NCBI GenBank assembly: GCA_045543495.1
Contig: JAZQMO010000066.1
Location: 3,007-67,006, forward strand
Length of the DNA stretch: 64,000 nucleotides
Direction: 5' to 3'
DNA from: Eubacteriales bacterium
GTDB lineage: Bacteria > Bacillota > Clostridia > Oscillospirales > SIG627
In this document: positions 1-64,000 of the stretch, in pieces
Layout: every line of letters starts with the position of its first letter
Position numbering within the stretch: the stretch's first letter is position 1
Notes under the pieces: generated by a model
Told to the model about the DNA's origin: nothing
Database searches by the model: none
The model's input: only the letters and a program-made list of their open reading frames with translations
Position numbers and translations under genes: made by a program

Positions 1-2
1 AT

Positions 3-239
3 ACCCCCGGCTCCGTTTGCTTTGCCACGGAGGATAAGCTCTTTTGCGGGGATACGGTCTTTGCCTACGGCTACGGCCGATATGATCTTTGGGGCGGGGA
101 TCGCAAGGCTCTGTCTGAGTCCTTGATGCACCTTTACTCCCTTCCGGGTGATTTTAAGCTTTGCCCCGGCCACGGAAACACCGCCACCTTTTCCCGTGTC
201 AAGGAAATGATCTATCAGTATGCAGAAGAATTAAAATAG
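3..239 (+). CDS. MBL-fold metallo-hydrolase, C-terminal fragment (gene starts upstream of window)
   Basis: Frame 3 is open from the window edge to TAG at 237-239. The translation ...FCGDTVFAYGYGRYDLWGGD...LCPGHGNTATF resembles the C-terminal end of glyoxalase-II-like MBL hydrolases. Confidence 0.5.
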   Translation, partial: TPGSVCFATEDKLFCGDTVFAYGYGRYDLWGGDRKALSESLMHLYSLPGDFKLCPGHGNTATFSRVKEMIYQYAEELK

Positions 240-248
240 GAGCGCTTT

Positions 249-1499
249 ATGAAAAAAGCCATTCTTTTGATTTTTGTCTGTTTTCTTTTTCTCTCCTCCT
301 GTCAAAATTTGTCGGAGGGTGTAACCACCGAATCGGAGCCCCTCACGCTTTTCCCCTCCGTCTCCACCGAAACGGAGCCTCAAACCCGAGAGCCCTATCC
401 CGAAACGGAAACGGAGACGAAAACCGAGGAAAATGCAGAAATAAAAGAGGATCCCCCCGCGCCATCGGGGCACAGTCACACTTGGGTCACCCTTTCGGTT
501 CGGGATGCCACCTGTACCACGCCCGGCTCGGAAGAACAGGGCTGTGATTGCGGTGCGAAAAGAAGCGTGGAAACGGGCCTTTTGAACCACGCCTTCTCTC
601 AGCCCACCTGCCTGACTCCCGCCACCTGCTATTCCTGCGGCGCCACGGGAGCCAACGCCTTGGGTCATATCCCTGTGAAGGGAAGATGCACCCGCTGTCA
701 AAATGCCATCACCTCGCCCCTTTTTGTTTTGGGCAAGGAGCTTCGCTTTGATGCTTCGGGAGACGAGATCCTTCACCGTCTCGGAACTCCCACGGAAATT
801 GTAACCGAGGGAATTTTCACAAGCTATATCTACGCCGAGGATCTTCTTCGCCTCACCGTCATTCAAACCGATGCCGACGGTCTTTGGGGTGTTTTCACTA
901 TGGATCCCTCTGCTCAGTTTTATTTGGAAAACCAGACCCTCACCATCGCCAATATGACGGGAGAGCCGGATCTGAATTCTCAGGCCGTCTACCGTGATCT
1001 TGCCACCTGCCGCATCTTTGCCTTTCGGGATCAAATCGGCTCGGGAGAAAACTATGCCATGTGGCTTCGCTATGAGGAGCGGGAATACGATTATATGAAC
1101 GATCCCAACCTCTACGGAAACTACCACGGCCAACAGCGCCTGTCCTTTTATTACATCAATTCTCTCCGTGCCCGTCACGCTCTCGCCCCCCTTCTTTGGT
1201 CCGATGCCTGCTCTCAGGTGGCCACGGAATACAGCGCCTATATGATCGAAAGCGGCTTCTTCGGCCACGACAATTCCTATCTTACCCGCTTGAAGCAAAA
1301 GGGGATCCAATATCAGAACGCAGGGGAAAACCTTTCCCAAGGATATTTTAACGCCTTCTTCGTCAGCGATGCCTACTACAATTCTCAAAGCCACAGAGCC
1401 AATGTGCTGGATGCCGTCTTCCGCTATGTGGGGGTGGGCTATGTGAAGCGTGGGGGCGATGCCATCGCCGTCTTCGGTGCACAGATCTTCTATTCATAA
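249..1499 (+). CDS. lipoprotein with C-terminal CAP/SCP (YkwD-like) domain
   Basis: N-terminus MKKAILLIFVCFLFLSSC is a signal peptide plus lipobox Cys. It is followed by an acidic T/E/P linker and a Cys-rich middle. The C-terminal ...GHDNSY...NAGENLSQGY...HRANVLD...VGVGY is CAP-domain-like. Confidence 0.6.
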   Translation: MKKAILLIFVCFLFLSSCQNLSEGVTTESEPLTLFPSVSTETEPQTREPYPETETETKTEENAEIKEDPPAPSGHSHTWVTLSVRDATCTTPGSEEQGCDCGAKRSVETGLLNHAFSQPTCLTPATCYSCGATGANALGHIPVKGRCTRCQNAITSPLFVLGKELRFDASGDEILHRLGTPTEIVTEGIFTSYIYAEDLLRLTVIQTDADGLWGVFTMDPSAQFYLENQTLTIANMTGEPDLNSQAVYRDLATCRIFAFRDQIGSGENYAMWLRYEEREYDYMNDPNLYGNYHGQQRLSFYYINSLRARHALAPLLWSDACSQVATEYSAYMIESGFFGHDNSYLTRLKQKGIQYQNAGENLSQGYFNAFFVSDAYYNSQSHRANVLDAVFRYVGVGYVKRGGDAIAVFGAQIFYS

Positions 1500-1532
1500 A
1501 AAAAGAGTTTGCTTTCGCAAACTCTTTTTTTC
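1498..1532. terminator. bidirectional rho-independent terminator (CAP lipoprotein gene / spoIIIA operon)
   Basis: Perfect stem aaaagagtttgc / gcaaactctttt with loop tttc, flanked by A-run and T-run, between convergent stops. Confidence 0.6.
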
Positions 1533-2198
1533 TTATGCCATATCCTTTTCGATGATCTTCACATCCTTGGGCTGAATGGAGGCCTCCAGAAAAACGATCT
1601 CCTTGATCTGTGCGATCTGCCCTGCGCTGAGGCCATTGGATTCTACCACCACGTTGGCCGTATTGTCGTTGATAATGGCAACACATTCCTCAAAGCCCTT
1701 GGCCTTTACCAAATTCTCAATGTCAATTTCCCAGCTTGTCTCATTGGCAATGCGCTCCATTTGGTTGAAGGCCTCCTCCTTGGCGGTTTCGCTGGCGGTC
1801 TCATCCTCGGTAATGCTCACCAAAACCTCCAGTGCCTCGCCCCGAGCCCGCTCCCGATCGATCAGCGCCGTGGCAAAAAAGTTTTCTTCCTTTTCCTCCA
1901 CAACCGCATCCTCATCGGTCACAGGGGCTGCGGTGTCACCCGTTGGGCCGTAGCGAATGTTCAGATACCCCGCCACCGCCACGATCACAAGACAGCCTGC
2001 GATCATGGCATTTTTGGCATTGATGCGCTTCCAGGGAAAGGGCTTTACCTTTTCCTTCATTTTATCAAACCATTTGGAAATTTCCCCAAAGCCCCCGTCG
2101 TGCATTTCTTCCTCCACGGGCACAAGCTCCACGGCCTGTTCCATTTCCTCCAAACAGGTTTCGGGATCGGTCAACTGAATCTTTTTAAGCTGTTTCAT
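1533..2198 (-). CDS. spoIIIAH: stage III sporulation protein AH
   Basis: Last gene of the spoIIIA operon by position. It has an N-terminal TM segment, an acidic linker and a C-terminal ...ANVVVESNGLSAGQIAQIKEIV... domain typical of SpoIIIAH. Confidence 0.75.
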   Translation of the reverse strand: MKQLKKIQLTDPETCLEEMEQAVELVPVEEEMHDGGFGEISKWFDKMKEKVKPFPWKRINAKNAMIAGCLVIVAVAGYLNIRYGPTGDTAAPVTDEDAVVEEKEENFFATALIDRERARGEALEVLVSITEDETASETAKEEAFNQMERIANETSWEIDIENLVKAKGFEECVAIINDNTANVVVESNGLSAGQIAQIKEIVFLEASIQPKDVKIIEKDMA

Positions 2199-2209
2199 CT
2201 TGTTCTCCT

Positions 2210-2701
2210 TTATTCGGTTACAAAAATTTGATTTTCGTTCAGGTCAAGGGTACTTGCCACAAGGCCTATGATCTTGCGCTGAATCTTGGGGTCAGCCGCC
2301 CCGCGGCATACTACGCTGACTCCCCGTATTTCGGGAAACAGAGTCTGCGTCAGAATGGGCTGACTTTTCCCGTCAGAGCCCTCCTGCATCTGAAGGTTCG
2401 TTTCAAGGCTTGTGGCTTCGCCGCTTTGGCTTTTTTGGGTCTTGTTGGCATAGCGGTAATTCTTCCCCCCTGATAGAGTGATCATTACCTTCACGTTTTC
2501 TACCCCATTCATCTCCTCCAGAATGGAAGCCAATTCTCCCTCCAATTCTGCGGTGTAGGCGCTTTCATCAAAGACCTCCTCTCCCTTTGTCTTTTCAAAA
2601 CCACTATATTCACCGAAATACAGAAAAATGATTCCCACCAGAAAACTTATGATCAAAAATGCAAAGTTCTTTTTCTTGAGTCCGAAAAAATCCTTCTTCA
2701 T
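2210..2701 (-). CDS. spoIIIAG: stage III sporulation protein AG
   Basis: N-terminal TM segment and C-terminal ...PEIRGVSVVCRGAADPKIQRKIIGLVASTLDL... typical of SpoIIIAG. Operon position supports the call. Confidence 0.8.
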   Translation of the reverse strand: MKKDFFGLKKKNFAFLIISFLVGIIFLYFGEYSGFEKTKGEEVFDESAYTAELEGELASILEEMNGVENVKVMITLSGGKNYRYANKTQKSQSGEATSLETNLQMQEGSDGKSQPILTQTLFPEIRGVSVVCRGAADPKIQRKIIGLVASTLDLNENQIFVTE

Positions 2702-3144
2702 CCGCTTTCTCCTTCCAAAATAACCCTCGTTACAAGGGAAAAGTTTTCCCTGAGAAACAGGGCCATTTTCTGTCCCGTCTCCGCTTTGTTGCAGTAAACA
2801 CGAATCCCCGTAGGGATATAGGCCTCGTTATGCTCCAGCTCAATTCTCGCTGCGCTTTCGGGAAAGGCCTGCCTCAAGGCTTCTTCCATATCCCTGCGGC
2901 TTTTTTCTAAGATAGCCTCTTCCAAGCCCCCTTCCTCCTGCAATTCCAAATCGGGAAGGGAGATGCCGCTTTCTCCCTTCATCGCCACGGAAAGAATGGG
3001 AGAGAGCACCGATAGAGTCAGCATCAGGGAAAGAAGAAATTTCAGGGGAGGGTACAGGGGAGCCTTCTCTCCCTCCGGTAAAATCAGACGCAAAAGAAGC
3101 GAGGCAAGTGCGCTAAAAAAGATGGGCAGGATCCATTCTTTCAT
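2698..3144 (-). CDS. spoIIIAF: stage III sporulation protein AF
   Basis: Small two-TM protein between AE and AG. Start refined to ATG 3142-3144 (MKEWILPIFF), 1 nt after the spoIIIAE stop and preceded by AAAGGAAG. It overlaps spoIIIAG by 4 nt. Confidence 0.7.
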   Translation of the reverse strand: MKEWILPIFFSALASLLLRLILPEGEKAPLYPPLKFLLSLMLTLSVLSPILSVAMKGESGISLPDLELQEEGGLEEAILEKSRRDMEEALRQAFPESAARIELEHNEAYIPTGIRVYCNKAETGQKMALFLRENFSLVTRVILEGESG

Positions 3145-3145
3145 A

Positions 3146-4252
3146 TCAAAGGCTTCCTTTCGTTTGCAGAAATAGGGCAATGGCAAAGATCAAATAGCAG
3201 CCTTGTGTGATCAAAAGGGACAGGATCAGATCCATCAGATGGGTAACGGATTTCAAAAATCGCATCAGTGATTTGATCTCAAGCATTTGCGCCAGCGCCG
3301 ATGCAAGGGACAAAAAGAACTTTCTGATCCATAAGAACAAAATCGGGCGGAGCAAAAGAAAAACCAGCACCGTAAGGCAAAGGGTGCCGCACTGACCCTT
3401 CACCAGCTGAAGGGATGCAGAAAGGGTGCGTGACTGCTCGCCCACCATAGAGCCCACCACCGGAACGAAGGTGCCCGCCGCAAAGCGAAGTGAGCGCATA
3501 GAAACGGAATCCGAAGCCGTGGCAAGTAGGTGGCGCAAGGAAATGAGAGCTGTGGCAACGGAAAAGAAAAAGACACAAAGGGTCTTGACCGTCTTCTTCA
3601 AAAAGGAAACAAGCCCCGATAGGGCGCCGTCTCCCATCCCCTCCAAAAGAGAAAAGCAAAACAGCGTGCGGATCAGGGGAAACAGGTGGGTGGTGGTAAC
3701 CGTGGAGAGGGCCGAGAGAAAGAAGGTCACACAGCTGTTTTGTACCGCCGCCGCATTGACCGAGCCCCCCAGTGCCAGTAGCATGGTGCTCACAGGGAGG
3801 GAGGCAAGCATAAAGTGAGAGACGGTTCTCAAAGCACTGTCTGCCACCGAGAGACTTTCCGACAGAGCAAGAAAAACGGGGATGGCGGCGGCAAATAAAA
3901 ACAGGAATTGAAAGGCGTCCCCCTTGGGGTCACTCCCCGTCTTGTTCAGCCCCTCCAATAAGGCCCCCGCCAGGATCAATACACAAAGGGATAAAAACAG
4001 CTTCAGATTGTCTTCAAGCCCCAAAAGGATCCCATTCCATATTTTTTTCAGCAGCATCTCTCGGGATTCCCCTTGTGCTGCGGGATCCAGCATCAGAGAG
4101 ACCTCCTCCTTTTTTATCTCCTCGGGCATAGCCTCCCACAGAGAATCAAAGTCGGAAAAGCGCTCCAGCTCCTCCTGTGCCGCCGCCCTCGCAGGGGTGG
4201 CAAGAAAAAAGAAGAGTGGGACGAGAAGGAGAATACAAATGGCTTTTTTCAT
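3146..4252 (-). CDS. spoIIIAE: stage III sporulation protein AE
   Basis: 368-aa polytopic membrane protein with an N-terminal signal peptide (MKKAICILLLVPLFFFLATPARA). Size and operon position are typical of SpoIIIAE. Confidence 0.8.
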   Translation of the reverse strand: MKKAICILLLVPLFFFLATPARAAAQEELERFSDFDSLWEAMPEEIKKEEVSLMLDPAAQGESREMLLKKIWNGILLGLEDNLKLFLSLCVLILAGALLEGLNKTGSDPKGDAFQFLFLFAAAIPVFLALSESLSVADSALRTVSHFMLASLPVSTMLLALGGSVNAAAVQNSCVTFFLSALSTVTTTHLFPLIRTLFCFSLLEGMGDGALSGLVSFLKKTVKTLCVFFFSVATALISLRHLLATASDSVSMRSLRFAAGTFVPVVGSMVGEQSRTLSASLQLVKGQCGTLCLTVLVFLLLRPILFLWIRKFFLSLASALAQMLEIKSLMRFLKSVTHLMDLILSLLITQGCYLIFAIALFLQTKGSL

Positions 4253-4629
4253 CCTAAAATCTCTCCCATCAGGGAGAGGATCTCTCCCACCAAGGGCAAG
4301 GCAAGGTATAACACCGCCGCCTTTCCGCAGGCCTCCAGCTTTTTTGCAACGGAGTCCTCCCCCAGATCACGGCAAAAGGAAGCGGTAAAGCTGACCAAAA
4401 AGGAAATGCCGATCCCCTTGAATATTGGGGTGAAAAAGCTCCCTGCCACCGCCTTTTGTCCCAAGGCCTTAAGGTAAGATAAAACAGGCTCGGCCTGACG
4501 AAAAAAGAGTAGGGATAAGACCAAGGTTGCCCCTGCAGTCAGATATCCCTTGAATCGCTCCGATAAGGGGGTGACGGACTGGATCAGGAGCGTGGCAAAC
4601 AGGGCAAAGAAGGTAGCGGAGAGGATCAT
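4249..4629 (-). CDS. spoIIIAD: stage III sporulation protein AD
   Basis: 126-aa four-TM protein with 4-nt overlaps to both neighbours. Operon position supports the call. Confidence 0.8.
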   Translation of the reverse strand: MILSATFFALFATLLIQSVTPLSERFKGYLTAGATLVLSLLFFRQAEPVLSYLKALGQKAVAGSFFTPIFKGIGISFLVSFTASFCRDLGEDSVAKKLEACGKAAVLYLALPLVGEILSLMGEILG

Positions 4630-4820
4630 AGCCCGAAGGTGCTTCTCACGGTGTTCAGAAGCTCACTGATCTTTCCGATCAGCATAAAAAAGGCCAGCAG
4701 GATCCCACCTAAGGTCACAAAGCCGGCCAATTCATCCCGCCCGCTGCTTTTTAATACCTGACACAATACACCCACCAAAATTCCAATGCCTGCAAGCTTT
4801 AATAAAAGTGTAACTTCCAT
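4626..4820 (-). CDS. spoIIIAC: stage III sporulation protein AC
   Basis: 64-aa two-TM protein (MEVTLLLKLAGIGILVGVLCQVLK...). Operon position supports the call. Confidence 0.8.
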   Translation of the reverse strand: MEVTLLLKLAGIGILVGVLCQVLKSSGRDELAGFVTLGGILLAFFMLIGKISELLNTVRSTFGL

Positions 4821-4830
4821 TGTTTTCTCC

Positions 4831-5331
4831 TTATATCAGCAGAATAAAAAGGCCAAGCCCTGCGCAAAGCCCTACCGTCCTTGCCAAGGTCGCATCCTTT
4901 TCCCGTTTTGGCCTTTCTGTTTCCTCTCTTCTTTGAATGGTCTTGATAAGGCTTTCCGTTTGATTAAGCTGTGCCTTTTTGCTTTGCATCCCAAAGCCTG
5001 CGGCAAATTCCTTCCAAAGCTTTTGTTCCTCGCTGCTCCAATTTGCACGCTCCATCAGAGAGGGGAGGGCTCTTTCCAGCGCTCCCACGGGGGATTTTTC
5101 GATCTCCTCCTTCAGCCTCGGTAAAAAGCCCGATTCCGTTAAGGCACTGCTTTCAAAGGAGGAAACGATCTCCTCCTGCTCCTTGGAAAAGGCTTCGATC
5201 TGAAAATGAATGTGCTTCAAAAAATCAAGACTGCCTTGCCGTTCCTTCCCCTCACGGAGGATCCTTTGCCGAGTAAAAAATCCCAAAGCGGCGGGGATCA
5301 TCGAAATCAAAAATGCACCCAAGCTTTTCAT
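4831..5331 (-). CDS. spoIIIAB: stage III sporulation protein AB
   Basis: 166 aa with TM segments at both ends. It overlaps the spoIIIAA stop by 4 nt. Confidence 0.75.
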   Translation of the reverse strand: MKSLGAFLISMIPAALGFFTRQRILREGKERQGSLDFLKHIHFQIEAFSKEQEEIVSSFESSALTESGFLPRLKEEIEKSPVGALERALPSLMERANWSSEEQKLWKEFAAGFGMQSKKAQLNQTESLIKTIQRREETERPKREKDATLARTVGLCAGLGLFILLI

Positions 5332-6236
5332 TCCATTGCAAAGCGCTCCATTTTTACTCGGTAGTGCTCTCCCGCAATGGGGTGCAGGAGCACCCCGCAG
5401 GAAAACACTCTGTTTTCAATCAATTCTCTTAAAAACGGCCTTCTTTGGGCCTCCTTGAGGCTGTCGGCGTGAGCCGAAGCGAAGAGGATACAGCCGCCGC
5501 CCACTGCCTCTGTAATGGCCTCGGCCTCGTTTGTTGTTCCGATCTCATCGCATAGGATCACCTGTGGAGAAAAGAGCCTTACGGCAATGCCGATCCCTTC
5601 TCCCTTGGGGTAGCCGTACAGCACATCCAAAAGGCCCGCCTCTGTCTTCATCCCTTGAGGAAGGATCTCTTTTCTTTCATCAATGACCGCAACCCTTTGC
5701 GCAGAAAACCCCTTCTCTCCACGGGAAAGGGCGATGGCAAGGGAGCGAAGCAGGGTGGTCTTTCCTCCGCCGGGGGGCGATAAGATCAGGGTGGATATGG
5801 GCTTCTTTTCGGGAAAGAGCCTGAAAAAGGCATCGCAGGCCTCGGGAATTTGCCTTGCCAGCCTCAGGCTCACGCTTTCAAAGCGCTCTCCCAAATGCGC
5901 CGAGGAACTGTTTTTTTCAGGGCAGACCGCAAGGCGAAACCCCCTTTCGTCCACCAAATAACCCTCTTTCAGGGTGTCAAAATATCGGTACAGGCTTCCC
6001 TTGCAAAAGGAAGCGATCACAAATCGGATCTCGTCGGAGGTGGCGCAAAGTGCCCGTTCCGCTCCCACCGCCTTCCCCTCGGAGGATAAAAAAATATTTC
6101 CCGAAAAGCAGGTTAAGGAAAGAGGTCTTTCGCACCGCAAACGGATTTCCGAAATTCTCTCCCAACCCTCAAAGGCCGCAAGGGCTCTTTGGATCCTTTC
6201 GGGAAATAAAGAAAAAACTGTTTTGATGTCCGTCAT
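5328..6236 (-). CDS. spoIIIAA: stage III sporulation protein AA (secretion-type ATPase)
   Basis: Walker A SPPGGGKTTLLR and Walker B VILCDEIG. It is the first gene of the eight-gene operon. Confidence 0.85.
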   Translation of the reverse strand: MTDIKTVFSLFPERIQRALAAFEGWERISEIRLRCERPLSLTCFSGNIFLSSEGKAVGAERALCATSDEIRFVIASFCKGSLYRYFDTLKEGYLVDERGFRLAVCPEKNSSSAHLGERFESVSLRLARQIPEACDAFFRLFPEKKPISTLILSPPGGGKTTLLRSLAIALSRGEKGFSAQRVAVIDERKEILPQGMKTEAGLLDVLYGYPKGEGIGIAVRLFSPQVILCDEIGTTNEAEAITEAVGGGCILFASAHADSLKEAQRRPFLRELIENRVFSCGVLLHPIAGEHYRVKMERFAME

Positions 6237-6305
6237 TTTCTGTTCCTCACTTTTGATACACTCTATGCAAAAAAACAGAAAAGTAGAACAAAAAAAGAAA
6301 GCTCC

Positions 6306-7037
6306 TTAAATAAGAGCTTCCTTCTCAATTCTGACAGGGGTAAAATTCCGATAGTCGGAGGATACGAGAGTGAATCGGATGCCGTCGTATTCCTCCACCA
6401 GAGGCTTCGAGCCCCAGTTGTGCAGGTGTCCGTAATACACCCTTGTTACCCCGTATTCCTTCAATACGCTTAAAATGGGATTTTCCCTTTGGGTCTGTGT
6501 CACCACGGGGTAGTGGGAAAAGCAGACCGTGGGAAGAAAAACGCCTTCCTTTTGCCGCTCCTCCTGAATTTTTTTGCCCTCCTCCAAGGACAGAGCAAAG
6601 CGAATGGCCTCTCGCTTCAGTACCTTTTCATCCTGTTCGGTCATTTTGTCCTCGCACATCCACCCACGGGATCCGCACAGGATCATTCCTTCTGCCTCAA
6701 TGGCATCGTTTTTCAAAACAGAAATGGAGTCCAGTCCGTTTTCCTCCAAAAAGGTAAGAAGCTTTTTTTGAGAGGGCCACCAATAATCGTGGTTCCCCTT
6801 CATCAGGATCTTTTTTCCGTTGAGTCGATGGATAAATTCAAGATCCTGCTTGGCCCCCTCAAGATCCATTGCCCAGGAAATATCCCCCGGCACCACCACC
6901 GTATCCGATTCCTGTACCATATAGTTCCAATATTCGGTCAAGCGGCTTTCAAATCCTACCCAGCTTCCGCCGAAAACATCCATGGGCTTTTCGCCGGATA
7001 GAGACAAATGCAGATCCGCAAGGGTAAAAAGTGCCAT
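6306..7037 (-). CDS. metallophosphoesterase
   Basis: Motifs LADLHLS (DxH), GDISW (GD), GNHDYW (GNHD/E) and GHLH. Start refined to MALFTLADLH at 7037. Confidence 0.7.
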   Translation of the reverse strand: MALFTLADLHLSLSGEKPMDVFGGSWVGFESRLTEYWNYMVQESDTVVVPGDISWAMDLEGAKQDLEFIHRLNGKKILMKGNHDYWWPSQKKLLTFLEENGLDSISVLKNDAIEAEGMILCGSRGWMCEDKMTEQDEKVLKREAIRFALSLEEGKKIQEERQKEGVFLPTVCFSHYPVVTQTQRENPILSVLKEYGVTRVYYGHLHNWGSKPLVEEYDGIRFTLVSSDYRNFTPVRIEKEALI

Positions 7038-7109
7038 AACGGGACTCCTTTCGTATAAAATGATGAATTTGGGACACACTATGGAAAACAATGAGAAAGG
7101 AAAGTGAAT

Positions 7110-7298
7110 ATGGAAGGCATTACACTCTCATCCTCCTCCGTGCCGGAGCACATTAAGGGAATTCGTTGCAATGTGAAAAACTGCGTGTACAATGATATGA
7201 GTTCTTATTGCACCGCCCGACAGATCAGTGTCGGCCCCAGCTATGCAACCTCGGGGATCGATACCATCTGCGGCACATTCCGACCTAAAAACCGATGA
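7110..7298 (+). CDS. DUF1540-like small Cys-containing protein
   Basis: ATG 7110 lies after AAAGGAAAG. The sequence ...IRCNVKNCVYNDMSSYCTARQISVG...ICGTF shows the CxxxxC..YN...C pattern that I associate with DUF1540. Confidence 0.55.
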   Translation: MEGITLSSSSVPEHIKGIRCNVKNCVYNDMSSYCTARQISVGPSYATSGIDTICGTFRPKNR

Positions 7299-7326
7299 AA
7301 GAAGGCACCTTCGGGTGCTTTCTTTA
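7297..7326. terminator. bidirectional terminator between DUF1540 gene and yraN
   Basis: Stem aaagaaggcacc / ggtgctttcttt with loop ttcg. Confidence 0.5.
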
Positions 7327-7704
7327 CATTCCGAAGGCAAAGGGGGTGTGAAGAACCTGTATTCGGTTTTCTCCCTCACGGTCCATATAAAGCTCCACAG
7401 CGTCAAAGCGGGGCAGAAGACCCTTTGTTAATTTCGGCTCCTGCCTTAGAAAGGCCCTTGCCGCCTTTTTCAGGTTTTGCTGCTTTTCCTTGTCGATCCG
7501 ATAGGCGCCGCGGCCGAATTTTTTGGCACTTTCCTCCGTTCGGGTCTTCACCTCTATGAAAACGATCTCATCATTTTCCTGCATGATCAGGTCGATCTCT
7601 CCACCCTTGACTCTGAAATTGGCACGAATGAATACATAACCCTTTTCTTCCAAAAACAAGCGGGCAAGATATTCGCCCTTTTCACCGAATTCACGGCTTG
7701 TCAT
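7324..7704 (-). CDS. yraN: YraN family (UPF0102) endonuclease-like protein
   Basis: GEKGEYLARLFLEEKGYVFIRANFRVKGGEIDLIM...IVFIEVKTRT signature. Conserved position after rnhB. Confidence 0.8.
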   Translation of the reverse strand: MTSREFGEKGEYLARLFLEEKGYVFIRANFRVKGGEIDLIMQENDEIVFIEVKTRTEESAKKFGRGAYRIDKEKQQNLKKAARAFLRQEPKLTKGLLPRFDAVELYMDREGENRIQVLHTPFAFGM

Positions 7705-8300
7705 ACAAGTCCACGCTTCTTGAGAAAGCTTTTTCTGTGAATGGGGAGCACACCGTTTTTCTCAATGGCCGCAAAATGAGCCTTGGTGGGGTAGCCCTTA
7801 TGAGAAGCAAAGCCATACAGGGGATAGAGCCGATCCATCTCGTAGCACTCCCGATCCCGCAGAACCTTTGCGATAATGGAGGCGGCGGCAATGCTGGGGC
7901 TGTTGGCATCCCCCTTGATCACGGGCTTTGCCCTCTGGGAGAAGCCACGGGCAATGTTTCCGTCCACAAGGAGAAACTCAGGCTCCACGGAAAGGCTTTC
8001 CACGGCTCTTTTCATAGCAAGCATACTGGCGTTTAATATGTTGATCTCGTCGATCTCCTCGGGGGAGGCGGTGCCAAAGCCCCAAGCCACGGCGTTTTGT
8101 GTGATCTCGGAAAACAAAGCCTCCCGCTTCTTTTCGGTGAGCTTTTTGGAATCGTTGAGCCCTTCGGGCAGATATCCCTCGGGAAGGATGACCGCCCCTG
8201 CGTAAACAGGGCCCGCCAAGGGACCTCTGCCTGCCTCGTCAAGCCCGCAGACCACCTTGACTCCCTCGGGAATCAGGCTTTTTTCCAAATCATAATTCAT
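7701..8300 (-). CDS. rnhB: ribonuclease HII
   Basis: VCGLDEAGRGPLAGPV...DSKKL...ASIIAK motifs. Confidence 0.9.
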   Translation of the reverse strand: MNYDLEKSLIPEGVKVVCGLDEAGRGPLAGPVYAGAVILPEGYLPEGLNDSKKLTEKKREALFSEITQNAVAWGFGTASPEEIDEINILNASMLAMKRAVESLSVEPEFLLVDGNIARGFSQRAKPVIKGDANSPSIAAASIIAKVLRDRECYEMDRLYPLYGFASHKGYPTKAHFAAIEKNGVLPIHRKSFLKKRGLV

Positions 8301-9210
8301 TTTTCGTGTCCTCCAGCGTAACGGGGCCGATCTTTCCGTTTCTGAATTCTTCCAGAAGCATGGCGGCGCATCTCTCTTCGTTCACACTGCCGCCCCCCTG
8401 CAAAAAGCCTCGCTTTTTGCCAATGGTAAGGAAAAGATCATAGGGCTCCATCAGGATCTCCTCCTCGGTCAGCTTGTAGCGCTGAGCAAGAAGTGTGGGA
8501 GCGCAATTCTTTAATCGGGTCAGCAAAAGACAGGCGATCTCCTCGGTGGGGAGAATGGTATCCTTGATGGCGCCTGTTATGGCAAGGTTCTCTCCTGTAA
8601 TGGGATCCTCGAATTTCGGCCAAAGGACACCCGGCATATCCAAAAGCTCCAGCTCGGCGTTGACCTTGACCCATTGCTTGTTGCGGGTCACACCGGGGCG
8701 GTTTTCCGCCTGTGCCTTTTTCTGCCCCGCAAAGCGGTTGATGAGGGTGCTTTTTCCCACATTGGGAATCCCCACCACCATAGCACGAATGGGTTTTTTC
8801 ATTCCCTTGGCACGGTCTCTCTCCAGCTTTTCCTTCAAAAGTTGCTTTGCCGCATTCAGGATCTCATGCAAGCCCTTGCCGTTTTTGGAGTCCACCGCCA
8901 CAAGGGGCTTCTTTTCCTCCTTCAGGAAATATTCCTTCCATCTTTCGGTGATCACAGGGTCGGCAAGGTCTGCCTTGTTAAGAAGGATCACCGACTTTTT
9001 TTCACCCAAAAGCTGACGGATCTCGGGATTTCGGGAGCTTTCGGGAATTCTGGCATCCAGCAATTCAAAGACCACATCCACATCAGGCAAATTTTCCTTC
9101 ATGATGCGGCGGGTCTTTGCCATGTGACCGGGGAACCATTGAATGGTTACATTGTCGGAAAGGATCTCGCTTTTTTCCTTTTCAGGCTTTTCGCCCTTAT
9201 GCTTTTTCAT
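8290..9210 (-). CDS. rbgA: ribosome biogenesis GTPase YlqF/RbgA
   Basis: WFPGHMAKTRR; circularly permuted GTPase motifs LNKADL ... GIPNVGKSTLIN ... DMPGVL. Confidence 0.9.
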   Translation of the reverse strand: MKKHKGEKPEKEKSEILSDNVTIQWFPGHMAKTRRIMKENLPDVDVVFELLDARIPESSRNPEIRQLLGEKKSVILLNKADLADPVITERWKEYFLKEEKKPLVAVDSKNGKGLHEILNAAKQLLKEKLERDRAKGMKKPIRAMVVGIPNVGKSTLINRFAGQKKAQAENRPGVTRNKQWVKVNAELELLDMPGVLWPKFEDPITGENLAITGAIKDTILPTEEIACLLLTRLKNCAPTLLAQRYKLTEEEILMEPYDLFLTIGKKRGFLQGGGSVNEERCAAMLLEEFRNGKIGPVTLEDTKNEL

Positions 9211-10840
9211 TGGATTTCTCCGTTTTTCGTTGAAATTTGTTTTGAATTTTTTGGGGCATCAGAACCATCAAAAGCTTAAAATTGATGGCAAGATAGATTC
9301 CTGCGGCCACCACACCCGAAAGCCCAAGGTTGATGATCTGCACCCATTTGCGGGGATCCTCTGCGGGGAGGATACTTTTCATCCCGTACAGAACGCCGCA
9401 GAAGACGGCGCTTGAAAGAAGAAACCTCGGCAGAGTCTTTGCCGTCTCTCGGTAATCAAAGCCCATTTTCACCTTCAGGTATACCATGGTAATGGTGTTG
9501 GAAACCAAAAAGCCCGACAGGGTAGCGGTAATGGCACCGTAATGGGCAGGCCATCCAAGAGCGGAAAACAGGTGCATCAAGGGAATATCCAGCAAAAGAT
9601 TGGTTCCCAGTCCGAGAAAAACGGAGCTGTAGATCAATTTTGGCTTGTGCAGACTTTGCAGCAGGGAATTGGTCACCATATAAAGGCAGTCAAACACCGT
9701 CACCAAAATGCTGAAGCGAACGATCTGCGGCCCGAAGCTGTTGGGACTGTAAAATACGTTCCAGACCCCTGTGCTCATCATACTGATAAACAGAGCCATG
9801 GGGGTGATAATGAACAGAATGATCTTCAGGCTTTTGTTGAAATTGCCGTTGACCGCATCCATATTCTTTTCCGTATAGTCCTTTACCATATTGGGAATCA
9901 GACTTACAATGAGCCCCGTGGAAACGGAGGTGATAATGGTGTTGAACTTCACCCCCCAGGTGGTAAATACACTGCTGATAAATTCCGTATCCTCCGCAGA
10001 AAAGCCAAGCTTTGGCAGGGTGCGGATCATCAGGATCATATCCGTTGACGTGTAAAGGGTGTTGGCAAGGGTGATCACAATAAAGGGGATGGAATAAGAT
10101 ATGATCTTCTTTATGATCTCCCGATCCTCCGCCTTGCTTGTTTTGCCCTTTCGGTCAAGTCCGATCTCGGCTTTGTTTTTGCGGCAGATCCGATCCAGAT
10201 AAAAATAGGCAACAAGCCCGCCGAGCCCCGCCGCCAAAACGGAAATGCCAACGGCATATTTGGTGGGAAGGCCAAGAAGAGTGGACAGAACAAAGCTTCC
10301 TATGAGAATGACCCCAATGCGGAAAAGCTGCTCTATGACCTGACTGAGAGAGGGCTCCTTGATATAGCGGTGCCCCTGCAAATACCCTCTTTTGACGCTG
10401 AGAAAGGGAATGATAATGAGGGCAAAGGAAATGAGGCGAAGCACAAAGGCCACATCTGTGGTGGAATTTCCGCCCTCCAGATCTCCCACGATCAACCTTG
10501 CGATCTGCGGCGCAAAGAGAAAGCAGATCAAAAAGGAAACAAGGGAAAAGGTGAGAATGATGCGGGTAGCAATGCGATACATTCCGGCCTTTTTATCCAT
10601 TTGCCCCAGCGTGTGATATTCGCTGGTCAATTTGCTGATGGCAAGGGGGATCCCCGCCGTGGAAATACTCAAAAACACATTGTAAATGTTGTAGGCATAG
10701 CCGTAAAGGGTGCCGCCCTCCTCCCCGATGATCTGATAAAAGGGGATGACATATAAGACCCCCATTACCTTGGAGAGGAAGATGCACAGGGTGGCGATGA
10801 ACGCCCCCTCTAAAAAGCCTGATTTTTTCAGTTTGCTCAT
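9197..10840 (-). CDS. MOP-superfamily flippase of the MurJ/YtgP/SpoVB type
   Basis: 547-aa polytopic protein. Its N-terminus ...GAFIATLCIFLSKVMGVLYVIPFYQIIGEEGGTLYGYAYNIYNVFLSISTAGIPLAISKLTSEY parallels the B. subtilis YtgP/SpoVB pattern. It has an ATGA overlap with asnB and a 14-nt overlap with ylqF. Confidence 0.7.
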   Translation of the reverse strand: MSKLKKSGFLEGAFIATLCIFLSKVMGVLYVIPFYQIIGEEGGTLYGYAYNIYNVFLSISTAGIPLAISKLTSEYHTLGQMDKKAGMYRIATRIILTFSLVSFLICFLFAPQIARLIVGDLEGGNSTTDVAFVLRLISFALIIIPFLSVKRGYLQGHRYIKEPSLSQVIEQLFRIGVILIGSFVLSTLLGLPTKYAVGISVLAAGLGGLVAYFYLDRICRKNKAEIGLDRKGKTSKAEDREIIKKIISYSIPFIVITLANTLYTSTDMILMIRTLPKLGFSAEDTEFISSVFTTWGVKFNTIITSVSTGLIVSLIPNMVKDYTEKNMDAVNGNFNKSLKIILFIITPMALFISMMSTGVWNVFYSPNSFGPQIVRFSILVTVFDCLYMVTNSLLQSLHKPKLIYSSVFLGLGTNLLLDIPLMHLFSALGWPAHYGAITATLSGFLVSNTITMVYLKVKMGFDYRETAKTLPRFLLSSAVFCGVLYGMKSILPAEDPRKWVQIINLGLSGVVAAGIYLAINFKLLMVLMPQKIQNKFQRKTEKSNEKA

Positions 10841-12678
10841 GTTTTATCCGATCCGAAATATACTTGATACCAAATCAAGAAAATATAAATGTTGTAGATC
10901 TTTCTGCCGTTGTTTTTCTTTCCTGCATAGTGATCCTCCAAAAGATCAAGGATCACCTTCTGATCAAAGAATCTCGGCACCTCTTCTCCTTTGAAGGCCT
11001 TTTTTACCGCCTCGTAGTATTTCTCCTCACGGATCCACTTGGAGAAGGGAACGGGGAAGCCAAGCTTTCGCCTCTTAGACCATTCCTCGGGCATTTCCTC
11101 GTCTGCCACACTGCGGAAGATCTCCTTGGTCTTCTTTTTGCGGATCATAAAGGATGTGGGGATCCTTCTTGCCAGATCCCAAACCTCCTTGTCCAAAAAG
11201 GGAACCCGCAGCTCAATGGAATTGGCCATGGTCATTTTGTCTGCCTTCAAAAGAATATCCTGAGGAAGCCAAAAGTGCATATCCAAATACATTTTTTTGG
11301 TCACGTCGTCCTCGTTTTTCACCTTCTCATAATAGGGTGCGAGCACATCCGTTGTGGTCATATCGTCCTTTAAGCGATCCGCCAGAATTTCGTTTGCTTC
11401 CTCCTCGTTCATCACCTGTGCGTGGCCGATGTAGCGCTGACAGAAGGGAAGGGCGTATTTAATAAGGGTATTCTTCCCCGGAAAATGCGGCAGCTTTTTT
11501 GCCACGGCGGCAATGGGCTTTTTGATGAAGGTTGGCAGGGACATATATAATTTGACAGGCAAGGGCTCCAAATATTCATTGTATCCGCCGAACATTTCAT
11601 CGCTTCCCTCACCGGAAAGCACTACCTTCACCTCTTTTCTTGCCAGCTCCGACAAGAATAACAGGGGAACGGTGGAGAGGTTGGCGTGGGGCTCATCGGT
11701 ATGATACTGCACCTTGGGCAGACTCTCAAAAAAGTCCTCCTTGGAAATGTATCGGCTGAAATTCTTGACCCCCATAAGATCGGAAAAATCCTTGGCCATT
11801 TTGGTTTCGTCAAAGCCCGAAACCTCAAAGCCCACGGAAAAGGTCTTGTCAGGCTTTGCCACGCTGACCACATAAGAGGAGTCCACTCCTCCCGAAAGGT
11901 AAGAGCCCACCTCCACATCCGAGGTGATCTGATGATAGCGGATGGAATCTGCCAGCGTTTCCTTGATCCTTTGGCGGTATTCCCCGTAAGGCCTCTTTTC
12001 CTTTTTGTATTCCACGGTAAAATAAGGCTTGACCGTCAGATTCCCCTTGGAATAGTGGAAATAATGGCCGGGCTTTAGTTTGTATACGTTCTTGAAAAAG
12101 GTCTCTTCAAAGACAGAATACTGGAAGATCAGGTACATTTTCAGCGCCTTGTCACAGATCTCCTTTTTCATTCTCGGGTGGGGGAGCATTCCCTTGATCT
12201 CCGAGGCGTACATAAAGTCTTTTTCCGTTTTGTAGTAATAAAAGGGCTTGATGCCGAATTGATCACGGCAGCCCACCGCCTCGCCCGTTTTGCGATCGTA
12301 GATCACAAAGGCAAACATTCCCCGAAGTCTGGGAAACAGCTCCACACCGTATTCCTCGTATCCGTGGATCAAAACCTCGGTATCGGCCTGAGTGGAGAAG
12401 GTATGCCCCTTCTTAAGAAGCTCCTCCCGAAGCTGTCTGTAATTGTAGATCTCACCGTTGAAGGTGATCACCAAAGAGGAGTCCTCATTGTATATGGGCT
12501 GACTGCCTCCCTCCAGATCAATGATGGAGAGTCTGCGAAAGCCCATGGCGATCCTGTCATCACAAAAATATCCGTCGGAGTCAGGGCCTCTGTGCACAAT
12601 GGCATCGGCCATATCCTTTACAATCTCTTCTTTTCTTTCTATCTCTTCTTCTCCGAAGAAGCCTACAAATCCGCACAT
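10837..12678 (-). CDS. asnB: asparagine synthase (glutamine-hydrolysing), AsnB family amidotransferase
   Basis: N-terminal MCGF nucleophile Cys, the Ntn-amidotransferase half, and the SGGVDSS PP-loop. Confidence 0.85.
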   Translation of the reverse strand: MCGFVGFFGEEEIERKEEIVKDMADAIVHRGPDSDGYFCDDRIAMGFRRLSIIDLEGGSQPIYNEDSSLVITFNGEIYNYRQLREELLKKGHTFSTQADTEVLIHGYEEYGVELFPRLRGMFAFVIYDRKTGEAVGCRDQFGIKPFYYYKTEKDFMYASEIKGMLPHPRMKKEICDKALKMYLIFQYSVFEETFFKNVYKLKPGHYFHYSKGNLTVKPYFTVEYKKEKRPYGEYRQRIKETLADSIRYHQITSDVEVGSYLSGGVDSSYVVSVAKPDKTFSVGFEVSGFDETKMAKDFSDLMGVKNFSRYISKEDFFESLPKVQYHTDEPHANLSTVPLLFLSELARKEVKVVLSGEGSDEMFGGYNEYLEPLPVKLYMSLPTFIKKPIAAVAKKLPHFPGKNTLIKYALPFCQRYIGHAQVMNEEEANEILADRLKDDMTTTDVLAPYYEKVKNEDDVTKKMYLDMHFWLPQDILLKADKMTMANSIELRVPFLDKEVWDLARRIPTSFMIRKKKTKEIFRSVADEEMPEEWSKRRKLGFPVPFSKWIREEKYYEAVKKAFKGEEVPRFFDQKVILDLLEDHYAGKKNNGRKIYNIYIFLIWYQVYFGSDKT

Positions 12679-13896
12679 TTATTCTGCCTTCCAATATCCG
12701 TTTTTATATTCTTTGTAATACCTGAAATGCTTTTTGATCAGGTAAAGCTGTCGTTTGAAATTGCGGTCCTTGCGGTAGCGAACGGGGCTGACCCGTCCCT
12801 TCCACAGGCGAAGTGCCTCCTTCTTGAAGTCCTCGTTTTTTACATATTTTTTCACCACGCCCCGTGGCACGAAGGATAAAAGCTGCTTCTTGTTCAGGAA
12901 AACATATTCGCTTTCCTTTTCCTCCAAAAGATCCTCAATAAGCACCTGCACCAGATTCTTTCCGAGAGCGGCTACATAATAGCTGCTGCGGCCTTGCCGT
13001 GCATTGATCTCCAACACCTTGAAGCGCCCGTCCCGAACATCAAATTTCAAATCAAATTCTGCCCAGCCGCGGTATCCGATGCCCTCTAAAAATTCCTTCA
13101 TTTGGCCTTCGATCTGCTTCGGATCTCCGTTTTGATAATAGCCGTTGATCATTACCGCCGCATTGCCGACCATATTGCGGCTGTGCTCCTGCAGGCCGAT
13201 CTGCGCCAAGGAAAGCACCTTCACCTTCCCGTTTCTGTCGCAATAGGCTACGGCGTCATAAAGCAGGGAGTCATCTCCGGGAATGTAGTCCTGAAGGATC
13301 AGAATATCGTCGTACCCGCCTTTTCGGATCCGATGGATAATATCGTTTAATTCCTCCCGACTTTTCACCTTGTAGATCTTGTTTTTCCCTTCAAAGGAAA
13401 GGTGGTTGTATAAAATCACATTGCTGGGCTTCACAATGAGGGGAAAATTCGCCTCCTCCTCAAATGCTTCCTGCTTTTTGCAATCAAAATAATAGGTCTT
13501 GGGAAGAGAAAGACAGGAGCTTTCGTATGTCTTGTAAAAATCCTCCTTCATCATCAGGGAGGAGAGAATTTCAAGGCTTGGGTAATTGAAATAAAAGCCC
13601 GCTTCTTTCAGCTTGTCAGCGTTTTTCACCATCAGAGCGGCGTAGCTTTCGTTGGAGCTGATCAAAAGGATCTTTTTGCCCGAAAAGCGCTTTTTGAAGT
13701 CCGTCAATGCCTTCAAAAAGCCCTCCTCCTCCCAAATGGAAGAATCGTAAAATAAATTGAGAATGTCGGAATACTGCGTATAGGGGAGAGGGGACTTTGC
13801 CAAAACATACGCCTTTTTGCCGTATGCCTCGTGATAACAGCGAGCCATATAATAGGCGTTGGCATCACTGCCGATAATGAGAACGACATAGTCCAT
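12679..13896 (-). CDS. ATP-grasp carboxylate-amine ligase, D-aspartate-ligase-like
   Basis: IIGSDANAYYMARCYHEAYGKK, ILQDYIPGDDS and LEINARQGRSSYY resemble, from memory, the peptidoglycan D-Asp ligase (Aslfm) family. Its stop TAA abuts the asnB ATG (TAAATG). Confidence 0.55.
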   Translation of the reverse strand: MDYVVLIIGSDANAYYMARCYHEAYGKKAYVLAKSPLPYTQYSDILNLFYDSSIWEEEGFLKALTDFKKRFSGKKILLISSNESYAALMVKNADKLKEAGFYFNYPSLEILSSLMMKEDFYKTYESSCLSLPKTYYFDCKKQEAFEEEANFPLIVKPSNVILYNHLSFEGKNKIYKVKSREELNDIIHRIRKGGYDDILILQDYIPGDDSLLYDAVAYCDRNGKVKVLSLAQIGLQEHSRNMVGNAAVMINGYYQNGDPKQIEGQMKEFLEGIGYRGWAEFDLKFDVRDGRFKVLEINARQGRSSYYVAALGKNLVQVLIEDLLEEKESEYVFLNKKQLLSFVPRGVVKKYVKNEDFKKEALRLWKGRVSPVRYRKDRNFKRQLYLIKKHFRYYKEYKNGYWKAE

Positions 13897-13916
13897 TTCA
13901 AATCCTCCGTTTTAAC

Positions 13917-15074
13917 TTACTTTGTGTTGGTGTAGACCCTCGGCACTCTCGGGCCGATGCCCGTTAACAGGCGATAAGCGTTGACCCCGCTTTTTCTTGC
14001 GGCTTGGGAAACGGAAATGTTCTTTCCGAACAGCTCTGCCACGTCTCCCACAGAAACGCTCCCGTCCACCAAAATCGTGATCATATCCATGCAGGCAGAG
14101 CCCACAATGGGGTATCTTTTTTGTCCGATAAAAACCTCTCCCAAGCTGCTGTCAACACCATCGTGATAACCGATGGAAAGGGTGGCGATCCTTTGGTCCT
14201 CAGGGGCGACCCCTTGGGCTCCGTAGCCGATCCGCTCTCCCTTTTTCACTTCTCTTATGCTGATCACCTCACCAAAGAGGGAAAAGGCGGTTTCAAGCTT
14301 CAGATCGTTTTCCAGAATACAGGGAGAAATGCCAAGCCGTTTCAAGGTCAAAAGCCGCTTCAGGCGGCGCAGTCCCTTGGGCTCGGGAATGCTTTGGGAA
14401 AAACCGTAAAGAAGGATCCCGTGTCGGGTTCCCGTTTCAAACTCCAATTTTTCGTGATGCACCAGCGTAATGGAGCGATTGATATGCACAATGGGAATTT
14501 TCTTCAAATCAATGCCTTCTGTCAGATGACGGAAGGTGGCAAGGGATTTGTCGTAATAGGGGTCAAGGATCCCGCCGGTTGCAAAATGGGTAAAGATCCC
14601 TTCCAGAATAAGATTTTCCTTTCCCGAAAGAAGGGAAACGGCCTCTTCGACCTCCTCCTTCCTCTTGATCCCCAATCGGTTCATTCCGCAGTCCAGCTTT
14701 AAGTGCACCTTCAGGGGAGAGGGGAGGGGGGTACCAGCCAATCGGGCGGCATCCGCAAGGGAATCCACCGTCAGGGTCAGATCGTTTTTCAGGGCAATCT
14801 CAACAACCTCGGGACGGCGAATGTAAGGCTCCAGAATCAAAACGGGAATACTCCTGTTTTCTTCTCTTACCGCCAAGGCCTCCTCGGGGGTTGCCACCGC
14901 AAGATAATTGATCCCGCCTCGGATCAGAGCGTGAATGGCCCCAAATCCGTGACCGTATGCACCGGCCTTTACCACGCCGATGTGATAACTGTAATCTTTG
15001 TATTTTTCTGTGATCTCTCGGGCGTTTTTCTCTAAAACTTCCGTGTCGATTTCGGCCCAGGTTTTCCGATACAT
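13917..15074 (-). CDS. alr: alanine racemase family PLP enzyme (copy 1)
   Basis: VVKAGAYGHG (PLP Lys), GILLYGF, SIGYHDG and CMDMITILVD motifs. ATG 15074 lies after AAGGGGTGA. Confidence 0.8.
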   Translation of the reverse strand: MYRKTWAEIDTEVLEKNAREITEKYKDYSYHIGVVKAGAYGHGFGAIHALIRGGINYLAVATPEEALAVREENRSIPVLILEPYIRRPEVVEIALKNDLTLTVDSLADAARLAGTPLPSPLKVHLKLDCGMNRLGIKRKEEVEEAVSLLSGKENLILEGIFTHFATGGILDPYYDKSLATFRHLTEGIDLKKIPIVHINRSITLVHHEKLEFETGTRHGILLYGFSQSIPEPKGLRRLKRLLTLKRLGISPCILENDLKLETAFSLFGEVISIREVKKGERIGYGAQGVAPEDQRIATLSIGYHDGVDSSLGEVFIGQKRYPIVGSACMDMITILVDGSVSVGDVAELFGKNISVSQAARKSGVNAYRLLTGIGPRVPRVYTNTK

Positions 15075-15097
15075 ATAAATCACCCCTTATATCATCC

Positions 15098-15126
15098 ATT
15101 ATACCAAATCATTCCCGAAAAGTAAA
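15098..15126 (-). promoter_or_regulatory. candidate sigma-A promoter for the alr/ATP-grasp/asnB/flippase cassette
   Basis: On the minus strand: TTTACT, 17 nt, then TGgTATAAT (extended -10). It lies downstream of the lepB terminator. Confidence 0.4.
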
Positions 15127-15145
15127 CATCAAACAAGCGAAAAGA

Positions 15146-15178
15146 GAAAAAAGAATGGCAATTTTGCCATTCTTTTTT
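15146..15178 (-). terminator. rho-independent terminator after lepB
   Basis: Palindrome aaaaaagaatggcaa ttt tgccattctttttt immediately 3' of the lepB stop. Confidence 0.6.
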
Positions 15179-15181
15179 CTC

Positions 15182-16156
15182 TTATTTTACCTTGCCGAAT
15201 TTCTCAAAGGGAGTCACCCGAATCAGGACCCGACCCATAATAAACCGCTCGTCGATCTGACCCACGGAATCACTGCGGCTGTCCAAGGAGTCATTTCGGT
15301 GGTCACCCATAACGAAAATGCAGTTGTCCTCCACCACGATCTCGCTCTCTCCGTTTTCATTGGGCTGCATATCTTCGAAATTCATCAGACTGCCTTCCTC
15401 AAAGAGAATGTAATCCTCGTGAAGCTCTTCTCCGTCCACCCAAACCTGCCAGGTGGTGAAATTGATCCGCACCGTTTGCCCGCCTGTGGCGATCACTCGC
15501 TTGATGAGAGGCTCGGTTCCGTTTTTGTAATGGGGGGATTGCACCACCACAATGTCACCCGTCTTGGGGGTGTAAAGCAGATCGGAAATGATCAGGTATT
15601 CCCGATCCTCGAGGGTGGGGAGCATAGACCCGCCGTTGACCGTAACGCCACGGAAGATCAGGGTAAATACAAAGATCACCACCGTCAGAGAAAACAAAAA
15701 GGATTTGATCCAGTCAAAGGTGTTGACCGCAGAGGAAGGCTCCTCCTTTTTCTCCTCGGTTTCTTTCGTGTTTTCGCTTGTTAAGTCCTCATCCGAAATG
15801 ACCGCCGAGGCTTCTTTTTCTGCTTCCGCGGGCTCACTTTCTTGTAAGGAGTCAGAAGCTTCTTCGGGCCCGTTTTCCTCCAAGGCTTCGCCGTTTTCCA
15901 AGGGTACTTCTAATGCTTTCTGTTCCTGTGACTCGGCCATCTCTTGGGGAGCGGAATTTTCTGCGGCGGGATCTTCTGTCGCTTCCTTGCTTACAGCCTC
16001 CTCAGTAACCTCTTCCTCGCTTACCGCCTCCTCGGGTACTTCTTCCACCTTGTTCTTTTCTGCTTCGGAAAAGGGGGCAGGGGTGCGACGGGGACGAAGA
16101 TTGAGGGAAGACCGTTCCCGCAAAGGGTTCTCTTCAGGGAGATTTTCTTTGTCCAT
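15182..16156 (-). CDS. lepB: signal peptidase I with long acidic N-terminal extension
   Basis: GGSMLPTL (Ser), GDIVVV, KRVIATGG (Lys) and VMGDHRNDSLDSR boxes. ATG 16156 (MDKEN) lies after AAAGGA. About 150 Glu/Ser/Pro-rich residues precede the TM segment. Confidence 0.85.
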   Translation of the reverse strand: MDKENLPEENPLRERSSLNLRPRRTPAPFSEAEKNKVEEVPEEAVSEEEVTEEAVSKEATEDPAAENSAPQEMAESQEQKALEVPLENGEALEENGPEEASDSLQESEPAEAEKEASAVISDEDLTSENTKETEEKKEEPSSAVNTFDWIKSFLFSLTVVIFVFTLIFRGVTVNGGSMLPTLEDREYLIISDLLYTPKTGDIVVVQSPHYKNGTEPLIKRVIATGGQTVRINFTTWQVWVDGEELHEDYILFEEGSLMNFEDMQPNENGESEIVVEDNCIFVMGDHRNDSLDSRSDSVGQIDERFIMGRVLIRVTPFEKFGKVK

Positions 16157-16171
16157 AACGTGTCCTTTCAT

Positions 16172-16200
16172 AAAAAAAGAGGGACTAAAAGTCCCTCTCA
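16172..16200 (-). terminator. terminator/attenuator after rplS
   Basis: On the minus strand: gagagggac tttt agtccctct followed by ttttttt. Confidence 0.55.
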
Positions 16201-16253
16201 GCAACTTGATTGATTCCGAATGAGTGTCAAAAGTGACTTTAGCAATTCGGTAC

Positions 16254-16595
16254 TCAGATAAGCTCTTTGACCTTAGCTGCCTTACCTACTCTGTCACGCA
16301 GGTAGTAAAGCTTAGCTCTGCGAACCTTACCGGTGCGGACAACCTCAACCTTTTCAACTCTGGGAGAGTGAAGGGGGAAGGTCTTCTCCACGCCAACGCC
16401 GTAAGATACTCTTCTGACGGTGAAGGTCTCGGAAATGCCACCGTTCTTCTTTGCGATAACAGTTCCTTCAAAAAGCTGGATTCTTTCTCTGGTTCCTTCT
16501 ACGATCTTGTTGTGAACACGCACGGTGTCACCAACGTTGAACTGGGGAACTTCCTGTTTCAGCTGCTCGTTTGTAAAAGCCTTGATCATATCCAT
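16254..16595 (-). CDS. rplS: 50S ribosomal protein L19
   Basis: [50 protein letters not shown]... is canonical L19. RBS AAGGAGGG. Confidence 0.95.
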
Positions 16596-16713
16596 GATGG
16601 GCCCTCCTTAAATAAAAGTAATTTATTTAAGTATAAATGCAAGCGTTCGTGCTGAAGCCGGCAGAGGACCGCTTGGGTTGCATAAGCAAATACATTCATA
16701 CCATAACAGGTGA

Positions 16714-16742
16714 ATTATACCACAGCAAAACAAATAATGCAA
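16714..16742 (-). promoter_or_regulatory. candidate sigma-A promoter of rplS
   Basis: On the minus strand: TTGCAT, 17 nt, then TATAAT. It leaves a leader of about 110 nt. Confidence 0.45.
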
Positions 16743-16759
16743 GGGGTTTTTGAAAAAAA

Positions 16760-17641
16760 TTATTTTTTCTTCAAAAAATGAGCCAGACACCCTTCCCGAA
16801 CCCCGCATCGGCACACAAAGGACTGCTCCTTTTCATAGTGCTCGGCGATCTGTCGGAATACGCAAAGGGCAGGGGGGATCAGGCGGTACCGATCCTTCAG
16901 CATTCCCTCCATGGTCTTTTTCTCCTCGGGCTTTCCCGAAACAAAATGACGGGCGATCCGCTTCATTTGATGGGTTCCCAAGGAATAATTGTTTTTGTTT
17001 TCCAAGAAATTTTTGTACCGCAAGACTGCCTTGGCGCTCCCGCCCGAAAGCAGGATCGTAGAGCCCGAAAATTTCGGTGCACTTTCTCTTAAATGACTGC
17101 GGATCAAGGCTTCGCAGCCCATAGGATCATAGTTCCCGTCGGCAAAGAAGCGGTGATACAGGGTCAGGCAACCGAAGGGCAGAGAGACAGATTCCACCAC
17201 CTCGTTTTTGCGGAAGGCCACAAGCTCTGTGGAGCCGCCGCCCAGATCCACGGAAATACCCGATTTAATGCGAAAGGTTCCCTTTGCTCCCAAAAAGGAG
17301 TAGTAGGCCTCCTTCTCCCCTGAAATAATGTCCACAAGGATGCCGCTTTCCTTTGCGATCCTGTCCACGATTTTCCCCGCATTGTCCAGTCCCCGAAGGG
17401 AAGCGGTGGCAAAGGCGATGGGCGGCGTAGGGGTGAGGCGTTTTGCAATTTGAGAAAACTCACAGATCAAGCGGCAGAGCTCCTCCACCGTGTTCTCCGG
17501 CAGGAGATTGTCGCAGACCTTGGCACGAATATTCAGCGGCACCGCCTTGAAAAAAGCGGGGGCGGAATGAAACAGACGATCCTGATCCAAAACGGCGATC
17601 TTAACGGTATTGGATCCGATATCGATAACAGGATAAAGCAT
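16760..17641 (-). CDS. Ppx/GppA-family phosphatase (N-terminal domains only)
   Basis: VIDIGSNTVKIAVL and DLGGGSTELV actin-fold phosphate-binding motifs. Confidence 0.7.
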   Translation of the reverse strand: MLYPVIDIGSNTVKIAVLDQDRLFHSAPAFFKAVPLNIRAKVCDNLLPENTVEELCRLICEFSQIAKRLTPTPPIAFATASLRGLDNAGKIVDRIAKESGILVDIISGEKEAYYSFLGAKGTFRIKSGISVDLGGGSTELVAFRKNEVVESVSLPFGCLTLYHRFFADGNYDPMGCEALIRSHLRESAPKFSGSTILLSGGSAKAVLRYKNFLENKNNYSLGTHQMKRIARHFVSGKPEEKKTMEGMLKDRYRLIPPALCVFRQIAEHYEKEQSFVCRCGVREGCLAHFLKKK

Positions 17642-17773
17642 TCTTTTCTTTTCCTTTATACTTTCTTGCCTTTATTTTACAATATTTTTCATGAAATTGC
17701 AAGGCCTTTTCCCAAGGGATGAAAAAAAGAGGGAGGGGGTGCATATATTGGTAAAAAACACTTGGGAGGCAAT

Positions 17774-18475
17774 ATGATCTTTGAGCTTGCGGGACTGACC
17801 CTGTCCCATTTTTTGTTTTTGTATTTGAGGGTCATGGGCGGCGTGGGCTTTCCTCCGCCCTTGAAAAAAGAGGAGGAGCGGGAGCTGTTTTTGAAAATGA
17901 AAAAGGGGGATGCAGCGGCAAGAGAAAAGCTCATTGAGCACAATCTTCGCTTGGTGGCACATATCATCAAAAAATACGATGCGGAAAAAAGCGAGCAGGA
18001 GGATCTCATCAGCATCGGCACCATCGGGCTCATTAAAGCCATTGATTCCTTTGATGCCGCCTTGGGCAATCGCTTTGCCACCTATGCGGGAAAATGCGTG
18101 CAAAACGAGATCCTGATGTATTTTCGTTCCCAGAAAAAATACGCCTTGGATATGAGCCTGTCGGATGCGGTGGAGATCGATAAGGACGGCAATCCCCTGA
18201 CCATTATGGATCTGATGCGGGTGGAGGATGACATCGTGGATCAGATCCACCTGAAAAGCCGTGTGATGCAGGCCCTTGCGGCGGTGGAAAAACGGCTTGA
18301 GAAGCGGGAAAAGGAGGTCATTTCTCTGCGCTACGGGCTGGGAGGAGGGGCGGGGATCACCCAAAGGCAGGTGGCAGAGAAAATGGGGATCTCCCGATCT
18401 TATGTCTCGCGCATTGAAAAGGCCGCCCTTTTGAAATTGAGGGAGGAAATGGAGAAAAAGAAAAACTATCTGTAA
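17774..18475 (+). CDS. sigK: RNA polymerase sporulation sigma factor SigK (pro-sigma-K), uninterrupted
   Basis: Hydrophobic pro-sequence, then GFPPPLKKEEE...KGD..AREKLIEHNLRLVAHIIKKY...DLISIGTIGLIKAIDSF...FATYAGKCVQNEILMYFR, which closely parallels B. subtilis SigK. ATG 17774 lies after GGGAGG. Confidence 0.8.
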   Translation: MIFELAGLTLSHFLFLYLRVMGGVGFPPPLKKEEERELFLKMKKGDAAAREKLIEHNLRLVAHIIKKYDAEKSEQEDLISIGTIGLIKAIDSFDAALGNRFATYAGKCVQNEILMYFRSQKKYALDMSLSDAVEIDKDGNPLTIMDLMRVEDDIVDQIHLKSRVMQALAAVEKRLEKREKEVISLRYGLGGGAGITQRQVAEKMGISRSYVSRIEKAALLKLREEMEKKKNYL

Positions 18476-18485
18476 GGCGTTTGGA

Positions 18486-18514
18486 GCATATTGCGGAAGG
18501 CGGGCGCATAAGGT
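18486..18514 (+). promoter_or_regulatory. candidate sigma-E-type promoter upstream of SipL-like gene
   Basis: GCATATT, 14 nt, then CATAAGGT, compared with the mother-cell sigma-E consensus (ATATT, about 14 nt, CATACA-T). Confidence 0.3.
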
Positions 18515-18582
18515 GATAGTGCAAAGAAAGTACCACGGTGGCGGTACGGCGAAATTTTTTGCCATCGAGAACGGAGAAAACA

Positions 18583-20136
18583 GTGGCAGACGAAATTTTT
18601 GAACCGAGAAATGTGCGGCTTTTATCCAATCTTTACAGCACCCAGACCTCTCAAAGGGTGGAGAGCGAAGCGACCTTGCCCGATTATAAGGAGGCGGCGG
18701 GGCGCATTTTGCGCATCACCCCTCACGCCAGAGTAACGGAAAAGAGCATCACCCTGCAAGGCCAAAGCGTGGTCTGTGAATTGGAGGGAGCGGTCTCCTT
18801 CCATGTTTTGTACTTGCCCGAGGGGGCAGAGGCGGGTGCGGAAGGGGCGAGCTTTTTGATTCAGGAAAGCTTCTCCCGCACCCTGACCTGTTCCGCTTCG
18901 ACCGAGGGGCTGGATCCCGAGGAGATCTTCGCCTTGGTGGAATTGAAAACGGAAAATGTTTTTGCAAAGCTTGTGGGCCCTCGCAGAATGAATGTGCGCT
19001 GTGAGGTGAAGATCCACCTGAACCTGAAGGGAAATCGGGATTTTTCCTGTTATGAGGAATTGGACCGAGAGGATATGCACTGCAAAAAAACGAGCTGGGA
19101 GGCCACAAGGCTTCTCGGAACCCATCGGGAAAGCATTTCCTTTACCGAAAGCATCACCCTACCCACCGCTTATCCCGCCATTTCCGAGATCGCACAAATG
19201 GAGGTGGATCTCATTTGCCGCAAGGTAAAGAGTCAGGAGGGAGGAATTCGTTTTTCGGGCTATTGCGACATTCGCTGCTCCTATTTTACGGGGGAGGAAA
19301 TGGTCTCCTTTTATCAGCCCATAGAATTTGATAAAAACCTCGGTCTTGCCCTTTGCGGGGAAAATACCCTGTGCAGAGTTCTTTTGACCCCCGGCTACCT
19401 TCATGCCAATCCGGATGTTAATGAGGACGGCGAAATGAAAAAGATCGATTTTGAGATCGGGGCTGATTTGGAGGTTCTGGTGTTTGAAACGCTCCCCTTA
19501 TCCTCGGTTTTGGATGCTTACAGCACAGAATACGAAATGGATCTCACCACGGCCCGATCGGACACGGAGCACCTTTTCGCGTCTTATGATTTTGCCGTTC
19601 AGCAAAAGGCCTCCGTTCCCCTGAATAGCCACGATCTTGTGCGAGCTGAGGATCCTTGCTGTCGGGCGGAATTTGTCAATTCCTATTGGGATGGGAACAA
19701 CATTGTGCTGGAGGGATTCTTGGAGATCTCCTATCTCGGTGAGACCGAAAAGGGCGAAAAAAGAAGCGAATCCCTGCGCCACGAATTTTGTGTCACGGTG
19801 CCCTTTGAAGGAACACACTCTCATCAAAATGAGGAGAGGATCGAGGTGTCTGCCCTTTGCCGAGGAGTGGATCTTGCGCCTGTGGCCGATCAGATGCAGC
19901 TGAGATTTGAGCTGTGCGGCACGCTGGATCTCTATGAAAGACAAACCGTGGAGTACTTGAAGGAGATCTTGCAGGGCGAAAAGCTTTGCGATAGGGAAAA
20001 AGCACTGATCTTCTATTATCCCGATCCCGATGAGGATCTTTGGCAGATCGCAAAAAAATTCCGTGTTTCTCCGCATCGCCTTTTGGGGGAGGGAGATTGG
20101 GAGGAAGATCTGCCGAGAGCCGTTCGCATCTTGTAA
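18583..20136 (+). CDS. SipL-like spore coat morphogenetic protein (SPOCS/DUF3794 region plus C-terminal LysM-like domain)
   Basis: No in-frame ATG lies near the 5' end. GTG 18583 lies after GGAGAA (the alternative is GTG 18538). The N-terminus contains ...TLPDYKEAAGRILRI.... The C-terminus YYPDPDEDLWQIAKKFRVSPHRLL is LysM-like. Size and architecture match my recollection of C. difficile SipL. Confidence 0.5.
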   Translation: MADEIFEPRNVRLLSNLYSTQTSQRVESEATLPDYKEAAGRILRITPHARVTEKSITLQGQSVVCELEGAVSFHVLYLPEGAEAGAEGASFLIQESFSRTLTCSASTEGLDPEEIFALVELKTENVFAKLVGPRRMNVRCEVKIHLNLKGNRDFSCYEELDREDMHCKKTSWEATRLLGTHRESISFTESITLPTAYPAISEIAQMEVDLICRKVKSQEGGIRFSGYCDIRCSYFTGEEMVSFYQPIEFDKNLGLALCGENTLCRVLLTPGYLHANPDVNEDGEMKKIDFEIGADLEVLVFETLPLSSVLDAYSTEYEMDLTTARSDTEHLFASYDFAVQQKASVPLNSHDLVRAEDPCCRAEFVNSYWDGNNIVLEGFLEISYLGETEKGEKRSESLRHEFCVTVPFEGTHSHQNEERIEVSALCRGVDLAPVADQMQLRFELCGTLDLYERQTVEYLKEILQGEKLCDREKALIFYYPDPDEDLWQIAKKFRVSPHRLLGEGDWEEDLPRAVRIL

Positions 20137-20162
20137 AAAAGCCTTCCCGCAGGAAGGCAATT

Positions 20163-20190
20163 AAAAAAGCCGACATTTCGTCGGCTTTTT
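20163..20190. terminator. bidirectional terminator
   Basis: aaaaaagccgac atttc gtcggcttttt between convergent genes. Confidence 0.6.
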
Positions 20191-20196
20191 CTTGTA

Positions 20197-20397
20197 TCAG
20201 TTTTCTGCCCAGAAGGCCCAACCAATATCCTTATCGTCCACACCCATCTTCAAAACCTTGGAGGTCTTGGGGCGAGCGGTGGTCGTAGTGGAGCTGGTAA
20301 TTTCTACCGTGGTGGTGGGAACTTCTTCGGGACCGCAAGAAACCAATGCCAAAATCAGCATGGCAAGCACCAAAATAACGGGAATGATTCTTTTCAT
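20197..20397 (-). CDS. small lipoprotein (66 aa), function unknown
   Basis: MKRIIPVILVLAMLILALVSC is a signal peptide plus lipobox, followed by a Thr-rich linker. It has a consensus promoter upstream and RBS AAGGGG. Confidence 0.45.
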   Translation of the reverse strand: MKRIIPVILVLAMLILALVSCGPEEVPTTTVEITSSTTTTARPKTSKVLKMGVDDKDIGWAFWAEN

Positions 20398-20433
20398 AGA
20401 TAATACCCCTTGAATTCATAATTCTCTAACTAC

Positions 20434-20462
20434 AGTATACAAAAGGAATTCGGTTTTGTCAA
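20434..20462 (-). promoter_or_regulatory. candidate sigma-A promoter of the small lipoprotein gene
   Basis: On the minus strand: TTGACA, 17 nt, then TATACT. Confidence 0.45.
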
Positions 20463-20497
20463 GAGAAATCTTGAAAAGAAGGGGATTTATCCTTCAT

Positions 20498-21367
20498 TTA
20501 GTGCTCCGAGTCCCCACAGCAGGGGCTTATTACCCCCTCTGCCTCGCAGCGGTGCATTTCGGGATAGAATTCTCCCAAGGGAAAATCCATGGAGCGGAAG
20601 AGGGCGCAGGGATCGGTTTTGGGCAGATCGTAGCATCCGCTTCCCGTGGGAATACAGTCGTCACAGGCGGGCACTACCAGCTGTGCGGGGCGCTCCAAAC
20701 GGCAAATACTGAAAACGCCCAAGGAAAGGTAGCACACCTTGCAGCCCGCACTGCTCTCACGGAAAACCCCTTCATAATTGCGGGATACATTGTCGGGGAT
20801 CTGACAAGGACTGCAAAGGCAGACACCGTAAGTGGAAGCGGGATCGTATCCTACCACATTCAGCCGCAGGGCCACAGGCTCTGCCACCTCCACCACCGCA
20901 CGGGGAAGATTGGTGCTCTGCTGAATGTGAGCGGGCAGGGTGGGGCAGAAGCTGTCGGGCAAAATGTCCGATTTGAAAACGGAAACATTTCCCTCACCGC
21001 CGTAGAGCAGAACGCTCTGATCAAACACACAAAGCCCCGCCACATCCTGACCGGTGCCAAGCCCCGTGCAGCAGTCTAAGAGGGTGTGAACATAAAAGCG
21101 GGAGTGGATCTGAAAATATCCCTTGTTGAAGGGCATTTCCTCGGTGTGGATCTGCGTCCACAAAATTTTCACGGCCTTGACCCTGACGGCACTGGCACCG
21201 TCCAGAATCCTCTGTCCCTCGTCGGTCACAAGAACTCTCAGATCCTCCATACAGTCCTGATTTTTGCAGGAGTCGTAGATCCGATATGTATCGATGCAAC
21301 ACGCTCCGTCTGAATTGTCTCTATATCGCTGTGGGCCGCCCTTGCAGCCCTTGGTAGAATCAAGCAT
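20498..21367 (-). CDS. cysteine-rich protein of unknown function (289 aa), possible spore coat component
   Basis: ATG 21367 (MLDSTKG) lies after AAGGAGG. I count about 22 Cys, including CC pairs, CxC and CxxC. There is no signal peptide or TM segment, and I recognise no family. Confidence 0.6.
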   Translation of the reverse strand: MLDSTKGCKGGPQRYRDNSDGACCIDTYRIYDSCKNQDCMEDLRVLVTDEGQRILDGASAVRVKAVKILWTQIHTEEMPFNKGYFQIHSRFYVHTLLDCCTGLGTGQDVAGLCVFDQSVLLYGGEGNVSVFKSDILPDSFCPTLPAHIQQSTNLPRAVVEVAEPVALRLNVVGYDPASTYGVCLCSPCQIPDNVSRNYEGVFRESSAGCKVCYLSLGVFSICRLERPAQLVVPACDDCIPTGSGCYDLPKTDPCALFRSMDFPLGEFYPEMHRCEAEGVISPCCGDSEH

Positions 21368-21395
21368 AAAAGCCTCCTTGAATTGTAGTCTCAAT

Positions 21396-21422
21396 GTATC
21401 TTATGCCGAAATTCAAAAAAGG
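21396..21422 (-). promoter_or_regulatory. candidate sigma-K-type promoter of the Cys-rich protein gene
   Basis: On the minus strand: AC, 16 nt, then CATAAGATA, compared with the sigma-K consensus (AC, 16-17 nt, CATA---TA). Confidence 0.3.
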
Positions 21423-21424
21423 TG

Positions 21425-21452
21425 CAAAAAAAGCGGCCCGAGGGCCGCTTTT
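21425..21452 (-). terminator. terminator after SpoIIQ-like gene
   Basis: GC-rich stem agcggcc / ggccgct flanked by A and T runs. Confidence 0.55.
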
Positions 21453-21457
21453 TGCGC

Positions 21458-22162
21458 TTATTTAAAATACGCCATGGGATCGGTGCAAGCATCGTTCACC
21501 CGAACCTCAAAATGCAGGTGCGAGGGCTGCTCACATTCAATCAGGCAGGTTTCTCCCACACCGCCGACTACCTGTCCCTCCTCTACCTTAGCCCCTACCT
21601 GAATGTCCTCGGGAAGCTGAGTAGAAAGATTTTGGTAGTAGCTTTTGGTGCCGGATCCGTGATCCAAAACCACCGTCTGCCCCATCAGGGGATCCTCGTA
21701 AATTTCAAGGACCACGCCGTCGGTAAAGGCCTTCACGGGGGTTCCCACCGAAGCGGAGATATCCACACCGTTGTGAACACGGTAGTCGTTCATGGTCTCC
21801 GAGTATACCAAAACATCGTTGGAATAGCCTTTCAGCACCTCTCCCACCAAGGGCATGGTATAGCCGGGAGGAGTGGGAGAAGCGTTTACATTTTGCTCGG
21901 GCTCAGGCTCGGGGTCGGGCGTGATCACAGAAACCTCGGGCAGCCTTGAGGTGGCGGGGGGTGTTTGTACGGAGGGCTCCTTTTGGGTGCTCTCCTCCTT
22001 CACGGGCACGTTTTCGCCGTCCTCGGGCAAATGCAAGGGGGAATCGAAAACATTGATGATGGCGCTGTAAACGCCGATGCAAATGACGGATAGAATACAG
22101 ATAGCCAGGGCTATGTATAAGCCCCCGCCTGCGGTATTCCTATTTTTATTGTGAGTTGCCAT
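21458..22162 (-). CDS. membrane-anchored M23/LytM-domain protein, SpoIIQ-like
   Basis: N-terminal TM segment (LYIALAICILSVICIGVYSAII), a Pro/Glu linker and a LytM domain with HNGVD (HxxxD) and HLH (HxH). It lies downstream of yabP-yabQ-divIC. Confidence 0.55.
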   Translation of the reverse strand: MATHNKNRNTAGGGLYIALAICILSVICIGVYSAIINVFDSPLHLPEDGENVPVKEESTQKEPSVQTPPATSRLPEVSVITPDPEPEPEQNVNASPTPPGYTMPLVGEVLKGYSNDVLVYSETMNDYRVHNGVDISASVGTPVKAFTDGVVLEIYEDPLMGQTVVLDHGSGTKSYYQNLSTQLPEDIQVGAKVEEGQVVGGVGETCLIECEQPSHLHFEVRVNDACTDPMAYFK

Positions 22163-22237
22163 AAGGGTTTTCCTTTCTTGCTTTTTTTCTTTGTCAATAG
22201 TTTGAGCGAGGAGAAAAAGAATTATTCAGCAAAAAAG

Positions 22238-22264
22238 AAAAAAGCTGTCTTTCGACAGCTTTTT
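22238..22264 (-). terminator. terminator after divIC-like gene
   Basis: aaagctgtc tttc gacagcttt with flanking A and T runs. Confidence 0.55.
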
Positions 22265-22265
22265 C

Positions 22266-22544
22266 TCAGCCCGGAAGATCGTTGGCATAGACCAGATCGT
22301 CGGGATCTCTTAAATTCAGCTTTTCACGGGCGATGCGCTTGATGGTCTCGGTGGAAACCTCCTCCTCAAGCTGAGAATTGAGCCGCTCCACCTTCAAGGT
22401 GTAGGCCTGTCTCATTTCCGCAAGCTTTGCTTCTTCTTTCTTTAAGGCGTTGATCTCAATGTTTTTATCCACAATGGATATGGCCAAAAAGAAGAGAATG
22501 GCCAAAAAGGCAAGCTTGGCAAAAAAGCCCAGTCTGTGTCGCAT
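22266..22544 (-). CDS. divIC: septum formation initiator family protein (DivIC/FtsB)
   Basis: A single TM segment followed by a coiled coil (EINALKKEEAKLAEMRQAYTLKVERLNSQLEE). Conserved position after yabQ. Confidence 0.7.
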   Translation of the reverse strand: MRHRLGFFAKLAFLAILFFLAISIVDKNIEINALKKEEAKLAEMRQAYTLKVERLNSQLEEEVSTETIKRIAREKLNLRDPDDLVYANDLPG

Positions 22545-22551
22545 AATACTC

Positions 22552-23061
22552 CTACATTCCTTTGGGAAAGCCCCGTTCGGCCTTCTTCAAAAGAATTTGC
22601 ATTTCTTTTTTCCGTTTTTGTTTTCGGTATGCTTCTTTTCCTATTATAACCCCTTTTCGGCACTTCGTAAAGAGGGTAATTGTTATTTTTTTGAAAACGT
22701 TTTTCAAGGGGCGAAGGGTGATCCTGTAAACAAAGAATAGAACGGCACGAATCAGAGCCAAAATTTCGCGGGAAAGGAGCCACAGGATCTTCCCTAAAGT
22801 GTTTCGGTATAAAAAGAAGCCCAGCAACACCCCAAAGAGGGAAAACCATCGGATCACCCCGTCGCTGAAGGCAAAGGTGAAAAACAAAAAGAGGAGGGTC
22901 GCAGGGAGAAAAAAGATCAGATCCTCTAAATTGGTGACAAGATCGGGGTGGGGAATGGCAAGTCGCAAAAAGCGAAACACCTCGTAAAGCAATCCGAAGA
23001 GAAACCCTAACAGAATGGATTGCAAAAACAAGGTGTTGGCCCAAAGAAGGGGACTTTCCAT
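22552..23061 (-). CDS. yabQ: spore cortex biosynthesis protein YabQ
   Basis: Polytopic small protein containing ...LLGFLFGLLYEVFRFLR.... Position after yabP supports the call. Confidence 0.7.
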   Translation of the reverse strand: MESPLLWANTLFLQSILLGFLFGLLYEVFRFLRLAIPHPDLVTNLEDLIFFLPATLLFLFFTFAFSDGVIRWFSLFGVLLGFFLYRNTLGKILWLLSREILALIRAVLFFVYRITLRPLKNVFKKITITLFTKCRKGVIIGKEAYRKQKRKKEMQILLKKAERGFPKGM

Positions 23062-23328
23062 TCAGGAAAACAAGCGGGAAAAAAGCCCCTTTTTGGTGCT
23101 TGGGGCATCCTCGGGATAATACAGGGAGATCACCTTTCCCGTTAAAATGACCTCTCCCTTGTCAAGATCCAGCTTTTCCATATGAAGCCCCTGTCCCGTC
23201 AGCATAAGAGGCCCAAGGGTGCTTTCCAGCTCGGCGGCATCCTCCCGAAAGCTCTCCACGGAAAGGATCCCCGTCAGATTCATTTCTCTTTGCTCCGTCA
23301 GGATCAAAGTATGCTTTTTCTCTTCCAT
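23062..23328 (-). CDS. yabP: sporulation protein YabP
   Basis: HTLILTEQREMNLTGILSVESF...LMLTGQGLHMEKLDLDKGEVILTGKV is YabP-like. Confidence 0.8.
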   Translation of the reverse strand: MEEKKHTLILTEQREMNLTGILSVESFREDAAELESTLGPLMLTGQGLHMEKLDLDKGEVILTGKVISLYYPEDAPSTKKGLFSRLFS

Positions 23329-23375
23329 TCGATCACCTCTTTTCGGTAATCCATTCTATGAAAGAGTGAAAAATT

Positions 23376-23624
23376 TTATGCTTCGTCTATCACCTGATAG
23401 AGACTTTCGGCTTCGTTTTTGCCCACGTGCTCGGGCATACTCAAAACCTTGCAGCAAAACCTTCTTTGGCCAAACTGCACGCAGATCACATCACCGATCT
23501 TCAGATCGTATGCGGGCTTCACGATTTTTCCGTTGACCGAAACGTGGCTTTCACTGCAAGCGTCGTTTGCCACGCTTCTGCGTTTGATAATGCGGGATAC
23601 CTTTAAAAATTTGTCCAGTCTCAT
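23376..23624 (-). CDS. S4-domain RNA-binding protein (YabO/Hsp15-like)
   Basis: MRLDKFLKVSRIIKRRSVANDACSESHVSVNGKIVKPAYDLKIGDVI is an S4 fold signature. Confidence 0.75.
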   Translation of the reverse strand: MRLDKFLKVSRIIKRRSVANDACSESHVSVNGKIVKPAYDLKIGDVICVQFGQRRFCCKVLSMPEHVGKNEAESLYQVIDEA

Positions 23625-23672
23625 ATTTTTACCAAAAAAGAGGACTGCCCGAGGCAGCCCCTTTTGAATCCT

Positions 23673-23948
23673 TTACCGATTGATTGCATTTTTTAGATTT
23701 TTGCCGGGGGAAAAGCAAGCGCTTTTGTAGGAAGGAATCACCATTTCTTCTTGTGTTTGCGGATTGCGACCGATCTTGGCATCTCTCTTTTTTGCCTGAA
23801 AGCTGCCGAAGCCCGAGATCATGACCTTTTCCTCTTTGCAAAGGGAGTCCGTGATGGTCTCAAACACCAGATTGACCGCACGCTCTGCATCCTTTTTCTT
23901 CATCTTGCCGTTTTTTGCCACAAGTCCGATCAGCTGCGCCTTGTTCAT
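23673..23948 (-). CDS. hup: HU family DNA-binding protein
   Basis: MNKAQLIGLVAK...ISGFGSFQAKKRDAKIGRNPQTQEEMVIPSYK. ATG 23948 lies after AAAGGAGAA. Confidence 0.85.
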   Translation of the reverse strand: MNKAQLIGLVAKNGKMKKKDAERAVNLVFETITDSLCKEEKVMISGFGSFQAKKRDAKIGRNPQTQEEMVIPSYKSACFSPGKNLKNAINR

Positions 23949-24064
23949 GAGAATTCTCCTTTTTTCATTGGATTTTATCAGGAAACATGCACTGAGCACA
24001 GTTTAGCACAAAACACAGAATATTTCAAGGAAAATAGTGATTTTCGCCACAAATTATAAATTCT

Positions 24065-24706
24065 TCATTCACATTTTGTACATTTTGACTTAATTTCATT
24101 CAAATATCGTTCCAAAGCCTCTTCCGGATCGATCTCCATTTCGGCACATTCTCTGCAAAGCTCGTAAAACCGCTTGCCGAAATTCAGCTTGGGGTCTGAC
24201 CCGCAGCACACCTTTTCCGCAGGAGCGCCCTTCTCGATAAACTTTTCCGCCCGCTTGAGATTGGGCAGGGCGGTGGAAATGCGATCCAGCGTGTCCCATA
24301 GGCTCCGATCGCCCTTTTCCTTTCGCTTGATCTCATCCCAAGCATCCTGAAGCCTTTCGGGATCAATGGCGGCATCGGAAAAAATATGAGGGTGGCGGCG
24401 GATCATCTTGCGGCATACCCCGCTGATGGCATCCTCGGTGGAGAAGGCCCCTTCGTCCTCGGCAATGCCGCAGTGAAAGACCACCTGAAGCAAAACGTCT
24501 CCCAATTCCTCGCACATCAGGGCATGATCCTTTCGGTCGATGCCCTCGCACACCTCGTAGGCCTCCTCGATCAGGTTGTTGCGCAGGTCCTTGTGCCCCT
24601 GCTCCCGATCCCAAGGGCAACCGTCGGGGGAGCGGAGAATGGCAACGATTTCTTTCAGATCTTCAAAGGAAAAGCGCTCTTTCTGATTCCATTCATTCCG
24701 TTGCAT
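24065..24706 (-). CDS. mazG: MazG nucleoside triphosphate pyrophosphohydrolase
   Basis: LRSPDGCPWDREQ...LIEEAYEV...ELGDVLLQVVFH motifs. Confidence 0.8.
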   Translation of the reverse strand: MQRNEWNQKERFSFEDLKEIVAILRSPDGCPWDREQGHKDLRNNLIEEAYEVCEGIDRKDHALMCEELGDVLLQVVFHCGIAEDEGAFSTEDAISGVCRKMIRRHPHIFSDAAIDPERLQDAWDEIKRKEKGDRSLWDTLDRISTALPNLKRAEKFIEKGAPAEKVCCGSDPKLNFGKRFYELCRECAEMEIDPEEALERYLNEIKSKCTKCE

Positions 24707-26090
24707 CCCGTTCTCCTTTTAAAATCGCCAATAGCTCATATACGCTTCTGATGGGAACAAGCCTTACACCCTCGGGCTTTTTCTTCATTCGTTCCACCTG
24801 CTTTTGGGGAAGCAAAATGGTCTCAAAGCCAAGCCTTGCCGCCTCGCTGACACGAAGCTCCGAATCACCGATGGTTCTGCATTCTCCCGAGAGTCCCACC
24901 TCGCCGATGGCAATGAGATTGCCGGGGAGCCTGATATCCAGTGCACCGGAGATCACCGCCGCACAAAGACCAAGATCCGCTCCCGTTTCATCCAGCCTTA
25001 AGCCCCCTACCACATTCATATAGACATCCCGATCAAAAAAGCGCAGGCCGAGGCGTTTTTCCAATACTGCCAAAAGCATTGCCATACGGTTGTGATCCAC
25101 ACCGCTGGAAAGGCGCTTGGGCGTGGGGAAGGGGGATTTTACCGTGAGAGCCTGTACCTCGGTGATCACGGGTCGGGTTCCCTCCATCAGGCAAACGGGG
25201 CAGGAGCCCGATACGTTTTTCGGACTGTCCTCCAAAAGCCGTCTGCTGGGGTCGGGCACCTCCTCGAGACCGACGTCCGTCATTTCAAATAATCCGATCT
25301 CGCCCGTGGAGCCGTAGCGGTTTTTAATGGCTCTGAGAATACGGCAGCTTTGGGTTCTCTCTCCTTCAAAATACAAAACCACATCCACCATGTGCTCCAA
25401 AAGCTTGGGGCCCGCAATGACCCCGTCCTTGTTCACATGGCCCACCAAAATGGTGGAGAAGCCCTTTTGCTTGGTCAGAGTCATCAGCCTTGCGGCGCAG
25501 GCCTTCACCTGAGAGCTTGAGCCGGGTGCGGCGGAAAGGGAGGCATCCTGCAGAGTCTGCACCGAGTCGATAATGAGAATATCGGGAGCGATCCGCTCCA
25601 CCTCCTGCAAAATCCCGTCAATATCAGTTTCACATTGGAGAAAAACATTTTCCGTCAGGGCCGAGAGGCGCTTGGCTCTCATTTTGATCTGAAGCTGAGA
25701 TTCCTCTCCCGAAACGTAAAGCACCTTGTGTGCCTTCATCATTTTGCAGATCTGCAAAAGAAGGGTGGATTTTCCGATTCCGGGCTCGCCCGAAAAAAGA
25801 GCCACCGAGCCCCGAACGATACCGCCGCCGAGGGTGCGGTCCAGTTCCCCGATCCCCGTGGAATACCGCTCTCCGAACAGAGCCTCATCCTGAATGGACA
25901 GAAGGGGAACCGCAGCGGCAAAATCCTCATTCATCAGGCTGACGGCAGCCTTTGCTTTGGAAGCCGTCTCCCGCTTTGTGATCTCCTCCATGGTGTTCCA
26001 GGCGCCGCATTCCTTGCACTGCCCCGACCATTTGGACTGCTCTGCTCCGCATTCGGAGCAAACAAACAGGGTTTTGATTTTCTCTGCCAT
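24693..26090 (-). CDS. radA: DNA repair protein RadA
   Basis: N-terminal zinc ribbon CSECGAEQSKWSGQCKECGAWNT, Walker A GEPGIGKSTLLLQ, KNRYG motif and a Lon-like C-terminal domain. ATG 26090 (MAEKIK). Confidence 0.9.
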   Translation of the reverse strand: MAEKIKTLFVCSECGAEQSKWSGQCKECGAWNTMEEITKRETASKAKAAVSLMNEDFAAAVPLLSIQDEALFGERYSTGIGELDRTLGGGIVRGSVALFSGEPGIGKSTLLLQICKMMKAHKVLYVSGEESQLQIKMRAKRLSALTENVFLQCETDIDGILQEVERIAPDILIIDSVQTLQDASLSAAPGSSSQVKACAARLMTLTKQKGFSTILVGHVNKDGVIAGPKLLEHMVDVVLYFEGERTQSCRILRAIKNRYGSTGEIGLFEMTDVGLEEVPDPSRRLLEDSPKNVSGSCPVCLMEGTRPVITEVQALTVKSPFPTPKRLSSGVDHNRMAMLLAVLEKRLGLRFFDRDVYMNVVGGLRLDETGADLGLCAAVISGALDIRLPGNLIAIGEVGLSGECRTIGDSELRVSEAARLGFETILLPQKQVERMKKKPEGVRLVPIRSVYELLAILKGERDATE

Positions 26091-26210
26091 ACCGATTCCA
26101 TCCTTCTGTTTTTCTTTTACCATTATAGAGAAAAAGAGGGGGCGTGTCAATTTTAATCTTGCCTTTTTATAAAAAAATCGCTATACTGAAGGGAGAAAGG
26201 AAAGTGAGCG

Positions 26211-27179
26211 ATGGAACGAAATTTTGTTTATCTTTCTCCGTCTCGGGACGGATATGAAAACCTTGCCACAGATGAGTGGTTTTTGGATCACGCGGCCGAG
26301 GGCGACCTGATCCTTCATTTATATCAGAATGAAAACGCCGTCATCATCGGAAAAAATCAAAATCCGTGGATCGAGTGCGATCTGAATGCCATGGAGCGGG
26401 ACGGGGTTCAGCTGGTTCGCCGTGTCAGCGGCGGCGGTGCCGTATATCACGATGAAGGAAATTTGAATTTTTCCTTTATTGCGGGCCGGGGGCGCTATAA
26501 TCAGGAAGGGCAAATGGAATTGATCCTGTCTGCCGTTCGGTCTCTCGGAGTCCCTTGCTCCTTTTCCGGACGAAACGATCTCGTTTTTGAGGATCGGAAA
26601 TTTTCGGGAAACGCCTTTTGCCATCGGAAGAAAAACGCTCAGCACCACGGAACCCTTTTGGTCTCCTCCGATCTGGAGCGCCTCGGAAGCTATTTAACGC
26701 CCGACCCCAAAAAGATCCGTTCCAAGGGCATCGCCTCGGTGCGCTCCCGTGTGGTCAATCTTTCCGAGCTGTCTGAGAGCATCAGCATCAAAAGCCTTCA
26801 GAAGGCGCTTGTTTCCTCCTTTGAGGAGCGCTACGGCTATTACGGGGAATGGAACTTTTGCAAACAGGAGAGGGAAGAAATTGCGGCATATCGGAAAAAG
26901 CATGCCTCCCGTGAGTGGCGCCTCGGGCAAACGCCCAAGTTTGATCTGGAGTGGTCGGAACGCTTTTCCTTCGGCGGGATCCGCCTTCTCTTTTCCTTTG
27001 CAGGGGGCAGGATCGAAGGGGTAAAGGCCTATTCCGATGCCTTGGAAACCGAGCTTTGTCGGGAGATTGAAGAAAGGCTTTGCGGCCTTCCCTTCACCCA
27101 CGAGGCGGTGAAGGAAGCCCTTTCGGCCTCCTCCTTCCCCGAGTGTCAAGAAATGGCAAAGCAAAGGATCGTGCCCTGA
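26211..27179 (+). CDS. lplA: lipoate-protein ligase A
   Basis: ...NENAVIIGKNQNPWIECD...VRRVSGGGAVYHDEGNLNFSF...KFSGNAF is an LplA/LipB-family catalytic core. Confidence 0.8.
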   Translation: MERNFVYLSPSRDGYENLATDEWFLDHAAEGDLILHLYQNENAVIIGKNQNPWIECDLNAMERDGVQLVRRVSGGGAVYHDEGNLNFSFIAGRGRYNQEGQMELILSAVRSLGVPCSFSGRNDLVFEDRKFSGNAFCHRKKNAQHHGTLLVSSDLERLGSYLTPDPKKIRSKGIASVRSRVVNLSELSESISIKSLQKALVSSFEERYGYYGEWNFCKQEREEIAAYRKKHASREWRLGQTPKFDLEWSERFSFGGIRLLFSFAGGRIEGVKAYSDALETELCREIEERLCGLPFTHEAVKEALSASSFPECQEMAKQRIVP

Positions 27180-27184
27180 AAAAA

Positions 27185-27211
27185 GTGTGTGCTTCGGCAC
27201 ACGCTTTTTTT
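27185..27211 (+). terminator. rho-independent terminator after lplA
   Basis: gtgtgtgc ttcg gcacacgc followed by seven T. Confidence 0.6.
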
Positions 27212-27311
27212 GTATACAAAGAGAATGATTCAGTAAGTTTTGCTCAAATTTGACCGAATTGTCATTTTAATTGACTGTTTGATCAAAAATCTTCTATTTT
27301 GTGGTCGTGAA

Positions 27312-27340
27312 TTGACAGAATATCGAAATCGTATTATGAT
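27312..27340 (+). promoter_or_regulatory. candidate sigma-A promoter of the ceramidase-like gene pair
   Basis: TTGACA, 17 nt, then TATGAT. Confidence 0.45.
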
Positions 27341-27385
27341 ATTTGCAATTAAATTACGATATGAAATGTGCAGAAAGGAAAAACA

Positions 27386-28735
27386 ATGAAAAAACTGATC
27401 GCCGCCGTTCTTGTCTTGTCTCTTCTTTTGAGTCTTGTCTCTTGCTCTTCTTCTCTTGCGGTGACCGAGGAGCCCGATGTCACCCTCACCGAGGAGGCTA
27501 CCGCCGTAAAGGAGGAAACCGAGGAGGCCCCCATCACCTTACCGCAAGGCTTTTCCGCAGGCTTTGCACAAAAGGTGGTCAATCCCAAAAACGGGGTGGG
27601 ACTTGGTGGCCACAGCACTCACGAGACCCGTCTCAGCAAAATGATCATGGATGATCTGAAGCTTTCTGCCGTAGCGATCTCCGACGGAGAACAGATATTC
27701 CTGTTTTTTACCTTGGATGTTCTGGCGGTTTCGGAAAAGATCCTGAATACCGTCACCGGGCGCATCAGCAACCGCTTTGAAGGCCTTTCCATCCCTGCGG
27801 AAAATGTTATGATCAACGCATCCCACAGCCATTCGGCTCCCGCCATTTATGCTCAGTGTCCCGGTATCACAGGGTATTTGAAGACCCTCTATGCCGCCTT
27901 TGACGAGGTCACTGAAAAAGCCCTGCGTGACCTTTCTCCCTCCACTCTTCTGGCGGGAGAGGCCCACACTGAGAATCTGAACTGGGTTCGCCGTTATATC
28001 AGTAAAAAGGATGGCTCCTTCCTCGGTAACTGGCCCAGCCCCGAGATGAGTGCTGAGGAAGCCTATCACGAAACCGATCCCGATACTCAGCTTCAGGTGC
28101 TTTGCTTTGACCGAGGAGAGAAGAAGGACATCGTCTTGGTCAACTGGCAGTGCCATCCCACCACCGTCGGCTCCGCCACCGGAGGCGAGGTTTCCGCCGA
28201 TTGGGTCGGAGCCATGCGAGATGCGGTGGAGGAAAACGAAGAGGTGCATTGCATCTATTTTCAGGGAGCCTCGGGAAATTTGGTTCCGGACTCCGGTATC
28301 ATCGGAGAAAAGGATAACAGCACAAACCATATTCTCCACGGAAAAGATATTTCCCTTGTGGTTTCACAGGCTCTTAACAATGCAAAGCCCGTTGAAACGG
28401 GAGCGTTCTATGCCAACCGAATTCGGTTTGAAGCCACCCGAAAAAACGGTGAAGAAAAGAATCAGTTCTTTATGAGTGTATTTTCCGTGGGTGATGTGGC
28501 CTTCGCCACCGTACCCTGCGAGTTTTTCGATACACTCGGAATGTATGTGAAGGACAATTCTCCCTTCAAAACCACCTTTATGTGTGCCTATACCAACGGC
28601 ACCAACAGCTATGTTCCCACCTCTGCCGCCATGGACAACGGCGGCTATGAGCCCAAGCAAATGAGATTCGTTAAGGGAACGGGAGAAGAGATGGCACAAA
28701 AATTGGTGGATATGCTCAATAGCATCCCTTCTTAA
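27386..28735 (+). CDS. neutral/alkaline ceramidase-like hydrolase, lipoprotein paralogue
   Basis: ATG 27386 lies after AAAGGA. MKKLIAAVLVLSLLLSLVSC is a signal peptide plus lipobox. ...GFAQKVVNP...GLGGH... and INASHSHSAP resemble the ceramidase N-domain (xATHTHxGP-type motif). Confidence 0.55.
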   Translation: MKKLIAAVLVLSLLLSLVSCSSSLAVTEEPDVTLTEEATAVKEETEEAPITLPQGFSAGFAQKVVNPKNGVGLGGHSTHETRLSKMIMDDLKLSAVAISDGEQIFLFFTLDVLAVSEKILNTVTGRISNRFEGLSIPAENVMINASHSHSAPAIYAQCPGITGYLKTLYAAFDEVTEKALRDLSPSTLLAGEAHTENLNWVRRYISKKDGSFLGNWPSPEMSAEEAYHETDPDTQLQVLCFDRGEKKDIVLVNWQCHPTTVGSATGGEVSADWVGAMRDAVEENEEVHCIYFQGASGNLVPDSGIIGEKDNSTNHILHGKDISLVVSQALNNAKPVETGAFYANRIRFEATRKNGEEKNQFFMSVFSVGDVAFATVPCEFFDTLGMYVKDNSPFKTTFMCAYTNGTNSYVPTSAAMDNGGYEPKQMRFVKGTGEEMAQKLVDMLNSIPS

Positions 28736-28793
28736 AGCAGAATGAAATTTTAGATCGGATCAAGACCTGTTGGATCAAAGGAGGAAAACAATT

Positions 28794-30044
28794 ATGATAA
28801 CGGAAAAACTGAAATCGAGAGGAATCTCTCTTCCCGATGGCTTTTCTGCAGGCTATGCAAGAAAGGCGGTCAATCCCGAGGAGGGAACCGGCATGGGCGG
28901 CTGGGGCAATGAGACAGTTCGCCGTTCCACCGAGATTTTGGATGATCTTTGCGTCACCTGCACTGCCCTTTGCGATTCGGAAGAGGTTCACCTCTTTTTT
29001 ACCTGCGATGTCATCGGACTGAGCGCAGGGATCTGTCAGATCCTCGTGGACAGGATCGGGGAGAGCTTTGGCATTTCGGCAGAGCATATCGCTCTCAATG
29101 CCACCCATACCCACACGGGCCCCGGTATCAATGCTCCCAAAGCCCCCGGTATTGAGGAGTACAGAGTAAGATTTTTCGATGCCATCGAGGCAATCACGGA
29201 CGAGGCCCTTCGGGATCTTGCCCCCACCACCGCAAGAGTGGGGAAGACCGGTGCGGATCAAATGAATCACGTGCGTCGCTATGTCAGCAAAAAGGACGGC
29301 TCCTTTCTCGGGAACTGGCCGAAGCTTCAGGAGCCCGATGAGGCCTGTCACGAGAGCGAGGCAGACCGAATCCTTCAGGTGATCCGCTTTGAGCGGGAAG
29401 GAAAAAAGGATATTCTCATGGTGAACTGGCAGTGCCATCCCTGCTCCCGTATTGCAGGGGAGAAGCAAACGCAGATATCACCCGACTGGGTCTCTTCCTT
29501 CCGAAATACCGTGGAGGAAAACATGGGGGTTCACTTTGCCTACCATCAGGGGGCTTGCGGAAATTTGGCCTCCGGCACTCGTATTCTTTGCGAAAAGAGC
29601 AACAACGGATATAAGACCATGGGAAAGGAATTGGCCTACTTTGCCAAACAGGCCTTGGCGTCCGCCCGCCCCGTTTCCCTCGGCAAATTGAAGACCTGCC
29701 GCAAGGAATTGGAATTGATGAGAAGCCCTGTCTGGATGCAATACAAAGGGGTGAAAAAGGACTGTGAAACGGTTCGCATCAGCGTTCTTTCCATGGGAGA
29801 GATCGCCTTTGCCACCGTACCCTTTGAATGGCACGATTCCCTCGGCCGAGCAGTTCGGGATTCTTCTCCCTTTACCATGACCTTCGTTTGCGGCTACACC
29901 GGCGGCCATCAGGGATATCTTCCTGCCGCCTTTTGCTGGGAAAACGGTGGTTACGAGGTGAAAAAGTGTCATTTTCCCAAGGGCACGGGCGAAATGATCG
30001 CCCGGCTCCATATCGAGCTTCTTTCCAAGCTCTATGAAGAATAA
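28794..30044 (+). CDS. neutral/alkaline ceramidase-like hydrolase, leaderless (cytoplasmic) paralogue
   Basis: ATG 28794 lies after AAAGGAGGA. It is collinear with the upstream paralogue (LPDGFSAGYARKAVNP..., LNATHTHTGPG, ...NWQCHP...) but has no signal peptide. Confidence 0.55.
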   Translation: MITEKLKSRGISLPDGFSAGYARKAVNPEEGTGMGGWGNETVRRSTEILDDLCVTCTALCDSEEVHLFFTCDVIGLSAGICQILVDRIGESFGISAEHIALNATHTHTGPGINAPKAPGIEEYRVRFFDAIEAITDEALRDLAPTTARVGKTGADQMNHVRRYVSKKDGSFLGNWPKLQEPDEACHESEADRILQVIRFEREGKKDILMVNWQCHPCSRIAGEKQTQISPDWVSSFRNTVEENMGVHFAYHQGACGNLASGTRILCEKSNNGYKTMGKELAYFAKQALASARPVSLGKLKTCRKELELMRSPVWMQYKGVKKDCETVRISVLSMGEIAFATVPFEWHDSLGRAVRDSSPFTMTFVCGYTGGHQGYLPAAFCWENGGYEVKKCHFPKGTGEMIARLHIELLSKLYEE

Positions 30045-30085
30045 AACAGTCGGCCTCTTTTTCCAAGGCTCCCCTTTGGCGCAAT

Positions 30086-30129
30086 AAAAAAACGTGTGCA
30101 GATGCAGAAGCTGAAGCACACGTTTTTTT
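30086..30129. terminator. bidirectional terminator
   Basis: aaaaaaacgtgtgc ... gcacacgttttttt between convergent genes. Confidence 0.55.
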
Positions 30130-30140
30130 CTTTTATTCGG

Positions 30141-30956
30141 TTATTCGGTAATCTTTTTGTAAATGGCGTCAAGGGCGCTTGTGTCATAGCCCTCCACAAG
30201 GCCTCTGTCCACCAGTGCGGCCAAGGTGGGATCAATGGGGAGCTGAGCAAAGGCAGGAATCCCGAAGCGCTCAGCGGTCTCCTTTACACGGCTCTCTCCG
30301 AAAATGCTGTGCTGCTTGCCGCAATCGGGGCAAACATAATAGGACATATTTTCCACAAGACCCAAAATGGGAATGTTCATCAGTCTTGCCATCTTCACAG
30401 CCTTTTCCACGATCATGGAAACCAATTCCTGAGGGCTTGTTACAATGATGATACCGTCCACAGGGAGAGATTGGAACACCGTCAGGGGAACGTCCCCCGT
30501 TCCGGGAGGCATATCCACATACATATAGTCTACATCGCCCCAGTTGACATCGGTCCAGAACTGCTTGACGGTACCTGCGATCACAGGGCCGCGCCAAACC
30601 ACGGGATCCGTTTCATCCGGCAAAAGAAGGTTCAGGCTCATAACCTTCACTCCTTCACGGCTCTCAAGGGGGATCAAGCCGTCTTCATCTGCCTCGGCAC
30701 GCTGATGAATTCCAAACGCCTTGGGAATGCTGGGACCGGTCAGGTCAGCATCCAGGATGGCGGTCTTTTTCCCGTTTCGTGCAGTATGTGAAGCCATCAG
30801 GGAGGTCACAAGGCTCTTGCCTACGCCGCCCTTACCGCTGACGATTCCGATTACTTTTTTTACATTGCTGTTTTTGTTGGTTTCTTCCAAAAAGCTTTCT
30901 TTTCTTTCGCTGCAATCCTGTCCGCAGGTTTTGCAGTCGTGGGTACATTCGCTCAT
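30141..30956 (-). CDS. Mrp/NBP35 (ApbC-type) iron-sulfur cluster carrier ATPase
   Basis: N-terminal Cys cluster CTHDCKTCGQDC, deviant Walker A SGKGGVGKS, and the CPDCGK CxxC motif. Confidence 0.85.
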   Translation of the reverse strand: MSECTHDCKTCGQDCSERKESFLEETNKNSNVKKVIGIVSGKGGVGKSLVTSLMASHTARNGKKTAILDADLTGPSIPKAFGIHQRAEADEDGLIPLESREGVKVMSLNLLLPDETDPVVWRGPVIAGTVKQFWTDVNWGDVDYMYVDMPPGTGDVPLTVFQSLPVDGIIIVTSPQELVSMIVEKAVKMARLMNIPILGLVENMSYYVCPDCGKQHSIFGESRVKETAERFGIPAFAQLPIDPTLAALVDRGLVEGYDTSALDAIYKKITE

Positions 30957-31021
30957 TTTTTCTACCTCGCTTTCATCTTATATCATTATAGATGCTTTTC
31001 TTATTTTGTCAAGAATTCACC

Positions 31022-31050
31022 TTTACATTTCATCTTTTTTGTATTATAAT
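31022..31050 (+). promoter_or_regulatory. candidate sigma-A promoter of the lnt-recD2 operon
   Basis: TTTACA, 17 nt, then TATAAT. Confidence 0.4.
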
Positions 31051-31090
31051 ATAAATTTAGTGAAGTGTTGCTCGGAAAGGAGGAGAAGGA

Positions 31091-32647
31091 ATGAACCGTG
31101 TGCAGGCTTTTGTTCGGTCCCCGTGGGGAAAAATTTGCCTTTCTGCGCTCCTTGCCGCCCTCCCGATGACCTTTCCGTCTTTGTTTCTTCTTTCTTGGGT
31201 GGGATTTGTTCCGTTCTTTCTTGTGATCCTATCTTCCTTGGGAGAAGGAAATTTTTTTCAGGCCCTTTTCCGCGGTGCCTTTTTCGGCTTTTGTTATCAC
31301 TTCTTTGTGTATTTTTGGTTTTTGTGGCTTTATCCCTTGGATTTTGCGGGGCTGGATGATCTGTCCTCCCTTGCTGTGGTGCTTTTGGGCTGGATCGGCA
31401 TCAGTTTTGTCCACGGTCTGCTTTACGCCCTCCCCACCTTGGCCTGTCATTTTGCGGGCAAGAGGATCCGAAACGCTCCCTTCCTTCTGTTTCTTGCCAT
31501 TGCGATGATCCTTTTGGCTCAGAGGATCACCGAGGCATCGGAAATTGCCTTCCCTTGGCTTCACGTTGCCTTGGGGCAATACCGTGCCCCCGTTCTGATC
31601 CAATCGGCATCCCTCTTTGGCATTGAGGGAGTGGATTTTCTCATTCTTGCCTTTTGTGCGCTGATCGCTCTGTTTTTTCATCAAAGAGATAAAAAGAGAT
31701 GGGGAAGCCTTCTTTGTGCCGTCCTTTTGTTTGCAGGGAATCTTTCCTATGGCCTCGTGTGCCTGAACCGTCCCTCGGGCACGGATCCGATCCGTGTTGC
31801 CGCCGTACAGGGCTGTATCCTTTCGGGGGAAAAGTGGAGCGGCTCCTCCTCGGCCACGGATACTTATTTTTCCCTGACGAGAGAATGTGCCGATGAAGAC
31901 ATTGATCTTGTGGTGTGGCCCGAGAGCGCCCTCCCCTCCAATTTGAAGCTCCACCCCGATCTTTTGGCGCTTCTTCAGTCCCTTTCGGGAGAGGTGGATA
32001 CACCCATCCTTACAGGCTGCTTTTGGAAAAACGGAGTTCAGAGCACCAACAGTGCCGTTCTTTTGACCGAAAACACCGTGTCCGAGCCTTATTCCAAGCG
32101 GCATTTGGTTCCCTTCGGGGAAAGAATGCCCTACCGAGCCTTCTTTGAAACCTTTTTTCCCTTCTTGGGAGAGATCAATATGCTCTCCTCCGATCTTGCC
32201 GCAGGGGAGAGCAGTGCCCTGATGGAGCTTGGCGGAAAAAAGCTTGGCACCCTCATTTGCTTTGAATCTCTCTTTCCCTCTCTTGCCTCGGATAGCGTGA
32301 AGGACGGCGCACAGCTGCTTGTTCTGGTTACCAACGATTCTTGGTATGAGGATTCCCCCGCCGTGTGGCAACACCTTGCCCACGCCGTGTTCCGCAGTGT
32401 GGAGACCCGCAGAAGCACCGTGCGCTGTGCCAATTCGGGCGTTTCCGCCATCATTGATGAAACAGGCCGCATCACTCGGGAGCTTGGCCCCTTAAAGCAG
32501 GGCTTTTTGGAGGGGGAGGTCTCCTATTGCGATGAAATCACCCCGTTTGTTTCCTTTGGCCCTCGGGTTCTGTATTTCTTGGGAGCAGTCCTTGTCCTTT
32601 GGGGCCTTGGTCTGTGCCTGAGAGAAAGGAGAAAACGATATGAGTGA
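31091..32647 (+). CDS. lnt: apolipoprotein N-acyltransferase
   Basis: N-terminal polytopic domain plus a CN-hydrolase domain with the catalytic triad contexts VVWPESALP (Glu), SKRHLVPFGERMPY (Lys) and LICFESLFP (Cys). Confidence 0.8.
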   Translation: MNRVQAFVRSPWGKICLSALLAALPMTFPSLFLLSWVGFVPFFLVILSSLGEGNFFQALFRGAFFGFCYHFFVYFWFLWLYPLDFAGLDDLSSLAVVLLGWIGISFVHGLLYALPTLACHFAGKRIRNAPFLLFLAIAMILLAQRITEASEIAFPWLHVALGQYRAPVLIQSASLFGIEGVDFLILAFCALIALFFHQRDKKRWGSLLCAVLLFAGNLSYGLVCLNRPSGTDPIRVAAVQGCILSGEKWSGSSSATDTYFSLTRECADEDIDLVVWPESALPSNLKLHPDLLALLQSLSGEVDTPILTGCFWKNGVQSTNSAVLLTENTVSEPYSKRHLVPFGERMPYRAFFETFFPFLGEINMLSSDLAAGESSALMELGGKKLGTLICFESLFPSLASDSVKDGAQLLVLVTNDSWYEDSPAVWQHLAHAVFRSVETRRSTVRCANSGVSAIIDETGRITRELGPLKQGFLEGEVSYCDEITPFVSFGPRVLYFLGAVLVLWGLGLCLRERRKRYE

Positions 32648-34865
32648 TCGCTCCGATCTTATCACCGTAGAGGGGGAGATCGAGGATATTGTGTACCAAA
32701 GCGATGAAACAGGCTATACCGTCTGCTCCATTGAGTGGGAGAGAGAGCCTGTGACCTTGGTTGGCATCCTTCCCAGCCTGATGGTGGGCGATGCCGTCCG
32801 TGCCATGGGAACCTGGGTCAATCATCCCACCTACGGCAAGCAGTTCAAGGTCAGCTATTTTGAAAAGAGTATGCCTGCGGATGAAAACGCCATGCTCCGA
32901 TATCTCTCCTCCCGTGCCGTCAAGGGGATCGGCCCGAAGCTGGCGGAAAAGATCGTCCGTGCCTTCGGAGACAGTACCTTTGACGTGATGGAGAACAATC
33001 CCGATCTCCTATCCGATATTCCCGGTATTTCCGTGCGCCGAGCCCGTGCCATTTCCGAATCCTTCCGAGAGCAGTTCGGCGTGCGCAATATTATGATGTT
33101 CTTCAGCGGATATTTCGGTATGACCACCTCCGTGCGCATTTATAAGCGCTGGGGGAACCACGCCGTGGATATCGTCAAGCGGGATCCGTATATTCTTTGT
33201 GATGAGATCTACGGCATCGGCTTTGAACGGGCAGATGCTATGGCCGCAAGCCTTGGCCTGAATAAGGATTCTCCCGAGCGGATCCGTGCGGGGCTGCATT
33301 TCGTGCTCCGCTTTAATTCCTCGGCCAACGGCCATACCTATCTTCCCGAAGAAAAGCTGATTCAGGCCGCCGCCCGCCTTCTGGATTTGGAGGAGGATCA
33401 GGTGGGAGGGGTTCTTGCCTCCCTCTGCTGTGATGCGGATCTGATCCGAAACGATGCCACAAGCGACCACGCCGTGTATCTGCCTGAATTTTTCCACGCC
33501 GAGACCCGCTCGGCCTCCCGCCTTGCGGAGCTCTCCCGTGTCAATCTCTACGGCTCCATTGCCGATTGTGATGCCCTCATCCGTCAGGTGGAGGAGCAGG
33601 AGGGGCTCAGCTATTCTCCCCGTCAGCTTGCGGCCATTCGCCGTGCCGTGGAAAGCCCCGTCACCATTTTGACAGGCGGCCCCGGAACGGGAAAGACCAC
33701 CATCGTCAAGGCCATTGTCAGCCTGTTCGGTAAGGTGGGAATGAATACCGCCCTTTGCGCTCCCACAGGCCGTGCCGCTAAGAGAATGACCCAGTCCACA
33801 GGATACGATGCCAAAACCCTGCATCGCCTGTTGGAAATGGAGTATTCTCCTGACGAGAGAGTCAAATTCTGCCGCAACGAAAAAAATCCCTTGGATTATG
33901 ATGCCGTCATTGTTGACGAATTGTCCATGGTGGATATTCAGCTGTTTTCTGCCTTTCTGCAGGCCGTTCGCCCCGGTACCCGCATCGTTCTCATCGGGGA
34001 TGCGGATCAGCTTCCCAGCGTGGGAGCGGGGGAGGTTCTCTTTGATACCATTGAAAGCGGCGTGTTTGAGGTCTGCCGTCTGGATCGTATCTTCCGTCAG
34101 AGCGGCGAGAGCGATATTGTGGAAAACGCCCACCGCATCAACCGTGGAGAGAGTCTTGTCCCCTCCAAAAAGGACGGAGACTTTTTCCTGATGAATACCC
34201 GCTCTGTTTCCGATGCCGCCGATACCGTGGTTCATCTTTGCAAAAGCCGCCTTCCCGCCACCTACGGCATTGAAATTCAGGAAAATCTGCAGGTGCTCAG
34301 CTGTACCCGAAAGGGAGAGCTTGGCACCGTCAATCTGAATCTGCGCTTGCAGGCGGCCCTCAATCCCGCTTCCCCCGAAAAGAGGGAAAAGAGAGTGGGG
34401 GAGACCGTTTTCCGTGAAGGGGATAAGGTGATGCAGATCCGCAATAATTACGATGCCGAATGGGTCATGGCCGACCGTGAGGACATCTGCGGAATGGGTG
34501 TGTTCAACGGTGACATCGGAAAGATCGTCTCCGTTTCGTCGGAATCGGAGTCTGTCAGCGTGGATTTTGACGGAAAGATCGTCACCTATGCCTTTGAGGA
34601 TCTGGGAGAGATCGAGCACGCCTTTGCCGTGACCGTGCACAAAAGTCAGGGAAGCGAATACCCCGTGGTGATCTTCCCCGTGTTCAATCCGCCTCCTATG
34701 CTGGCCACCCGAAATCTCCTGTATACAGCGGTGACCCGTGCCAAGAAAATGGCCATTATGGTGGGGGATAAGCCCAGTATGGACCGTATGATTGCAAATA
34801 ACAGTATTTCCAGAAGGTATACGGGCCTTCGGGAAATGTACCGAGTGTTTGGAAAGAAAAAATGA
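32640..34865 (+). CDS. recD2: SF1B ATP-dependent DNA helicase RecD2
   Basis: Walker A TGGPGTGKTT, VDELSMVD, the HhH region and a C-terminal SH3-like region ...HKSQGSEYPVV.... It overlaps lnt by 8 nt. Confidence 0.9.
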   Translation: MSDRSDLITVEGEIEDIVYQSDETGYTVCSIEWEREPVTLVGILPSLMVGDAVRAMGTWVNHPTYGKQFKVSYFEKSMPADENAMLRYLSSRAVKGIGPKLAEKIVRAFGDSTFDVMENNPDLLSDIPGISVRRARAISESFREQFGVRNIMMFFSGYFGMTTSVRIYKRWGNHAVDIVKRDPYILCDEIYGIGFERADAMAASLGLNKDSPERIRAGLHFVLRFNSSANGHTYLPEEKLIQAAARLLDLEEDQVGGVLASLCCDADLIRNDATSDHAVYLPEFFHAETRSASRLAELSRVNLYGSIADCDALIRQVEEQEGLSYSPRQLAAIRRAVESPVTILTGGPGTGKTTIVKAIVSLFGKVGMNTALCAPTGRAAKRMTQSTGYDAKTLHRLLEMEYSPDERVKFCRNEKNPLDYDAVIVDELSMVDIQLFSAFLQAVRPGTRIVLIGDADQLPSVGAGEVLFDTIESGVFEVCRLDRIFRQSGESDIVENAHRINRGESLVPSKKDGDFFLMNTRSVSDAADTVVHLCKSRLPATYGIEIQENLQVLSCTRKGELGTVNLNLRLQAALNPASPEKREKRVGETVFREGDKVMQIRNNYDAEWVMADREDICGMGVFNGDIGKIVSVSSESESVSVDFDGKIVTYAFEDLGEIEHAFAVTVHKSQGSEYPVVIFPVFNPPPMLATRNLLYTAVTRAKKMAIMVGDKPSMDRMIANNSISRRYTGLREMYRVFGKKK

Positions 34866-35314
34866 AATTAACGAAGAAAAAACGCCTTTTGCTTCTGGCG
34901 GGCTGGACCGCCTTTTTGGCCCTTGTCTATTTCGGCCTCGGGAATACAAAATGGACTATGCCCATTACCTATTCCTATTTTGCCCTTTGCCTTGTATTCT
35001 CCATTCTCTATGTTCTCATCAACGGCGGCATTACCCCCATCATGGAAAAGGATCGGGAGAAGGAAAAAAAGTCTCGGGAACAGTATTTGGCCGATAAGGG
35101 CAAAGCCCATCCCATCAAAAAAAGGGATAAATACCGTCGCTTCCGCATCAAAAAGGAGGAAGAGACCGTGGAGGAAAAGCCCTCCGTTCCCCGTCCCAAT
35201 CCCTTGGGACTCCCCGAGGAAAAAAGGGAGCTTCTCGGTCAGATCCTTTTGATCGTGACCGTTCCGTTTTATCTGATCTTTCTCATTGATTGGATCGTTT
35301 TATACTTTTTTTGA
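34862..35314 (+). CDS. small membrane protein, unknown function
   Basis: ATGA overlap with recD2. It has three hydrophobic segments separated by a Lys/Glu-rich loop. No family recognised. Confidence 0.4.
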   Translation: MKLTKKKRLLLLAGWTAFLALVYFGLGNTKWTMPITYSYFALCLVFSILYVLINGGITPIMEKDREKEKKSREQYLADKGKAHPIKKRDKYRRFRIKKEEETVEEKPSVPRPNPLGLPEEKRELLGQILLIVTVPFYLIFLIDWIVLYFF

Positions 35315-35324
35315 AAGGTGAATT

Positions 35325-36125
35325 ATGACCTGTTATACCCTGTTTTCCGGCTCCTCCGGAAACTGCATCTATATCAAAAAAGGGAATACCGAGATTCTGG
35401 TGGATGCAGGCGGCAGTATGCGTGCCATTGAAGAGGCCCTGCAAAAGGTTTCCTCCTCTCTATCTAAGATCAAAGGGATCTTCGTGACCCACGAGCACAG
35501 CGATCATACCAAGGGCCTCGGGATGATCGCCAAGCACCACGCCATTCCCATTTTCTGTCAGAATGAGGTGGCAAAGGAGATCTACCTGTCCCACTTAAAT
35601 CACGGCCGCCACGATCAGGCCGCCGCCCTTGCCCGCTTTATCCGAACGGTCAACACAGGGGAGGAATATGAATGGGGCGAGGTTCTGATCACCCCCTTTA
35701 AGACCCCTCACGACAGTATGGATTCTCAAGGCTTTATTTTGGGAGAGAGGGAGTTAGGGATTGCCACAGACCTTGGCCACGTGTCCTCGGAGGTAAGCAC
35801 CTATCTTTTGGGCTGTAAAAATGTGATTTTGGAGTCCAATCACGATACCGAAATGCTCTATAACGGCCCCTACCCACCGTATTTGAAGGAGCGCGTGGCC
35901 TCCGATCAGGGGCATTTGAATAATACCGCCTGTGCCGCCTTTGCCGCAAAGCTTTTGGAAAAGGGGTGTGAAAATTTTACCCTCTTTCATCTTTCGCAGG
36001 ATAACAATACCCCCGAAAAAGCCCTGTCGGAAACCCTTGGCGTCCTGACGGGTCTGGGAGCCACACCCGAAAAGGACTTTTCTCTGCAAGTGGCCCGCCG
36101 ATACGAGGTGACAAAGGTATTATGA
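35325..36125 (+). CDS. MBL-fold metallo-hydrolase (YycJ/WalJ-like)
   Basis: FSGSSGNCIYI...ILVDAG...THEHSDHTKG (HxHxDH). Confidence 0.75.
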   Translation: MTCYTLFSGSSGNCIYIKKGNTEILVDAGGSMRAIEEALQKVSSSLSKIKGIFVTHEHSDHTKGLGMIAKHHAIPIFCQNEVAKEIYLSHLNHGRHDQAAALARFIRTVNTGEEYEWGEVLITPFKTPHDSMDSQGFILGERELGIATDLGHVSSEVSTYLLGCKNVILESNHDTEMLYNGPYPPYLKERVASDQGHLNNTACAAFAAKLLEKGCENFTLFHLSQDNNTPEKALSETLGVLTGLGATPEKDFSLQVARRYEVTKVL

Positions 36126-36616
36126 ATCACACCATACTTTGCGTAGGCGAGGGAAAAGAGAGCTATTACAAGGAGGCAATGCGAGAGTTTCAAAAACGGA
36201 TGCAGGCCTTCGGCTCCCTGGAAGAGGTGATCGTAAAGCCCGCCAAGACCCCCGGTCGGGAATTGAGTGAGGATGAGATCGCTTTGGCGCTGGAAAAGGA
36301 AGCCCGAGAGCTTGAAAAGCTCCTGTCTCTGCCCAAATATCAAAAAAGCTATAAGATCGCTCTTTGCATTGAAGGGAAAAGTCTCTCCTCTGAGGCTTTG
36401 AGCCGCCTTTATGAGAAGGTGGCAGGGGAGGGAAAGCCCTCGGTGGTGTATCTTGTAGGCTCCTCTTGGGGAATGGCCGAGCGCATCAAGGCTCTTTGCG
36501 ATCTGCGCCTTTCCTTTTCTCCCATGACCTTTGCCCATTCCCTGTTTCAGGTCATGCTCCACGAGCAAATCTACCGTGCCGAGAGCATTCTCCACGGATC
36601 CAAATATCATAAGTAA
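36122..36616 (+). CDS. rlmH: 23S rRNA (pseudouridine1915-N3)-methyltransferase RlmH
   Basis: SPOUT fold with the conserved C-terminal ...SFSPMTFAHSLFQVMLHEQIYRA...GSKYHK. Confidence 0.9.
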   Translation: MNHTILCVGEGKESYYKEAMREFQKRMQAFGSLEEVIVKPAKTPGRELSEDEIALALEKEARELEKLLSLPKYQKSYKIALCIEGKSLSSEALSRLYEKVAGEGKPSVVYLVGSSWGMAERIKALCDLRLSFSPMTFAHSLFQVMLHEQIYRAESILHGSKYHK

Positions 36617-36630
36617 ATGAGGTTAGAAAA

Positions 36631-37839
36631 ATGAAAAATGTATTTACCCCCGCCGATATTCTTCTCCCCAAGGACAAAAGCTTTGAAACCTGGGCCGTGA
36701 TCGCCTGCGATCAGTTTTCCTCTGAGCGCTCCTATTGGGACAGAGTGGCAAAGAGAGTGGAAAAGATCCCCTCCACCCTCCATATGATCGTTCCCGAGGC
36801 GTATCTGGAAAACATCAGTATGGAACAGGCCTCGGTGGAGCGAAATGCAACCATGCAAAAATACTGTGAGGAAGAGATCTTCTCCACCCTTGAAAATTCT
36901 TATATCTATGTGGAGAGAGAGGTTACGGGTGGCCTTATTCGCCGTGGCATCGTAGGAAAGATCGATCTGGATGCGTATGATTTCAAGCCCGGCACCGAGA
37001 CCCCCATCCGTGCCAGCGAAAAGACCGTGGTGGATCGCCTTCCCCCGAGAATTGCCGTGCGCCGCGGTGCTTGTCTGGAAATGCCCCACGTTTTGGTTTT
37101 GATGGACGATCCCGAGAGAAGTGTCATCGAGCCTCTCACCGAAAAGAAGGAGAAGCTTGAGACCGTATATGATTTCGACCTGATGGAGGGCGGCGGCCGC
37201 ATTGCGGGCTATGCGGTTCAAAAGGATGAGGCCGAGCGGGTCACAAGGGCCATTGACGCGCTCGGAAAAAGAGCGGTTCAACTGGTCATCGGAGACGGAA
37301 ACCATTCCCTTGCCGCCGCCAAGGAGATCTGGCGCAGCGTCAAGGAGACTTTGTCTCCCGAGCAGTGGGAGGGCCACCCTCAAAGATACGCCCTAGTAGA
37401 GCTTTGCAATGTGTATGATGAGGGCATCGTCTTTGAGCCCATTCACCGCATTGCCTTCTCTTGCGATCCCAGGCGTGTTTTGGCTCTCCTTGAGGAAAGA
37501 ATGTATGAGGAGGGCGGCAGACCCCTTCGCTACATTGCGGGAGAAAAGAGCGGAGAAATCCCCGTTCGAAGCGAAAGCTTGGGAGATCTCATTGCCACCG
37601 TGCAGGAGGTTTTGGATGTGTTTGAAAAGGAGGGCAGCACCCTTGATTATATCCACGATGATGCCGCTCTGGAGGAATTGAGCAAAAAGGAAAACACCTT
37701 CGCCCTCTTTCTGCCCAAAATGGAAAAGAGCGATCTGTTCTGCACCGTGGAAAAATCGGGCGTGTTCCCCAAAAAGAGCTTTTCCATCGGTCACGCAAGA
37801 GACAAGCGGTATTACTTGGAGTGCCGCAAGATCAAGTAA
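36631..37839 (+). CDS. DUF1015 family protein
   Basis: ...FTPADILLPKD...WAVIACDQFSSE...GDGNHSLAAAK... pattern that I associate with DUF1015. Confidence 0.65.
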   Translation: MKNVFTPADILLPKDKSFETWAVIACDQFSSERSYWDRVAKRVEKIPSTLHMIVPEAYLENISMEQASVERNATMQKYCEEEIFSTLENSYIYVEREVTGGLIRRGIVGKIDLDAYDFKPGTETPIRASEKTVVDRLPPRIAVRRGACLEMPHVLVLMDDPERSVIEPLTEKKEKLETVYDFDLMEGGGRIAGYAVQKDEAERVTRAIDALGKRAVQLVIGDGNHSLAAAKEIWRSVKETLSPEQWEGHPQRYALVELCNVYDEGIVFEPIHRIAFSCDPRRVLALLEERMYEEGGRPLRYIAGEKSGEIPVRSESLGDLIATVQEVLDVFEKEGSTLDYIHDDAALEELSKKENTFALFLPKMEKSDLFCTVEKSGVFPKKSFSIGHARDKRYYLECRKIK

Positions 37840-37882
37840 AAGAAAAAAGACGACTGAAAGGCTACTTCTCATAAAGATGTTA

Positions 37883-37920
37883 AAAACCTCGATGAAATTC
37901 ATCGAGGTTTTCGCTTTTTT
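37883..37920. terminator. strong terminator after DUF1015 gene (bidirectional)
   Basis: 13-bp perfect stem aaaacctcgatga / tcatcgaggtttt with loop aat, followed by cgctttttt. Confidence 0.65.
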
Positions 37921-37941
37921 ATAAGGAAAGAGCCGGCATCG

Positions 37942-37966
37942 CATTTGCGCACACAAATGTTTTTTT
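37942..37966 (+). terminator. second tandem terminator-like hairpin
   Basis: catttg cgcaca caaatg followed by seven T. Confidence 0.4.
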
Positions 37967-38004
37967 CGTGATACCCAAACCCTTTTTACAACAAAAGAAA
38001 AAAA

Positions 38005-38220
38005 GTTATATTCTGTGCTAACGCACAGAGTGATATTTTCACTTTGTGAAAGTGTTATTACTCCCTCTCGTCGTAGTGGTATTTTATTCTCCTCCGAAAC
38101 TCGCGAAGCGAATACCACTCGGCTTTTAGCCGAATATCACTGCGAAGCAATATCACTCGCCGTCAGGCGAATAAAACTGCGAGACTTCCTTATGAGAAGT
38201 CTCGCAAAGTCGTCTTTTTT
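38005..38220 (+). repeat. array of AATATCACT-type 9-mers alternating with unrelated short hairpins (copy 1); possible structured ncRNA
   Basis: Direct 9-mers: 38111 (AATACCACT), 38133 and 38149 (AATATCACT), and 38170 (AATAAAACT). A perfect inverted copy, AGTGATATT, is at 38029-38037. Seven self-complementary spacers have unrelated sequences, and the array ends in a 10-bp terminator hairpin at 38179-38205. The strand assignment is tentative. Confidence 0.5.
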
Positions 38221-38227
38221 GTGCTTT

Positions 38228-39598
38228 TTATTGGGGAAGCTTGGGCTTTAAGTCGGCGGGAATGGGAGAGGTGTACTTGCCGCCTGTTTTCTCGGTATGC
38301 TCCTTCTTTGCCTGAATCAGCTCCTCGGGTCTGTCCATCAGGCGCATCAGGGATGCGGCAACAGCCTTGCCCGCCCACAGAGCGGATCTCTTGGCATAGC
38401 TGCCTCGGCTTTGGGAGGTACTCTGCCAGCTGTGGCCGGGAGTTCCGATCACCCAGGTGCCCACGTGCATCTGCACCGTAGGAACCACCCAGCTGACATC
38501 TGCCGTATCGGTAGAGCCGCCGTGTGCCACGGGAGGAGCGGGATCCTTCACAAAGGTAGAGAAGGGAGGAAGGGTCTTGGCTTCGTCACTGAGCTTCATA
38601 GTAGCCTGCAAGGCCTTACCGAAGGCCAATTCTTCTTCGGTGGGAACGGGAAGAGGAATGTCGTGCATGGCTTCGTTTGCAATCTTTTGCAGGGTGGGAA
38701 TGGTGATCAGATTGGAGTAAGCGCTGGTGACCTTGGAGGTAAATTCGGTTTCGGTCATGGTAGCGGCTCCCTTAGCCAAAAGATCTACTCTATCCTTTAA
38801 TTCCAATACCTCCTGACAGGTGGTGGCACGGATCAGATAGGTGACCGAAGCGTGAGACTGCACCATATTGGCGGCGGTTCCGCCGGTGTCGGTAATGGCG
38901 TAGTGGATTCTGCTGGTGGGGAGCATATGCTCACGAAGGAACTGGCAGCCGATGTTCATCAATTCCACCGCATCCAGTGCGCTTCTTCCCTGATGGGGAG
39001 CGGCGCCTGCGTGGGCGGTGATGCCCTTGAAGTCGTAATCAACGTGAATGTTGGCCAAGGCGGGACGGGTGCGCACCATATACATGCTTTCGGGGTGCCA
39101 GCTGACAATGGCGTCAATCCCGTCAAAAGCGCCGTCACGGGCCATAAAGACCTTTCCGCCGCCGCCTTCCTCTGCGGGACAACCGAAAAGGGTAATGCTG
39201 CCCTTTCCTGTTTTTTCAATGTATTTCTTGACAGCAAGCACCGCCGCCAGAGAGCCTGCGGCAAACAGATTGTGCCCGCAGCCGTGGCAGGTATCCTGAT
39301 CGGGAATGGGTCTTCTCTCAGCAACCTCCCCCTCCTGACTCAGGCCGGAAAGGCCGTCAAACTCTGCCAAAACACCAAGGCTGGGGGAGCCGGTGCCGAA
39401 GCTTGCCTTAAAGGCGGTGGGAATTCCAACCAAATTTCTCGTTACGGTAAAACCGTTTTCTTCCAATTTTTCTGTCAAAAGCTTGGAGGCACTCACCTCA
39501 GCAAAGCAAAGCTCGGGCTTTGCCCAAATGGTATCGGAAACCTCGCAAAGCTCTTCTTTTTTTTCGTCAATGACGGATAAATATTCTTCGTACTGCAT
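38228..39598 (-). CDS. M20-family amidohydrolase (AbgB-like)
   Basis: ...IWAKPELCFAE...GIPTAFKASFG...LAEFDGL...CHGCGHNL...CPAEEGGGGKV... metal-ligand contexts. ATG 39598 (MQYEEY) lies after GAAGGAGGA. Confidence 0.75.
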   Translation of the reverse strand: MQYEEYLSVIDEKKEELCEVSDTIWAKPELCFAEVSASKLLTEKLEENGFTVTRNLVGIPTAFKASFGTGSPSLGVLAEFDGLSGLSQEGEVAERRPIPDQDTCHGCGHNLFAAGSLAAVLAVKKYIEKTGKGSITLFGCPAEEGGGGKVFMARDGAFDGIDAIVSWHPESMYMVRTRPALANIHVDYDFKGITAHAGAAPHQGRSALDAVELMNIGCQFLREHMLPTSRIHYAITDTGGTAANMVQSHASVTYLIRATTCQEVLELKDRVDLLAKGAATMTETEFTSKVTSAYSNLITIPTLQKIANEAMHDIPLPVPTEEELAFGKALQATMKLSDEAKTLPPFSTFVKDPAPPVAHGGSTDTADVSWVVPTVQMHVGTWVIGTPGHSWQSTSQSRGSYAKRSALWAGKAVAASLMRLMDRPEELIQAKKEHTEKTGGKYTSPIPADLKPKLPQ

Positions 39599-39770
39599 AA
39601 TGTCCTCCTTCTTTTTCCTCATTTTATCTTTATTCCCAAGGAAAGTCAAGCATTTTTGGCGAAGAATGGTAAGAGACGGGATCGATTCTATCCGAAAACA
39701 GATAAAATATTTTGAAACTACTTGCGAAAAAATGGCTTTGAGAGTAAACTGTTTTCAGTAGGAGGAAAAA

Positions 39771-40412
39771 ATGAAAACCTATTTGTTTGATTTTGACGGA
39801 ACTCTTGTGGATTCCATGCCCGCCTTTACCAAAACCATGCTGGGAATTTTGGATCGGAGCGGGATTTCCTACGGGCCTGATCTGATTCGTGCCATCACCC
39901 CCTTGGGTGTGGTGGCCTCCGCCCGTTATTTTATGGATTTGGGCGTAAAAAAAACGGAGCAGGAGCTTATCGAGGAAATGGCAAGGGAGCTTTTGGAAGC
40001 GTATCTGTATACCATTCCCGCCAAGGAAGAGGTGAAAGAAACCCTCACGGCTTTGAAACAAAGGGGGTATTCACTCAATGTACTCACTGCAAGCCCCCAT
40101 ATATCCTTGGATCCTTGCCTGAAAAGGCTCGGCCTTTGGGACTTGATGGATCACGTGTGGTCCTGTGATGATTTTGCCACCTCAAAATCCGATCCCGAGC
40201 TTTATGGAACCGTGGCGGCGTGTCTTGAAAAAAAGCCCGAAGAGATCCTCTTTTTTGACGATAATTACAAGGCCAATGAAACGGCAAAGAAGGCGGGGCT
40301 TGTCACCTGCGGCGTGTTTGATCTCTCCTCGGCAGAGGAGGAAGAGGCCATTCGTTCCCTTTGTGATTACTATGTGCGCTCCTTTTCCGAAATCTTGAAA
40401 ATTGAGTCTTAA
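39771..40412 (+). CDS. HAD-superfamily hydrolase (phosphatase, subfamily IA-like)
   Basis: YLFDFDGTLVDS motif I and ...FFDDN... motif IV. RBS AGGAGGA. Confidence 0.75.
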   Translation: MKTYLFDFDGTLVDSMPAFTKTMLGILDRSGISYGPDLIRAITPLGVVASARYFMDLGVKKTEQELIEEMARELLEAYLYTIPAKEEVKETLTALKQRGYSLNVLTASPHISLDPCLKRLGLWDLMDHVWSCDDFATSKSDPELYGTVAACLEKKPEEILFFDDNYKANETAKKAGLVTCGVFDLSSAEEEEAIRSLCDYYVRSFSEILKIES

Positions 40413-40421
40413 CCAAAAAAG

Positions 40422-40453
40422 AAAAATTGCCATCGAAGGATGGCAATTTTTTT
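40422..40453. terminator. bidirectional terminator
   Basis: aaaaattgccatc gaag gatggcaattttt. Confidence 0.6.
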
Positions 40454-40459
40454 GTGTGC

Positions 40460-41314
40460 TCAGGCGATCACATTTCCCGATACCACAAGGGTCACGCTTC
40501 CGGGGGTCGTGGTCCAAAGACCCGTGGCGATGTCTTGGGTGAAGGTGGCGGCGGGAACCGAAATGAGGCCGGAAATGGTGGTGAAGGCGCCGGTTGCCTC
40601 GTTGTAGGCGTAGCCCTCAGGCTCTGTCAGAGCCGTGCCGTTCAAGGTGACCGTAAGATCGGTGAGACGGGGATCAAAGGTATCGCTGATCACCACGTTG
40701 TCCTCGGGCCCTACGGCGCTGTTTCCGCTGTTTTCAATGACAATGGTGTAGGTGATCCTGCCGTTGTCCGTTACGGTAGCGGGGGAGAGGGCTTTGGTCA
40801 GGGTGATATCGGGATCATCCGTCCGAGTGATGCTTTCCGTTGCCGTAGCCGTCTGCCCGCCACCTGTGACGGTCACGGTGTTGGTGATCACACCCCCTGC
40901 CTCAGGAGAGGCAAAGCCGTTTGCCTCGGCGGTGTAAAGAACGGTGGCCACACCCCCTGCGGGAATGGTAATGGGACCGATGACAAGTCCCCCTTGGGCA
41001 GTGGTGGTGGGAGAGGGCTGCAGTACGCCGTCAATAAAGTATTTCACACTTCCCTCCACATAGTCAAGCGGGATCAGGGTATCGGTGCCGAAGGGATAGG
41101 CTCCCAGATCGTCCGTCAGGGTCACCCCCGTAACGGGAGCGGTGCCCGTGTTGGTCATGTTAATGGCATAGGTGATCTCAGAAGAGGTGGTATATTCCTC
41201 CACAACGGCGGTTTTGGTGACGTTGAGGGTCTCCAGAATTTCGCCCGTGGTCACGTTGGAATTGACCGTGCCGCCGTTGTAGGTGAGAGTTGCTTGATTG
41301 AAAAATATTGCCAT
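40460..41314 (-). CDS. DUF11 (conserved repeat domain) protein without signal peptide
   Basis: ATG 41314 (MAIFFNQATLTYNG) lies after AAGGAGGAA. It has two Thr/Gly/Val-rich beta-repeat units (...ITYAINMTNTGTAPVTGVTLTDDLG... and ...ITYTIVIENSGNSAVGPEDNVVISDTFD...). Confidence 0.55.
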   Translation of the reverse strand: MAIFFNQATLTYNGGTVNSNVTTGEILETLNVTKTAVVEEYTTSSEITYAINMTNTGTAPVTGVTLTDDLGAYPFGTDTLIPLDYVEGSVKYFIDGVLQPSPTTTAQGGLVIGPITIPAGGVATVLYTAEANGFASPEAGGVITNTVTVTGGGQTATATESITRTDDPDITLTKALSPATVTDNGRITYTIVIENSGNSAVGPEDNVVISDTFDPRLTDLTVTLNGTALTEPEGYAYNEATGAFTTISGLISVPAATFTQDIATGLWTTTPGSVTLVVSGNVIA

Positions 41315-41353
41315 GGATTTCCTCCTTGTAATTTGCAGGTTTTCCCTGCACTT

Positions 41354-41381
41354 CATCTTATGCGCCGTCTGCCTTTTTTGT
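41354..41381 (-). promoter_or_regulatory. candidate sigma-K-type promoter of the DUF11 gene
   Basis: On the minus strand: AC, 17 nt, then CATAAGATG. It shares the CATAAGAT core with the element at 21396-21404. Confidence 0.25.
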
Positions 41382-41463
41382 CCGTTTTATAAAATTGCAT
41401 CAATTGGTATAAAAATAGAAAAAGAGCACATACTACGAAAAAAAGAAAAGGATAGGTACCAAA

Positions 41464-41898
41464 ATGATCGAAAAAGATACGATCCGTTTGCTTCGCGAGT
41501 GTGATGCAGGAGTCAAAATGGGAATTTCCTCCATTGAGGATGTGATGGATAAGGTGAAGAATGAGGAGCTTCGCACCCTTCTTCTCAACTGCAAAAGAGC
41601 CCACGAGGACTTGAACGAGGAGCTTCAGAAAAAGCTGAATTCCTACGGGGATGAAGGAAAAGAGCCGGGCATGATGGCCAAGGGTATGAGCCGTATGAAA
41701 ACGGAAATGAAGATGATGATGGAGGAATCGGATCAGACGGTTGCGGATCTGATGACCGATGGCTGTGATATGGGAGTCAAAAGCCTGTCCCGCTATCTCA
41801 ATCAGTACAAGGCGGCCGAGGAGGATGCCAAAAATATGGCAAAGAGACTCATTTCCCTGGAGGAAAAGCTTGCCGTTGATATCCGAAAGTTTTTGTAA
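41464..41898 (+). CDS. predicted four-helix-bundle (ferritin-like/DUF2383-type) protein
   Basis: 144 aa, all-helical and charged. ...LLRECDAGVKMGISSIEDVMDKVKNEELRTLL... The family assignment is tentative. Confidence 0.35.
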   Translation: MIEKDTIRLLRECDAGVKMGISSIEDVMDKVKNEELRTLLLNCKRAHEDLNEELQKKLNSYGDEGKEPGMMAKGMSRMKTEMKMMMEESDQTVADLMTDGCDMGVKSLSRYLNQYKAAEEDAKNMAKRLISLEEKLAVDIRKFL

Positions 41899-41936
41899 AA
41901 AACCGACTTGAGACCGAAAAGAAAAGTCTTTCATCC

Positions 41937-41977
41937 AAAAAAATGCGGAAAGAGAAAAGTCCTTCCGCATTTTTTTC
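41937..41977 (+). terminator. rho-independent terminator
   Basis: aaaaaaatgcggaa ... ttccgcattttttt. Confidence 0.55.
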
Positions 41978-42116
41978 TTTTCCTGTAATTCAAAATCAAA
42001 AAATCAAAGAATTTGCAGAACCACAAGCTGTTTTTGTTGACGAAACAAGGGGGATACAATATAATAAAAGGGTGTTGAAATCGGTTTTTCCCAAAAAAAT
42101 AGGCAGAGGTGCAGAA

Positions 42117-42959
42117 ATGAAAAAACTCGGGTATTACAACGGATTTTTCGGCGAGCTGGAGGAAATGAGCGTCCCCATGAACGATAGGGTCTGCTATTTC
42201 GGCGACGGCGTTTACGATGCCACCTACAGCCGCAATTACAAGATCTTTGCTCTGGAGGAGCACATTGACCGCCTGTATAACAGCGCCGCTCTTTTGAAGA
42301 TCGAGATCGGTCAGACCAAGGAAGAAATGAAAGCCATTTTGCAGGAAATGGTCAACAAAATGGATACGGATGCCAATTTCGTCTATTGGCAGGTGACCCG
42401 TGGCACGGGAGTGAGAAATCATGTTTTCACCACCGACGGCTCAAAGGCCAATCTTTGGATCACCATCGTTCCCAAGCCTATTGTGGATACCTATAAAAAG
42501 ATTCGGCTCATCACTATGGAGGACACCCGTTTTCTCCATTGCAATATTAAGACCTTGAACCTGATCCCCGCCGTAATGGCAAGTCAAAAGGCCAAGGAGG
42601 CAGGGTGTGATGAGACCGTTCTTCATAGAGGAGATAGGGTGACCGAGTGTGCCCACAGCAATGTGCATATCATCAAGGACGGTGTTTTTGTAACCGCTCC
42701 CACCGACCACCTGATCCTCCCCGGCATTGCCCGCGCTCACCTGATCGCAGCCTGCAAAAGGCTCGGCATCGGGGTGGATGAGACCCCCTTCACCATCAAG
42801 GAAATGATGGAGGCCGATGAGGTCATCGTCTCCTCCTCAGGCTCCCTTTGCCTTGCGGCAGAAGAAATCGACGGCCAAAGAGTGGGAGGAAAGGCTCCCG
42901 AAATTTTGAAACTGCTTCAGGATGAGGTGCTCCGTGAATTTACGGAGGCCACCAATTAA
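42117..42959 (+). CDS. dat: class IV aminotransferase, D-amino-acid transaminase-like
   Basis: ATG 42117 (MKKLGYYNG). ...DRVCYFGDGVYD...HIDRLYNSA...YWQVTRG...CNIKTLNLIPAVMA...LPGIAR... is fold-type IV/Dat-like. Confidence 0.75.
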   Translation: MKKLGYYNGFFGELEEMSVPMNDRVCYFGDGVYDATYSRNYKIFALEEHIDRLYNSAALLKIEIGQTKEEMKAILQEMVNKMDTDANFVYWQVTRGTGVRNHVFTTDGSKANLWITIVPKPIVDTYKKIRLITMEDTRFLHCNIKTLNLIPAVMASQKAKEAGCDETVLHRGDRVTECAHSNVHIIKDGVFVTAPTDHLILPGIARAHLIAACKRLGIGVDETPFTIKEMMEADEVIVSSSGSLCLAAEEIDGQRVGGKAPEILKLLQDEVLREFTEATN

Positions 42960-42968
42960 GGAGAGAGT

Positions 42969-44036
42969 ATGACACAAAAGGAAATGACCGCCCTCAATCT
43001 GGGCCAAAGCTTGGATGATCTCGCCAATTTAGACCCCCGAGGCTACGGTGTGTGTAAAATTCTGTATCAGGCCTCCCGAAGCCTTGCAGGCGGCCCCACC
43101 TGTATGAACGGAGCCAAAAAGCTATGTGAGACCCTGAAGGCAGGAGATTTCGTTTATATTATGACGGGCTTTGTTCTGCGCCCCTTCAAAAAAGCGGAAA
43201 TGGATGGCATCGTCAGCTCTGTGCTTCTTTGCAGAGCGCTGGTGAAGGCCTTTGACGTAAAGCCCATCATCGTTTGCCCCGTGGATAATGAAAAGGCCGT
43301 CAGAGCCTTGGCGGGCTGTGTGGGCCTGCATTTGCAGGAGGATTTCACCGCTCTGGCCGAAATTCCCGTTTCCATGGGAATGTTTCTGTTCACCAAGGAT
43401 GTCGCCGAGGCCGAAGGGGAGGCAGACCGCCTCTTAAAGCTCGCACCGCCGAAGGCCGTTATCAGTATTGAGTGCCCCGGTGCCAATGAAAAGGGCGTTT
43501 ATCACAATGCCACGGGTCTGGATGTAACCGAGCTTGAGGCCAAGCAGGATATTCTGTTTGAAAAGGCGCAGAAAATGGGTGTTTTGGATCTTGCCATCGG
43601 CGATCTCGGCAATGAGATCGGAATGGGCGCCATCTCCGATACCTTGAAAGACTATATCCCTTATGCCGCCGAGGGCAGGTGTCGCTGCGGCTGCGGAGGG
43701 GGAATTGCCGCCCGCACCAAGGCGAATAACCTCATTACCGCCACCGTGTCCGATTGGGGCTGCTATGCGCTCATTGCCGCCCTTGCCTTTCTGATGGAAA
43801 ACATCGATATTATGCACGATGCCGAATTGGAAAAGAGAAGTATGATCACCGCCTGTGAAAACGGTATGATCGATATGTACGGCTGGCTCATTCCCGCCAT
43901 TGACGGCTTCGGCACCGAGATCAATCTGCCCATGGTGTCCCTTATGAGAGAAATGGTGAAAAGCGCCCTTTCCCTGAAGGAAACCTGTAAGACCTGGTTT
44001 GAAAAGGTAAATGAATTGGGATTTTTTGAACCGTAA
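42969..44036 (+). CDS. DUF4392 protein (homologous to the C-terminal half of D-glutamate cyclase)
   Basis: ...DPRGYG...VYIMTGF...EMDG...ISIECPG...AIGDLGNEIGMG... pattern that I associate with DUF4392. Confidence 0.6.
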   Translation: MTQKEMTALNLGQSLDDLANLDPRGYGVCKILYQASRSLAGGPTCMNGAKKLCETLKAGDFVYIMTGFVLRPFKKAEMDGIVSSVLLCRALVKAFDVKPIIVCPVDNEKAVRALAGCVGLHLQEDFTALAEIPVSMGMFLFTKDVAEAEGEADRLLKLAPPKAVISIECPGANEKGVYHNATGLDVTELEAKQDILFEKAQKMGVLDLAIGDLGNEIGMGAISDTLKDYIPYAAEGRCRCGCGGGIAARTKANNLITATVSDWGCYALIAALAFLMENIDIMHDAELEKRSMITACENGMIDMYGWLIPAIDGFGTEINLPMVSLMREMVKSALSLKETCKTWFEKVNELGFFEP

Positions 44037-44071
44037 GATCCCGCCTTTTTCTGTGGAAAAGAGAGGAGAGT

Positions 44072-44791
44072 ATGGAAAACATTCGTTTTCTCCCTTGCGG
44101 AGAGGGAGCCTTTACCGTAGCCTTTGATCAAAGGATCTCCGAGACGGTCAATCAAAAGATCCGCTATCTTGCCGCCGAGCTGGAAAAAGCAAAGCTTGCA
44201 GGAGTGGGGGAGACGGTACCGACCTTTTGCAGTCTTACGGTCTTTTTTGATCCCCTTGTGATTTCAAAGCAAAGTTTAAAAAATCAAATCCTCTCCCTGA
44301 TGGGAGCCTATGAGGAGGGCATCGCTTCTGAGAAGCGGGTCTTCCTCGTTCCCGTTTGCTATGAGGGGGAGTTTGCCCCCGATTTAGAGGAGGTATGCCG
44401 CCATACGGGCCTTTCCCGGGAGGAGGTCATACGCCGCCACACCGCCGAGGATTATTTAATTTATATGCTGGGATTTTTGCCCGGCTTTCCTTATTTGGGC
44501 GGAATGGATCCTGCCTTGGAATGCCCGAGGCTTGATACCCCTCGCACAAGGATCCCCGCAGGTGCCGTGGGGATCGGGGGAAAGCAAACGGGCATCTATC
44601 CCTTAGCCTCTCCCGGCGGCTGGCGCCTCATCGGGCAGACCCCCGTCAAGGTCTATGCCCCCGAGCGGGAGGAGCCCATTTTATATCGGGCGGGAGATGC
44701 CATTCGCTTCTATCCCATTTCCGTGGAAGAATACCAAAGGATCGAGGCAGAGGGCGGCCTTGCCATTGAGGTAAGGAGGGAAGAGAAATGA
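44072..44791 (+). CDS. pxpB: 5-oxoprolinase subunit B (PxpB/KipI family)
   Basis: ...FLPCGEGAFTVAF...YLIYMLGFLPGFPYLGGMD...IPAGAVGIGGKQTGIYP... Confidence 0.8.
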   Translation: MENIRFLPCGEGAFTVAFDQRISETVNQKIRYLAAELEKAKLAGVGETVPTFCSLTVFFDPLVISKQSLKNQILSLMGAYEEGIASEKRVFLVPVCYEGEFAPDLEEVCRHTGLSREEVIRRHTAEDYLIYMLGFLPGFPYLGGMDPALECPRLDTPRTRIPAGAVGIGGKQTGIYPLASPGGWRLIGQTPVKVYAPEREEPILYRAGDAIRFYPISVEEYQRIEAEGGLAIEVRREEK

Positions 44792-45735
44792 AAATGACGA
44801 TCCTGTCTCCCGGCCCCCTGACCACCGTTCAGGATCAGGGGCGCTTCGGCTATATGAATACGGGCTTTTCCCCGGGCGGCGCCATGGATCCGGACGCCAT
44901 GAAAAGAGCCAATCTTTTGGTGGGAAATCGGCTCGGAGAGGGTGTTTTGGAAATGACCCTGATGGGAATTACCGCCGAGTTTGACTGTGATACTGTCATC
45001 GGTATTACAGGGGCGGATATGTGCCCCACCGTAAACGGCGAGCCTGTGAATATGAATACTACCGTCTATGTGAAAAAAGGCTCCCGTCTGACTCTTGGCG
45101 CCGCCAAATCGGGAATGAGAGCCTACCTTGCCGTTTCAGGCGGCTTTGCCCTTGAGCCTGTGATGGGAAGCCTTTCCACCAATTTGAAATGTGCTCTTGG
45201 GGGCTTTCAGGGAAGAAAGCTTGCTGCGGGGGATGAAATTTGCCTGAAGCGGGAGACCGCCCCCTCCCAAATCTCGCCTCGCTTTATTGCCGCTCCAAAC
45301 CTCGGAGGAAGAGACATTGCGCTTCACGTGATCCTTGGCCCGCAGGATGATTATTTTACCTCTGAAGGAATTGACAGCTTTTGCCAAAAGGCTTATACTG
45401 TATCTGTCAACTCCGACCGTATGGGCATTCGTTTGGAGGGAGAAAGGATCGAGAATAAAAACGGGGTGGATATTATTTCCGACGGCATTGTTACAGGCTC
45501 GGTTCAGATCCCGCCTGCAGGCGTTCCCATTATTATGATGGCCGACCGCCAAACCACGGGAGGTTATGCCAAAATTGCCACGGTGATCCGCCGTGACCTG
45601 TCCCTTCTTGCTCAGGCAAGACCGGGGGATCGGGTTCGCTTTTATCCCATTACAGAGGAAATGGCTCTTTTGACCCGCAAGGAGGAGTCATTGAAGGAAA
45701 GAAGGCTGACCGAGAAGTATCAGCCCTTGTTTTGA
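44788..45735 (+). CDS. pxpC: 5-oxoprolinase subunit C (PxpC/KipA family)
   Basis: ...GPLTTVQDQGRFGY...GFSPGGAMD...SDRMGIRLEG...MMADRQTTGGYAKIA.... 4-nt overlap with pxpB. Confidence 0.8.
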   Translation: MKMTILSPGPLTTVQDQGRFGYMNTGFSPGGAMDPDAMKRANLLVGNRLGEGVLEMTLMGITAEFDCDTVIGITGADMCPTVNGEPVNMNTTVYVKKGSRLTLGAAKSGMRAYLAVSGGFALEPVMGSLSTNLKCALGGFQGRKLAAGDEICLKRETAPSQISPRFIAAPNLGGRDIALHVILGPQDDYFTSEGIDSFCQKAYTVSVNSDRMGIRLEGERIENKNGVDIISDGIVTGSVQIPPAGVPIIMMADRQTTGGYAKIATVIRRDLSLLAQARPGDRVRFYPITEEMALLTRKEESLKERRLTEKYQPLF

Positions 45736-45745
45736 AGGAGAATTT

Positions 45746-46531
45746 ATGGATGTTTCCAAAATGAGCCCGAAGGCGGTGCGTGATCTGATCCGTCAAGGGA
45801 AGATCACCTCCCAGACCTCGGGAATGTGTGACGGCTTTGCTCAGGCCAATCTTTTGATCCTGCCCCGTGAGCAGGCCTATGACTTTTTGCTTTTCACGCA
45901 GCGCAATCCCAAATCCTGCCCCATTCTGGAGGTGGGGGATGTGGGAAGCCGTTTGGTGAAGAAAATGGCAGACTGCGCCGATATTGCCACCGATCTTCCC
46001 AAGTACCGACTTTGGGAAAACGGCGTTTTGACAGGGGAATATACGGATATCTCCTCCCTTTGGAGAGAGGATTTTGTGTATTTTCTCATTGGCTGTTCCT
46101 TCTCCTTTGAAGGGGAATTGTTGGCGGCCGATGTGCCTGTCCGTCAAATTGAAGAGGGGAAAAACGTACCCATGTACCTGACCAATATCCCCTGCGAGGA
46201 GGCGGGTATTTTCCACGGTAATTTGGTGGTCAGTATGAGACCGATGCCCGCAAGGGATGCCATCCGTGCCATCAGCATCACCTCCACTATGCCCCGTGTC
46301 CACGGTGCTCCCATTCACATCGGTGACCCCTCGCAGATCGGCATTGCAGACCTTGCAAAGCCTGATTTCGGGGATCGTGTTACGGTGAAGGAGGGAGAGA
46401 TCCCCGTGTTTTGGTGCTGCGGTGTGACCCCGCAATCCGTGGTGATGAGCGCCAAGCCTCCCATTGCCATCTCTCACGCACCGGGACATATGTTTATTAC
46501 CGATGTGAAAAATACTTTGTTAAAGGATTGA
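45746..46531 (+). CDS. DUF1445 putative hydro-lyase (YcsI / D-glutamate cyclase N-half family)
   Basis: ...VRDLIRQGKITSQTSGMCDGFAQANLLILP...FLLFTQRNPKSCPILEV...HGAPIHIGDP... Confidence 0.7.
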   Translation: MDVSKMSPKAVRDLIRQGKITSQTSGMCDGFAQANLLILPREQAYDFLLFTQRNPKSCPILEVGDVGSRLVKKMADCADIATDLPKYRLWENGVLTGEYTDISSLWREDFVYFLIGCSFSFEGELLAADVPVRQIEEGKNVPMYLTNIPCEEAGIFHGNLVVSMRPMPARDAIRAISITSTMPRVHGAPIHIGDPSQIGIADLAKPDFGDRVTVKEGEIPVFWCCGVTPQSVVMSAKPPIAISHAPGHMFITDVKNTLLKD

Positions 46532-46535
46532 ACGT

Positions 46536-47321
46536 ATGTATTTTGTAGATTTGAACAGCGACCTTGGGGAAAGCTTCGGTGCCTACCGCATCGGAATGGA
46601 TGAAAAGATCCTTCCCTTGGTCTCCTCGGCCAATGTCGCTTGCGGCTTTCACGCAGGAGACCCCAATGTGATGCAAAAGACCGCCCGCCTTTGTGCCGAG
46701 CACGGCGCATCTCTCGGTGCTCATCCCGGCTTTCCCGATCTTCAGGGCTTCGGTAGGCGAAATCTTTCCGTTTCCCCCGAGGAAGTGAGGTGTATGATCC
46801 TCTATCAGATCGGCGCCCTGGATGCCTTCTGCAAGGCCTCGGGAATTCGGATGCAGCACGTAAAGCCCCACGGCGCTCTGTATAATATGGCTGCCAAGGA
46901 TCCTGCATTGGCCGAGGCCATCTGCCGTGGGATTTATGAATATGACCCGAGCCTGATCCTTCTTGGTCTTGCAGGCAGTGAAATGCTCCGTCAGGCCAAA
47001 AAGATCGGCCTTCCCGCCGCCTGCGAGGTCTTTGCTGACCGCGCTTATGAGGACGATGGCTCCTTGGTTTCAAGATCCAAGCCCGGTGCTATGATCCACG
47101 ATGAAACCGAAGCCGTTTCCCGCGTGGTGGGAATGATCAAAAACGGTACCGTCAAGTCCATCAACGGCAAAACCATCGAGCTTTGTCCCGATTCCGTCTG
47201 CGTTCACGGAGACAGTGAAAAGGCGCTTCTTTTCGTTCAAAAAATTCGGGATGCCCTTGTTTCGGAAGGCATTGAGATCGCTCCTCTGAAAACCGTTTTG
47301 CAGAAAAGAGGCGTTCAGTGA
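46536..47321 (+). CDS. pxpA: 5-oxoprolinase subunit A (PxpA, LamB/YcsF family)
   Basis: VDLNSDLGESFG...SSANVACGFHAGDPNVM...HVKPHGALYN... Confidence 0.85.
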   Translation: MYFVDLNSDLGESFGAYRIGMDEKILPLVSSANVACGFHAGDPNVMQKTARLCAEHGASLGAHPGFPDLQGFGRRNLSVSPEEVRCMILYQIGALDAFCKASGIRMQHVKPHGALYNMAAKDPALAEAICRGIYEYDPSLILLGLAGSEMLRQAKKIGLPAACEVFADRAYEDDGSLVSRSKPGAMIHDETEAVSRVVGMIKNGTVKSINGKTIELCPDSVCVHGDSEKALLFVQKIRDALVSEGIEIAPLKTVLQKRGVQ

Positions 47322-48445
47322 GCCGCTTTCTCAGAACCTATGCCCGAGTGGATCTCGGGGCCGTCAGGGCCAATTTCAAGGCATTGAGATCCTGCCTTCC
47401 CGAGGGGGTCAAGGCGCTTGCCACCGTGAAGGCCGATGCCTACGGTCACGGCAGCATCCAAGTTTCCCTCGCTCTGGAAGAGGAAGCGGATTATTTTGCC
47501 GTAGCCTGTCTCGAGGAGGCTCTTACTCTTCGGAAAGGCGGTATCCGTAAGCCCATCCTGATCCTTTCCTACACCCACCCGTCTCTCTTTTGTGAATTGA
47601 TCGCAAATGATATCACCGCAACGGTCTACCGTACCGAGGATGCGCTCCTGTTATCCGAGGAGGCAGTGAAAATGGGGAAAAAAGCCCGTGTTCATCTTGC
47701 GGTCGATACAGGAATGGGGCGTATCGGCTTTTCTCCCGATGAAGAGGGGGCGAATGCCGTTGCAGAAATTTTTAAGCTTTCGGGCCTTGAAGCGGAGGGC
47801 ATTTTCAGCCACCTTGCCCGAGCCGATGAAAGAGACAAAAGCACCGCCCTGTTGCAGAGAGAACGCTTTGATTTCTTTTTGCATCTTTTGGAGGAAAAGG
47901 GCTGCCGCTTTTCCATTCGCCACCTATGCAACAGCGCCGGCACGATGGAATTTCCCGAAAAATATGATATGTGCCGCTTCGGCATTTCTCTTTACGGCTT
48001 GTACCCCTCCCAAGAAATGGATCGCAGCAGGGTAAAGCTCACCCCCGCTATGGAGGTGATCAGCCACGTGATCCACGTAAAGACCGTGCCTGCAGGCACT
48101 CCCATCGGCTATGGACACACCTATATTGCTCCTGCCGAGCGGCGTATTGCCACCGTCAGCATCGGCTATGCCGATGGCTTCAACCGCTCCCTTTCGGGAA
48201 AAGGCTTTGTTTTGATCCGAGGGAAAAGAGCCGCAGTGGTGGGAAGAGTCTGTATGGATCAGATCATGGTGGATGTCACCGAGATCCCCGATGCCGCCGT
48301 GGGAGATGAGGCCGTCATTCTCGGAAAAAGCGGGGAAGAGGAGATCTGTGCAGAAGACCTCGGAGAGATGGCAGGCAGCTTCCATTACGAGGTGGTCTGC
48401 AATTTTATGCCCCGTGTCACAAGAGTCTACCTTGAGGACAAGTGA
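47318..48445 (+). CDS. alr: alanine racemase (copy 2)
   Basis: GTG 47318 overlaps the pxpA stop and follows AAGAGG. Motifs: ATVKADAYGHG, RFGISLYGLYPS, VSIGYADGF and VCMDQIMVDV. Confidence 0.85.
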   Translation: MSRFLRTYARVDLGAVRANFKALRSCLPEGVKALATVKADAYGHGSIQVSLALEEEADYFAVACLEEALTLRKGGIRKPILILSYTHPSLFCELIANDITATVYRTEDALLLSEEAVKMGKKARVHLAVDTGMGRIGFSPDEEGANAVAEIFKLSGLEAEGIFSHLARADERDKSTALLQRERFDFFLHLLEEKGCRFSIRHLCNSAGTMEFPEKYDMCRFGISLYGLYPSQEMDRSRVKLTPAMEVISHVIHVKTVPAGTPIGYGHTYIAPAERRIATVSIGYADGFNRSLSGKGFVLIRGKRAAVVGRVCMDQIMVDVTEIPDAAVGDEAVILGKSGEEEICAEDLGEMAGSFHYEVVCNFMPRVTRVYLEDK

Positions 48446-48474
48446 TTTCTTTTGAAAAAAATAAGATTTTTTTC

Positions 48475-48503
48475 TTGACAAGCACGGCGAATTTTGTTAT
48501 ACT
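48475..48503 (+). promoter_or_regulatory. sigma-A promoter of the tRNA pair
   Basis: TTGACA, 17 nt, then TATACT preceded by TGt (extended -10). Confidence 0.55.
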
Positions 48504-48529
48504 ACTTGGGCACCGAAAAGTGCCCATCT

Positions 48530-48605
48530 GCGGATTTAGCTCATTTGGTAGAGCGCGACCTTGCCAAGGTCGAGGTGGCGGGTTCGAGCCCCGTAATCCG
48601 CTCCA
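48530..48605 (+). tRNA. tRNA-Gly (anticodon GCC), CCA encoded
   Basis: The hand-folded cloverleaf is gcggatt|ta|gctc-atttggta-gagc|g|cgacc-ttGCCaa-ggtcg|aggtg|gcggg-ttcgagc-cccgt|aatccgc|t|cca. Confidence 0.9.
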
Positions 48606-48608
48606 GTT

Positions 48609-48685
48609 GGCCTGGTAGTTCAGTTGGTTAGAACGCTAGCCTGTCACGCTAGAGGTCAGGGGTTCGAGCCCCCTTCAGGTCGCCA
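48609..48685 (+). tRNA. tRNA-Asp (anticodon GUC), CCA encoded
   Basis: The hand-folded cloverleaf is ggcctgg|ta|gttc-agttggtta-gaac|g|ctagc-ctGTCac-gctag|aggtc|agggg-ttcgagc-cccct|tcaggtc|g|cca. Confidence 0.9.
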
Positions 48686-48714
48686 AAGCCCTTGCTATCG
48701 CAGGGGCTTTTTTC
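48686..48714 (+). terminator. terminator after tRNA pair
   Basis: aagcccttgc tatc gcaggggctt followed by a T-run. Confidence 0.55.
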
Positions 48715-48733
48715 TTTTAGAAAAGAGGATCGT

Positions 48734-49402
48734 ATGAAAATCATTGCTCATATCATAACGGATTTTCCCACCAAATTCGGAATCCCTCGCCAAAGCGGGA
48801 TCTTGGCGGAATTGGAGAGCAGAATTGTTTTCGAGAAGGAGTTTTCCAATCCCGATTATATCCGTGGCATTGAGGATTTTTCCCACCTGTGGCTCCTTTG
48901 GTGCTTCTCGGAAAACGGGGAGCATAAGCCCTCTCCCACCGTGCGCCCGCCAAGGCTTGGGGGCAATGTGCGAAAAGGAGTCTTTGCCACCCGATCCCCC
49001 TTCCGTCCCAATCCCATCGGGCTTTCCTGTGTGCGCCTTGTGAGGGTGGAGGAGACAAGCGACGGCCCCGTTCTCGTGGTCACGGGGGCAGATCTTGTCA
49101 GCGGCACCCCGATCTATGATATCAAGCCTTACCTACCCCATTTTGATTCTCATCCCGAGGCTCTCGGCGGCTTTTCTGATGAGCACTTTGCCGATTCTCT
49201 CGAGGTTAAGGCTCCCTCAGATCTTCTGTCCCTCTTTCCCGAAAAGAAAAGGGAAGCGCTTCTTGAGATCCTCCGTCAGGATCCCCGTCCCTCTTATCAT
49301 AACGATGAGGAGCGTGTTTACGGCTTTCCCTTCGCAGGCTTTGAGATCCGCTTTCGGGTGGAAAAGAATACCTGCCTTGTTCTCTCTGCAGAAAAAATCT
49401 AA
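48734..49402 (+). CDS. trmO: tRNA (m6t6A37) methyltransferase TrmO/TsaA
   Basis: ATG 48734. ...FGIPRQSG...FSHLWLLWCF...RPPRLGGN...GVFATRSPFRPNPIGLS. Confidence 0.8.
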   Translation: MKIIAHIITDFPTKFGIPRQSGILAELESRIVFEKEFSNPDYIRGIEDFSHLWLLWCFSENGEHKPSPTVRPPRLGGNVRKGVFATRSPFRPNPIGLSCVRLVRVEETSDGPVLVVTGADLVSGTPIYDIKPYLPHFDSHPEALGGFSDEHFADSLEVKAPSDLLSLFPEKKREALLEILRQDPRPSYHNDEERVYGFPFAGFEIRFRVEKNTCLVLSAEKI

Positions 49403-49411
49403 AATGAGTAT

Positions 49412-49444
49412 AAAAAAAGCAACCGATTTCGGTTGCTTTTTTGC
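49412..49444. terminator. bidirectional terminator (trmO / metK)
   Basis: aaaaaaagcaaccg attt cggttgctttttt. Confidence 0.6.
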
Positions 49445-49446
49445 TT

Positions 49447-50580
49447 TTAGAACATCGCTTTTAATTTTTCAGCAAGGTCGGTCTTTTCCCAGGGAGCAGA
49501 AAGCTCCTCACGGCCCATATGACCGTAGGCGGCAAAGGCCTTGTAAATGGGACGGCGAAGATCCAGCGTGCGAATGATTCCCTGAGGAGTCAGATCCACA
49601 AGCTTTCTCAATGCTTCACCGATCTTGTCATCGGAAACCTTGCCCGTGCCGAAGGTGTCCACCAAAACAGAGGTGGGCTCGGCAACGCCGATGGCGTAGG
49701 AGATCTGAACCTCGCACTTTTTGGCAAGGCCGGAGGCCACAACGTTCTTGGCAAGATAACGGGTGGCGTAGGAGGCGCTTCTGTCCACCTTGGTGGGATC
49801 CTTTCCGGAAAAGGCACCGCCACCGTGACGGGAGTAACCGCCGTAGGTGTCAACAATGATCTTTCTGCCTGTCAGACCGGAGTCACCCTGAGGCCCGCCA
49901 ACCACGAAGCGACCCGTGGGGTTAACGAAGATCTTGGTTTCCCGATCCATCCACTTGGGATCAATGGTGGGCTCGATTACGTGCTTGATAATATCGGCAC
50001 GAATGGTGGCCTGATCCACATCGGCCCCGTGCTGAGAGGAAACTACAATGGTCTCGATTCGGGTAGGAACACCGTCTTCGTATTCCACCGTAACCTGAGT
50101 CTTTCCGTCGGGACGGAGATAGGGGAGAACCCCGCTCTTTCTGGCGTTTGTTAAAGTTTTGGCAAGGGAATGGGCAAGAGAAATGGGCAGAGGCATCAAT
50201 TCGGGGGTCTCATCGCAAGCGTAGCCGAACATCATACCCTGATCGCCCGCACCCTCGGCATCCACACCCATAGCGATATCGGGGGACTGCTTGTGTACGG
50301 AGCTGATGACAGCGCAGGTGTCGCAATCAAAGCCGAATTTTGCTCTGTCGTATCCGATTTCACGAATGGTCTCTCTGGCGATCTCCTGAAAATCAGGAAT
50401 GGCGGTGGTGGTGATCTCACCCATGATCAGAACAAGACCTGTGGTCACGGCGGTCTCGCAGGCAACTCTTGCCATGGGGTCTACCTTCAGGATCTCATCC
50501 AAAACCGCATCGGAGATCTGGTCACAGATTTTATCGGGATGTCCCTCTGTCACCGATTCCGAGGTAAAGTATTGTTTCAT
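49447..50580 (-). CDS. metK: methionine adenosyltransferase
   Basis: [24 protein letters not shown]...[12 protein letters not shown]...[12 protein letters not shown] 50580 lies after AAGGATG. Confidence 0.9.
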
Positions 50581-50618
50581 TTGGTCACACATCCTTATGT
50601 TTTCTTTTAGTCCTATCC

Positions 50619-50647
50619 ATTATAGTAAAAAGCTGTCAAAAAATCAA
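50619..50647 (-). promoter_or_regulatory. candidate sigma-A promoter of metK
   Basis: On the minus strand: TTGATT, 17 nt, then TATAAT, about 35 nt upstream of the ATG. Confidence 0.45.
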
Positions 50648-50758
50648 GACCTTTGGGGAAAAAGTGCACGAAGAACCCGTTTTCTCCCGAAAGGGGCTTT
50701 TTTCTGTCAAAAAATGCTTCTATTATTCGTGAAAAGTGCCGAAATAGAGCACAAATTC

Positions 50759-50787
50759 TTGACTGAAAACTGTTTTTGTGTTACAAT
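50759..50787 (+). promoter_or_regulatory. candidate sigma-A promoter of the MinD-like/MGS-like/aspS unit
   Basis: TTGACT, 17 nt, then TGtTACAAT. Confidence 0.45.
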
Positions 50788-50810
50788 AATACGAATGAAA
50801 ATCGGGTTCT

Positions 50811-51632
50811 ATGCGGTTTTTTAGACCGCAGGAAAATGATCCGGAGGAGAAAGAATTGGGACAGATCGTTGTAGTCACCAGCCTGAAGGGCGGGGTAGGA
50901 AAAACCGTTTTTTCCGCATCCTTAGCGTTTGATCTCGCTCGTCTCGGCAAGCGTGTGCTTGCGGTGGATATGGATCTCGGCACGGGAGGGCTGGATATTG
51001 CCCTTGGCCGTGAGGATTTGGTGCTTCCCACCTTTTTGGATCTTTTGGATGGCTCCATTTCCGCCTCCGAGGCGCTTTTCCCGGGGGAGGACGGGGTGTA
51101 TTTTCTCTCCGCACCCGTTTTTTTCAATGAGAAAAGTTTGGAGGATATCTCTCAAGAGGCCTTTGACCACTTGGTGGATTTCTTGAAGGAAAATTTTGAT
51201 GTGGTCATTTTTGATATGCCCGCCGGCGGCGGCGCCGCATTTCCTTTTCTGGAGCAGGGGGGCCGAACGGATCTGACCGTTTTGGTCACCACCAGCGCAC
51301 CCACCGCAGTCCGCGCGGCAGAGCGCTGTGCCATGCGGCTTGCCGAGCCCGAAAAAACCAAGCTTCTTCTCAATTGCTATCACCTTTCAAGCCCTAAGGA
51401 CAATACCTTCCGCATTACGGAGATCATCCAAAGGGCGAGCGTTCCCATTCTGGGCGTGGTTCCCTTTGACGGGGGAGCGGAAAAGGCGCTGGCCAAGGGA
51501 CGTCCCCTTGCAGGGGTAAAAAAGAGCCCTGCGGGAAAGGCGGTGTCCAACATCGCACTCCGCATTTTGGGAGATAGCATTCCTCTTTTGAAGGGTGTTA
51601 TGCCCGGCAAAAAGAGATTTCGTTTTTATTGA
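50811..51632 (+). CDS. MinD/ParA-family P-loop ATPase
   Basis: Deviant Walker A SLKGGVGKT and ...VLAVDMDLGTGGLDIALG.... An alternative TTG start at 50856 follows GGAGGAGAA. No minC or minE is adjacent. Confidence 0.7.
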   Translation: MRFFRPQENDPEEKELGQIVVVTSLKGGVGKTVFSASLAFDLARLGKRVLAVDMDLGTGGLDIALGREDLVLPTFLDLLDGSISASEALFPGEDGVYFLSAPVFFNEKSLEDISQEAFDHLVDFLKENFDVVIFDMPAGGGAAFPFLEQGGRTDLTVLVTTSAPTAVRAAERCAMRLAEPEKTKLLLNCYHLSSPKDNTFRITEIIQRASVPILGVVPFDGGAEKALAKGRPLAGVKKSPAGKAVSNIALRILGDSIPLLKGVMPGKKRFRFY

Positions 51633-51652
51633 TTTTCAGGGAGGTGTAAAAT

Positions 51653-52048
51653 ATGCAAATTGCATTGATTGCTCAGGACGACAAAAAAGAATTGATGGCG
51701 CAACTGGGAATTGCTTACTGCGGCATTCTGGCAAAGCATAAGATCTGTGCCACCGCTACCACGGGAAGGGTCGTATCCGAGGCTACGGGCCTTGAGATCG
51801 AGCTTTTGCTCGGCGGCTCCACCGGAGGACGGGAGCAGATCAATTCCCGCATTGCTTACGGCGAAATCGATATTGTGCTGTATTTTCGCTCGGCGGCCTC
51901 CGATGAGGCCTTTGATGCCTACGATGCGGAGCTCATCCGCCTGTGCGATGCCTATAACCTTCCTCTCGCCACCAACCTTGCCACCGCCGAGGCTGTGATT
52001 ATGGCCTTGGACCGTGGGGATCTTGACTGGCGTGAGAATATGCGCTGA
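51653..52048 (+). CDS. methylglyoxal synthase-like protein with substituted catalytic residues
   Basis: It aligns along its full length with MgsA (MQIALIAQDDKK...ATATTG...GGREQ...LIRLCDAYNLPLATNLATAE). However, AHD becomes AQD, GGDQ becomes GGRE, and the PHEPD segment is replaced by DEAFDAYD. Confidence 0.65.
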   Translation: MQIALIAQDDKKELMAQLGIAYCGILAKHKICATATTGRVVSEATGLEIELLLGGSTGGREQINSRIAYGEIDIVLYFRSAASDEAFDAYDAELIRLCDAYNLPLATNLATAEAVIMALDRGDLDWRENMR

Positions 52049-52087
52049 TTTGAAATGGATACTTTAGAAATAATAAAGGATAGAGTT

Positions 52088-53854
52088 ATGCAAAGAACCG
52101 ATTATTGTGCCAATTTTGGCAAAAATGACATTGGCAGAACCGTTGTGGTTTGCGGCTGGGCGCAAAAGACCCGTGATCTGGGCGCTCTTGTGTTCATTGA
52201 TCTGCGTGATCGCAGCGGCATTGTTCAGTTGGCCTTTGATGAAGCCACCGAAAAGGAACTGTTCCGCTTGGCGGGAAGTGTCCGTGCGGAGTATGTGCTC
52301 CGTGCCGAGGGCGTGATCCGTCAGAGAGCGGCAGGTGCCGTCAATGCCAATCTGCCCACGGGCGAAATTGAGATCGCCGTAGAAAAAATGGAGATCCTGT
52401 CCGAGGCGGCCACTCCTCCCTTTGAGGTGCTCTCCTCTATGGATGTCCGAGAGGATATTCGCTTAAAATACCGTTATTTGAACCTGCGCCATCCTCAGCT
52501 TCAGGCAAACCTTCTGTTCCGTCATAAGCTGGCCAAGAGCGCAAGAGATTATTTTGATACACAGGGCTTTTTGGAGATCGAAACTCCCGTTTTGATCAAA
52601 TCCACCCCCGAGGGCGCCCGTGACTATCTGGTTCCCAGCCGTGTTCATCCCGGCTCCTTCTATGCTCTGCCTCAGTCTCCTCAGCTTTACAAGCAGCTTT
52701 TGATGGTCTCCGGCTTTGACCGCTATATGCAGATCACCAAGTGCTTCCGTGATGAGGATCTGAGAGCCGACCGTCAGCCCGAATTTACCCAGCTTGACCT
52801 TGAAATGTCCTTTGCTGACGAAAACGATGTAATGAGTGTCAACGAGGGCTTCTTGAAAAAGATCTTCCGTGAGGAACTGGGCATTGAACTTGCCACCCCC
52901 TTCCGCAGAATGCCCTTCAAGGAGGCCATGGAGAATTACGGCTCCGATAAGCCTGACCTGCGCTTTGATATGAAGCTTTGTGATCTGACCGATCTTGTGA
53001 AAAATTCCGAGTTCAAGGTCTTCGCAGGTGCCGCCGAAACGGGATCTGTCCGTGCCATCAACGTCAAGGGTGTGGCTGACCGTATGACCCGTAAGGAAAT
53101 TGATAAATTGACCGACTTTGTCAAGACCTACCGTGCCAAGGGTCTCGCTTGGCTGAAGTGGGCTGAGGAAAAGACCTCCTCCTTTGCAAAGTTCTTGTCT
53201 GCCGAGGAAAATGCCGCCATTGAAGAGAGAATGGGTGTGGAAAAGGGCGATGTGGTGTTCATCGTGGCCGATGGCAACGATCAGGTGGTGTTTGATTCTC
53301 TCGGCGCCCTCCGCTGCAAGTGCGGCGAGACCTACGGCTTCTATGATAAGAAAGATTTTGCCCTTCTTTGGGTTACGGATTTCCCCATGTTTGAAAAGGA
53401 TGAGGAAACCGGCCGCTATAAGGCAATGCACCATCCCTTCACCTGTCCCAAGGACGAGGATCTTGCCCTTTTGGATACCGCTCCCGAGCGTGTCCGTGCC
53501 AAGGCTTACGATATTGTTATCAATGGCTGGGAAGCAGGCGGCGGCTCGGTTCGTATCCACCGTGGCGATATTCAGCAAAAGGTGTTTGATATCATCGGCC
53601 TGACCAAGGAAGAAGCAAATGAGAAATTCGGCTTCCTTCTGGAGGCGTTCCGCTACGGCGTACCCCCTCACGCAGGCCTTGCCTTCGGCTTTGACCGCTT
53701 GGTCAGCCTGTTCTTGGGACTGGATGCCATCCGTGATTGCATCGCATTCCCCAAGGTGCAAAATGCTTGCGAGCTGATGACCGAGTGCCCCGCACCCGTT
53801 CCCGCTCAGGCATTGGAAGAGCTTTCCATCTCTGTTGTATCAGAAGAACAATAA
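52088..53854 (+). CDS. aspS: aspartate--tRNA ligase
   Basis: ATG 52088 (MQRTDYC) lies after AAAGGA. It has the OB-fold N-domain, class II motifs ...FRDEDLRADRQPEFTQLD... and ...GGGSVRIH..., and ...PPHAGLAFGFDRL. Confidence 0.9.
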   Translation: MQRTDYCANFGKNDIGRTVVVCGWAQKTRDLGALVFIDLRDRSGIVQLAFDEATEKELFRLAGSVRAEYVLRAEGVIRQRAAGAVNANLPTGEIEIAVEKMEILSEAATPPFEVLSSMDVREDIRLKYRYLNLRHPQLQANLLFRHKLAKSARDYFDTQGFLEIETPVLIKSTPEGARDYLVPSRVHPGSFYALPQSPQLYKQLLMVSGFDRYMQITKCFRDEDLRADRQPEFTQLDLEMSFADENDVMSVNEGFLKKIFREELGIELATPFRRMPFKEAMENYGSDKPDLRFDMKLCDLTDLVKNSEFKVFAGAAETGSVRAINVKGVADRMTRKEIDKLTDFVKTYRAKGLAWLKWAEEKTSSFAKFLSAEENAAIEERMGVEKGDVVFIVADGNDQVVFDSLGALRCKCGETYGFYDKKDFALLWVTDFPMFEKDEETGRYKAMHHPFTCPKDEDLALLDTAPERVRAKAYDIVINGWEAGGGSVRIHRGDIQQKVFDIIGLTKEEANEKFGFLLEAFRYGVPPHAGLAFGFDRLVSLFLGLDAIRDCIAFPKVQNACELMTECPAPVPAQALEELSISVVSEEQ

Positions 53855-53879
53855 ATCCATTTTCGGAAAGGAAAAAAGT

Positions 53880-54839
53880 ATGATCGAAATCAATGGGATC
53901 ACCAAGCGATACGGAAACAAAATTGCGGCAAACAATGTCTCTTTTACCGTAAACGCAGGTGAAATCATGGGCTTCCTCGGTCCCAACGGTGCGGGAAAAT
54001 CCACCACTATGAATATCCTCACCGGCTATTTATCCGCCACGGAGGGAAGTGCCAAAATTGACGGGATTGATATTTTTGAAAATCCCATCGAGGCAAAAAA
54101 GAAGATCGGGTTCCTGCCCGAGCAGCCTCCCCTCTATTTGGATATGACCGTTCGGGAGTACCTGAATTTTGTGTACGAATTGAAGCACTGCCGTATGGAC
54201 CGTGAAAAGCACCTGAAGGAAATTTGCGATGTGGTTCGAATCGGCGATGTGTATAACCGTGTGATCCGCAACCTCTCCAAGGGCTACAAGCAGAGAGTCG
54301 GCATTGCACAGGCTCTGGTGGGAAATCCCCCCGTTCTGATCTTTGATGAGCCTACCGTTGGCCTTGACCCCAAGCAGATCATCGATATCCGCAATCTGAT
54401 CAAAAAGCTTGGCAAGGAGCATACCATCATCCTCTCCACGCATATTCTCTCCGAGGTGCAGGCCATCTGTGACCGTATCGTGGTCATCAACAAGGGCAGT
54501 ATCGTAGCCAATGAGAAAACGGAAAATCTTTCCCGTGCCGTTCAGGATAAGAGAAGATTTACCTACAATATCTGCGGCCCGCAGAATGAGGTGTTGAAAT
54601 TGATTAAGTCCATCTCCGGTGTGACCTATGCGGAAGCCATCGGTCAGAGAGATACGGACAGCACCTCTTACCTCATTGAGAGTGCGGAAAATATTGATAT
54701 CCGCAAGAGTCTGTTCTTTGCTCTGGCAGAGAAGAGATGGCCCGTCATCGGAATGGATACCATGGGTATGGATTTGGAGGATGTATTCCTTGCCCTGATC
54801 CAGGATAAAAACCAAAACACAAGAAAGGGAGGAAAATAA
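53880..54839 (+). CDS. ABC transporter ATP-binding protein (GldA-like, ABC-2 type)
   Basis: Walker A GPNGAGKST, signature LSKGYKQR and Walker B LIFDEPTVGLD. Confidence 0.85.
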   Translation: MIEINGITKRYGNKIAANNVSFTVNAGEIMGFLGPNGAGKSTTMNILTGYLSATEGSAKIDGIDIFENPIEAKKKIGFLPEQPPLYLDMTVREYLNFVYELKHCRMDREKHLKEICDVVRIGDVYNRVIRNLSKGYKQRVGIAQALVGNPPVLIFDEPTVGLDPKQIIDIRNLIKKLGKEHTIILSTHILSEVQAICDRIVVINKGSIVANEKTENLSRAVQDKRRFTYNICGPQNEVLKLIKSISGVTYAEAIGQRDTDSTSYLIESAENIDIRKSLFFALAEKRWPVIGMDTMGMDLEDVFLALIQDKNQNTRKGGK

Positions 54840-54841
54840 GA

Positions 54842-55546
54842 ATGCTTGCCATTTACAAAAAAGAGCTTCGTACTTATTTTGCCGGCCCCATCGGCTATAC
54901 CTACGTGGCCCTCTTCCTTTGCATTTCGTCCCTTCTGTTCACCTACACTACCTTGTATAACGGAACCTGTGAGGTGAATGTATACTACACCTTCCTGCTT
55001 TACATTTTCGCCATTCTCATTCCTCTTTTGACCATGAGAATGCTCAGTGAAGAAAAGAAGACCAAAACCGAGCAGATCCTCCTGACCTCACCCGTCAGCC
55101 TCTTTTCGGTGATCTTCGCCAAATACCTTGCCGCCTTCACCATGTTTGCAGGCACTCTTCTTCTTTCCTGTCTGAACTTTGTGATCCTGTATTTCTACGG
55201 CGATCCCAACAGCGTCATTATGTTTTCCACTACGCTGGGCATCCTTCTCATCGGCTCTGCCTTCGTTTCCATTGGAATTTTCATTTCCGCTTGCACCGAA
55301 AATCAGCTGATCAGTGCCCTTTTGACCATTGCCGCCATTGCCGCCACACTGGTGGTGGGCGTTCTGGCAAACTATGTGACTCTGACCCCCCTTCGTGTGG
55401 CTTTGAAGTGGATCTCCGTTTTTGACCGCTTCTACGTTTTCACTTACGGCTATTTTGATCTTGTCGCACTTTTGTATTATATCTCCATTACCGTCGTATT
55501 CCTCTTCCTGACGGTCCGTGTATTTGAAAAGCGCCGTTGGGAATAA
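54842..55546 (+). CDS. ABC-2 type transporter permease (GldF-like)
   Basis: 234-aa six-TM protein immediately after the ATPase. Confidence 0.7.
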   Translation: MLAIYKKELRTYFAGPIGYTYVALFLCISSLLFTYTTLYNGTCEVNVYYTFLLYIFAILIPLLTMRMLSEEKKTKTEQILLTSPVSLFSVIFAKYLAAFTMFAGTLLLSCLNFVILYFYGDPNSVIMFSTTLGILLIGSAFVSIGIFISACTENQLISALLTIAAIAATLVVGVLANYVTLTPLRVALKWISVFDRFYVFTYGYFDLVALLYYISITVVFLFLTVRVFEKRRWE

Positions 55547-55564
55547 GAAAGAGAGGAAAGAACA

Positions 55565-57088
55565 ATGGATAAAAAGAATACTAATATGAAAAAAGGAAAG
55601 CGTTTTTCCTCCAGAAGATTCAAATACGGTGCGGCAGCAACCGTATTTACCGTTTTGTTTATCGTGGCTGTGATCTTGCTCAATGCCATCGTTTCCGCCA
55701 TTGATTCCAAATACAGCCTCTATTTTGACCTGACCGACGATCAGATCTTCTCCATCAGTGATAAGACCGTGAAAATGGTAGACGAGCAGCTTGAGGTCTA
55801 CCGCAAGGAGCAGGGAACCGATCCTCAGATCCGTATCACCTTCCTTCAGGCAAGGGATAAGATCATGGAGGTTGAGGAAAAATCCTGGGTGGTCAATCTT
55901 GCCGAAAGCTATGCCGAAAAGTACGATCAGATCACCGTGGAATTCCGCGAGGATCTGACAACGCACCCCGAGCACTACACCAAGTATACCCAGCTGGGGT
56001 ACGAGATCAATACCGATGCCATTCTGGTGACCAATACGCAGGCAGACCATACCTTCCGCTATATGACCTTTGATTCCTGCCTCGTTTCCAATGACGAGGA
56101 GGTCTGGGCCTTCCAGGGCGAAATGAAGTTCAACGCCGCCATTTACTATATCACCAGCAAAAAGAGTCCCGTTGTTTCCTTTACCACAGGCCACGGAGAG
56201 ACCATTCCTCAGGCCCTGACCGAGGTTCTGACCAACTGCGGCTTTACCATTGAGAATGTGGATCTTTCCAAGGATGACATCAGTCCCGATTCCAAGATCC
56301 TGTTTATGTGCAGCCCCCAGAAAGATATTACCTTCTCCTCTGACGATACGGTGGTCACCGAGTATACCAAGATCTCCGATTATTTGAATGAATACCGTTC
56401 TATGGTAGTCATTGCCTCTCCCACCACGCCATCTCTTCCCGTTCTGGATGAGCTTTTGGCCGATTGGGGGATGGAGCTGGTTCGCAATCAGGTGGTTATG
56501 GATGATGTTTCCTGCCATACGCAGAACAACAAGATGCTCTATGTCAATTATGTTCCCTCCGAAAAGGTTGCGGGCAATCTGACAGGCTCCCTGACTGCTC
56601 TTTCCAACCCTCCCCGAAGCCTTTCCATCAATTCTGCTCCCATTCGTATTTTGAAAACCGAGCAGAGCGAGACCGAGGGAGTGGAGGCCGTTCTGGCAAG
56701 CTCCGATAACTCCTATGTGGAGATCGTCACCGAGGAAGGAACCAAGCGGGAGACCGGCCCCTTCAACCTGATGGCCATTTCCACCCGCTTCACCTATTTG
56801 GACAATACCGAAACCTACGGCCACGTGATGCTGATCGGCAGTGAAAACTTTACCGAGACCAACGCCTTCCGTGAGCAGTTCGGGAATACCGACATCGTGT
56901 ATAATATGATCCGTCTCCTGTCCGATGAGCATATCACCATGGAAACGCACTACAAGGTGATTGAGGATTATGCCATCGATATGGATAAGGGCAGCGTGTA
57001 TTTCTACGGCGTTGTCACGGTGGCTGTGATCCCCCTGATGGTATTTGCCTTGGGAATCGTTGTGTATATTAAGAGAAAACATCTGTAA
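55565..57088 (+). CDS. GldG-family ABC auxiliary protein
   Basis: TM anchors at both the N and C termini with a large extracytoplasmic domain. It holds the position and size typical of GldG next to GldA/F-like genes. Confidence 0.6.
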   Translation: MDKKNTNMKKGKRFSSRRFKYGAAATVFTVLFIVAVILLNAIVSAIDSKYSLYFDLTDDQIFSISDKTVKMVDEQLEVYRKEQGTDPQIRITFLQARDKIMEVEEKSWVVNLAESYAEKYDQITVEFREDLTTHPEHYTKYTQLGYEINTDAILVTNTQADHTFRYMTFDSCLVSNDEEVWAFQGEMKFNAAIYYITSKKSPVVSFTTGHGETIPQALTEVLTNCGFTIENVDLSKDDISPDSKILFMCSPQKDITFSSDDTVVTEYTKISDYLNEYRSMVVIASPTTPSLPVLDELLADWGMELVRNQVVMDDVSCHTQNNKMLYVNYVPSEKVAGNLTGSLTALSNPPRSLSINSAPIRILKTEQSETEGVEAVLASSDNSYVEIVTEEGTKRETGPFNLMAISTRFTYLDNTETYGHVMLIGSENFTETNAFREQFGNTDIVYNMIRLLSDEHITMETHYKVIEDYAIDMDKGSVYFYGVVTVAVIPLMVFALGIVVYIKRKHL

Positions 57089-57099
57089 TCGGAGTTTAT

Positions 57100-58779
57100 A
57101 TGAGTAAGCAAGAAAAAATCAATCAGAAAAAAGGACTGACCGCTCTTTGGGAGAATAAGCGTCTTCGTTCCATTCTTCTTTCTGCCGCTGTCATTCTCCT
57201 TTGTGCGGTGGTTTACGTGGTTCTTTTGTTTACCGTGTTAAAGCCCGAGGAAGAGGAGGTTCTCCCCACCGTGGGAAATCACGGAGAAGAAATGAGCGGC
57301 GCCCGTCCTTTTATTGTGGATCCTGTGGAATTGAGTCAGATCCAATCCATTGTTGTGGATAATGAATTCGGCGGATTCAATTTCTACCGTGCCGAGGACA
57401 ACGAGTTTTACTTTGAGGGTGCCGAGCATATGATCTATGACTCTCAGAGTAATTTTGCAGGAGAAGAGGGAGAGGATATGAAGGATGTTCTCTCCGGCTT
57501 CTCAGCCGTGGATGCCTTGTATTCCCTCGTTCGCTATATGCTCTCGGATGAAGAGGTGGTAGGGTACAACAAGGATCTTTCCGTTTATGGCTTGTCCGAT
57601 GGCGGCAAAGCATCCCTTACCTTGAAATATCTGGATGATGACGGAAACGAGGTCACCCAAAAGGTTCTGTTCGGAAACAAGACCGTTGCGGGCTCTTCCT
57701 ATTACTGTATGGTAGAAGGCAGAGAAGCGGTATATATCCTTCATGACAACTATGTGACCCGCTGTGTCTTCTCCGGGTTGAATTCTTATTTTTCACCCGT
57801 GGTTGCCATTCCTGTCACCAATTCTCAGCATACCGAGGTAAGCCGTCTTGAGATCAAAAAGCACGGCGAGGTATTCCTTTCTCTTCGTGCTATGACCGAG
57901 GAGGAACTGAAAGCGCAGGGAATGAGCGGCTCCGACTCCGCTTTGGACAGTCAGGTTGCCGTATCGCAAATATTTGAAACTCCCAAAGGCTACTATCCTT
58001 CTCCCGAGACTCTCCCCGAGATGCTTCTGACCTTCACCGATTTTTCCGGTGAGCAGGTAATGGAATACGGCATTACCGAGCGCCTTTCTAAGCCCGAGGA
58101 GGCAGAGGCGATCCGTGAGCTCTTCCGTCAGTACAGCCTGATGGATCAGGACAACAATTGGATTTATGAGCTTTCCTATGAGTATGAATCCATGAAGTAC
58201 AATACCACGCTCTACATCAGCGAAAAGCTGGAGGTAGAGGGAACTGCCGAAGGCGAAAAGGAAGAGATCTATTACGTTTACTCTCCCGATTTTGATTGCA
58301 TTGTAGAATTTAAGGCCGATGACCTTTTCTGGGTAGAGTGGGACGTTCTCAACTTTATGGATAACCGTGCCTACTCCGTCTTTATTGACCGTGTAGCCTC
58401 CATTGATTTTGCCTACGAAAAGACCAATGTGAAATTCTCTCTTCAGGGCGAAGGCGGCGATCTGAAGGTTTCCAGCTCCAAGGGCGGGGATGTGAATGTG
58501 GATGATTTCCGTGAGCTTTACAAGGCAATTGTATATTCCACCTTGGATGGCTACGCCGAAGAGACTGACGGTGCACAGCAGATCCTGCGTGCTACCATCA
58601 CCCTGCGTGACGGTGAGGTTTATGACTATGTCTTCTACGGACTGACCGCCCGAAAGGCCTATTACTCCCTCAACGGAAGTACCCAGTTCTATGTGAACCG
58701 TGATTATGTAAAGCAGATCATCAATACCTGTACCGCCATCCTTAACGGCGAATCCGTTAAGGTTGAACACAAGAATTGA
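57100..58779 (+). CDS. DUF4340-like membrane-anchored protein
   Basis: A single N-terminal TM segment and a large exported domain. It holds the conserved position after gldG-like genes. The family call is from context and memory. Confidence 0.5.
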   Translation: MSKQEKINQKKGLTALWENKRLRSILLSAAVILLCAVVYVVLLFTVLKPEEEEVLPTVGNHGEEMSGARPFIVDPVELSQIQSIVVDNEFGGFNFYRAEDNEFYFEGAEHMIYDSQSNFAGEEGEDMKDVLSGFSAVDALYSLVRYMLSDEEVVGYNKDLSVYGLSDGGKASLTLKYLDDDGNEVTQKVLFGNKTVAGSSYYCMVEGREAVYILHDNYVTRCVFSGLNSYFSPVVAIPVTNSQHTEVSRLEIKKHGEVFLSLRAMTEEELKAQGMSGSDSALDSQVAVSQIFETPKGYYPSPETLPEMLLTFTDFSGEQVMEYGITERLSKPEEAEAIRELFRQYSLMDQDNNWIYELSYEYESMKYNTTLYISEKLEVEGTAEGEKEEIYYVYSPDFDCIVEFKADDLFWVEWDVLNFMDNRAYSVFIDRVASIDFAYEKTNVKFSLQGEGGDLKVSSSKGGDVNVDDFRELYKAIVYSTLDGYAEETDGAQQILRATITLRDGEVYDYVFYGLTARKAYYSLNGSTQFYVNRDYVKQIINTCTAILNGESVKVEHKN

Positions 58780-58793
58780 TGAAGAATGAAAAA

Positions 58794-58886
58794 AATATCA
58801 CTAAAACCGTAGGTTTTAATATCACGATTGCCGTCGGCAATCATATCACTCTTTGCGTAGCAAAGAATATCACTATATAAAAATTA
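58794..58886 (+). repeat. array of AATATCACT 9-mers alternating with unrelated perfect hairpins (copy 2), 24-nt phase; possible 3'UTR RNA element
   Basis: Units start at 58794, 58818, 58842/3 and 58866. The spacers are aaaacc-gta-ggtttt, gattgcc-gtc-ggcaatc and ctttgc-gta-gcaaag. A degenerate AAATTACT is at 58881. Confidence 0.55.
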
Positions 58887-58929
58887 CTACCCGAAAAAGA
58901 GGTTTGTTTTCTCTTCTTCGGGTAGTTTT
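58887..58929. terminator. long bidirectional terminator hairpin closing the array
   Basis: ctacccgaa...ttcgggtag (9 bp plus an inner helix) followed by tttt. On the minus strand it is followed by taattttta. Confidence 0.55.
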
Positions 58930-58932
58930 GTC

Positions 58933-59079
58933 TTATACTGTCCCAAGCAGGGAATTTGTGTACCAAATTCCGTTTTTAATATCCGTATAAACGCTGTAGC
59001 CTGTTTTTACGCTGTTCTGCATGACAGGCTTGTCGGGAGAATAGATCTCTCTTGCAAATCCAATGGAGATAGAATTCAT
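58933..59079 (-). CDS. possible 48-aa small ORF downstream of the MBL hydrolase gene
   Basis: ATG 59079 lies after GAGGGA. The translation is MNSISIGFAREIYSPDKPVMQNSVKTGYSVYTDIKNGIWYTNSLLGTV. It is below the ORF-track cutoff and has no recognisable family. Confidence 0.2.
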   Translation of the reverse strand: MNSISIGFAREIYSPDKPVMQNSVKTGYSVYTDIKNGIWYTNSLLGTV

Positions 59080-59102
59080 TTGATCCCTCGCATCGTTTTT
59101 TG

Positions 59103-59987
59103 TCAATATCCTCTTTGAATGAAATCCTGCCGGCTTTCCTCAAGGGCCGTTAAAAATTCATTCCAGGCATTGGGATTGATAAAAGGATTTTTGTTGGGGT
59201 TTTCTATCATATATTCACGCTTTGAAATAGTGCAGTTTTGATTGGGGTGGTTCCCCAAAACAATATCTACCTTTTCCTTTTTGAGCTTCTTGATGGTCTC
59301 GCCCATTTTCTCGCTCTTATTTTCGGGAAGGCCATATTCTCGGCAATATTCTTTGTATACCGTGAGAAAACCAACACCACCGAAATATCCCGCACGAAGA
59401 GTCTTGTCCCCGTCGCTTACGTCGAAGAAGAAGGCCATGGTACCGAAGGTGTGGCCGGGGGCAAGAACGCAATGGATCTTGGTGTTCCCGAGGGCAATGA
59501 CCTCTCCGTCCTCCAGCGTCTTGTCGGGCCAGCAGATCCCGTCGTGCCCTTCGGGAGCAAGGTGCATCAGGGCACGCCTTGGCTCTTCACGGATCAGATC
59601 CGTATCCACACGGCTCATTAAAATTTTGGCGCCGTAGCGATCACGCAGGCGATTGCCGCCGCCGAAATGATCAAAGTGCCCGTGGGAATGAATCACGAAT
59701 TTAATGTCCTTGGGAGAAAAACCGAGGCTTTCAATGGAATGGATCAGGGCATCGTAATGGTTGGAATAGCCGCTGTCAAAGAGAATGAGACCGTCTCCCG
59801 TATCCACGAGGTGCATACAGACCTTTTTGTCTCCTACATAATAAAGATTTCCGAAAATACGAAAAGGGTCGATGTTAAAGGCATCGGGATCCGCATAATA
59901 GGGGCCGTGCTTGGGGAGAAAATTACCCATTACGGTTTCATAAGGAGCGTTGGGGGCAAAGTCAAATTCCTTGTATTCTGCTTTCAT
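59103..59987 (-). CDS. MBL-fold metallo-hydrolase
   Basis: HSHGHFDHFGG (HxHxDH) and ...LAPGHTFG.... Confidence 0.75.
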   Translation of the reverse strand: MKAEYKEFDFAPNAPYETVMGNFLPKHGPYYADPDAFNIDPFRIFGNLYYVGDKKVCMHLVDTGDGLILFDSGYSNHYDALIHSIESLGFSPKDIKFVIHSHGHFDHFGGGNRLRDRYGAKILMSRVDTDLIREEPRRALMHLAPEGHDGICWPDKTLEDGEVIALGNTKIHCVLAPGHTFGTMAFFFDVSDGDKTLRAGYFGGVGFLTVYKEYCREYGLPENKSEKMGETIKKLKKEKVDIVLGNHPNQNCTISKREYMIENPNKNPFINPNAWNEFLTALEESRQDFIQRGY

Positions 59988-60751
59988 TTCGCTTCCTCCA
60001 AATCTGCGGGCAATTTTCCCAAAAGCTTCATTAGGGGAACGGGATTGTTGGCGGTGATCAGATCGGCTCCGAGGTCCAGGAAGAACTGAACGTCCTCCTC
60101 GGTATCGGCACAGTAAAAATGCTTGGGCAGGGGAGAGGAAACAAAGTGATCTGCGATTTCAGACTTTGCCACTCTCATAGAAATACCGAGCTCCTTGTAG
60201 TAGTTGTAATCGTTGGGAACGAACTCCTGCATCAAAAAGTCGGGGTAACCCATAGTGCGTCCGTCATACTTTTCTTTCAGGTAGCGAATGATCTTTCCGC
60301 TGAAGGCGTAGAACCAACAGGTGTCAAAATAGCCGTATTTCTTTAAGAGCTCTACGGTCAGATCTACCGTTTCCTCGGTAAAGGATTTGATCTCCACTCC
60401 AAGACGAATGTTTGGAAAATTCTCTCTGCAACAGGTCAGCAGTTCTTCCAGCGTGGGGATCTCGGGAGCCAATTTCTTGTACTGATCGCCGAATTTCGTT
60501 TCATAGCAGGCGTTCAGCTGTTTGACCTCCTCCAAGGTCAGATCGGCAATGTATTTGCCCTCGCCGCAGGTTCTCAGAGCGTTGTCATCGTGAATGATCA
60601 CGGGAACCTTGTCTTTGGTGAGACGAACGTCAAACTCAATGGCATCCACGCCAAGCTTCATTGCCTCCACAAAGGAGATCATGGTGTTTTCGGGGTATTT
60701 GGAGCACCAGCCGCGGTGTCCTTCCACAAATACGGTTTTCTTTGTATTCAT
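59984..60751 (-). CDS. glycerophosphodiester phosphodiesterase
   Basis: EGHRGWCSKYPENTMISF...GVDAIEFDVRLTKD...IIHD GDPD motifs. Confidence 0.85.
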   Translation of the reverse strand: MNTKKTVFVEGHRGWCSKYPENTMISFVEAMKLGVDAIEFDVRLTKDKVPVIIHDDNALRTCGEGKYIADLTLEEVKQLNACYETKFGDQYKKLAPEIPTLEELLTCCRENFPNIRLGVEIKSFTEETVDLTVELLKKYGYFDTCWFYAFSGKIIRYLKEKYDGRTMGYPDFLMQEFVPNDYNYYKELGISMRVAKSEIADHFVSSPLPKHFYCADTEEDVQFFLDLGADLITANNPVPLMKLLGKLPADLEEAK

Positions 60752-60752
60752 T

Positions 60753-62069
60753 TTACATCTTCTCCAATTCTTTGTTCATTTCGTCCTGCAGGCCAAGATC
60801 CCAAACCAGTCGGGATAAAACATACTTGTCACGAATGTCGGCGCTGGCTCGGAATACAGTGGTAAGAGGAGTGGGATCCTCGCTTTTTTTCGGTAAATTC
60901 AGTTTATCATAAAGAGCCTGGAGCTTCTCGGGGGAAGGAATGTGCGCTTGGATCAAATGGCAGATCTGATCCCATTTTTCCAAAATGACCTCAAGTCTTG
61001 CCTTGTGCTTTTCGGGATCGTATTTGCCTTCCTTTTCCTCCAGAGCGATCATAGCCTCTGCGCCCTTACCGAGAAGGGTGCGAAGCTCCTTTTTGTGCTT
61101 CTCATAGGAAAAAGCCTTGACAGAGGCCAGAGCCTTTTCTCTGTCGGGTGTGGCGGCAAGAAGCTTGTGGTAGATTGTAGAAGCAATATAGGTGCCTGCG
61201 GCGCATTGCAGACCGTGCAGATCTGCTTCCATCCCGAATTCCAAGGCTCTCATATCCCAAACATGGGAGAGATAATGCTCCACTCCGGAGGCGGGGCGGG
61301 AAACACCGGCCAGATTCATAGCGATTCCCGTAATCACAAGTCCCTCCAAAACGGCTTCCACCGCTTCGTCCTTGCGGGACAGGAGCCCATCGGCATTGTC
61401 TACACATTTTTGCAGAGAATCCTGAACCAGCTTTGAAATGGTATCGCAGTAGTACTCACCCAGAATCAGATTTGCGATTTTCCATTCGCAAATGCTCACA
61501 TATTTTGCAAGCATATCTCCAAGGCCTGCCTTCAGCATTTCCATGGGCGCTGTTTTCACAAGATCGGTGTCTCCGATGATCACCTGAGCCGAACGGGAGG
61601 GCAGGGAAACCTTCAATCCGTCCATCGCCATAGAGCTGGTGGCAGATGCATAGCCATCCATAGAGGGGGCGGTGGCTATGATGATGTAACGAGTCTTTCT
61701 CGTGGCAGAAAGGATCTTTCCGATATCGTTGATCACCCCCGAGCCCAGAGCGATTACGGTGTCACAACTGTTGTCAAAGTGCATCACAGCCGATCCGACG
61801 GCTCTCTCATCGGGCTCAATGCGGGATAAAGGAAAAATGTATTGACTCATTCCAATTCCGTTTTCCTTCAGCATTTCTCCGATCCGAGCCCCTGCCAGAG
61901 GATAGGTATTTTGATCGGCTAAAAGGAAGGCTTTTTTGGCGCCCATTCTTTTCAGTTCTTGAGGAAGCGCCTGCAATGCTCCCTTTCCAATATGTACACT
62001 TTCGATTCCGCAGTGGTGCGCTTTCCCGCAGAAGGGGCACACATCTGTTTCAATGGCGGATAAATTCAT
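60753..62069 (-). CDS. sn-glycerol-1-phosphate dehydrogenase-like (AraM/EgsA, iron-ADH superfamily) with N-terminal Cys/His motif
   Basis: ...LGSGVINDIGK... nucleotide-binding loop and ...SGVEHYLSHVWD... metal-site context. The N-terminus has CPFCGKAHHC. The assignment within the DHQS/ADH superfamily is from memory. Confidence 0.6.
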   Translation of the reverse strand: MNLSAIETDVCPFCGKAHHCGIESVHIGKGALQALPQELKRMGAKKAFLLADQNTYPLAGARIGEMLKENGIGMSQYIFPLSRIEPDERAVGSAVMHFDNSCDTVIALGSGVINDIGKILSATRKTRYIIIATAPSMDGYASATSSMAMDGLKVSLPSRSAQVIIGDTDLVKTAPMEMLKAGLGDMLAKYVSICEWKIANLILGEYYCDTISKLVQDSLQKCVDNADGLLSRKDEAVEAVLEGLVITGIAMNLAGVSRPASGVEHYLSHVWDMRALEFGMEADLHGLQCAAGTYIASTIYHKLLAATPDREKALASVKAFSYEKHKKELRTLLGKGAEAMIALEEKEGKYDPEKHKARLEVILEKWDQICHLIQAHIPSPEKLQALYDKLNLPKKSEDPTPLTTVFRASADIRDKYVLSRLVWDLGLQDEMNKELEKM

Positions 62070-62129
62070 AAAATCACCTCATTCTTATTATAATACAAAT
62101 GAAAAAAGTTTCAAGATGTGAAAAAACGC

Positions 62130-62159
62130 TTGACGAAATAATCAAAAAATGATTATAAT
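62130..62159 (+). promoter_or_regulatory. candidate sigma-A promoter of the DeoR regulator gene
   Basis: TTGACG, 18 nt, then TATAAT. Confidence 0.35.
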
Positions 62160-62189
62160 AGTGACATAAAATGATCGGAGAGTGATAAA

Positions 62190-62885
62190 ATGTCCGTTTT
62201 TAATCGGGAAGAGGAGTATTTGAAGCTTTTGCGACAGCGGGCGTATACCGTAAAGGAATTATCTTCCGTTTTATATGTCAGTCAGCCCACCGTACGCCGA
62301 GACCTTATTGTATTAAAGGAAAAGGATCTGCTTGTTTGTCAGCGGGGCGTGGTCAGGCTGAAGGGGAAGACTGCGGATCAGCGGATTCCCTTGTTTGTTC
62401 GGGATCTTGAGTCCACCGAGGAAAAAACGGCAATCGGAAAAACGGCCTCGCTCCTTGTGAAGGATGGGGATGTCATTTTTATGGATGCTTCTACCACCGC
62501 CTGTCATATCTTGCCGTATTTGAAAAATTACAAAAACCTGCTTTTGATCACAAACGGAGCCACCGCCGCTATTACCGCAACAGGCCTTGGGATCAAAACC
62601 ATTTGCACCGGCGGGGAAATGACCCCCGAATCCCTCTCCTTTGTGGGAACGGACACGGAGGACCTTCTGAAGCGCTACAATGCCGATCTTGCCTTTTTCT
62701 CTTGCCGTGGCATCAGTGAGGACGGATTTGTTACCGATAACTCCATTTTGGAAAACGCCGTTCGCCGTATTATGATCCGTCAGGCCAAGAAAGCGTATTT
62801 GGTTTGCGACCGAAGTAAAATGGGAAAAACCTTTCTCAATACCCTCTGCCATCGGGATGAGCTTTGCGGGGTCATAACAGAATAA
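62190..62885 (+). CDS. DeoR/GlpR-family transcriptional regulator
   Basis: N-terminal wHTH (...YTVKELSSVLYVSQPTVRRDLIVLKEK...) plus a C-terminal sugar-phosphate sensor domain. Confidence 0.85.
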   Translation: MSVFNREEEYLKLLRQRAYTVKELSSVLYVSQPTVRRDLIVLKEKDLLVCQRGVVRLKGKTADQRIPLFVRDLESTEEKTAIGKTASLLVKDGDVIFMDASTTACHILPYLKNYKNLLLITNGATAAITATGLGIKTICTGGEMTPESLSFVGTDTEDLLKRYNADLAFFSCRGISEDGFVTDNSILENAVRRIMIRQAKKAYLVCDRSKMGKTFLNTLCHRDELCGVITE

Positions 62886-62920
62886 AAAATGCTTTGCCGA
62901 TCATTCGGCAAAGCATTTTT
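62885..62920. terminator. bidirectional terminator (deoR-like / gpsA)
   Basis: aaaaatgctttgccga tcat tcggcaaagcattttt. Confidence 0.65.
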
Positions 62921-62922
62921 GA

Positions 62923-63885
62923 TTAAAACTCTTGCTTTAGGCTGCGACAAAACAAATTTTGCATTTCCTCGTGAAGGTCGGCCTGTTCATACAATAGCCT
63001 GTATACTGCACTGCAAATGGGGAGCTCCACCCCTGTTTTTTTCGAAAGATGATGCAGGGCCTTTACGGTGTAGTAGCCCTCGGCCAAGGAGTCAAACTCC
63101 TCTCCCTTGGCAAAGGCTTCTCCGAAGGCACGGTTGTGGCTGAACTCGGAAAAGACCGTGGCTTCGTAATCCCCCAAATGGCAAAGACCGTAAGCGGAAA
63201 GCTCATTGCCTCCGCAGGCCTTGATCAGCCTTGCGATCTCACGGGTTCCTCTTGACATTAAAGCCCCCTTGAGACTCTTCTGGCCGATCCCGTCCAAAAT
63301 GCCTGCGGCAATTCCGATGACGTTTTTGGCCGCTCCTCCGATCTCGTTTCCGATCAGATCGCTTCCGTAATAAAACCGGATCAGAGGCCCCTTGAAGGAT
63401 TCTATCAATTCGGCCTTCAGGGCGTCATCCTCGCTGTCAATGACCATACAGTTTGGGATCCCGTCTACAAATTCTTTCGGGTGGCCGGGACCGAGCCAAA
63501 CGGCAACCTTGGCACCTTCTCCCATTACCGAGCGGAAGACCTGCGTTAAGCGATAGCCCGTTTCAATTTCAATTCCCTTCATACAAAGGGTGAATCGTTT
63601 CTCTTCGGTAGAAACCCCGCTTTCCCGTATTTCGGTCAGCAGGGAGCGAAGAGCTTGGGACGGAATGGAAATCACAATGGTATCGGACGAAAGAGCTTCC
63701 TTAAAATCGGAGATCAGGGAAAGGGAAGGGGAAAGGCTGACCGTTCCGTTGGTTCCTTTTTCCTTCAGCTCCCGAAAGTGCTTGGAGTCCTCTTTCCCGT
63801 AAAGGGAAACCTCGTGACCAACCTTGCATAAATACCAAGCGATAAAGGTGCCCCATCTTCCGCACCCAATGACAGAGATCTTCAT
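62923..63885 (-). CDS. gpsA: NAD(P)H-dependent glycerol-3-phosphate dehydrogenase
   Basis: MKISVIGCGRWGTFIA Rossmann start, ...GPGHPKEF..., ...NEIGGAAKNVIGIAAG.... Confidence 0.8.
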   Translation of the reverse strand: MKISVIGCGRWGTFIAWYLCKVGHEVSLYGKEDSKHFRELKEKGTNGTVSLSPSLSLISDFKEALSSDTIVISIPSQALRSLLTEIRESGVSTEEKRFTLCMKGIEIETGYRLTQVFRSVMGEGAKVAVWLGPGHPKEFVDGIPNCMVIDSEDDALKAELIESFKGPLIRFYYGSDLIGNEIGGAAKNVIGIAAGILDGIGQKSLKGALMSRGTREIARLIKACGGNELSAYGLCHLGDYEATVFSEFSHNRAFGEAFAKGEEFDSLAEGYYTVKALHHLSKKTGVELPICSAVYRLLYEQADLHEEMQNLFCRSLKQEF

Positions 63886-63888
63886 TCC

Positions 63889-64000
63889 TTACTCCTTGGG
63901 CGCCTGAGTCTGATTGCCCTCTTCCTTGCGAGCCGCAGCGGCTGCTTCGTCGGCCAGCTTTTCCGCAAGGGTGGTTGCGGCCTTTGCGGCGTCAGACTCA
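63889..64000 (-). CDS. C-terminal end of an unidentified gene (continues beyond window)
   Basis: The minus frame is open from the window edge to TAA at 63889-63891. The Ala/Glu-rich tail is ...AAKAATTLAEKLADEAAAAARKEEGNQTQAPKE. The gpsA RBS AAGGAG lies within its end. Confidence 0.3.
   Translation of the reverse strand, partial: ESDAAKAATTLAEKLADEAAAAARKEEGNQTQAPKE

Follow-up and report, generated by a model that had tools for sequence, protein, structure and literature searches.

Gut-1 was described from 43 representatives, which came only from human-gut metagenomes and were reported as 'not in any sequenced organism' (PMC2864571). The motif was called an RNA on the basis of its covariation and was judged to be neither cis-regulatory nor a riboswitch, no function being given (PMC2864571; Weinberg et al. 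2010). It has been in Rfam since 2010, with the type sRNA, but without a function, an organism or a partner, and the literature that we searched holds nothing on its function. The 'S23p' proteins (PF05635/TIGR02436) have been orphans since the 1990s; they are the family of the 23S rRNA intervening sequences (IVS) and are related to Avd, the accessory protein of DGRs. S23p is a homopentameric toroid, its structure being cited in the paper on the Coxiella IVS (PMC4990558), and Avd is a pentamer (PMC6182149). The Coxiella IVS carries an ORF of the PF05635 family within a 'selfish' element with inverted ends, and strain-variable tandem heptamers are found 5' of this ORF (PMC4990558); with the exception of these heptamers, the literature searched describes no repeat arrays around PF05635 genes.

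The locus under study lies at 38 kb in a 64-kb stretch of DNA (the window, taken at its full length throughout) and consists of a constant 9-mer alternating with small hairpins. It is located in the gap between two convergent genes; their products are a DUF1015 protein and an M20 peptidase, in line with an earlier note on this DNA. At its most modest, our conclusion is that what fills this gap is a repeat element rather than a regulator specific to the locus and acting on the DUF1015 or M20 gene. Going further, we consider it rather probable that this segment represents the core of a mobile repeat of gut Oscillospirales-type Clostridia, small and rich in hairpins, in a copy that carries no gene. 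This element would have inserted into the loop of a terminator common to the two convergent genes, and the Gut-1 arms would be its conserved internal module. The Gut-1 motif is thus already known, while its composite architecture, its insertion into terminators and its link to PF05635 are not described in the literature searched.

The 9-mer array and its match to Gut-1

Re-reading of the sequence and a search for the 9-mer evidence AATATCACT starting at 38133 and 38149, AATACCACT at 38111, AATAAAACT at 38170 and the inverted AGTGATATT at 38029, all at the positions previously assigned to them, as well as additional one-mismatch inverted copies at 38004, 38051 and 38075. A degenerate copy that had been placed at 38081-38090 does exist, but its actual position is 38075-38083 (AGTGGTATT). 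The spacers that had been listed as palindromes are indeed self-complementary, but no hairpin is formed by 38060-38074, the third 'spacer' of the left arm. The two occurrences of GCGAAGC are found, as reported, at 38103-38109 and 38142-38148.

On its own the 9-mer has 17 matches in the whole window against 8.9 expected, a number which 4 out of 100 shuffles also reach and which is therefore not significant. A different result was obtained for the arrangement, using a detector that requires three or more linkers in a row, separated by hairpins: three arrays were found in the window versus one in 20 shuffled windows, and 210 in 860 kb of related loci (among the matches listed) versus two in 389 kb of shuffled sequence. 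Also, folding of a 231-nt region yields, in comparison with shuffles, z = -6.8 as RNA (either strand) and z = -5.5 as DNA. This confirms that the 9-mer/hairpin array is real and that its arrangement is far from chance, arrays being far rarer in the shuffled controls.

The same note had held that no family has this layout. This is contradicted by Rfam Gut-1 (RF01706), whose layout it is and whose 2010 seed alignment already holds the same two-arm composites that we describe below, including a tRNA-Arg locus also found in our analysis. The three units in the window match the family with 50.6 bits (38107-38179(-), E = 4.9e-7), 41 bits (58790-58875(-), E = 1e-6) and 34.3 bits (38003-38087(+), E = 5e-5); the first lies above the gathering threshold of 50 bits and the other two below it, and this threshold is attained in 14 of 20 related loci. 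In the model alignments we find three hairpins, GUGA(A/U)AU linkers between and around them, and stems backed by covariation, and the Gut-1 linker (A)GUGAUAUU corresponds to AATATCACT read on the opposite strand. The 2010 alignment file also annotates a predicted terminator just 5' of the motif. The locus is a further member of the catalogued Gut-1 family, with which it shares the hairpins, the linkers, a covariance-model score at or near threshold and a gut microbiome source. It differs from the Rfam entry in that the latter models a single arm, which here is paired with a second arm, the two forming a composite within an inserted repeat, and in that it is found in many gut Clostridia assemblies and is linked to a protein gene.

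Hairpins and arms of the composite

A strict linker-only pattern, applied to one genome per species, resulted in at least 120 loci, nearly all of them in gut Clostridia assemblies of human and ruminant origin (Oscillospiraceae, Acutalibacteraceae, Ruminococcus and 'Eubacteriales'). Perfect full-length Watson-Crick hairpins account for 86% of the spacers in these linker-chosen loci (among the matches listed), against 0.5% in shuffled sequence. Across 37 composites (among the matches listed) compensatory changes are observed in 23 of the 33 predicted pairs, one of these being CG in 14 composites, AU in 12, UA in 7 and GC in 3. Such changes indicate that the hairpins are under selection, and agree with what had been proposed before, namely that structure is selected while the sequence of the stems varies, the linkers being the conserved part of the array. 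The related claim that the stems are unrelated in sequence is correct for the stems within one element, but not across copies, where the stem of each position recurs; the 589 hairpins analyzed comprise 187 distinct stems (among the matches listed).

The hairpins have a defined polarity. Of the 589 hairpins (among the matches listed), 86% are closed by C-G, and the loops read TTC, TAC, TGC, TTGC or TTAC on the GTGATAT strand and correspond to GNA triloops and GNRA or GNNA tetraloops on the opposite one. Mismatch counts, used to ask which strand folds, depend on the detector and conflict: a G-T-permissive one yields 58 G.T versus 38 A.C, and an unbiased one 19 G.T versus 38 A.C, in the opposite direction, the counts per arm being too small. 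A pairing between the two arms, which would form a long ladder of four-way junctions, was considered and rejected, as the linker variants are not compensated between arms; for example, in locus L128 the linkers of the 5' arm are all AGTTATATT and those of the 3' arm all AGTGATATT. That the variants are not mirrored also leaves without support the mutually exclusive folds once suggested, in which the inverted 9-mer would pair with the direct ones. RNAalifold predicts an outer helix as well, but this helix does not vary and is therefore uninformative.

Adjacent arrays are convergent in 67 out of 67 pairs and divergent in none, the GTGATAT-type arms facing each other (among the matches listed). 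They are separated mostly by 28-31 nt (among the matches listed), and the minor classes, with gaps of 9-11 or ~42-56 nt, result mostly from the detector counting or missing the innermost hairpin. The centre is conserved and asymmetric, with a fourth hairpin followed by AGTTTnnnnGGCGAATAWA in the 61 oriented composites (among the matches listed), and this asymmetry gives the composite an orientation, here named 'F2', which in the window corresponds to the minus strand. Judging from this comparison, the units at 38 kb are the convergent arms of one conserved unit of ~175 nt (Table 1); arms homologous to the 3' arm of the window are present in loci L233, L180, L140 and L183.

Table 1. Features of the repeat element, of the sequence that encloses it and of its second copy, in positions of the window.
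Feature	Position	Strand	Remarks
Left half of the presumed split host palindrome: AAAAAAGACGACT, A-run + GACGACT	37843..37855	.	13 nt, 100% complementary
Right half of the presumed split host palindrome: AGTCGTCTTTTTT, AGTCGTC + T-run	38208..38220	.	13-nt pair, 352 nt apart
Inserted repeat element, whole (352 nt)	37856..38207	-	Long copies at non-orthologous loci
Order of the element in F2: end hairpin + terminator T1, 5' arm, centre, 3' arm, hairpin-bearing tail, end hairpin	37856..38207	-	
T1 end hairpin GCGAGACTTC...GAAGTCTCGC, then AGTTTTATT; intrinsic terminator	38177..38207	-	13 pairs, TTTTATT tail
5' arm, a Gut-1 unit with four GTGATAT-type linkers and three hairpins	38107..38179	-	RF01706 match
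Asymmetric centre: fourth hairpin (CGCTTCGCG, minus strand) + AGTTTCGGAGGAGAATAAA	38084..38110	-	Family consensus AGTTTnnnnGGCGAATAWA
3' arm, a second Gut-1 unit on its own strand; third hairpin decayed	38003..38087	+	RF01706 match
Element tail, with terminator hairpin, second hairpin and end repeat	37856..38002	-	
Bidirectional terminator hairpin in the tail	37883-37911		Terminator on plus strand, 13 pairs
Second tail hairpin	37942-37966		Element tail
End repeat, inverted relative to 38184-38200	37864-37880		17 nt, 88%
Second, partial copy: one arm + tail with terminator hairpins	58790..58981	+	Gut-1 match on minus strand

Covariation of this kind is typical of structured RNA, and together with the classification in Rfam it raises the question of whether the segment is a stand-alone sRNA, or part of a UTR, which displays single-stranded AAUAUCACU or GUGAUAUU sites between its hairpins and serves some RNA-binding protein as its sponge or platform; the four-helix-bundle protein that is dealt with below might be this partner. 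A promoter-like TTTACA-16-TATATT, the sole match of a promoter scan, is found at 37985-38012(+), in the tail just 5' of the left arm, and the centre has a conserved TAnAAT. The unit at 58790-58875 is preceded by a stop codon and followed by a terminator, and would thus be transcribed as a 3' UTR. Also, GNRA/GNA loops and, with the unbiased detector, an excess of wobble-compatible mismatches are seen on the ATATCAC strand. However, the centre of the 61 oriented composites has neither a conserved -35 box nor an extended -10 (TG), and since the arms have opposite polarity one transcript cannot show one motif throughout. The terminators that flank the arms point outward, so that read-through from either gene would be blocked before the array; in the gene-linked copies the promoter is downstream of the array, which is left outside that mRNA; and tens of dispersed copies per genome sit in terminator loops. 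With its array shielded by terminators, dispersed in high copy number by insertion and placed upstream of the promoter in gene-linked copies, the locus fits poorly with the sRNA or UTR sponge of the earlier note, which we regard as unlikely.

Copies of the repeat and the palindromes that enclose them

Copies with 72-90% identity to the window gap were found in loci L133, L140, L147, L180, L183, L207, L233, L236 (two) and L009. In all of these copies the similarity ends at the element and the flanking genes are unrelated; in agreement, tblastn detected no relatives of the four proteins that flank the element in the window in 239 loci (among the matches listed). The long copies of L140, L233 and L183 (350-430 nt, 72-83% identical) match from ~37837 to 38222, a range which includes both 'DUF1015 terminators' and the right-hand hairpin. 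There is about one extra array per 37 kb of sampled sequence (among the matches listed), and two elements in the 64-kb window. The second of these begins directly 3' of the stop codon of a DUF4340 gene, has a terminator predicted at 58951-58971 and shares 86-90% identity (58788-58981) with L182 and L205. Strains of one species differ by gains and losses of whole hairpin-linker units, and in L254 more than 18 units are present on each side. Terminal inverted repeats, as expected of MITEs, are present in the window (Table 1), and in other copies the two end hairpins have an apex sequence in common. These results indicate that the element is a dispersed repeat which occupies non-orthologous loci.

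MITEs and the PATEs derived from IS200/IS605 resemble the element in several respects: they too derive from a longer element that carries a gene, are short and non-coding and occur in many copies, their ends are hairpins or inverted sequences, and their insertion at gene ends is tolerated. Unlike them, the present element has no transposase partner or target-site duplication that we could find, its target would be the apex of a terminator hairpin, and its longer relatives encode only the PF05635 four-helix-bundle protein, and no transposase.

The content of the window gap is wholly enclosed by a perfect 13-nt inverted repeat (Table 1). Enclosure of this type is observed in 11 independent long copies (the window and ten others, among the matches listed), each one inside a different, locus-specific palindrome; these palindromes measure 12-31 nt, compared to a maximum of 11 nt in shuffled sequence, and the copies within them 272-372 nt. 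In each case an A-run is found outside one half and a T-run outside the other, and for this reason we read the palindromes as bidirectional intrinsic terminators that were split by insertion. The halves at 37843-37855 and 38208-38220 would then probably be a former bidirectional terminator common to the DUF1015 and M20 genes. At L134 and L256, a four-helix-bundle gene is enclosed together with the element by the split palindrome.

Insertion into terminator loops is inferred from these split palindromes, and not from a before-and-after pair. No empty site was recovered in the closest relatives, with 86% and 72% identity at the protein level, in which synteny is lost exactly at the stop codon of the DUF1015 gene and other neighbours are found beyond it. 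At the junctions of the 11 copies there is no target-site duplication, and neither a conserved target motif nor a conserved tetranucleotide was seen. The right outer half-stem of the window (GTCGTCTTTTTT) is also present in L140, so that part of the outer stem might belong to the element. Insertion at or into the hairpins of intrinsic terminators or of REPs is known for class C group II introns, IS1397 and the IS110/IS1111 family; unlike these, the element described here has no reverse transcriptase, ribozyme domains or DEDD recombinase.

The element also appears to have terminators of its own. A strong hairpin is located directly 5' of CAGTT(T/A)TATTC in 52 of 57 composites (among the matches listed), from which the first 'linker' would be the U-tract of a terminator. 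The predicted terminators face outward, T1 acting for the M20 gene and the hairpin at 37883-37911 for the DUF1015 gene, and by bringing them the element would replace the termination signal destroyed by its insertion and thus stay harmless. For the annotation of gene boundaries in gut Clostridia, it is relevant that an element appears to split terminators and to supply new ones.

Another reading is that of a host-domesticated intergenic module selected for its function. Placed between convergent genes, its hairpins would terminate transcription in both directions or act as an insulator, or it would be a site for supercoiling or for protein binding, in analogy with roles proposed for BIMEs. In this case one would rely on the arms always pointing outward, a polymerase that arrives from either side encountering GTGATAT-type units (67/67, among the matches listed), on two units that score as terminator-like, on 'single'-class arrays never being found in divergent gaps (among the matches listed), and on a sense-orientation bias of ~24:12 with respect to the upstream gene, as obtained from crude ORF calls among the matches listed. 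Strong terminators precede the arms, however, which would seldom be reached, and a role in termination does not explain why the 9-mer, which is not rich in U, is so strictly conserved. Moreover, the association with a protein-coding cassette, together with host terminators that are split, favours insertion over local evolution. We consider a domesticated module to be very unlikely, and a mobile repeat remains our preferred reading.

The four-helix-bundle gene and the proposed reading of the arrays

Clustering of 1881 ORFs from the at least 120 loci (860 kb) yielded no recurrent transposase or recombinase in or beside the element (among the matches listed), and no Y1 (HUH) family among the recurrent neighbours (among the matches listed). 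The recurrent clusters are an AraC-type regulator and a four-helix-bundle protein, with no others (among the matches listed). The latter is a protein of 117 aa that matches PF05635 '23S rRNA-intervening sequence protein' (E = 3e-28) and TIGR02436 'four helix bundle protein' (E = 9e-32) and is weakly bAvd-like; its gene immediately adjoins the composite in 6 of 120 loci (among the matches listed). In five of these six the composite is upstream of the gene, with the F2 orientation on the strand of the gene, and a near-consensus promoter is found between the two, with the -35 box placed directly against the last linker. In L226 the gene sits between a GTGATAT arm and an ATATCAC arm, and in L254 a PF05635 ORF is likewise located between arms; in most gene-linked copies both arms are on one side of the gene, and not at the two ends of the element. 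A metagenome scan with protein alignment provided 80 loci, 68 of which have enough upstream sequence, and in 63 of these 68 an array is present at most 260 nt upstream of the start codon, the remaining five having remnants or a giant array. The gene-linked loci represent at least 15 distinct genomic contexts. The 64-kb window itself contains no four-helix-bundle gene.

These data bear on another explanation, in which the element is REP/BIME-like or akin to the PATEs of IS200/IS605, its hairpins being ssDNA sites for an HUH transposase (RAYT/TnpA) encoded elsewhere and the four-helix-bundle gene a mere passenger. An ssDNA hairpin array recognized by an HUH enzyme had also been suggested before, and this idea is closer in spirit to what we observe, as the element appears to be mobile, bounded by hairpins and placed in hairpin loops, which would be its insertion targets. 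Its palindromic units are intergenic, of high copy number and arranged in inverted doublets, as in REPINs; each end has a hairpin and no target-site duplication is seen; and the left-end hairpin is a terminator, as is also the case in IS200. C-GNA-G triloops, which are exceptionally stable in DNA, predominate on one strand. On the other hand, no HUH enzyme is found nearby, and no transposase family recurs in 860 kb around at least 120 loci, the sole consistent protein being the four-helix bundle. The junctions lack a conserved tetranucleotide, and the stems of REPs are conserved in sequence whereas here they are variable and it is the linkers that are constant. The likeness to REP/BIME and REPIN-RAYT systems extends to the location at gene 3' ends and to the fact that some copies flank a characteristic single-copy gene, but this gene encodes a PF05635/TIGR02436 four-helix bundle that does not look enzymatic, and not a RAYT, that is an HUH transposase. 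For these reasons we find an HUH-driven element quite unlikely.

The 23S rRNA IVS with an S23p ORF (Coxiella, Leptospira; PMC4990558) resemble the element in the PF05635 family, in being small selfish elements with inverted terminal repeats, and in having tandem short repeats, in strain-variable number, 5' of the ORF. The element differs from them by being located between protein-coding genes and not in helix 25/45 of the 23S rRNA (the window contains no rRNA), by arms that are hairpin-interrupted arrays whose pairing with each other is not conserved, and by the predominance of gene-less copies, the window copy having no PF05635 ORF, unlike the relatives that have one between the arms. The type III toxin-antitoxin systems (ToxIN-like) also have an array upstream of a small gene; here the protein is a four-helix bundle, and not an endoribonuclease of the ToxN/AbiQ type, and most arrays are orphan.

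Within the reading as a mobile repeat, the constant 9-mers would be repeated recognition units, to be read once the intervening palindromes fold into hairpins in a single strand, either DNA or RNA. Folding would bring the 9-mers side by side, and the stems may differ from one another so that each one folds locally. Candidate readers are the pentamer-forming protein of the cassette itself or a recombinase acting in trans. The near-neutral isoelectric points of the four-helix-bundle proteins (pI 6.2-6.8), unlike the basic character of the nucleic-acid-binding bAvd, make binding of the 9-mers by these proteins less likely.

In more general terms, we put forward as a tentative proposal that the Gut-1 'RNAs' may not be free-standing sRNA genes but the repeated cis module of small mobile cassettes, previously unrecognised, which would carry PF05635/TIGR02436 genes and use intrinsic-terminator loops as insertion sites. 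More broadly still, inverted short-repeat arrays (9-mer and hairpin in Oscillospirales, heptamers in Bacteroides and Coxiella) would flank the genes of this family and co-vary with the protein, implying that the pentamer reads the arrays. Linking Gut-1 with S23p makes the two orphans jointly testable and provides a concrete context for each, and the possibility that a 'candidate sRNA' is one arm of a mobile repeat matters for the annotation of metagenome-derived RNA motifs. A scan of viral contigs with a permissive linker pattern returned mostly chance matches and ordinary tandem repeats, 4 of 119 loci being genuine.

Relatives of the protein show how the repeats change. A homologue with 50% identity has the same layout behind a tRNA gene, with the linkers changed to ATGATAT/ATATCAT. 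The Bacteroides homologues are of the type of PDB 2RLD, an entry with 5 chains, and belong to operons, such as one in which the gene sits between araD and araA. Inverted tandem arrays flank these homologues and read (TTGACAA)n upstream and (TTGTCAA)n downstream. In another clade of the Bacteroides homologues the heptamers are replaced by a 14-nt repeat unit.

Variation in unit number

The number of hairpin-linker units differs among the loci from other genomes and metagenome contigs that we compared with the window. The giant version of the element at L254 has no fewer than 18 near-identical units (GTGTTAT plus a TCGCC/TCGGC hairpin) on the upstream side of the four-helix-bundle gene; about 530 nt downstream there are again 18 or more, in inverted orientation. 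This points to a recent tandem amplification of the unit. We have also compared strains of one species from many human-gut samples (L260-L319) over the 330 nt upstream of the gene, where the differences largely consist of the gain or loss of entire units, two being deleted in L267 and L280 and one duplicated in L305. This resembles the Coxiella 23S rRNA intervening sequence, for which a variable heptamer number is reported (PMC4990558).

Table. Coordinates of elements, arrays and associated features
Feature	Location	Strand	Details
Giant element version	L254:1-340 and 1240-1640		arrays on both sides of four-helix-bundle gene
Elements behind tRNA genes	L127:1326-1727; L130:7310-7595; L260:1175-1356; L322
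Inverted tandem arrays	L324-L332		~60 nt on each side of gene at 1501-1878
Mechanical ORF through repeat element	window 37393-38118	-	241 aa
Promoter-like site	window 37985-38012	+	TTTACA-16-TATATT, 10/12 matches
Mechanical ORF through repeat element	window 38015-38251	+	78 aa
Composite centre	window 38084-38100	-	GGAGGAGAATAAA
Partial second copy	window 58790-58981		one arm, tail with two terminator-like hairpins

Distant homologues and their arrays

At L322/L323 the four-helix-bundle homologue is only 50% identical and the linkers read ATGATAT/ATATCAT; linker and protein change together. The order of tRNA, terminator, two-arm composite, promoter and gene is kept there (2740-2955), and elsewhere, too, a tRNA gene with its terminator often lies directly 5' of the element. 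In the Bacteroides metagenome contigs a PF05635 gene of the PDB 2RLD type is inserted within operons (araD/araA; aminotransferase/DAHP synthase) and lies between tandem arrays inverted relative to each other, with (TTGACAA)n on the upstream side and (TTGTCAA)n on the downstream side; the unit in L330 is 14 nt long (GAGAATTGATAATG, plus its inverse).

The copies in the window

The centre of the main copy (consensus GGCGAATAWA) is similar to the region from ribosome-binding site to start codon of the L226 four-helix-bundle gene (AAGGAGAATATG), and because of this resemblance the centre of gene-less copies might be a remnant left after deletion of that gene. In the promoter-like site the -10 box shares bases with the left arm's first linker, and the site's TTTACA region is kept in long element copies. 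The two ORFs running through the repeat are almost certainly not genes, and are a possible trap for automatic annotation.

The arm of the partial second copy is a minus-strand Gut-1 match (41 bits), and the copy is 86-90% identical to L182 and L205 across its span. It starts 11 nt after the DUF4340 stop codon; its plus-strand transcript would be the DUF4340 3' UTR, in the AAUAUCACU reading.

Follow-up and report, generated by a model that had tools for sequence, protein, structure and literature searches.

A seven-gene operon of a gut Clostridia bacterium joins a D-amino-acid transaminase, homologues of the two halves of animal D-glutamate cyclase, the three subunits of 5-oxoprolinase and an alanine racemase, which raises the question of what substrates such a combination would handle. 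We examined this locus within a window of 64,000 nucleotides, that is, the whole stretch of DNA analyzed, and compared it with related loci in other genomes.

Organization of the operon

All seven genes were confirmed on the + strand. Rechecking their coordinates upheld the gene order and spacing given by the first-pass annotation, including two 4-nt overlaps, and domain and profile matches bore out its seven family assignments. The features are as follows.

~41945-41976: terminator-like hairpin of the upstream DUF2383 gene, read from the sequence; it precedes the operon promoter
42037-42065, + strand: sigma-70-type promoter TTGACG-17-TATAAT, candidate driver of the operon; 11/12 consensus positions matched
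42117-42959, + strand: dat, D-amino-acid transaminase (class IV, PLP-dependent), 280 aa; PF01063, 1.4e-45
42969-44036, + strand: DUF4392 / GLUCM-like_C, predicted two-metal (Mn/Mg) enzyme, 355 aa; PF14336, 6.8e-84
44072-44791, + strand: pxpB, 5-oxoprolinase subunit (KipI-like); PF02682, 3.4e-77; TIGR00370 (equivalog), 212.8 bits vs cut-off 145.6
44788-45735, + strand: pxpC, 5-oxoprolinase subunit (KipA-like); PF02626, 2.8e-96; TIGR00724, 306.7 bits vs cut-off 230.2
45746-46531, + strand: DUF1445 / YcsI-like 'putative hydro-lyase'; PF07286, 1.2e-69; NF003969, 413.7 bits vs cut-off 324
46536-47321, + strand: pxpA, 5-oxoprolinase subunit (LamB/YcsF); PF03746, 5.9e-106; NF003814, 382 bits vs cut-off 226
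47318-48445, + strand: alr, alanine racemase; TIGR00492, 386.7 bits vs cut-off 168; PF01168 and PF00842

The intergenic gaps measure 9, 35, 10 and 4 nt (range 4-35 nt), the overlaps fall at pxpB/pxpC and pxpA/alr, and this spacing suggests that the seven genes are co-transcribed. The ATG of dat at 42117 lies in frame within a longer open reading frame starting at 41943, and family matches start at this ATG. No regulator or transporter gene was found in the window, and the first-pass annotation had likewise noted none in the operon; among relatives, however, that description fails, and their loci include a regulator of the AsnC/Lrp type, ABC genes of the Liv type and a Na:alanine symporter.

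Families and conserved residues of the encoded proteins

The closest solved structures to Dat were those of the Bacillus YM-1 D-amino-acid aminotransferase (DAAT; 1daa/3lqs, 3.5e-54), and alignment to them revealed that Tyr31, Arg98, His100, Lys145, Glu177 and Leu201 are all conserved, comprising the catalytic Lys145 and Glu177 and the carboxylate-binding Tyr31, Arg98 and His100 (the DAAT carboxylate trap). Dat fell below the cut-off of the D-amino-acid transaminase equivalog TIGR01121 (237.6 bits vs 277.45), a score that far exceeds those of other class IV models (next unrelated model, 139 bits). In YM-1, the aminotransferase and alanine racemase serve D-glutamate synthesis; in contrast, the window genome encodes MurI, so that Dat is dispensable for making D-glutamate. 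Moreover, dat and alr of the window bracket the oxoprolinase and cyclase genes, whereas two genomes of the same genus carry dat-alr pairs that stand alone.

DUF1445 and DUF4392 had been equated with the two domains of animal D-glutamate cyclase, and this was borne out by a sea-urchin protein carrying both PF07286 and PF14336, a fusion described previously (PMC5339696, PMC5132392). Judged by these domain matches, DUF1445 is a homologue of the N-terminal domain, and DUF4392 of the C-terminal domain, of the mitochondrial enzyme (DGLUCY / C14orf159 / 9030617O03Rik, EC 4.2.1.48), which in mammals runs from D-glutamate to 5-oxo-D-proline (PMC5339696). In contrast to the single animal polypeptide, the two domains are encoded in the window by distinct genes that lie 1.7 kb from each other and are separated by pxpB and pxpC. 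A search for longer DUF4392 proteins yielded one sea-urchin protein and no bacterial fusion, which is weak evidence. The animal enzyme and the window DUF4392 are only ~26% identical over the shared domain, and bacterial DUF4392 contains a Cys-x-Cys-Gly-Cys insertion missing from the sea-urchin protein, but the C-terminal domain has kept its acidic metal ligands.

These ligands are also shared with TON_0340, a DUF4392 protein of Thermococcus (PDB 4dwz, 5gkx) reported as a weak, probably Mn-dependent phosphatase. The window protein matched it at 1e-16, with E77, D79, E168, D212, E216 and D312 aligned to its metal ligands Glu59, Asp61, Glu115, Asp157, Glu161 and Asp246, and with a common GD-x-GNE-x-GMG stretch; none of the six residues varied across 31 close and 9 diverse sequences (two alignments). 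The two proteins differ in length (355 aa vs 268 aa), only residues 163-335 align well, and TON_0340 likewise lacks the cysteine insertion. DUF1445 is absent from Archaea (PMC5132392). Distant DUF4392 relatives adjoin Amdase/Asp-Glu-racemase-like genes, RidA or M20 peptidases, and these varied contexts suggest that the substrate of DUF4392 may not be D-glutamate.

The predicted structure of DUF1445 (pLDDT 88) matched 2pif and 3db9 in Foldseek with TM scores of 0.88-0.92. The Amdase-like neighbours of distant DUF4392 genes had raised the idea of a two-cysteine Asp/Glu-racemase fold for DUF1445, which we rejected, as Foldseek returned only its own family and a weak NrpR-like match (TM 0.39-0.45). 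Complex prediction for DUF4392 and PxpA with DUF1445 as partner scored 0.02, which carries no information for or against an interaction.

All three PxpABC subunit families (LamB/YcsF, CT_C_D and CT_A_B; PF03746, PF02682 and PF02626) are present in the one operon. PxpB exceeds the curated TIGR00370 cut-off and PxpA that of the subfamily model NF003814, with 365 bits vs 392 for the nearest equivalog, NF003813; PxpA also matched E. coli YbgL (1xw8) at 1e-76. PxpC passed TIGR00724 and reached 261 bits vs a cut-off of 500 for the equivalog NF045499. As in the B. subtilis operon pxpA(ycsF)-ycsG-ycsI-kipI-kipA (PMC10448178), DUF1445 (YcsI) stands beside pxpA; PF07286 was also found in B. subtilis. 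The window operon differs from this operon in having neither the Nramp gene nor the KipR regulator, and from both B. subtilis and E. coli (ybgJKL) in adding DUF4392, dat and alr. The ring substrate of this three-subunit family can shift: of the P. putida paralogues, PP_2920-2 acts on butyrolactam and PP_4575-7 on 5-oxoproline (bioRxiv 10.1101/2021.12.09.472016), and in contrast to the window, that paper reports no accompanying D-amino-acid enzymes or cyclase halves. The C. glutamicum paper makes no mention of D-enantiomer specificity of PxpABC, and PMC13274462 cites an ATP-independent 5-oxoprolinase of Alcaligenes.

Conserved linkage and three states of one locus

The first-pass annotation had made its reading depend on linkage to dat and alr beyond this genome, and such linkage is widely conserved. 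Among 83 related loci, DUF4392, DUF1445 and pxpABC occur together in 60 and alr is present in 38; dat lies immediately 5′ of DUF4392 in 59 of the 82 loci scored for this adjacency. The exact seven-gene order was present in another 17 species-level genomes, which argues that the arrangement is more than chance. Furthermore, a six-gene order is kept down to 42% DUF4392 identity, and DUF1445 adjoins pxpA in every arrangement seen. Cultured carriers include Clostridium tyrobutyricum, C. neonatale and C. acidisoli. The Clostridium version is rearranged, with alr mid-cluster and an AsnC regulator added, and its pxpBC genes are only 36-43% identical and have BCCP and biotin carboxylase after them; these genomes have a second alr elsewhere, making the cluster alr an extra copy.

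The units of the cluster also occur apart. The five-gene set lacks dat in 17 loci, two loci (L086 and L067) carry dat-DUF4392-DUF1445-alr with no adjacent pxp genes, and pxpA is on another contig in L086 and L064. There are also genomes that yielded no DUF1445 and no pxpA, in which DUF4392 has only alr beside it. Within the window genus, pxpA occurs only alongside DUF4392 (2/20 genomes), the other 18 showing neither gene; PxpABC, in contrast to its known counterparts, exists there solely as part of the cluster. pxpA is single-copy in six cluster-bearing genomes, and the window genome gave one match genome-wide.

Alr matched C. difficile Alr (4luy) at 1e-89, passed TIGR00492 and has both domains as well as the Lys and Tyr motifs, with the KADAYGHG and GYG stretches visible in the alignment. 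The first-pass annotation called it a second alanine racemase. There are indeed two alr-like genes in the genome, the other being a divergent copy (13917-15083, - strand, 32% identical), but the operon alr is the conserved resident racemase of the genus under its usual promoter, rather than a dedicated extra copy. Orthologues with 56-62% identity were present in 11 of the 15 genus genomes searched, and in three of them (G002, G007 and G015) they adjoin the same DUF2383 gene. Resident status follows from the three states found at this one genus locus under a common promoter: alr alone (G002), dat-alr (G015) and dat-five genes-alr (the window). This series, new from the window, shows the five genes to be a unit that can be removed. 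In a tree built from 44 sequences, the window alr fell into an unresolved polytomy together with copies from the genus and copies linked to the operon, and its descent therefore rests on synteny.

Candidate functions of the operon

With moderate confidence, we read the operon as a conserved module handling D-glutamate and 5-oxoproline (pyroglutamate). PxpABC would open 5-oxoproline to glutamate at the expense of ATP; DUF1445 and DUF4392 would constitute a split bacterial form of the animal D-glutamate cyclase, acting either alone or with PxpABC; Dat would transfer an amino group from D-glutamate to pyruvate, with 2-oxoglutarate and D-alanine as products; and Alr would convert D-alanine to L-alanine. 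The net effect would be to bring D-glutamate and both pyroglutamate enantiomers into central metabolism, PxpABC possibly acting on the D-isomer, as also supposed earlier. D-glutamate and pyroglutamate are abundant at sites of cell-wall turnover, such as the gut; the earlier idea of spore-cortex turnover gained no support. Our literature search returned neither a paper describing the operon nor a report of any proposed step tested in a bacterium.

This module is suggested by the family identities and kept residues (the carboxylate trap and catalytic Lys of Dat, the six DUF4392 ligands, the likeness of PxpA to YbgL), by the fusion of DUF1445 with DUF4392 in the animal cyclase, and by the conserved linkage, whose units separate as a module would predict, with dat-DUF4392-DUF1445-alr found without pxp genes and the five-gene set without dat. 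The co-occurrence of pxpA with DUF4392 in the genus, the single copy of pxpA in cluster-bearing genomes, the amino-acid-type regulator and transporters of relatives, the presence of MurI and the differing lactam specificities of the P. putida paralogues point in the same direction. Conversely, if cyclase and oxoprolinase worked on one and the same enantiomer, they would waste ATP in a cycle, which leaves their coupling unexplained, and part of the arrangement may reflect the locus and not function, given that alr is the racemase resident in the genus and retains its normal promoter. The DUF4392-alr pairs lacking DUF1445 and pxpA, the weak phosphatase activity of TON_0340 and the score of Dat just under its equivalog cut-off also count against the module. 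We regard it as possible, though unlikely, that DUF1445 and DUF4392 are parts giving PxpABC access to the D-enantiomer, not a free-standing cyclase, whether as an ATP-driven 5-oxo-D-prolinase or as a cyclase-plus-oxoprolinase route moving D-glutamate irreversibly into the L-pool. If true, this would give bacteria a new way of consuming D-glutamate from cell walls and D-pyroglutamate from the host.

Instead of catabolism, the operon could, somewhat improbably, provide constitutive supply and repair of the cell-wall D-amino-acid pool: Alr would make D-alanine, Dat would make D-glutamate from D-alanine and 2-oxoglutarate, and the five-gene set would recover glutamate lost by ring closure to 5-oxo-L-proline and 5-oxo-D-proline. 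The conserved racemase, the one promoter type before alr alone, dat-alr or all seven genes, and a window free of regulators and transporters would suit such a role, as would PxpABC itself, reportedly discovered by Niehaus and colleagues in 2017 as a damage-repair enzyme. However, MurI leaves Dat unneeded for D-glutamate, the five-gene set looks dispensable in the genus, with 18/20 genomes showing neither DUF4392 nor pxpA, and in Clostridium, which has another alr, the cluster with its AsnC regulator and transporters looks catabolic.

We give still more guarded consideration, and a rather low probability, to two independent functions that are merely co-regulated, with PxpABC an ordinary 5-oxo-L-prolinase, DUF1445 and DUF4392 a forward overflow valve turning surplus D-glutamate into inert 5-oxo-D-proline, and Dat and Alr balancing the D-Ala/D-Glu pools. 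The direction of the mammalian enzyme (PMC5339696), the scores of PxpB and PxpA above curated 5-oxoprolinase cut-offs and the units occurring apart, as where L086 and L064 carry pxpA on another contig, would accord with this division, but the perfect pxpA-DUF4392 co-occurrence in the genus and the constant DUF1445-pxpA adjacency argue against it, and a valve plus a transaminase for one substrate would be redundant. Finally, we consider it very unlikely that the substrate is a different lactam or phosphorylated small molecule, with another ring opened by a PxpABC-like enzyme, DUF4392 working as a Mn-dependent phosphatase and the opened product passing to the D-amino-acid enzymes. The P. putida paralogues acting on butyrolactam or 5-oxoproline, the weak phosphatase activity of TON_0340, PxpC under its equivalog cut-off, the divergent Clostridium-type pxpBC with BCCP and biotin carboxylase after them and the varied DUF4392 contexts would allow it, but glutamate is indicated by the presence of the two halves of an enzyme with demonstrated D-glutamate cyclase activity and by a DAAT whose dicarboxylate-compatible site is intact, and PxpA is close to the validated YbgL.

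Read as a module for D-glutamate and 5-oxoproline, the operon ties DUF1445 (YcsI) and DUF4392 to D-amino-acid enzymes and oxoprolinase and thus provides concrete candidate substrates for them. Its presence in a gut Clostridia bacterium and recurrence in many relatives point to a bacterial D-glutamate/pyroglutamate route. The gut is rich in D-glutamate and D-pyroglutamate. People excrete 5-oxo-D-proline (PMC5339696), and a bacterial sink for D-glutamate and D-pyroglutamate would bear on host-microbe D-amino-acid exchange.

Operon layout and conservation

Seven tightly spaced ORFs, separated by gaps of 9, 35, 10 and 4 nt and by two overlaps of 4 nt, make up the operon. Pfam and NCBIfam assigned them, in order, to a class IV aminotransferase nearest D-amino-acid transaminase (dat), DUF4392 (PF14336), PxpB, PxpC, DUF1445 (PF07286, 'putative hydro-lyase'), PxpA and alanine racemase (alr), confirming the order and spacing read in the first-pass annotation. 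The dat start was placed at ATG 42117, within a longer ORF, where the family matches begin and a purine-rich stretch lies just 5′. The operon and its flanking signals are as follows.

42037-42065: promoter TTGACG-17-TATAAT, upstream of dat
42117-48445, + strand: the seven ORFs
48475-48710: region with tRNA-Gly(GCC) and tRNA-Asp(GTC), directly 3′ of alr, and their signals
48685-48710: strong terminator of the tRNA pair

A hairpin and T-run close the upstream DUF2383 gene, 5′ of the operon promoter. The tRNA pair has its own promoter-like site (TTGACA-17-TATACT); since no terminator was seen between alr and the tRNAs, operon transcripts may continue into them.

To assess conservation, 185,579 species genomes were scanned by pattern, which yielded 506 loci with DUF4392 relatives; we compared 83, comprising the best 80 of the 506 and three loci from the same order. 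The DUF4392 relatives bear names from Faecousia, Acutalibacteraceae and Oscillospiraceae, for the most part gut metagenome bins. DUF4392, DUF1445, pxpA, pxpB and pxpC occurred together in 60 of the 83 loci; dat lay immediately 5′ of DUF4392 in 59 of the 82 loci with sufficient flank, and alr fell within the cluster in 38 of 83, contig ends truncating many of the remaining loci. The exact seven-gene order was seen 17 further times, and a metagenomic homologue at 42% identity retained dat-DUF4392-pxpB-pxpC-DUF1445-pxpA. Clostridium genomes, among them C. tyrobutyricum, C. neonatale, C. chromiireducens and C. acidisoli, typically show an alternative order, dat-DUF4392-DUF1445-pxpA-alr-pxpB-pxpC. 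Through all rearrangements the adjacencies dat-DUF4392, DUF1445-pxpA and pxpB-pxpC were kept. The linkage to dat and alr is thus conserved beyond one genome, and the objection that it might be peculiar to this assembly, which would count against the D-glutamate or 5-oxo-D-proline route first proposed, falls away. The operon is a real, conserved variant of the PxpABC/YcsI operon, and no description of such a bacterial operon was found in the papers naming DUF4392 or DUF1445 that full-text searches returned.

Clostridium-type loci carry additional genes: an AsnC/Lrp regulator immediately upstream of the cluster (16 loci), a Na:alanine symporter (5 loci), Liv-type ABC transporter genes and, immediately 3′ of pxpC in about 8-9 loci, genes for biotin carboxylase and its biotin carboxyl carrier protein (for example L060:15838-16284 and L066:15955-17298). 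Together with pxpB and pxpC, the latter two complete the domain set of a urea-carboxylase-like enzyme, which hints at a lactam opener in biotin-dependent form. PxpB and PxpC of the Clostridium-type loci share just 36-43% identity with those of the window.

The alr locus within the genus

The source assembly (1.9 Mb, 69 contigs, 93% complete) contains one pxpA, one glutamate racemase passing TIGR00067, two class IV aminotransferases, and two alr-like genes in addition to a YggS-like protein. At the corresponding locus of other genus members, DUF2383 is followed by the same promoter and alr alone (G002), directly by alr (G007), or by the same promoter and dat-alr (G015); in the window, DUF2383 and this promoter precede dat, five genes and alr. 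A dat-alr pair is present in G011 as well. This allelic series at one genus locus (alr; dat-alr; dat-five genes-alr) is new from this window. Orthologues of the operon alr (56-62% identity) are the sole alr match in most genus members, making it the resident racemase here rather than a second, dedicated copy. An alr tree, tried as a guide to the origin of the window's alr, lacked resolution.

The other alr-like gene, which has matches in just two other genus genomes among those searched, heads what may be a cluster for the ligation or amidation of D-amino acids.

13917-15083, − strand: divergent alr-like gene, 32% identical to the operon alr, with an insertion; passes TIGR00492 at 251.6 bits
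12679-13896, − strand: ATP-grasp protein, directly downstream of the divergent alr-like gene
10837-12678, − strand: asparagine-synthase-like amidotransferase, downstream with the ATP-grasp gene

pxpA and DUF4392 were found in the same 2 of 20 genus genomes. Besides the window's genome, only G004 (L005, G004:C78) in this genus carries the five-gene set; it has dat through pxpA with no adjoining alr, and its best alr match (41% identity) lies on a different contig. Five cluster-bearing Clostridium/Intestinibacillus genomes have a single pxpA, the cluster copy, but a second alr elsewhere.

Protein features and wider DUF4392 contexts

Dat aligned over its full length with the Bacillus YM-1 D-amino-acid aminotransferase (3.5e-54), keeping Tyr31, Arg98, His100, Lys145, Glu177 and Leu201 of that enzyme. 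PxpA matched E. coli YbgL (1e-76) and the operon Alr matched C. difficile Alr (1e-89). In DUF4392, alignment placed E77, D79, E168, D212, E216 and D312 as equivalents of the six acidic metal ligands of Thermococcus TON_0340 (PMC5132392); none of the six varied among 31 close relatives or among 9 sequences reaching down to 26% identity, one of them a sea-urchin D-glutamate cyclase. Every bacterial DUF4392 sequence examined has a Cys-x-Cys-Gly-Cys insertion (residues 238-242, window 43680-43694), which TON_0340 and the sea-urchin cyclase lack and which could be an additional metal site. Against the PDB, the predicted DUF1445 structure (pLDDT 88) matched just members of its own family.

Some DUF4392 genes occur in settings that limit the glutamate reading.

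L071:10001-12224, L094:10001-12215, L072:10001-12216, L114:7001-9281: DUF4392 then alr only
L100:5455-9500: Na:dicarboxylate symporter, M20 peptidase, DUF4392, RidA
L104:2144-7569: D-serine-dehydratase-like PLP enzyme, DUF1445, Nramp, DUF4392, RidA

Searches for DUF1445 and pxpA in the four genomes with DUF4392-alr pairs found neither in three, and for such pairs the glutamate model gives no explanation. Two of the four pairs lie directly 3′ of dnaG-sigA. Among more distant DUF4392 proteins (30-42% identity), to which those of L100 and L104 belong, Amdase/Asp-Glu-racemase-like genes adjoin DUF4392 in three cases (L102, L107/L108 and one Logan contig; 30-35% identity), with TctABC or TRAP transporters (di-/tricarboxylate) and class I fumarase-like genes as further neighbours. 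At L104, the Nramp gene is reminiscent of ycsG in B. subtilis, and its presence is in keeping with an enzyme that depends on Mn. One homologue, at 44% identity, stands alone 3′ of a glycolytic gene row. Across these contexts, the commonest DUF4392 neighbour is a D-amino-acid maker or user or a racemase-like protein, not always linked to glutamate.

Proposed role

The best-supported reading, to which we give roughly even chances, comprises three separable units. PxpABC would open a lactam at the expense of ATP; DUF1445 and DUF4392 would form a metal-dependent enzyme acting on D-glutamate/5-oxo-D-proline; and Dat and Alr would connect D-glutamate to 2-oxoglutarate and L-alanine. Consistent with its prediction, the units occur apart: the cyclase pair with dat and alr was seen without adjoining pxp genes, and the five-gene set without dat, where MurI could take D-glutamate. 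Coupling is a difficulty for this reading, in that ATP would be wasted if cyclase and oxoprolinase worked on one and the same enantiomer. Possible solutions are that the cyclase pair runs in reverse, drawn by Dat, that it makes PxpABC D-specific, or that the two activities use different enantiomers.

Three alternatives carry real weight: a supply-and-repair function for the D-amino-acid pool of the cell wall, a D-glutamate overflow valve, and a ring substrate other than 5-oxoproline. PxpABC paralogues of P. putida differ in lactam specificity (bioRxiv 10.1101/2021.12.09.472016). A D-glutamate/pyroglutamate role of the operon is plausible, and cultured Clostridium strains make it testable.

Follow-up and report, generated by a model that had tools for sequence, protein, structure and literature searches.

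A hairpin array behind a DUF4340 gene is a lone Gut-1 arm without a protein gene

The 64,000-nt stretch of DNA analysed here (the window) contains, between the stop codon of a DUF4340 gene and an intrinsic terminator, a short sequence that recurs at a strict 24-nt period and alternates with three perfect hairpins. Two questions are raised by this locus: what kind of element is the array, and does it serve the operon at whose end it lies? The layout given in the original prediction was confirmed to the base. The features are as follows.

57100..58779, + strand: DUF4340 gene, the last in an ABC-transporter operon; stop TGA at 58777-58779, 15 nt 5' of the array
58794..58874, + strand: solo Gut-1 arm with four 7-9-nt linkers AATATCAC(T) in 24-nt phase and 3 perfect hairpins
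58794-58802, + strand: linker 1, AATATCACT
58803-58817, + strand: hairpin aaaacc-gta-ggtttt, slot 3 in the minus-strand reading
58818-58825, + strand: linker 2, AATATCAC
58826-58842, + strand: hairpin gattgcc-gtc-ggcaatc, slot 2
58843-58850, + strand: linker 3, ATATCACT
58851-58865, + strand: hairpin ctttgc-gta-gcaaag, slot 1 in the minus-strand reading
58866-58874, + strand: linker 4, AATATCACT
58881-58888, + strand: degenerate linker AAATTACT, overlapping the foot of the terminator; it corresponds to the position-specific first linker (J1) of terminator-abutting arms
~58887-58925, then TTTT: bidirectional intrinsic terminator hairpin, with tails AGTTTTGTCTT on the + strand and AGTAATTTTTATAT on the - strand
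59103..59987, - strand: metallo-beta-lactamase-fold (MBL) gene, convergent

Exact copies of the 9-mer AATATCACT occur five times in the window, all within the array and a second element near 38 kb (copy 1). Exact 7-mers number 15, compared with 3.0 expected (maximum 9). A chain of at least three motifs with perfect hairpins was found in none of 300 Markov-simulated windows, which supports the earlier view that chance is an unlikely origin. The MFE and centroid structures of the array region both consist of the three local hairpins and the terminator. The fold z-scores were -4.9 (+ strand) and -4.7 (- strand) for 58790-58886, and -7.2 and -9.2, respectively, for 58790-58935; 0 of 200 shuffles folded equally well. 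The scan of 58794-58886 returned no intrinsic terminator: the three small hairpins are not GC-rich hairpins with a U run behind them, and the linkers are AAUAUCACU or GUGAUAUU. The promoter scan at the array was also negative. It was checked whether the array hairpins are decayed copies of one palindrome, and they are not.

The repeat is not a new grammar. It corresponds to the Gut-1 RNA motif (Rfam RF01706), a motif of unknown function that was described by Weinberg et al. in 2010 without a host organism, function or protein partner (PMC2864571). The Rfam entry is annotated as 'Gene; sRNA', and in its seed alignment terminators and tRNAs can already be seen upstream, with an inverted second array on the downstream side. 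The Gut-1 covariance model was aligned full-length (1-77) to the minus strand at 58790-58875, with three hairpins and GUGAAAU-like linkers; the score was 41 bits, with an E-value of 1.4e-4 over the whole window. This score is below the Gut-1 gathering score of 50 bits, as are those of most left arms of the GUGAUAU type; many related loci score 51-79 bits. Homology to undisputed Gut-1 members was found both by BLASTN and in the hairpins of the same slots. By BLASTN, the array matches more than 20 left arms, the best being L095 (82% over 96 nt, E 8e-18). The slot-3 hairpin is homologous to TGAAACC-TAC-GGTTTCA of L045 and L111, and the slot-1 hairpin to slot 1 of L006, L107, and L095. A close relative of the slot-2 hairpin was sought in the family arms and none was found; an exact-pattern metagenome scan for this hairpin, which addressed conservation in sister strains, gave no match. 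Read on the minus strand, the sequence of the array identifies it as a solo "left arm". Rather than a novel type of element, it is thus a single Gut-1 arm without a protein gene, one copy of a repeat that was already catalogued from gut Clostridia.

Copy 1 (38003-38179) consists of two arms in opposite orientations.

38003..38087, + strand (GTGATAT orientation): left arm, 34.3 bits for Gut-1; hairpin 3 and two linkers degenerate
38107..38179, - strand (GTGATAT orientation): right arm, 50.6 bits, above the Gut-1 gathering score
~38088-38097 and ~38167-38176: inverted repeat flanking the right arm, X TTTATTCTCC and X' GGCGAATAAA, respectively
38180..38206: terminator hairpin adjoining the right arm

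Copy 1 had been placed on the same strand as the array, which is correct for the right arm only; the left arm has the opposite orientation. The stems had also been called unrelated within and between the copies. This is true within the array, but not between the copies: slot 1 of the array (TCTTTGC-TAC-GCAAAGA on the minus strand) is the copy-1 left-arm hairpin at 38012-38029 (TCTGTGC-TAAC-GCACAGA) except for one compensated pair, and slots 1 and 3 have near-identical counterparts at the same slots in other genomes. In the L066 orthologue of copy 1, the arms show uncompensated decay and the terminator stems are retained. The non-coding DNA on either side is less conserved in this comparison than the element itself, which suggests that orphan copies may be other than neutral. 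The promoter scan of copy 1 found a single site at its edge, which is at chance level.

The family was sampled at more than 80 loci (8 kb each) in Clostridia, Akkermansia, and one Bacteroidaceae MAG; the suggestion of a dispersed family was thus well founded. The common format is four linkers and three hairpins, often paired as inverted arms, and 67 of 101 arms have four linkers. The linkers are GUGAUAU or GUGAAAU (the AUAUCAC type on the opposite strand), and the hairpin stems are free in sequence. Covariation is strong: 97.2% of the anchored stem cells are paired, compared with 41.9% after a shift of the partner by one, and 3-5 pair types occur at all stem positions; stem mismatches amount to 1.3%. 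The linker period is exactly 24 nt in the array and 19-29 nt across the family, so helical phasing is absent. In full elements the linkers are inverted, and a 10-bp X:X' repeat is present. About 20 of the ~80 loci lie 36-43 nt 3' of a tRNA, with at least 11 isoacceptor types represented. The stereotyped bidirectional terminators are preceded by CCA in 16 of 16 cases, including 5-6 away from any tRNA. The terminator-proximal side of the arm is directed toward the 3' end of a gene or tRNA in 41 of 48 cases; the MBL gene has this usual orientation at the array. Extrapolation from the 8-kb loci suggests tens of arms per genome. Only a handful of genuine arms was found on viral contigs, and one match was an unannotated faecal phage-like contig. 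The plasmid search gave no match, with no enrichment on plasmids or phages, and no target-site duplication was seen at duplicated copies.

Complete copies of the family consist of two inverted arms that follow a tRNA CCA end and a stereotyped bidirectional terminator. Immediately downstream of these copies come the promoter and ribosome-binding site of a PF05635 gene of ~115 aa (23S-rRNA-IVS protein, Avd-like, four-helix-bundle). This linkage of Gut-1 to the upstream side of a PF05635 gene in a recurring cassette is new. Among the families of the 110 neighbouring ORFs, PF05635 ranked first with 5, and 10 of the 12 PF05635 genes found in the loci are arranged in this way. The reciprocal test started from the protein: of the places with sufficient upstream DNA, 18 of 18 had a full arm pair. 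The cassette of ~0.84 kb was found in unrelated flanks at 99.5% identity over 843 nt and 95.3% over 836 nt. Its protein matches PDB 2RLD, a five-chain entry. Relatives of PF05635 include the Avd protein of diversity-generating retroelements (DGR; PMC10053308) and, in the selfish 23S intervening sequence (IVS) of Coxiella, the S23p ORF (PMC4990558). In most cassettes the left arm and the PF05635 gene are separated by a sigma-A-like promoter, so the arm need not be part of the PF05635 mRNA. A DNA-level role of the arms in the cassettes is equally possible. The 110 ORFs that neighbour the elements yielded neither a recombinase nor a transposase nor a reverse transcriptase.

Roughly 85-90% of the sampled copies have no protein gene. 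No PF05635 gene or remnant was found within the 64-kb window, including the regions near both copies; both are therefore orphans. The array has neither the inverted arm pair, nor the CCA with the stereotyped terminator, nor the PF05635 gene. It is a single arm with its own non-stereotyped terminator, that is, an incomplete, orphan derivative of the Gut-1/PF05635 cassette.

The loops and the stem mismatches bear on the question of which strand acts. The loops have the form T..C when the GTGATAT strand is read and G..A when its complement is read, and their closing pairs are C-G. Stem mismatches on the GTGATAT strand were 16 A:C and 3 G:T (p 0.004); an independent metagenome set gave 2 to 0 in the same direction, or 18 to 3 combined. 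These mismatches include wobble intermediates that link compensated variants, and a looser count of wobble pairs gave only 12 to 6. Both the loop bias and the mismatches favour the AAUAUCAC strand (+ here), opposite to that of Rfam. Pairing of the linker ends (U.G, A-U, U.G) is possible on the GUGAUAU strand and lengthens all the stems; the Rfam model makes use of these pairs. The array folds at -27.5 kcal/mol on the minus strand and -20.8 on the plus strand, the minus strand being more stable because the linker ends pair via G.U.

Three further indicators were considered and dropped. The X:X' repeat shows clear covariation, and its mismatches (7 to 7) have no strand bias; they fit a DNA inverted repeat as well as a long-range RNA helix. 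The directionality of the adjacent terminators is no guide to the strand, as they are mostly symmetric and the unidirectional cases are 5 to 4. Putative promoters within the arms (for GUGAUAU-type arms, TTGAAA-N16/17-TGnTATTAT within hairpin 3; on the other strand, a central TATAAT) do not hold as a general rule, with nothing comparable in the GUGAAAU-type elements.

The most probable explanation, at roughly 55%, is that the array is an orphan Gut-1 arm, that the arms are the cis partner of the Avd-like protein, and that at this locus they provide 3' UTR hairpins acquired by insertion. The arms would act as single-stranded nucleic acid, displaying hairpins capped by C(GNA)G or C(GNRA)G together with exposed AUAUCAC linkers. 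In full cassettes, the AUAUCAC strand of the gene-adjacent arm is the PF05635 coding strand. The pentameric Avd-like protein would then bind the arms as its putative target array and may regulate or propagate the cassette, and the gene-less arms may be MITE-like or decaying derivatives. At the array, the strand favoured by the loop and mismatch statistics would be the mRNA of the ABC-transporter/DUF4340 operon, so the array should be carried in its 3' UTR. The practical effect would be three very stable hairpins before the terminator. They may act as a barrier to 3'-exonucleases and to read-through in the manner of REP/BIME elements, acquired by insertion, rather than as a conserved regulator of the operon.

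An alternative is a conserved cis-regulatory 3' UTR element that controls decay or processing of the ABC-transporter/DUF4340 mRNA. The geometry is suitable for such a role. The stop codon, 15 nt, the array and the terminator follow each other, and no terminator is predicted between the stop and the array. The mRNA strand is also the favoured one. Among the 13 solo arms that could be determined, 8 lie downstream of a same-strand gene, but the other 5 face a divergent gene start; these orientations come from a codon model trained on the window, which left about half of the flanks undetermined. The placement in the operon 3' UTR therefore stands on geometry and strand, but not as a conserved part of the operon. 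Behind DUF4340 orthologues at 81, 62, and 59% identity, the stop is followed by a terminator alone. Homologues of the MBL gene at ~70% have no array either, and the array is absent from the nearest available orthologous loci. The same arm sequence is also found beside unrelated genes in more than 20 genomes. The host is an uncultured gut bacterium of the Clostridia, not a Bacteroidetes, and the relatives are from Clostridia; a gldAFG-like context of Bacteroidetes type is mistaken. The family logic points elsewhere, since in complete copies the arms form a module that precedes a four-helix-bundle gene beside tRNA genes, and operon regulation is an unlikely explanation.

It is similarly doubtful that the arms are REP/REPIN-like single-stranded DNA elements spread by a HUH/Y1-type enzyme that would recognise the C(GNA)G-looped hairpins and the conserved linker beside them, with PF05635 as cargo only. 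The C(GNA)G form is found in 141 of 260 hairpins, and C-G-closed GNA triloops are the classic extra-stable DNA mini-hairpins, d(GCGAAGC), of Hirao and Yoshizawa. The low mismatch rate (nearly all stem pairs are Watson-Crick), the lack of strand bias in X:X', the inverted pairs, the high copy number and the intergenic 3'-end niche are also in line with it. However, the stem sequences are not conserved as they are in REPs, neither target-site duplication nor enrichment on plasmids or phages was found, and neither Y1/HUH nor RAYT nor any further transposase family is represented among the 110 neighbouring ORFs.

A trans-acting Gut-1 sRNA gene on the minus strand, transcribed after the MBL gene, is quite improbable. 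This reading agrees with the Rfam model and annotation, with the more stable minus-strand fold and its G.U pairs at the linker ends, and with the strong covariation. However, the arm would lie downstream of a strong terminator and run antisense into the DUF4340 stop, and no promoter was found. The minus-strand loops, UNC or UNNC, are no known stable motifs, and the minus-strand mismatches are A.C rather than G.U. Tens of copies per genome, inverted pairs, and presence or absence between relatives would be unusual for an sRNA gene. There is also the fixed linkage to a protein gene on the opposite strand. A double-stranded DNA binding-site array (iteron, operator or transposon-end-like) with incidental hairpins is very improbable: it would suit the repeated 7-9-mers at a period of about two helical turns and the arms directly upstream of the PF05635 promoter -35 in full cassettes, but not the variable period, the always palindromic and strongly covarying spacers, or the strand-asymmetric loops and mismatches, which have no explanation on duplex DNA.

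The orphan-arm explanation can be extended to the origin of the family, with less confidence. Tentatively, the Gut-1 arrays and the pentameric Avd-like protein might together form a small, previously undescribed selfish cassette at tRNA CCA ends, a tRNA-side counterpart of the S23p 23S IVS, and the orphan arms might be MITE-like satellites that are still recognised in trans. The cassette extends from CCA to the downstream terminator, as a read-through transcript would after processing, which makes it conceivable that the cassette spreads by way of RNA.

The array alone is an ordinary orphan copy of a repeat that has been in Rfam since 2010. For fifteen years, Gut-1 has had no host, function or partner. 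The family is now placed in cultivable-type lineages, Clostridia (Oscillospirales-like) and Akkermansia. Its fixed architecture is tied to tRNA 3' ends and bidirectional terminators, and the annotated strand is questioned. The physical linkage to a PF05635/Avd-like gene turns an unknown sRNA into a testable protein-nucleic-acid system. The cassette may also explain why the abundant gut 'four helix bundle protein' genes are found on short, assembly-breaking contigs.

Several known identities were compared and rejected. Resemblances of the linker to CRISPR-like repeats, iterons, attC, parS, Rex/CRP half-sites, HUH nick sites, and the 16S 3' end fail on spacing, orientation or the palindromic spacers. 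Plasmid iterons and double-stranded operator arrays have constant phasing, which a family period of 19-29 nt does not provide. The 23-50-nt repeats, unique non-palindromic spacers, variable number and cas genes of a CRISPR array were not found. The conserved palindrome and 5' GTAG-type tetranucleotide of REP/BIME were also missing, as the stems differ and the linker is GTGATAT; Y1_Tnp or a transposase, as expected for REP/BIME-RAYT, was absent from the top families of the 110 neighbouring ORFs.

The array and Gut-1 both have three hairpins between GUGAAAU/GUGAUAU linkers, and both are of gut origin. The array differs from the Gut-1 model as a sub-threshold, single arm of the GUGAUAU variant, and Rfam models the strand opposite to the favoured one. 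REP/BIME (REPIN) elements share many features with Gut-1: they are short palindromes in high copy number, each next to a conserved short motif and frequently paired in inverted orientation; they are found at gene 3' ends and between convergent genes, where they are able to stabilise the upstream mRNA; and most copies are distant from the single protein gene of the system. However, REP stems are conserved per genome and the partner is a Y1 HUH enzyme, whereas Gut-1 has free stems, a fixed number of three hairpins and a linked gene for a four-helix-bundle protein without known catalytic activity. The adjacency to tRNA CCA is a Gut-1 trait that REPs do not have. CRISPR arrays also alternate a short conserved repeat with variable sequence, but the Gut-1 repeats are 7-9 nt and the 13-20-nt 'spacers' are all perfect palindromes, always 3 in number, homologous between genomes, and without cas genes. 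The BOX, RUP, and Correia-type MITEs of Firmicutes and Neisseria are likewise modular, structured, intergenic and multi-copy with inverted ends. They have conserved modules in variable number, whereas Gut-1 has variable stems in fixed number, with no target-site duplication seen. The Avd of DGRs (PMC10053308) is, like the cassette protein, a pentameric four-helix-bundle protein encoded beside a structured non-coding partner; in contrast to DGRs, a reverse transcriptase and template/variable repeats were not found near the Gut-1 cassettes. The S23p/PF05635 23S IVS of Coxiella (PMC4990558) is also a small selfish module at a stable-RNA gene, with an inverted-repeat structure and a PF05635 ORF. 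The 23S IVS lies inside helix 25/45 and is excised by RNase III, whereas the Gut-1 cassette lies 3' of the tRNA CCA and terminator and has phased mini-hairpin arms.

The array between the stop codon of the DUF4340 gene and the shared terminator matches exactly the sequence described in the original prediction. The strict 24-nt phase of its linkers and the three perfect hairpins with 3-nt loops between them can be read directly from the sequence. Its features are as follows.

58777-58779, + strand: TGA stop codon of the DUF4340 gene
58794, + strand: linker 1, AATATCACT
58818, + strand: linker 2, AATATCAC
58843, + strand: linker 3, ATATCACT
58866, + strand: linker 4, AATATCACT
58881-58888: degenerate linker, AAATTACT
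about 58887-58925: long terminator hairpin, then TTTT

The MFE and centroid folds agree on three local hairpins plus the terminator, with z-scores of -4.7 to -9.2, and 0 of 200 shuffles fold as well. All five exact linker 9-mers of the window fall within two loci, this array and a second locus at 38003-38179 (copy 1); exact 7-mers number 15 vs 3.0 expected. Chains of at least three motifs with perfect hairpins occurred in 0 of 300 simulated windows. The array at 58794 is a real, non-random feature. Downstream, about 175 nt of non-coding DNA (58930-59102) separates the shared terminator from the stop (59103) of the metallo-beta-lactamase-fold (MBL) gene. This segment contains a second terminator-like hairpin (58951-58971, + strand, GGAATTTGTGTACCAAATTCC then GTTTTTAAT), and no similarity was found between it and the cassette or PF05635 genes described below.

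An Rfam scan of the window at the gathering threshold identified Gut-1 RNA (RF01706) at 38107-38179 on the minus strand (50.6 bits). With E-value thresholds over the whole window, the array is a full-length Gut-1 match (58790-58875, minus strand, 41 bits, E 1.4e-4), which falls under the gathering score of 50 bits; the left half of copy 1 also matches (38003-38087, plus strand, 34.3 bits). The array adds a new member, below threshold, to an already known motif. Gut-1 was described as a covariation-supported candidate non-coding RNA from human-gut metagenomes only, with neither organism nor function assigned (Weinberg et al. 2010, PMC2864571). In its seed alignment, stop codons, terminators or a tRNA precede the motif, and a second, inverted array lies on the downstream side (PMC2864571). 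The literature search found no further paper naming Gut-1.

The proposal of a dispersed family was borne out. Genomes, viral contigs and metagenomes were scanned with the pattern GTGAWAT-N13-20, three times repeated, followed by a hairpin filter. Genuine arms (linkers with hairpins between them) were found in at least 77 genome loci. Among the matches listed, nearly all hosts are gut Clostridia MAGs (Oscillospiraceae, Acutalibacteraceae, Ruminococcaceae, Christensenellaceae, "Eubacteriales"), with three loci in Akkermansia/Akkermansiaceae, one in Bacteroidaceae, and only a handful of viral contigs. At least five MAGs were matched on two or three contigs. Several 8-kb loci contain a second independent element and the 64-kb window has two loci, which suggests tens of copies per genome. 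The arm size is fixed, with 67 of 101 arms (matches listed) having four linkers and three hairpins. In an alignment of 39 unique arms anchored to the linkers, 97.2% of stem cells are paired, vs 41.9% with the partner slid by one, and every stem position shows 3-5 pair types. The pattern scan also caught plain tandem GTGAAAT(-N) repeats without hairpins in six loci. One (L028, 972-1516) closely follows a PF05635-like gene at its 3' end, and the remaining five (L026, L041, L089, L100, L120) resemble unrelated microsatellites. An Akkermansia MAG locus (L004, 2150-3400 and 5850-6650) contains three tandem repeats of a unit of about 440 nt, each with a GTGAAAT arm and then a second hairpin array whose constant linker is (A)CGAGATT. 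The arms on either side of a nearby PF05635 gene have linkers of the GTTATAT/GGATAAAT type. The grammar of constant linker plus free hairpin also exists with other linkers.

Full Gut-1 elements consist of two arms, head-to-head. The right-arm hairpins are short and conserved in sequence (cgcGAAgcg, cggc..gccg, gcGAAgc, cgccGTAAggcg), and the right-arm linkers are position-specific variants. This arm is bracketed by a 10-bp inverted repeat X:X', 79-87 nt apart, which is perfect in 29 of 47 cases and has five covarying variants. The stems had been called unrelated, which holds for hairpins inside one arm and fails between copies. In GUGAUAU-type arms, same-slot hairpins across genomes are more alike than different-slot ones. 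Numbered on the minus strand, hairpin 1 of the array resembles slot 1 of three loci (L006, L107, L095) and hairpin 1 of the copy-1 left arm, one compensated pair apart; hairpin 3 resembles slot 3 of three others (L045, L111, L110). No relative of hairpin 2 was found. By BLASTN, 58788-58882 aligns to more than 20 left arms, with similarity ending at the arm edges. On these matches the array is a solo left arm, and within the Gut-1 family it is an orphan with a single arm.

The arms have a recurrent genomic context. About 60 of 108 arms (matches listed) have a hairpin within 20 nt, and many of these hairpins are perfectly symmetric terminators of the stereotyped form (G)A5-7-stem-loop-stem-T5-7CA. 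In 41 of the 48 determinable cases (matches listed), a gene or tRNA 3' end lies opposite the terminator-proximal side of the arm; the array follows this rule, its terminator side facing the MBL gene 3' end. About 20 of about 80 loci (matches listed) are placed 36-43 nt past a tRNA gene; at least 11 isoacceptor types are represented among these tRNAs. CCA precedes 16 of 16 stereotyped terminators (matches listed), with 0-1 nt between, and 5-6 of these are not at a tRNA. Since CCA stands ahead of every stereotyped terminator, and two loci (L057, L082) have only a tRNA 3' fragment (T arm and acceptor strand) there, the cassette boundary coincides with a tRNA 3' end. The CCA rule was observed at L042, L053, L055, L063, L078 and L088 (4973), and at 13-14 tRNA-adjacent loci.

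On both sides of the elements, the closest complete ORF was compared with Pfam (110 ORFs, loci from matches listed), and the top family was PF05635 (23S_rRNA_IVP; 5 ORFs). An HMM built from these five proteins found 12 genes over all fetched loci, of which 10 share one geometry and direction: tRNA-CCA or just CCA, bidirectional terminator, right arm, X, left arm, promoter, RBS, and a PF05635 gene of about 115 aa. The -35 of the sigma-A-like promoter begins 0-10 nt past the last linker of the left arm; two cassettes have no room for a promoter there. The left arm reads AAUWUCAC on the PF05635 coding strand. In Akkermansia, too, a PF05635 gene has arms on its flanks, here with variant linkers. 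Loci with a complete arm pair directly upstream of a PF05635 (four-helix-bundle) gene, always with the parts in that order, are as follows, together with L367-L386.

L008, 4814-5440
L055, 776-1390
L102, 3874-4400
L018, 1-576
L054, 452-1050
L021, 5970-6529
L078, 1220-1831
L039, 6899-7400
L281, 609-1222
L366, 6513-7091

In a reciprocal test, homologues were picked by protein alone (P0240 and P0261, fetched at 20 places), and all 18 places with at least 269 nt upstream carry a complete arm pair and stereotyped terminator. More than 8000 homologues have E <= 1e-10. The best 120 of these (P0177-P0296) are all at least 87% identical, and their contigs are mostly under 2 kb (0.5-2 kb), a pattern to be expected when an element present in many copies fragments assemblies. 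The cassette spans about 0.84 kb, from CCA to about 225 nt past the PF05635 stop; its copies in two unrelated flanks agree at 99.5%, and identity to a third is 95.3%. In L367 (2294-2437) and L376 (832-1374) the PF05635 gene has a small zinc-ribbon ORF behind it, within this segment or on its border; in L367 an rve-type IS lies just past that ORF. The Gut-1 family supplies the non-coding part of a recurring cassette that sits at tRNA 3' ends and encodes an Avd-like protein. About 85-90% of sampled elements have no PF05635 gene, and no such gene or remnant was found in the 64-kb window.

The arms might be an sRNA in Rfam's orientation (the GTGATAT strand, minus at the array). On that strand, pairs can form between the linker ends around each hairpin (U.G, A-U, U.G), as used in Rfam's model, and the MFE is lower; both favour Rfam's choice, and so does a looser count of wobble pairs, at 12 to 6. 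Loops and stem mismatches favour the opposite strand. The loops TTC, TGC, TAC, TTAC and TTGC become GAA, GCA, GTA, GTAA and GCAA on the AATATCAC strand (plus at the array), i.e. GNA or GNRA closed by C-G. An independent metagenome set (matches listed) gave 22 T..C vs 0 G..A among 40 loops. Of 1486 pairs in 260 unique hairpins, 19 are mismatched: 16 A:C on the GTGATAT strand (G.U on the other) vs 3 G:T (p 0.004), with 2 to 0 in the same direction in the metagenome set (matches listed). Some mismatches can be seen as steps from one compensated variant to another, such as TGAAACC..GGCTTCA between ..GGTTTCA and TGAAGCC..GGCTTCA. We lean towards the AAUAUCAC strand.

A second rival is an operon-specific 3' UTR regulator. 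The plus-strand neighbours of the array encode an ABC transporter (ABC_tran, ABC2_membrane), an unassigned 507-aa protein and the DUF4340 protein; the minus-strand neighbours are MBL, GDPD and Fe-ADH. The "gld/Bacteroidetes" framing of this operon was wrong, because homologues of the flanking genes are annotated Clostridia or Ruminococcaceae. A 664-aa open frame (55088-57082, -), antisense to the real 507-aa gene (55565-57088, +), is a shadow ORF by codon-usage score (0.004 vs 0.325); such long shadow ORFs make gene calls by length unsafe in this genome. Downstream of the nearest DUF4340 orthologues (81, 62 and 59% identity) there is no array, only a stop and terminator, and the array is absent at MBL homologues of about 70% identity. 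Therefore, the array is a lineage-specific acquisition and does not belong to the conserved 3' end of either gene.

Copy 1 has an apparently orthologous locus in an Acutalibacteraceae MAG (L066; window 37860-38235 vs 2430-2815, 89% identity, spanning both flanking terminators). Each lineage has one arm with uncompensated lesions: in the window the linkers GTGTTAT and GTGGTAT, in L066 the linker AATATAACT and a broken hairpin gcAAAtc. Both terminator stems are intact, with loop changes only, and the element is better conserved than the adjoining non-coding DNA. The arm at 58794 remains perfect, implying that it was copied recently or is under some constraint. A promoter-like site at copy 1 (37985-38012, +; TTTACA-16-TATATT, 10/12 matches) has its -10 in the first degenerate linker GTTATATT of the left arm; transcription from this site would cross both arms and reach the terminator at 38180-38206. 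It was rejected as a general family feature.

A third rival is a single-stranded DNA element of REP type; transposase, integrase and reverse transcriptase are absent from the leading Pfam families of the 110 neighbour ORFs. An array of double-stranded DNA sites is disfavoured, since the linker period varies from 19 to 29 nt across arms (matches listed), which argues against helical phasing. The arms would act single-stranded, probably on the AAUAUCAC strand, as a candidate binding array of the Avd-like PF05635 protein. Gene-less arms may be satellite or decaying copies; the arm at 58794 would be carried in the operon 3' UTR and be at most a REP-like 3' barrier.

The original observation is confirmed to the sequence, and its interpretation is supported in part only. 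The local significance of the array is modest; the leads of value are at the family level, namely the strand, the tRNA-CCA junction and the PF05635 linkage. The last is new relative to the 2010 description, which had neither organism nor function. The cassette protein matches PDB 2RLD, a five-chain entry. The DGR accessory protein Avd belongs to PF05635 (PMC10053308), as does the S23p ORF within the selfish intervening sequence of Coxiella 23S rRNA (PMC4990558).
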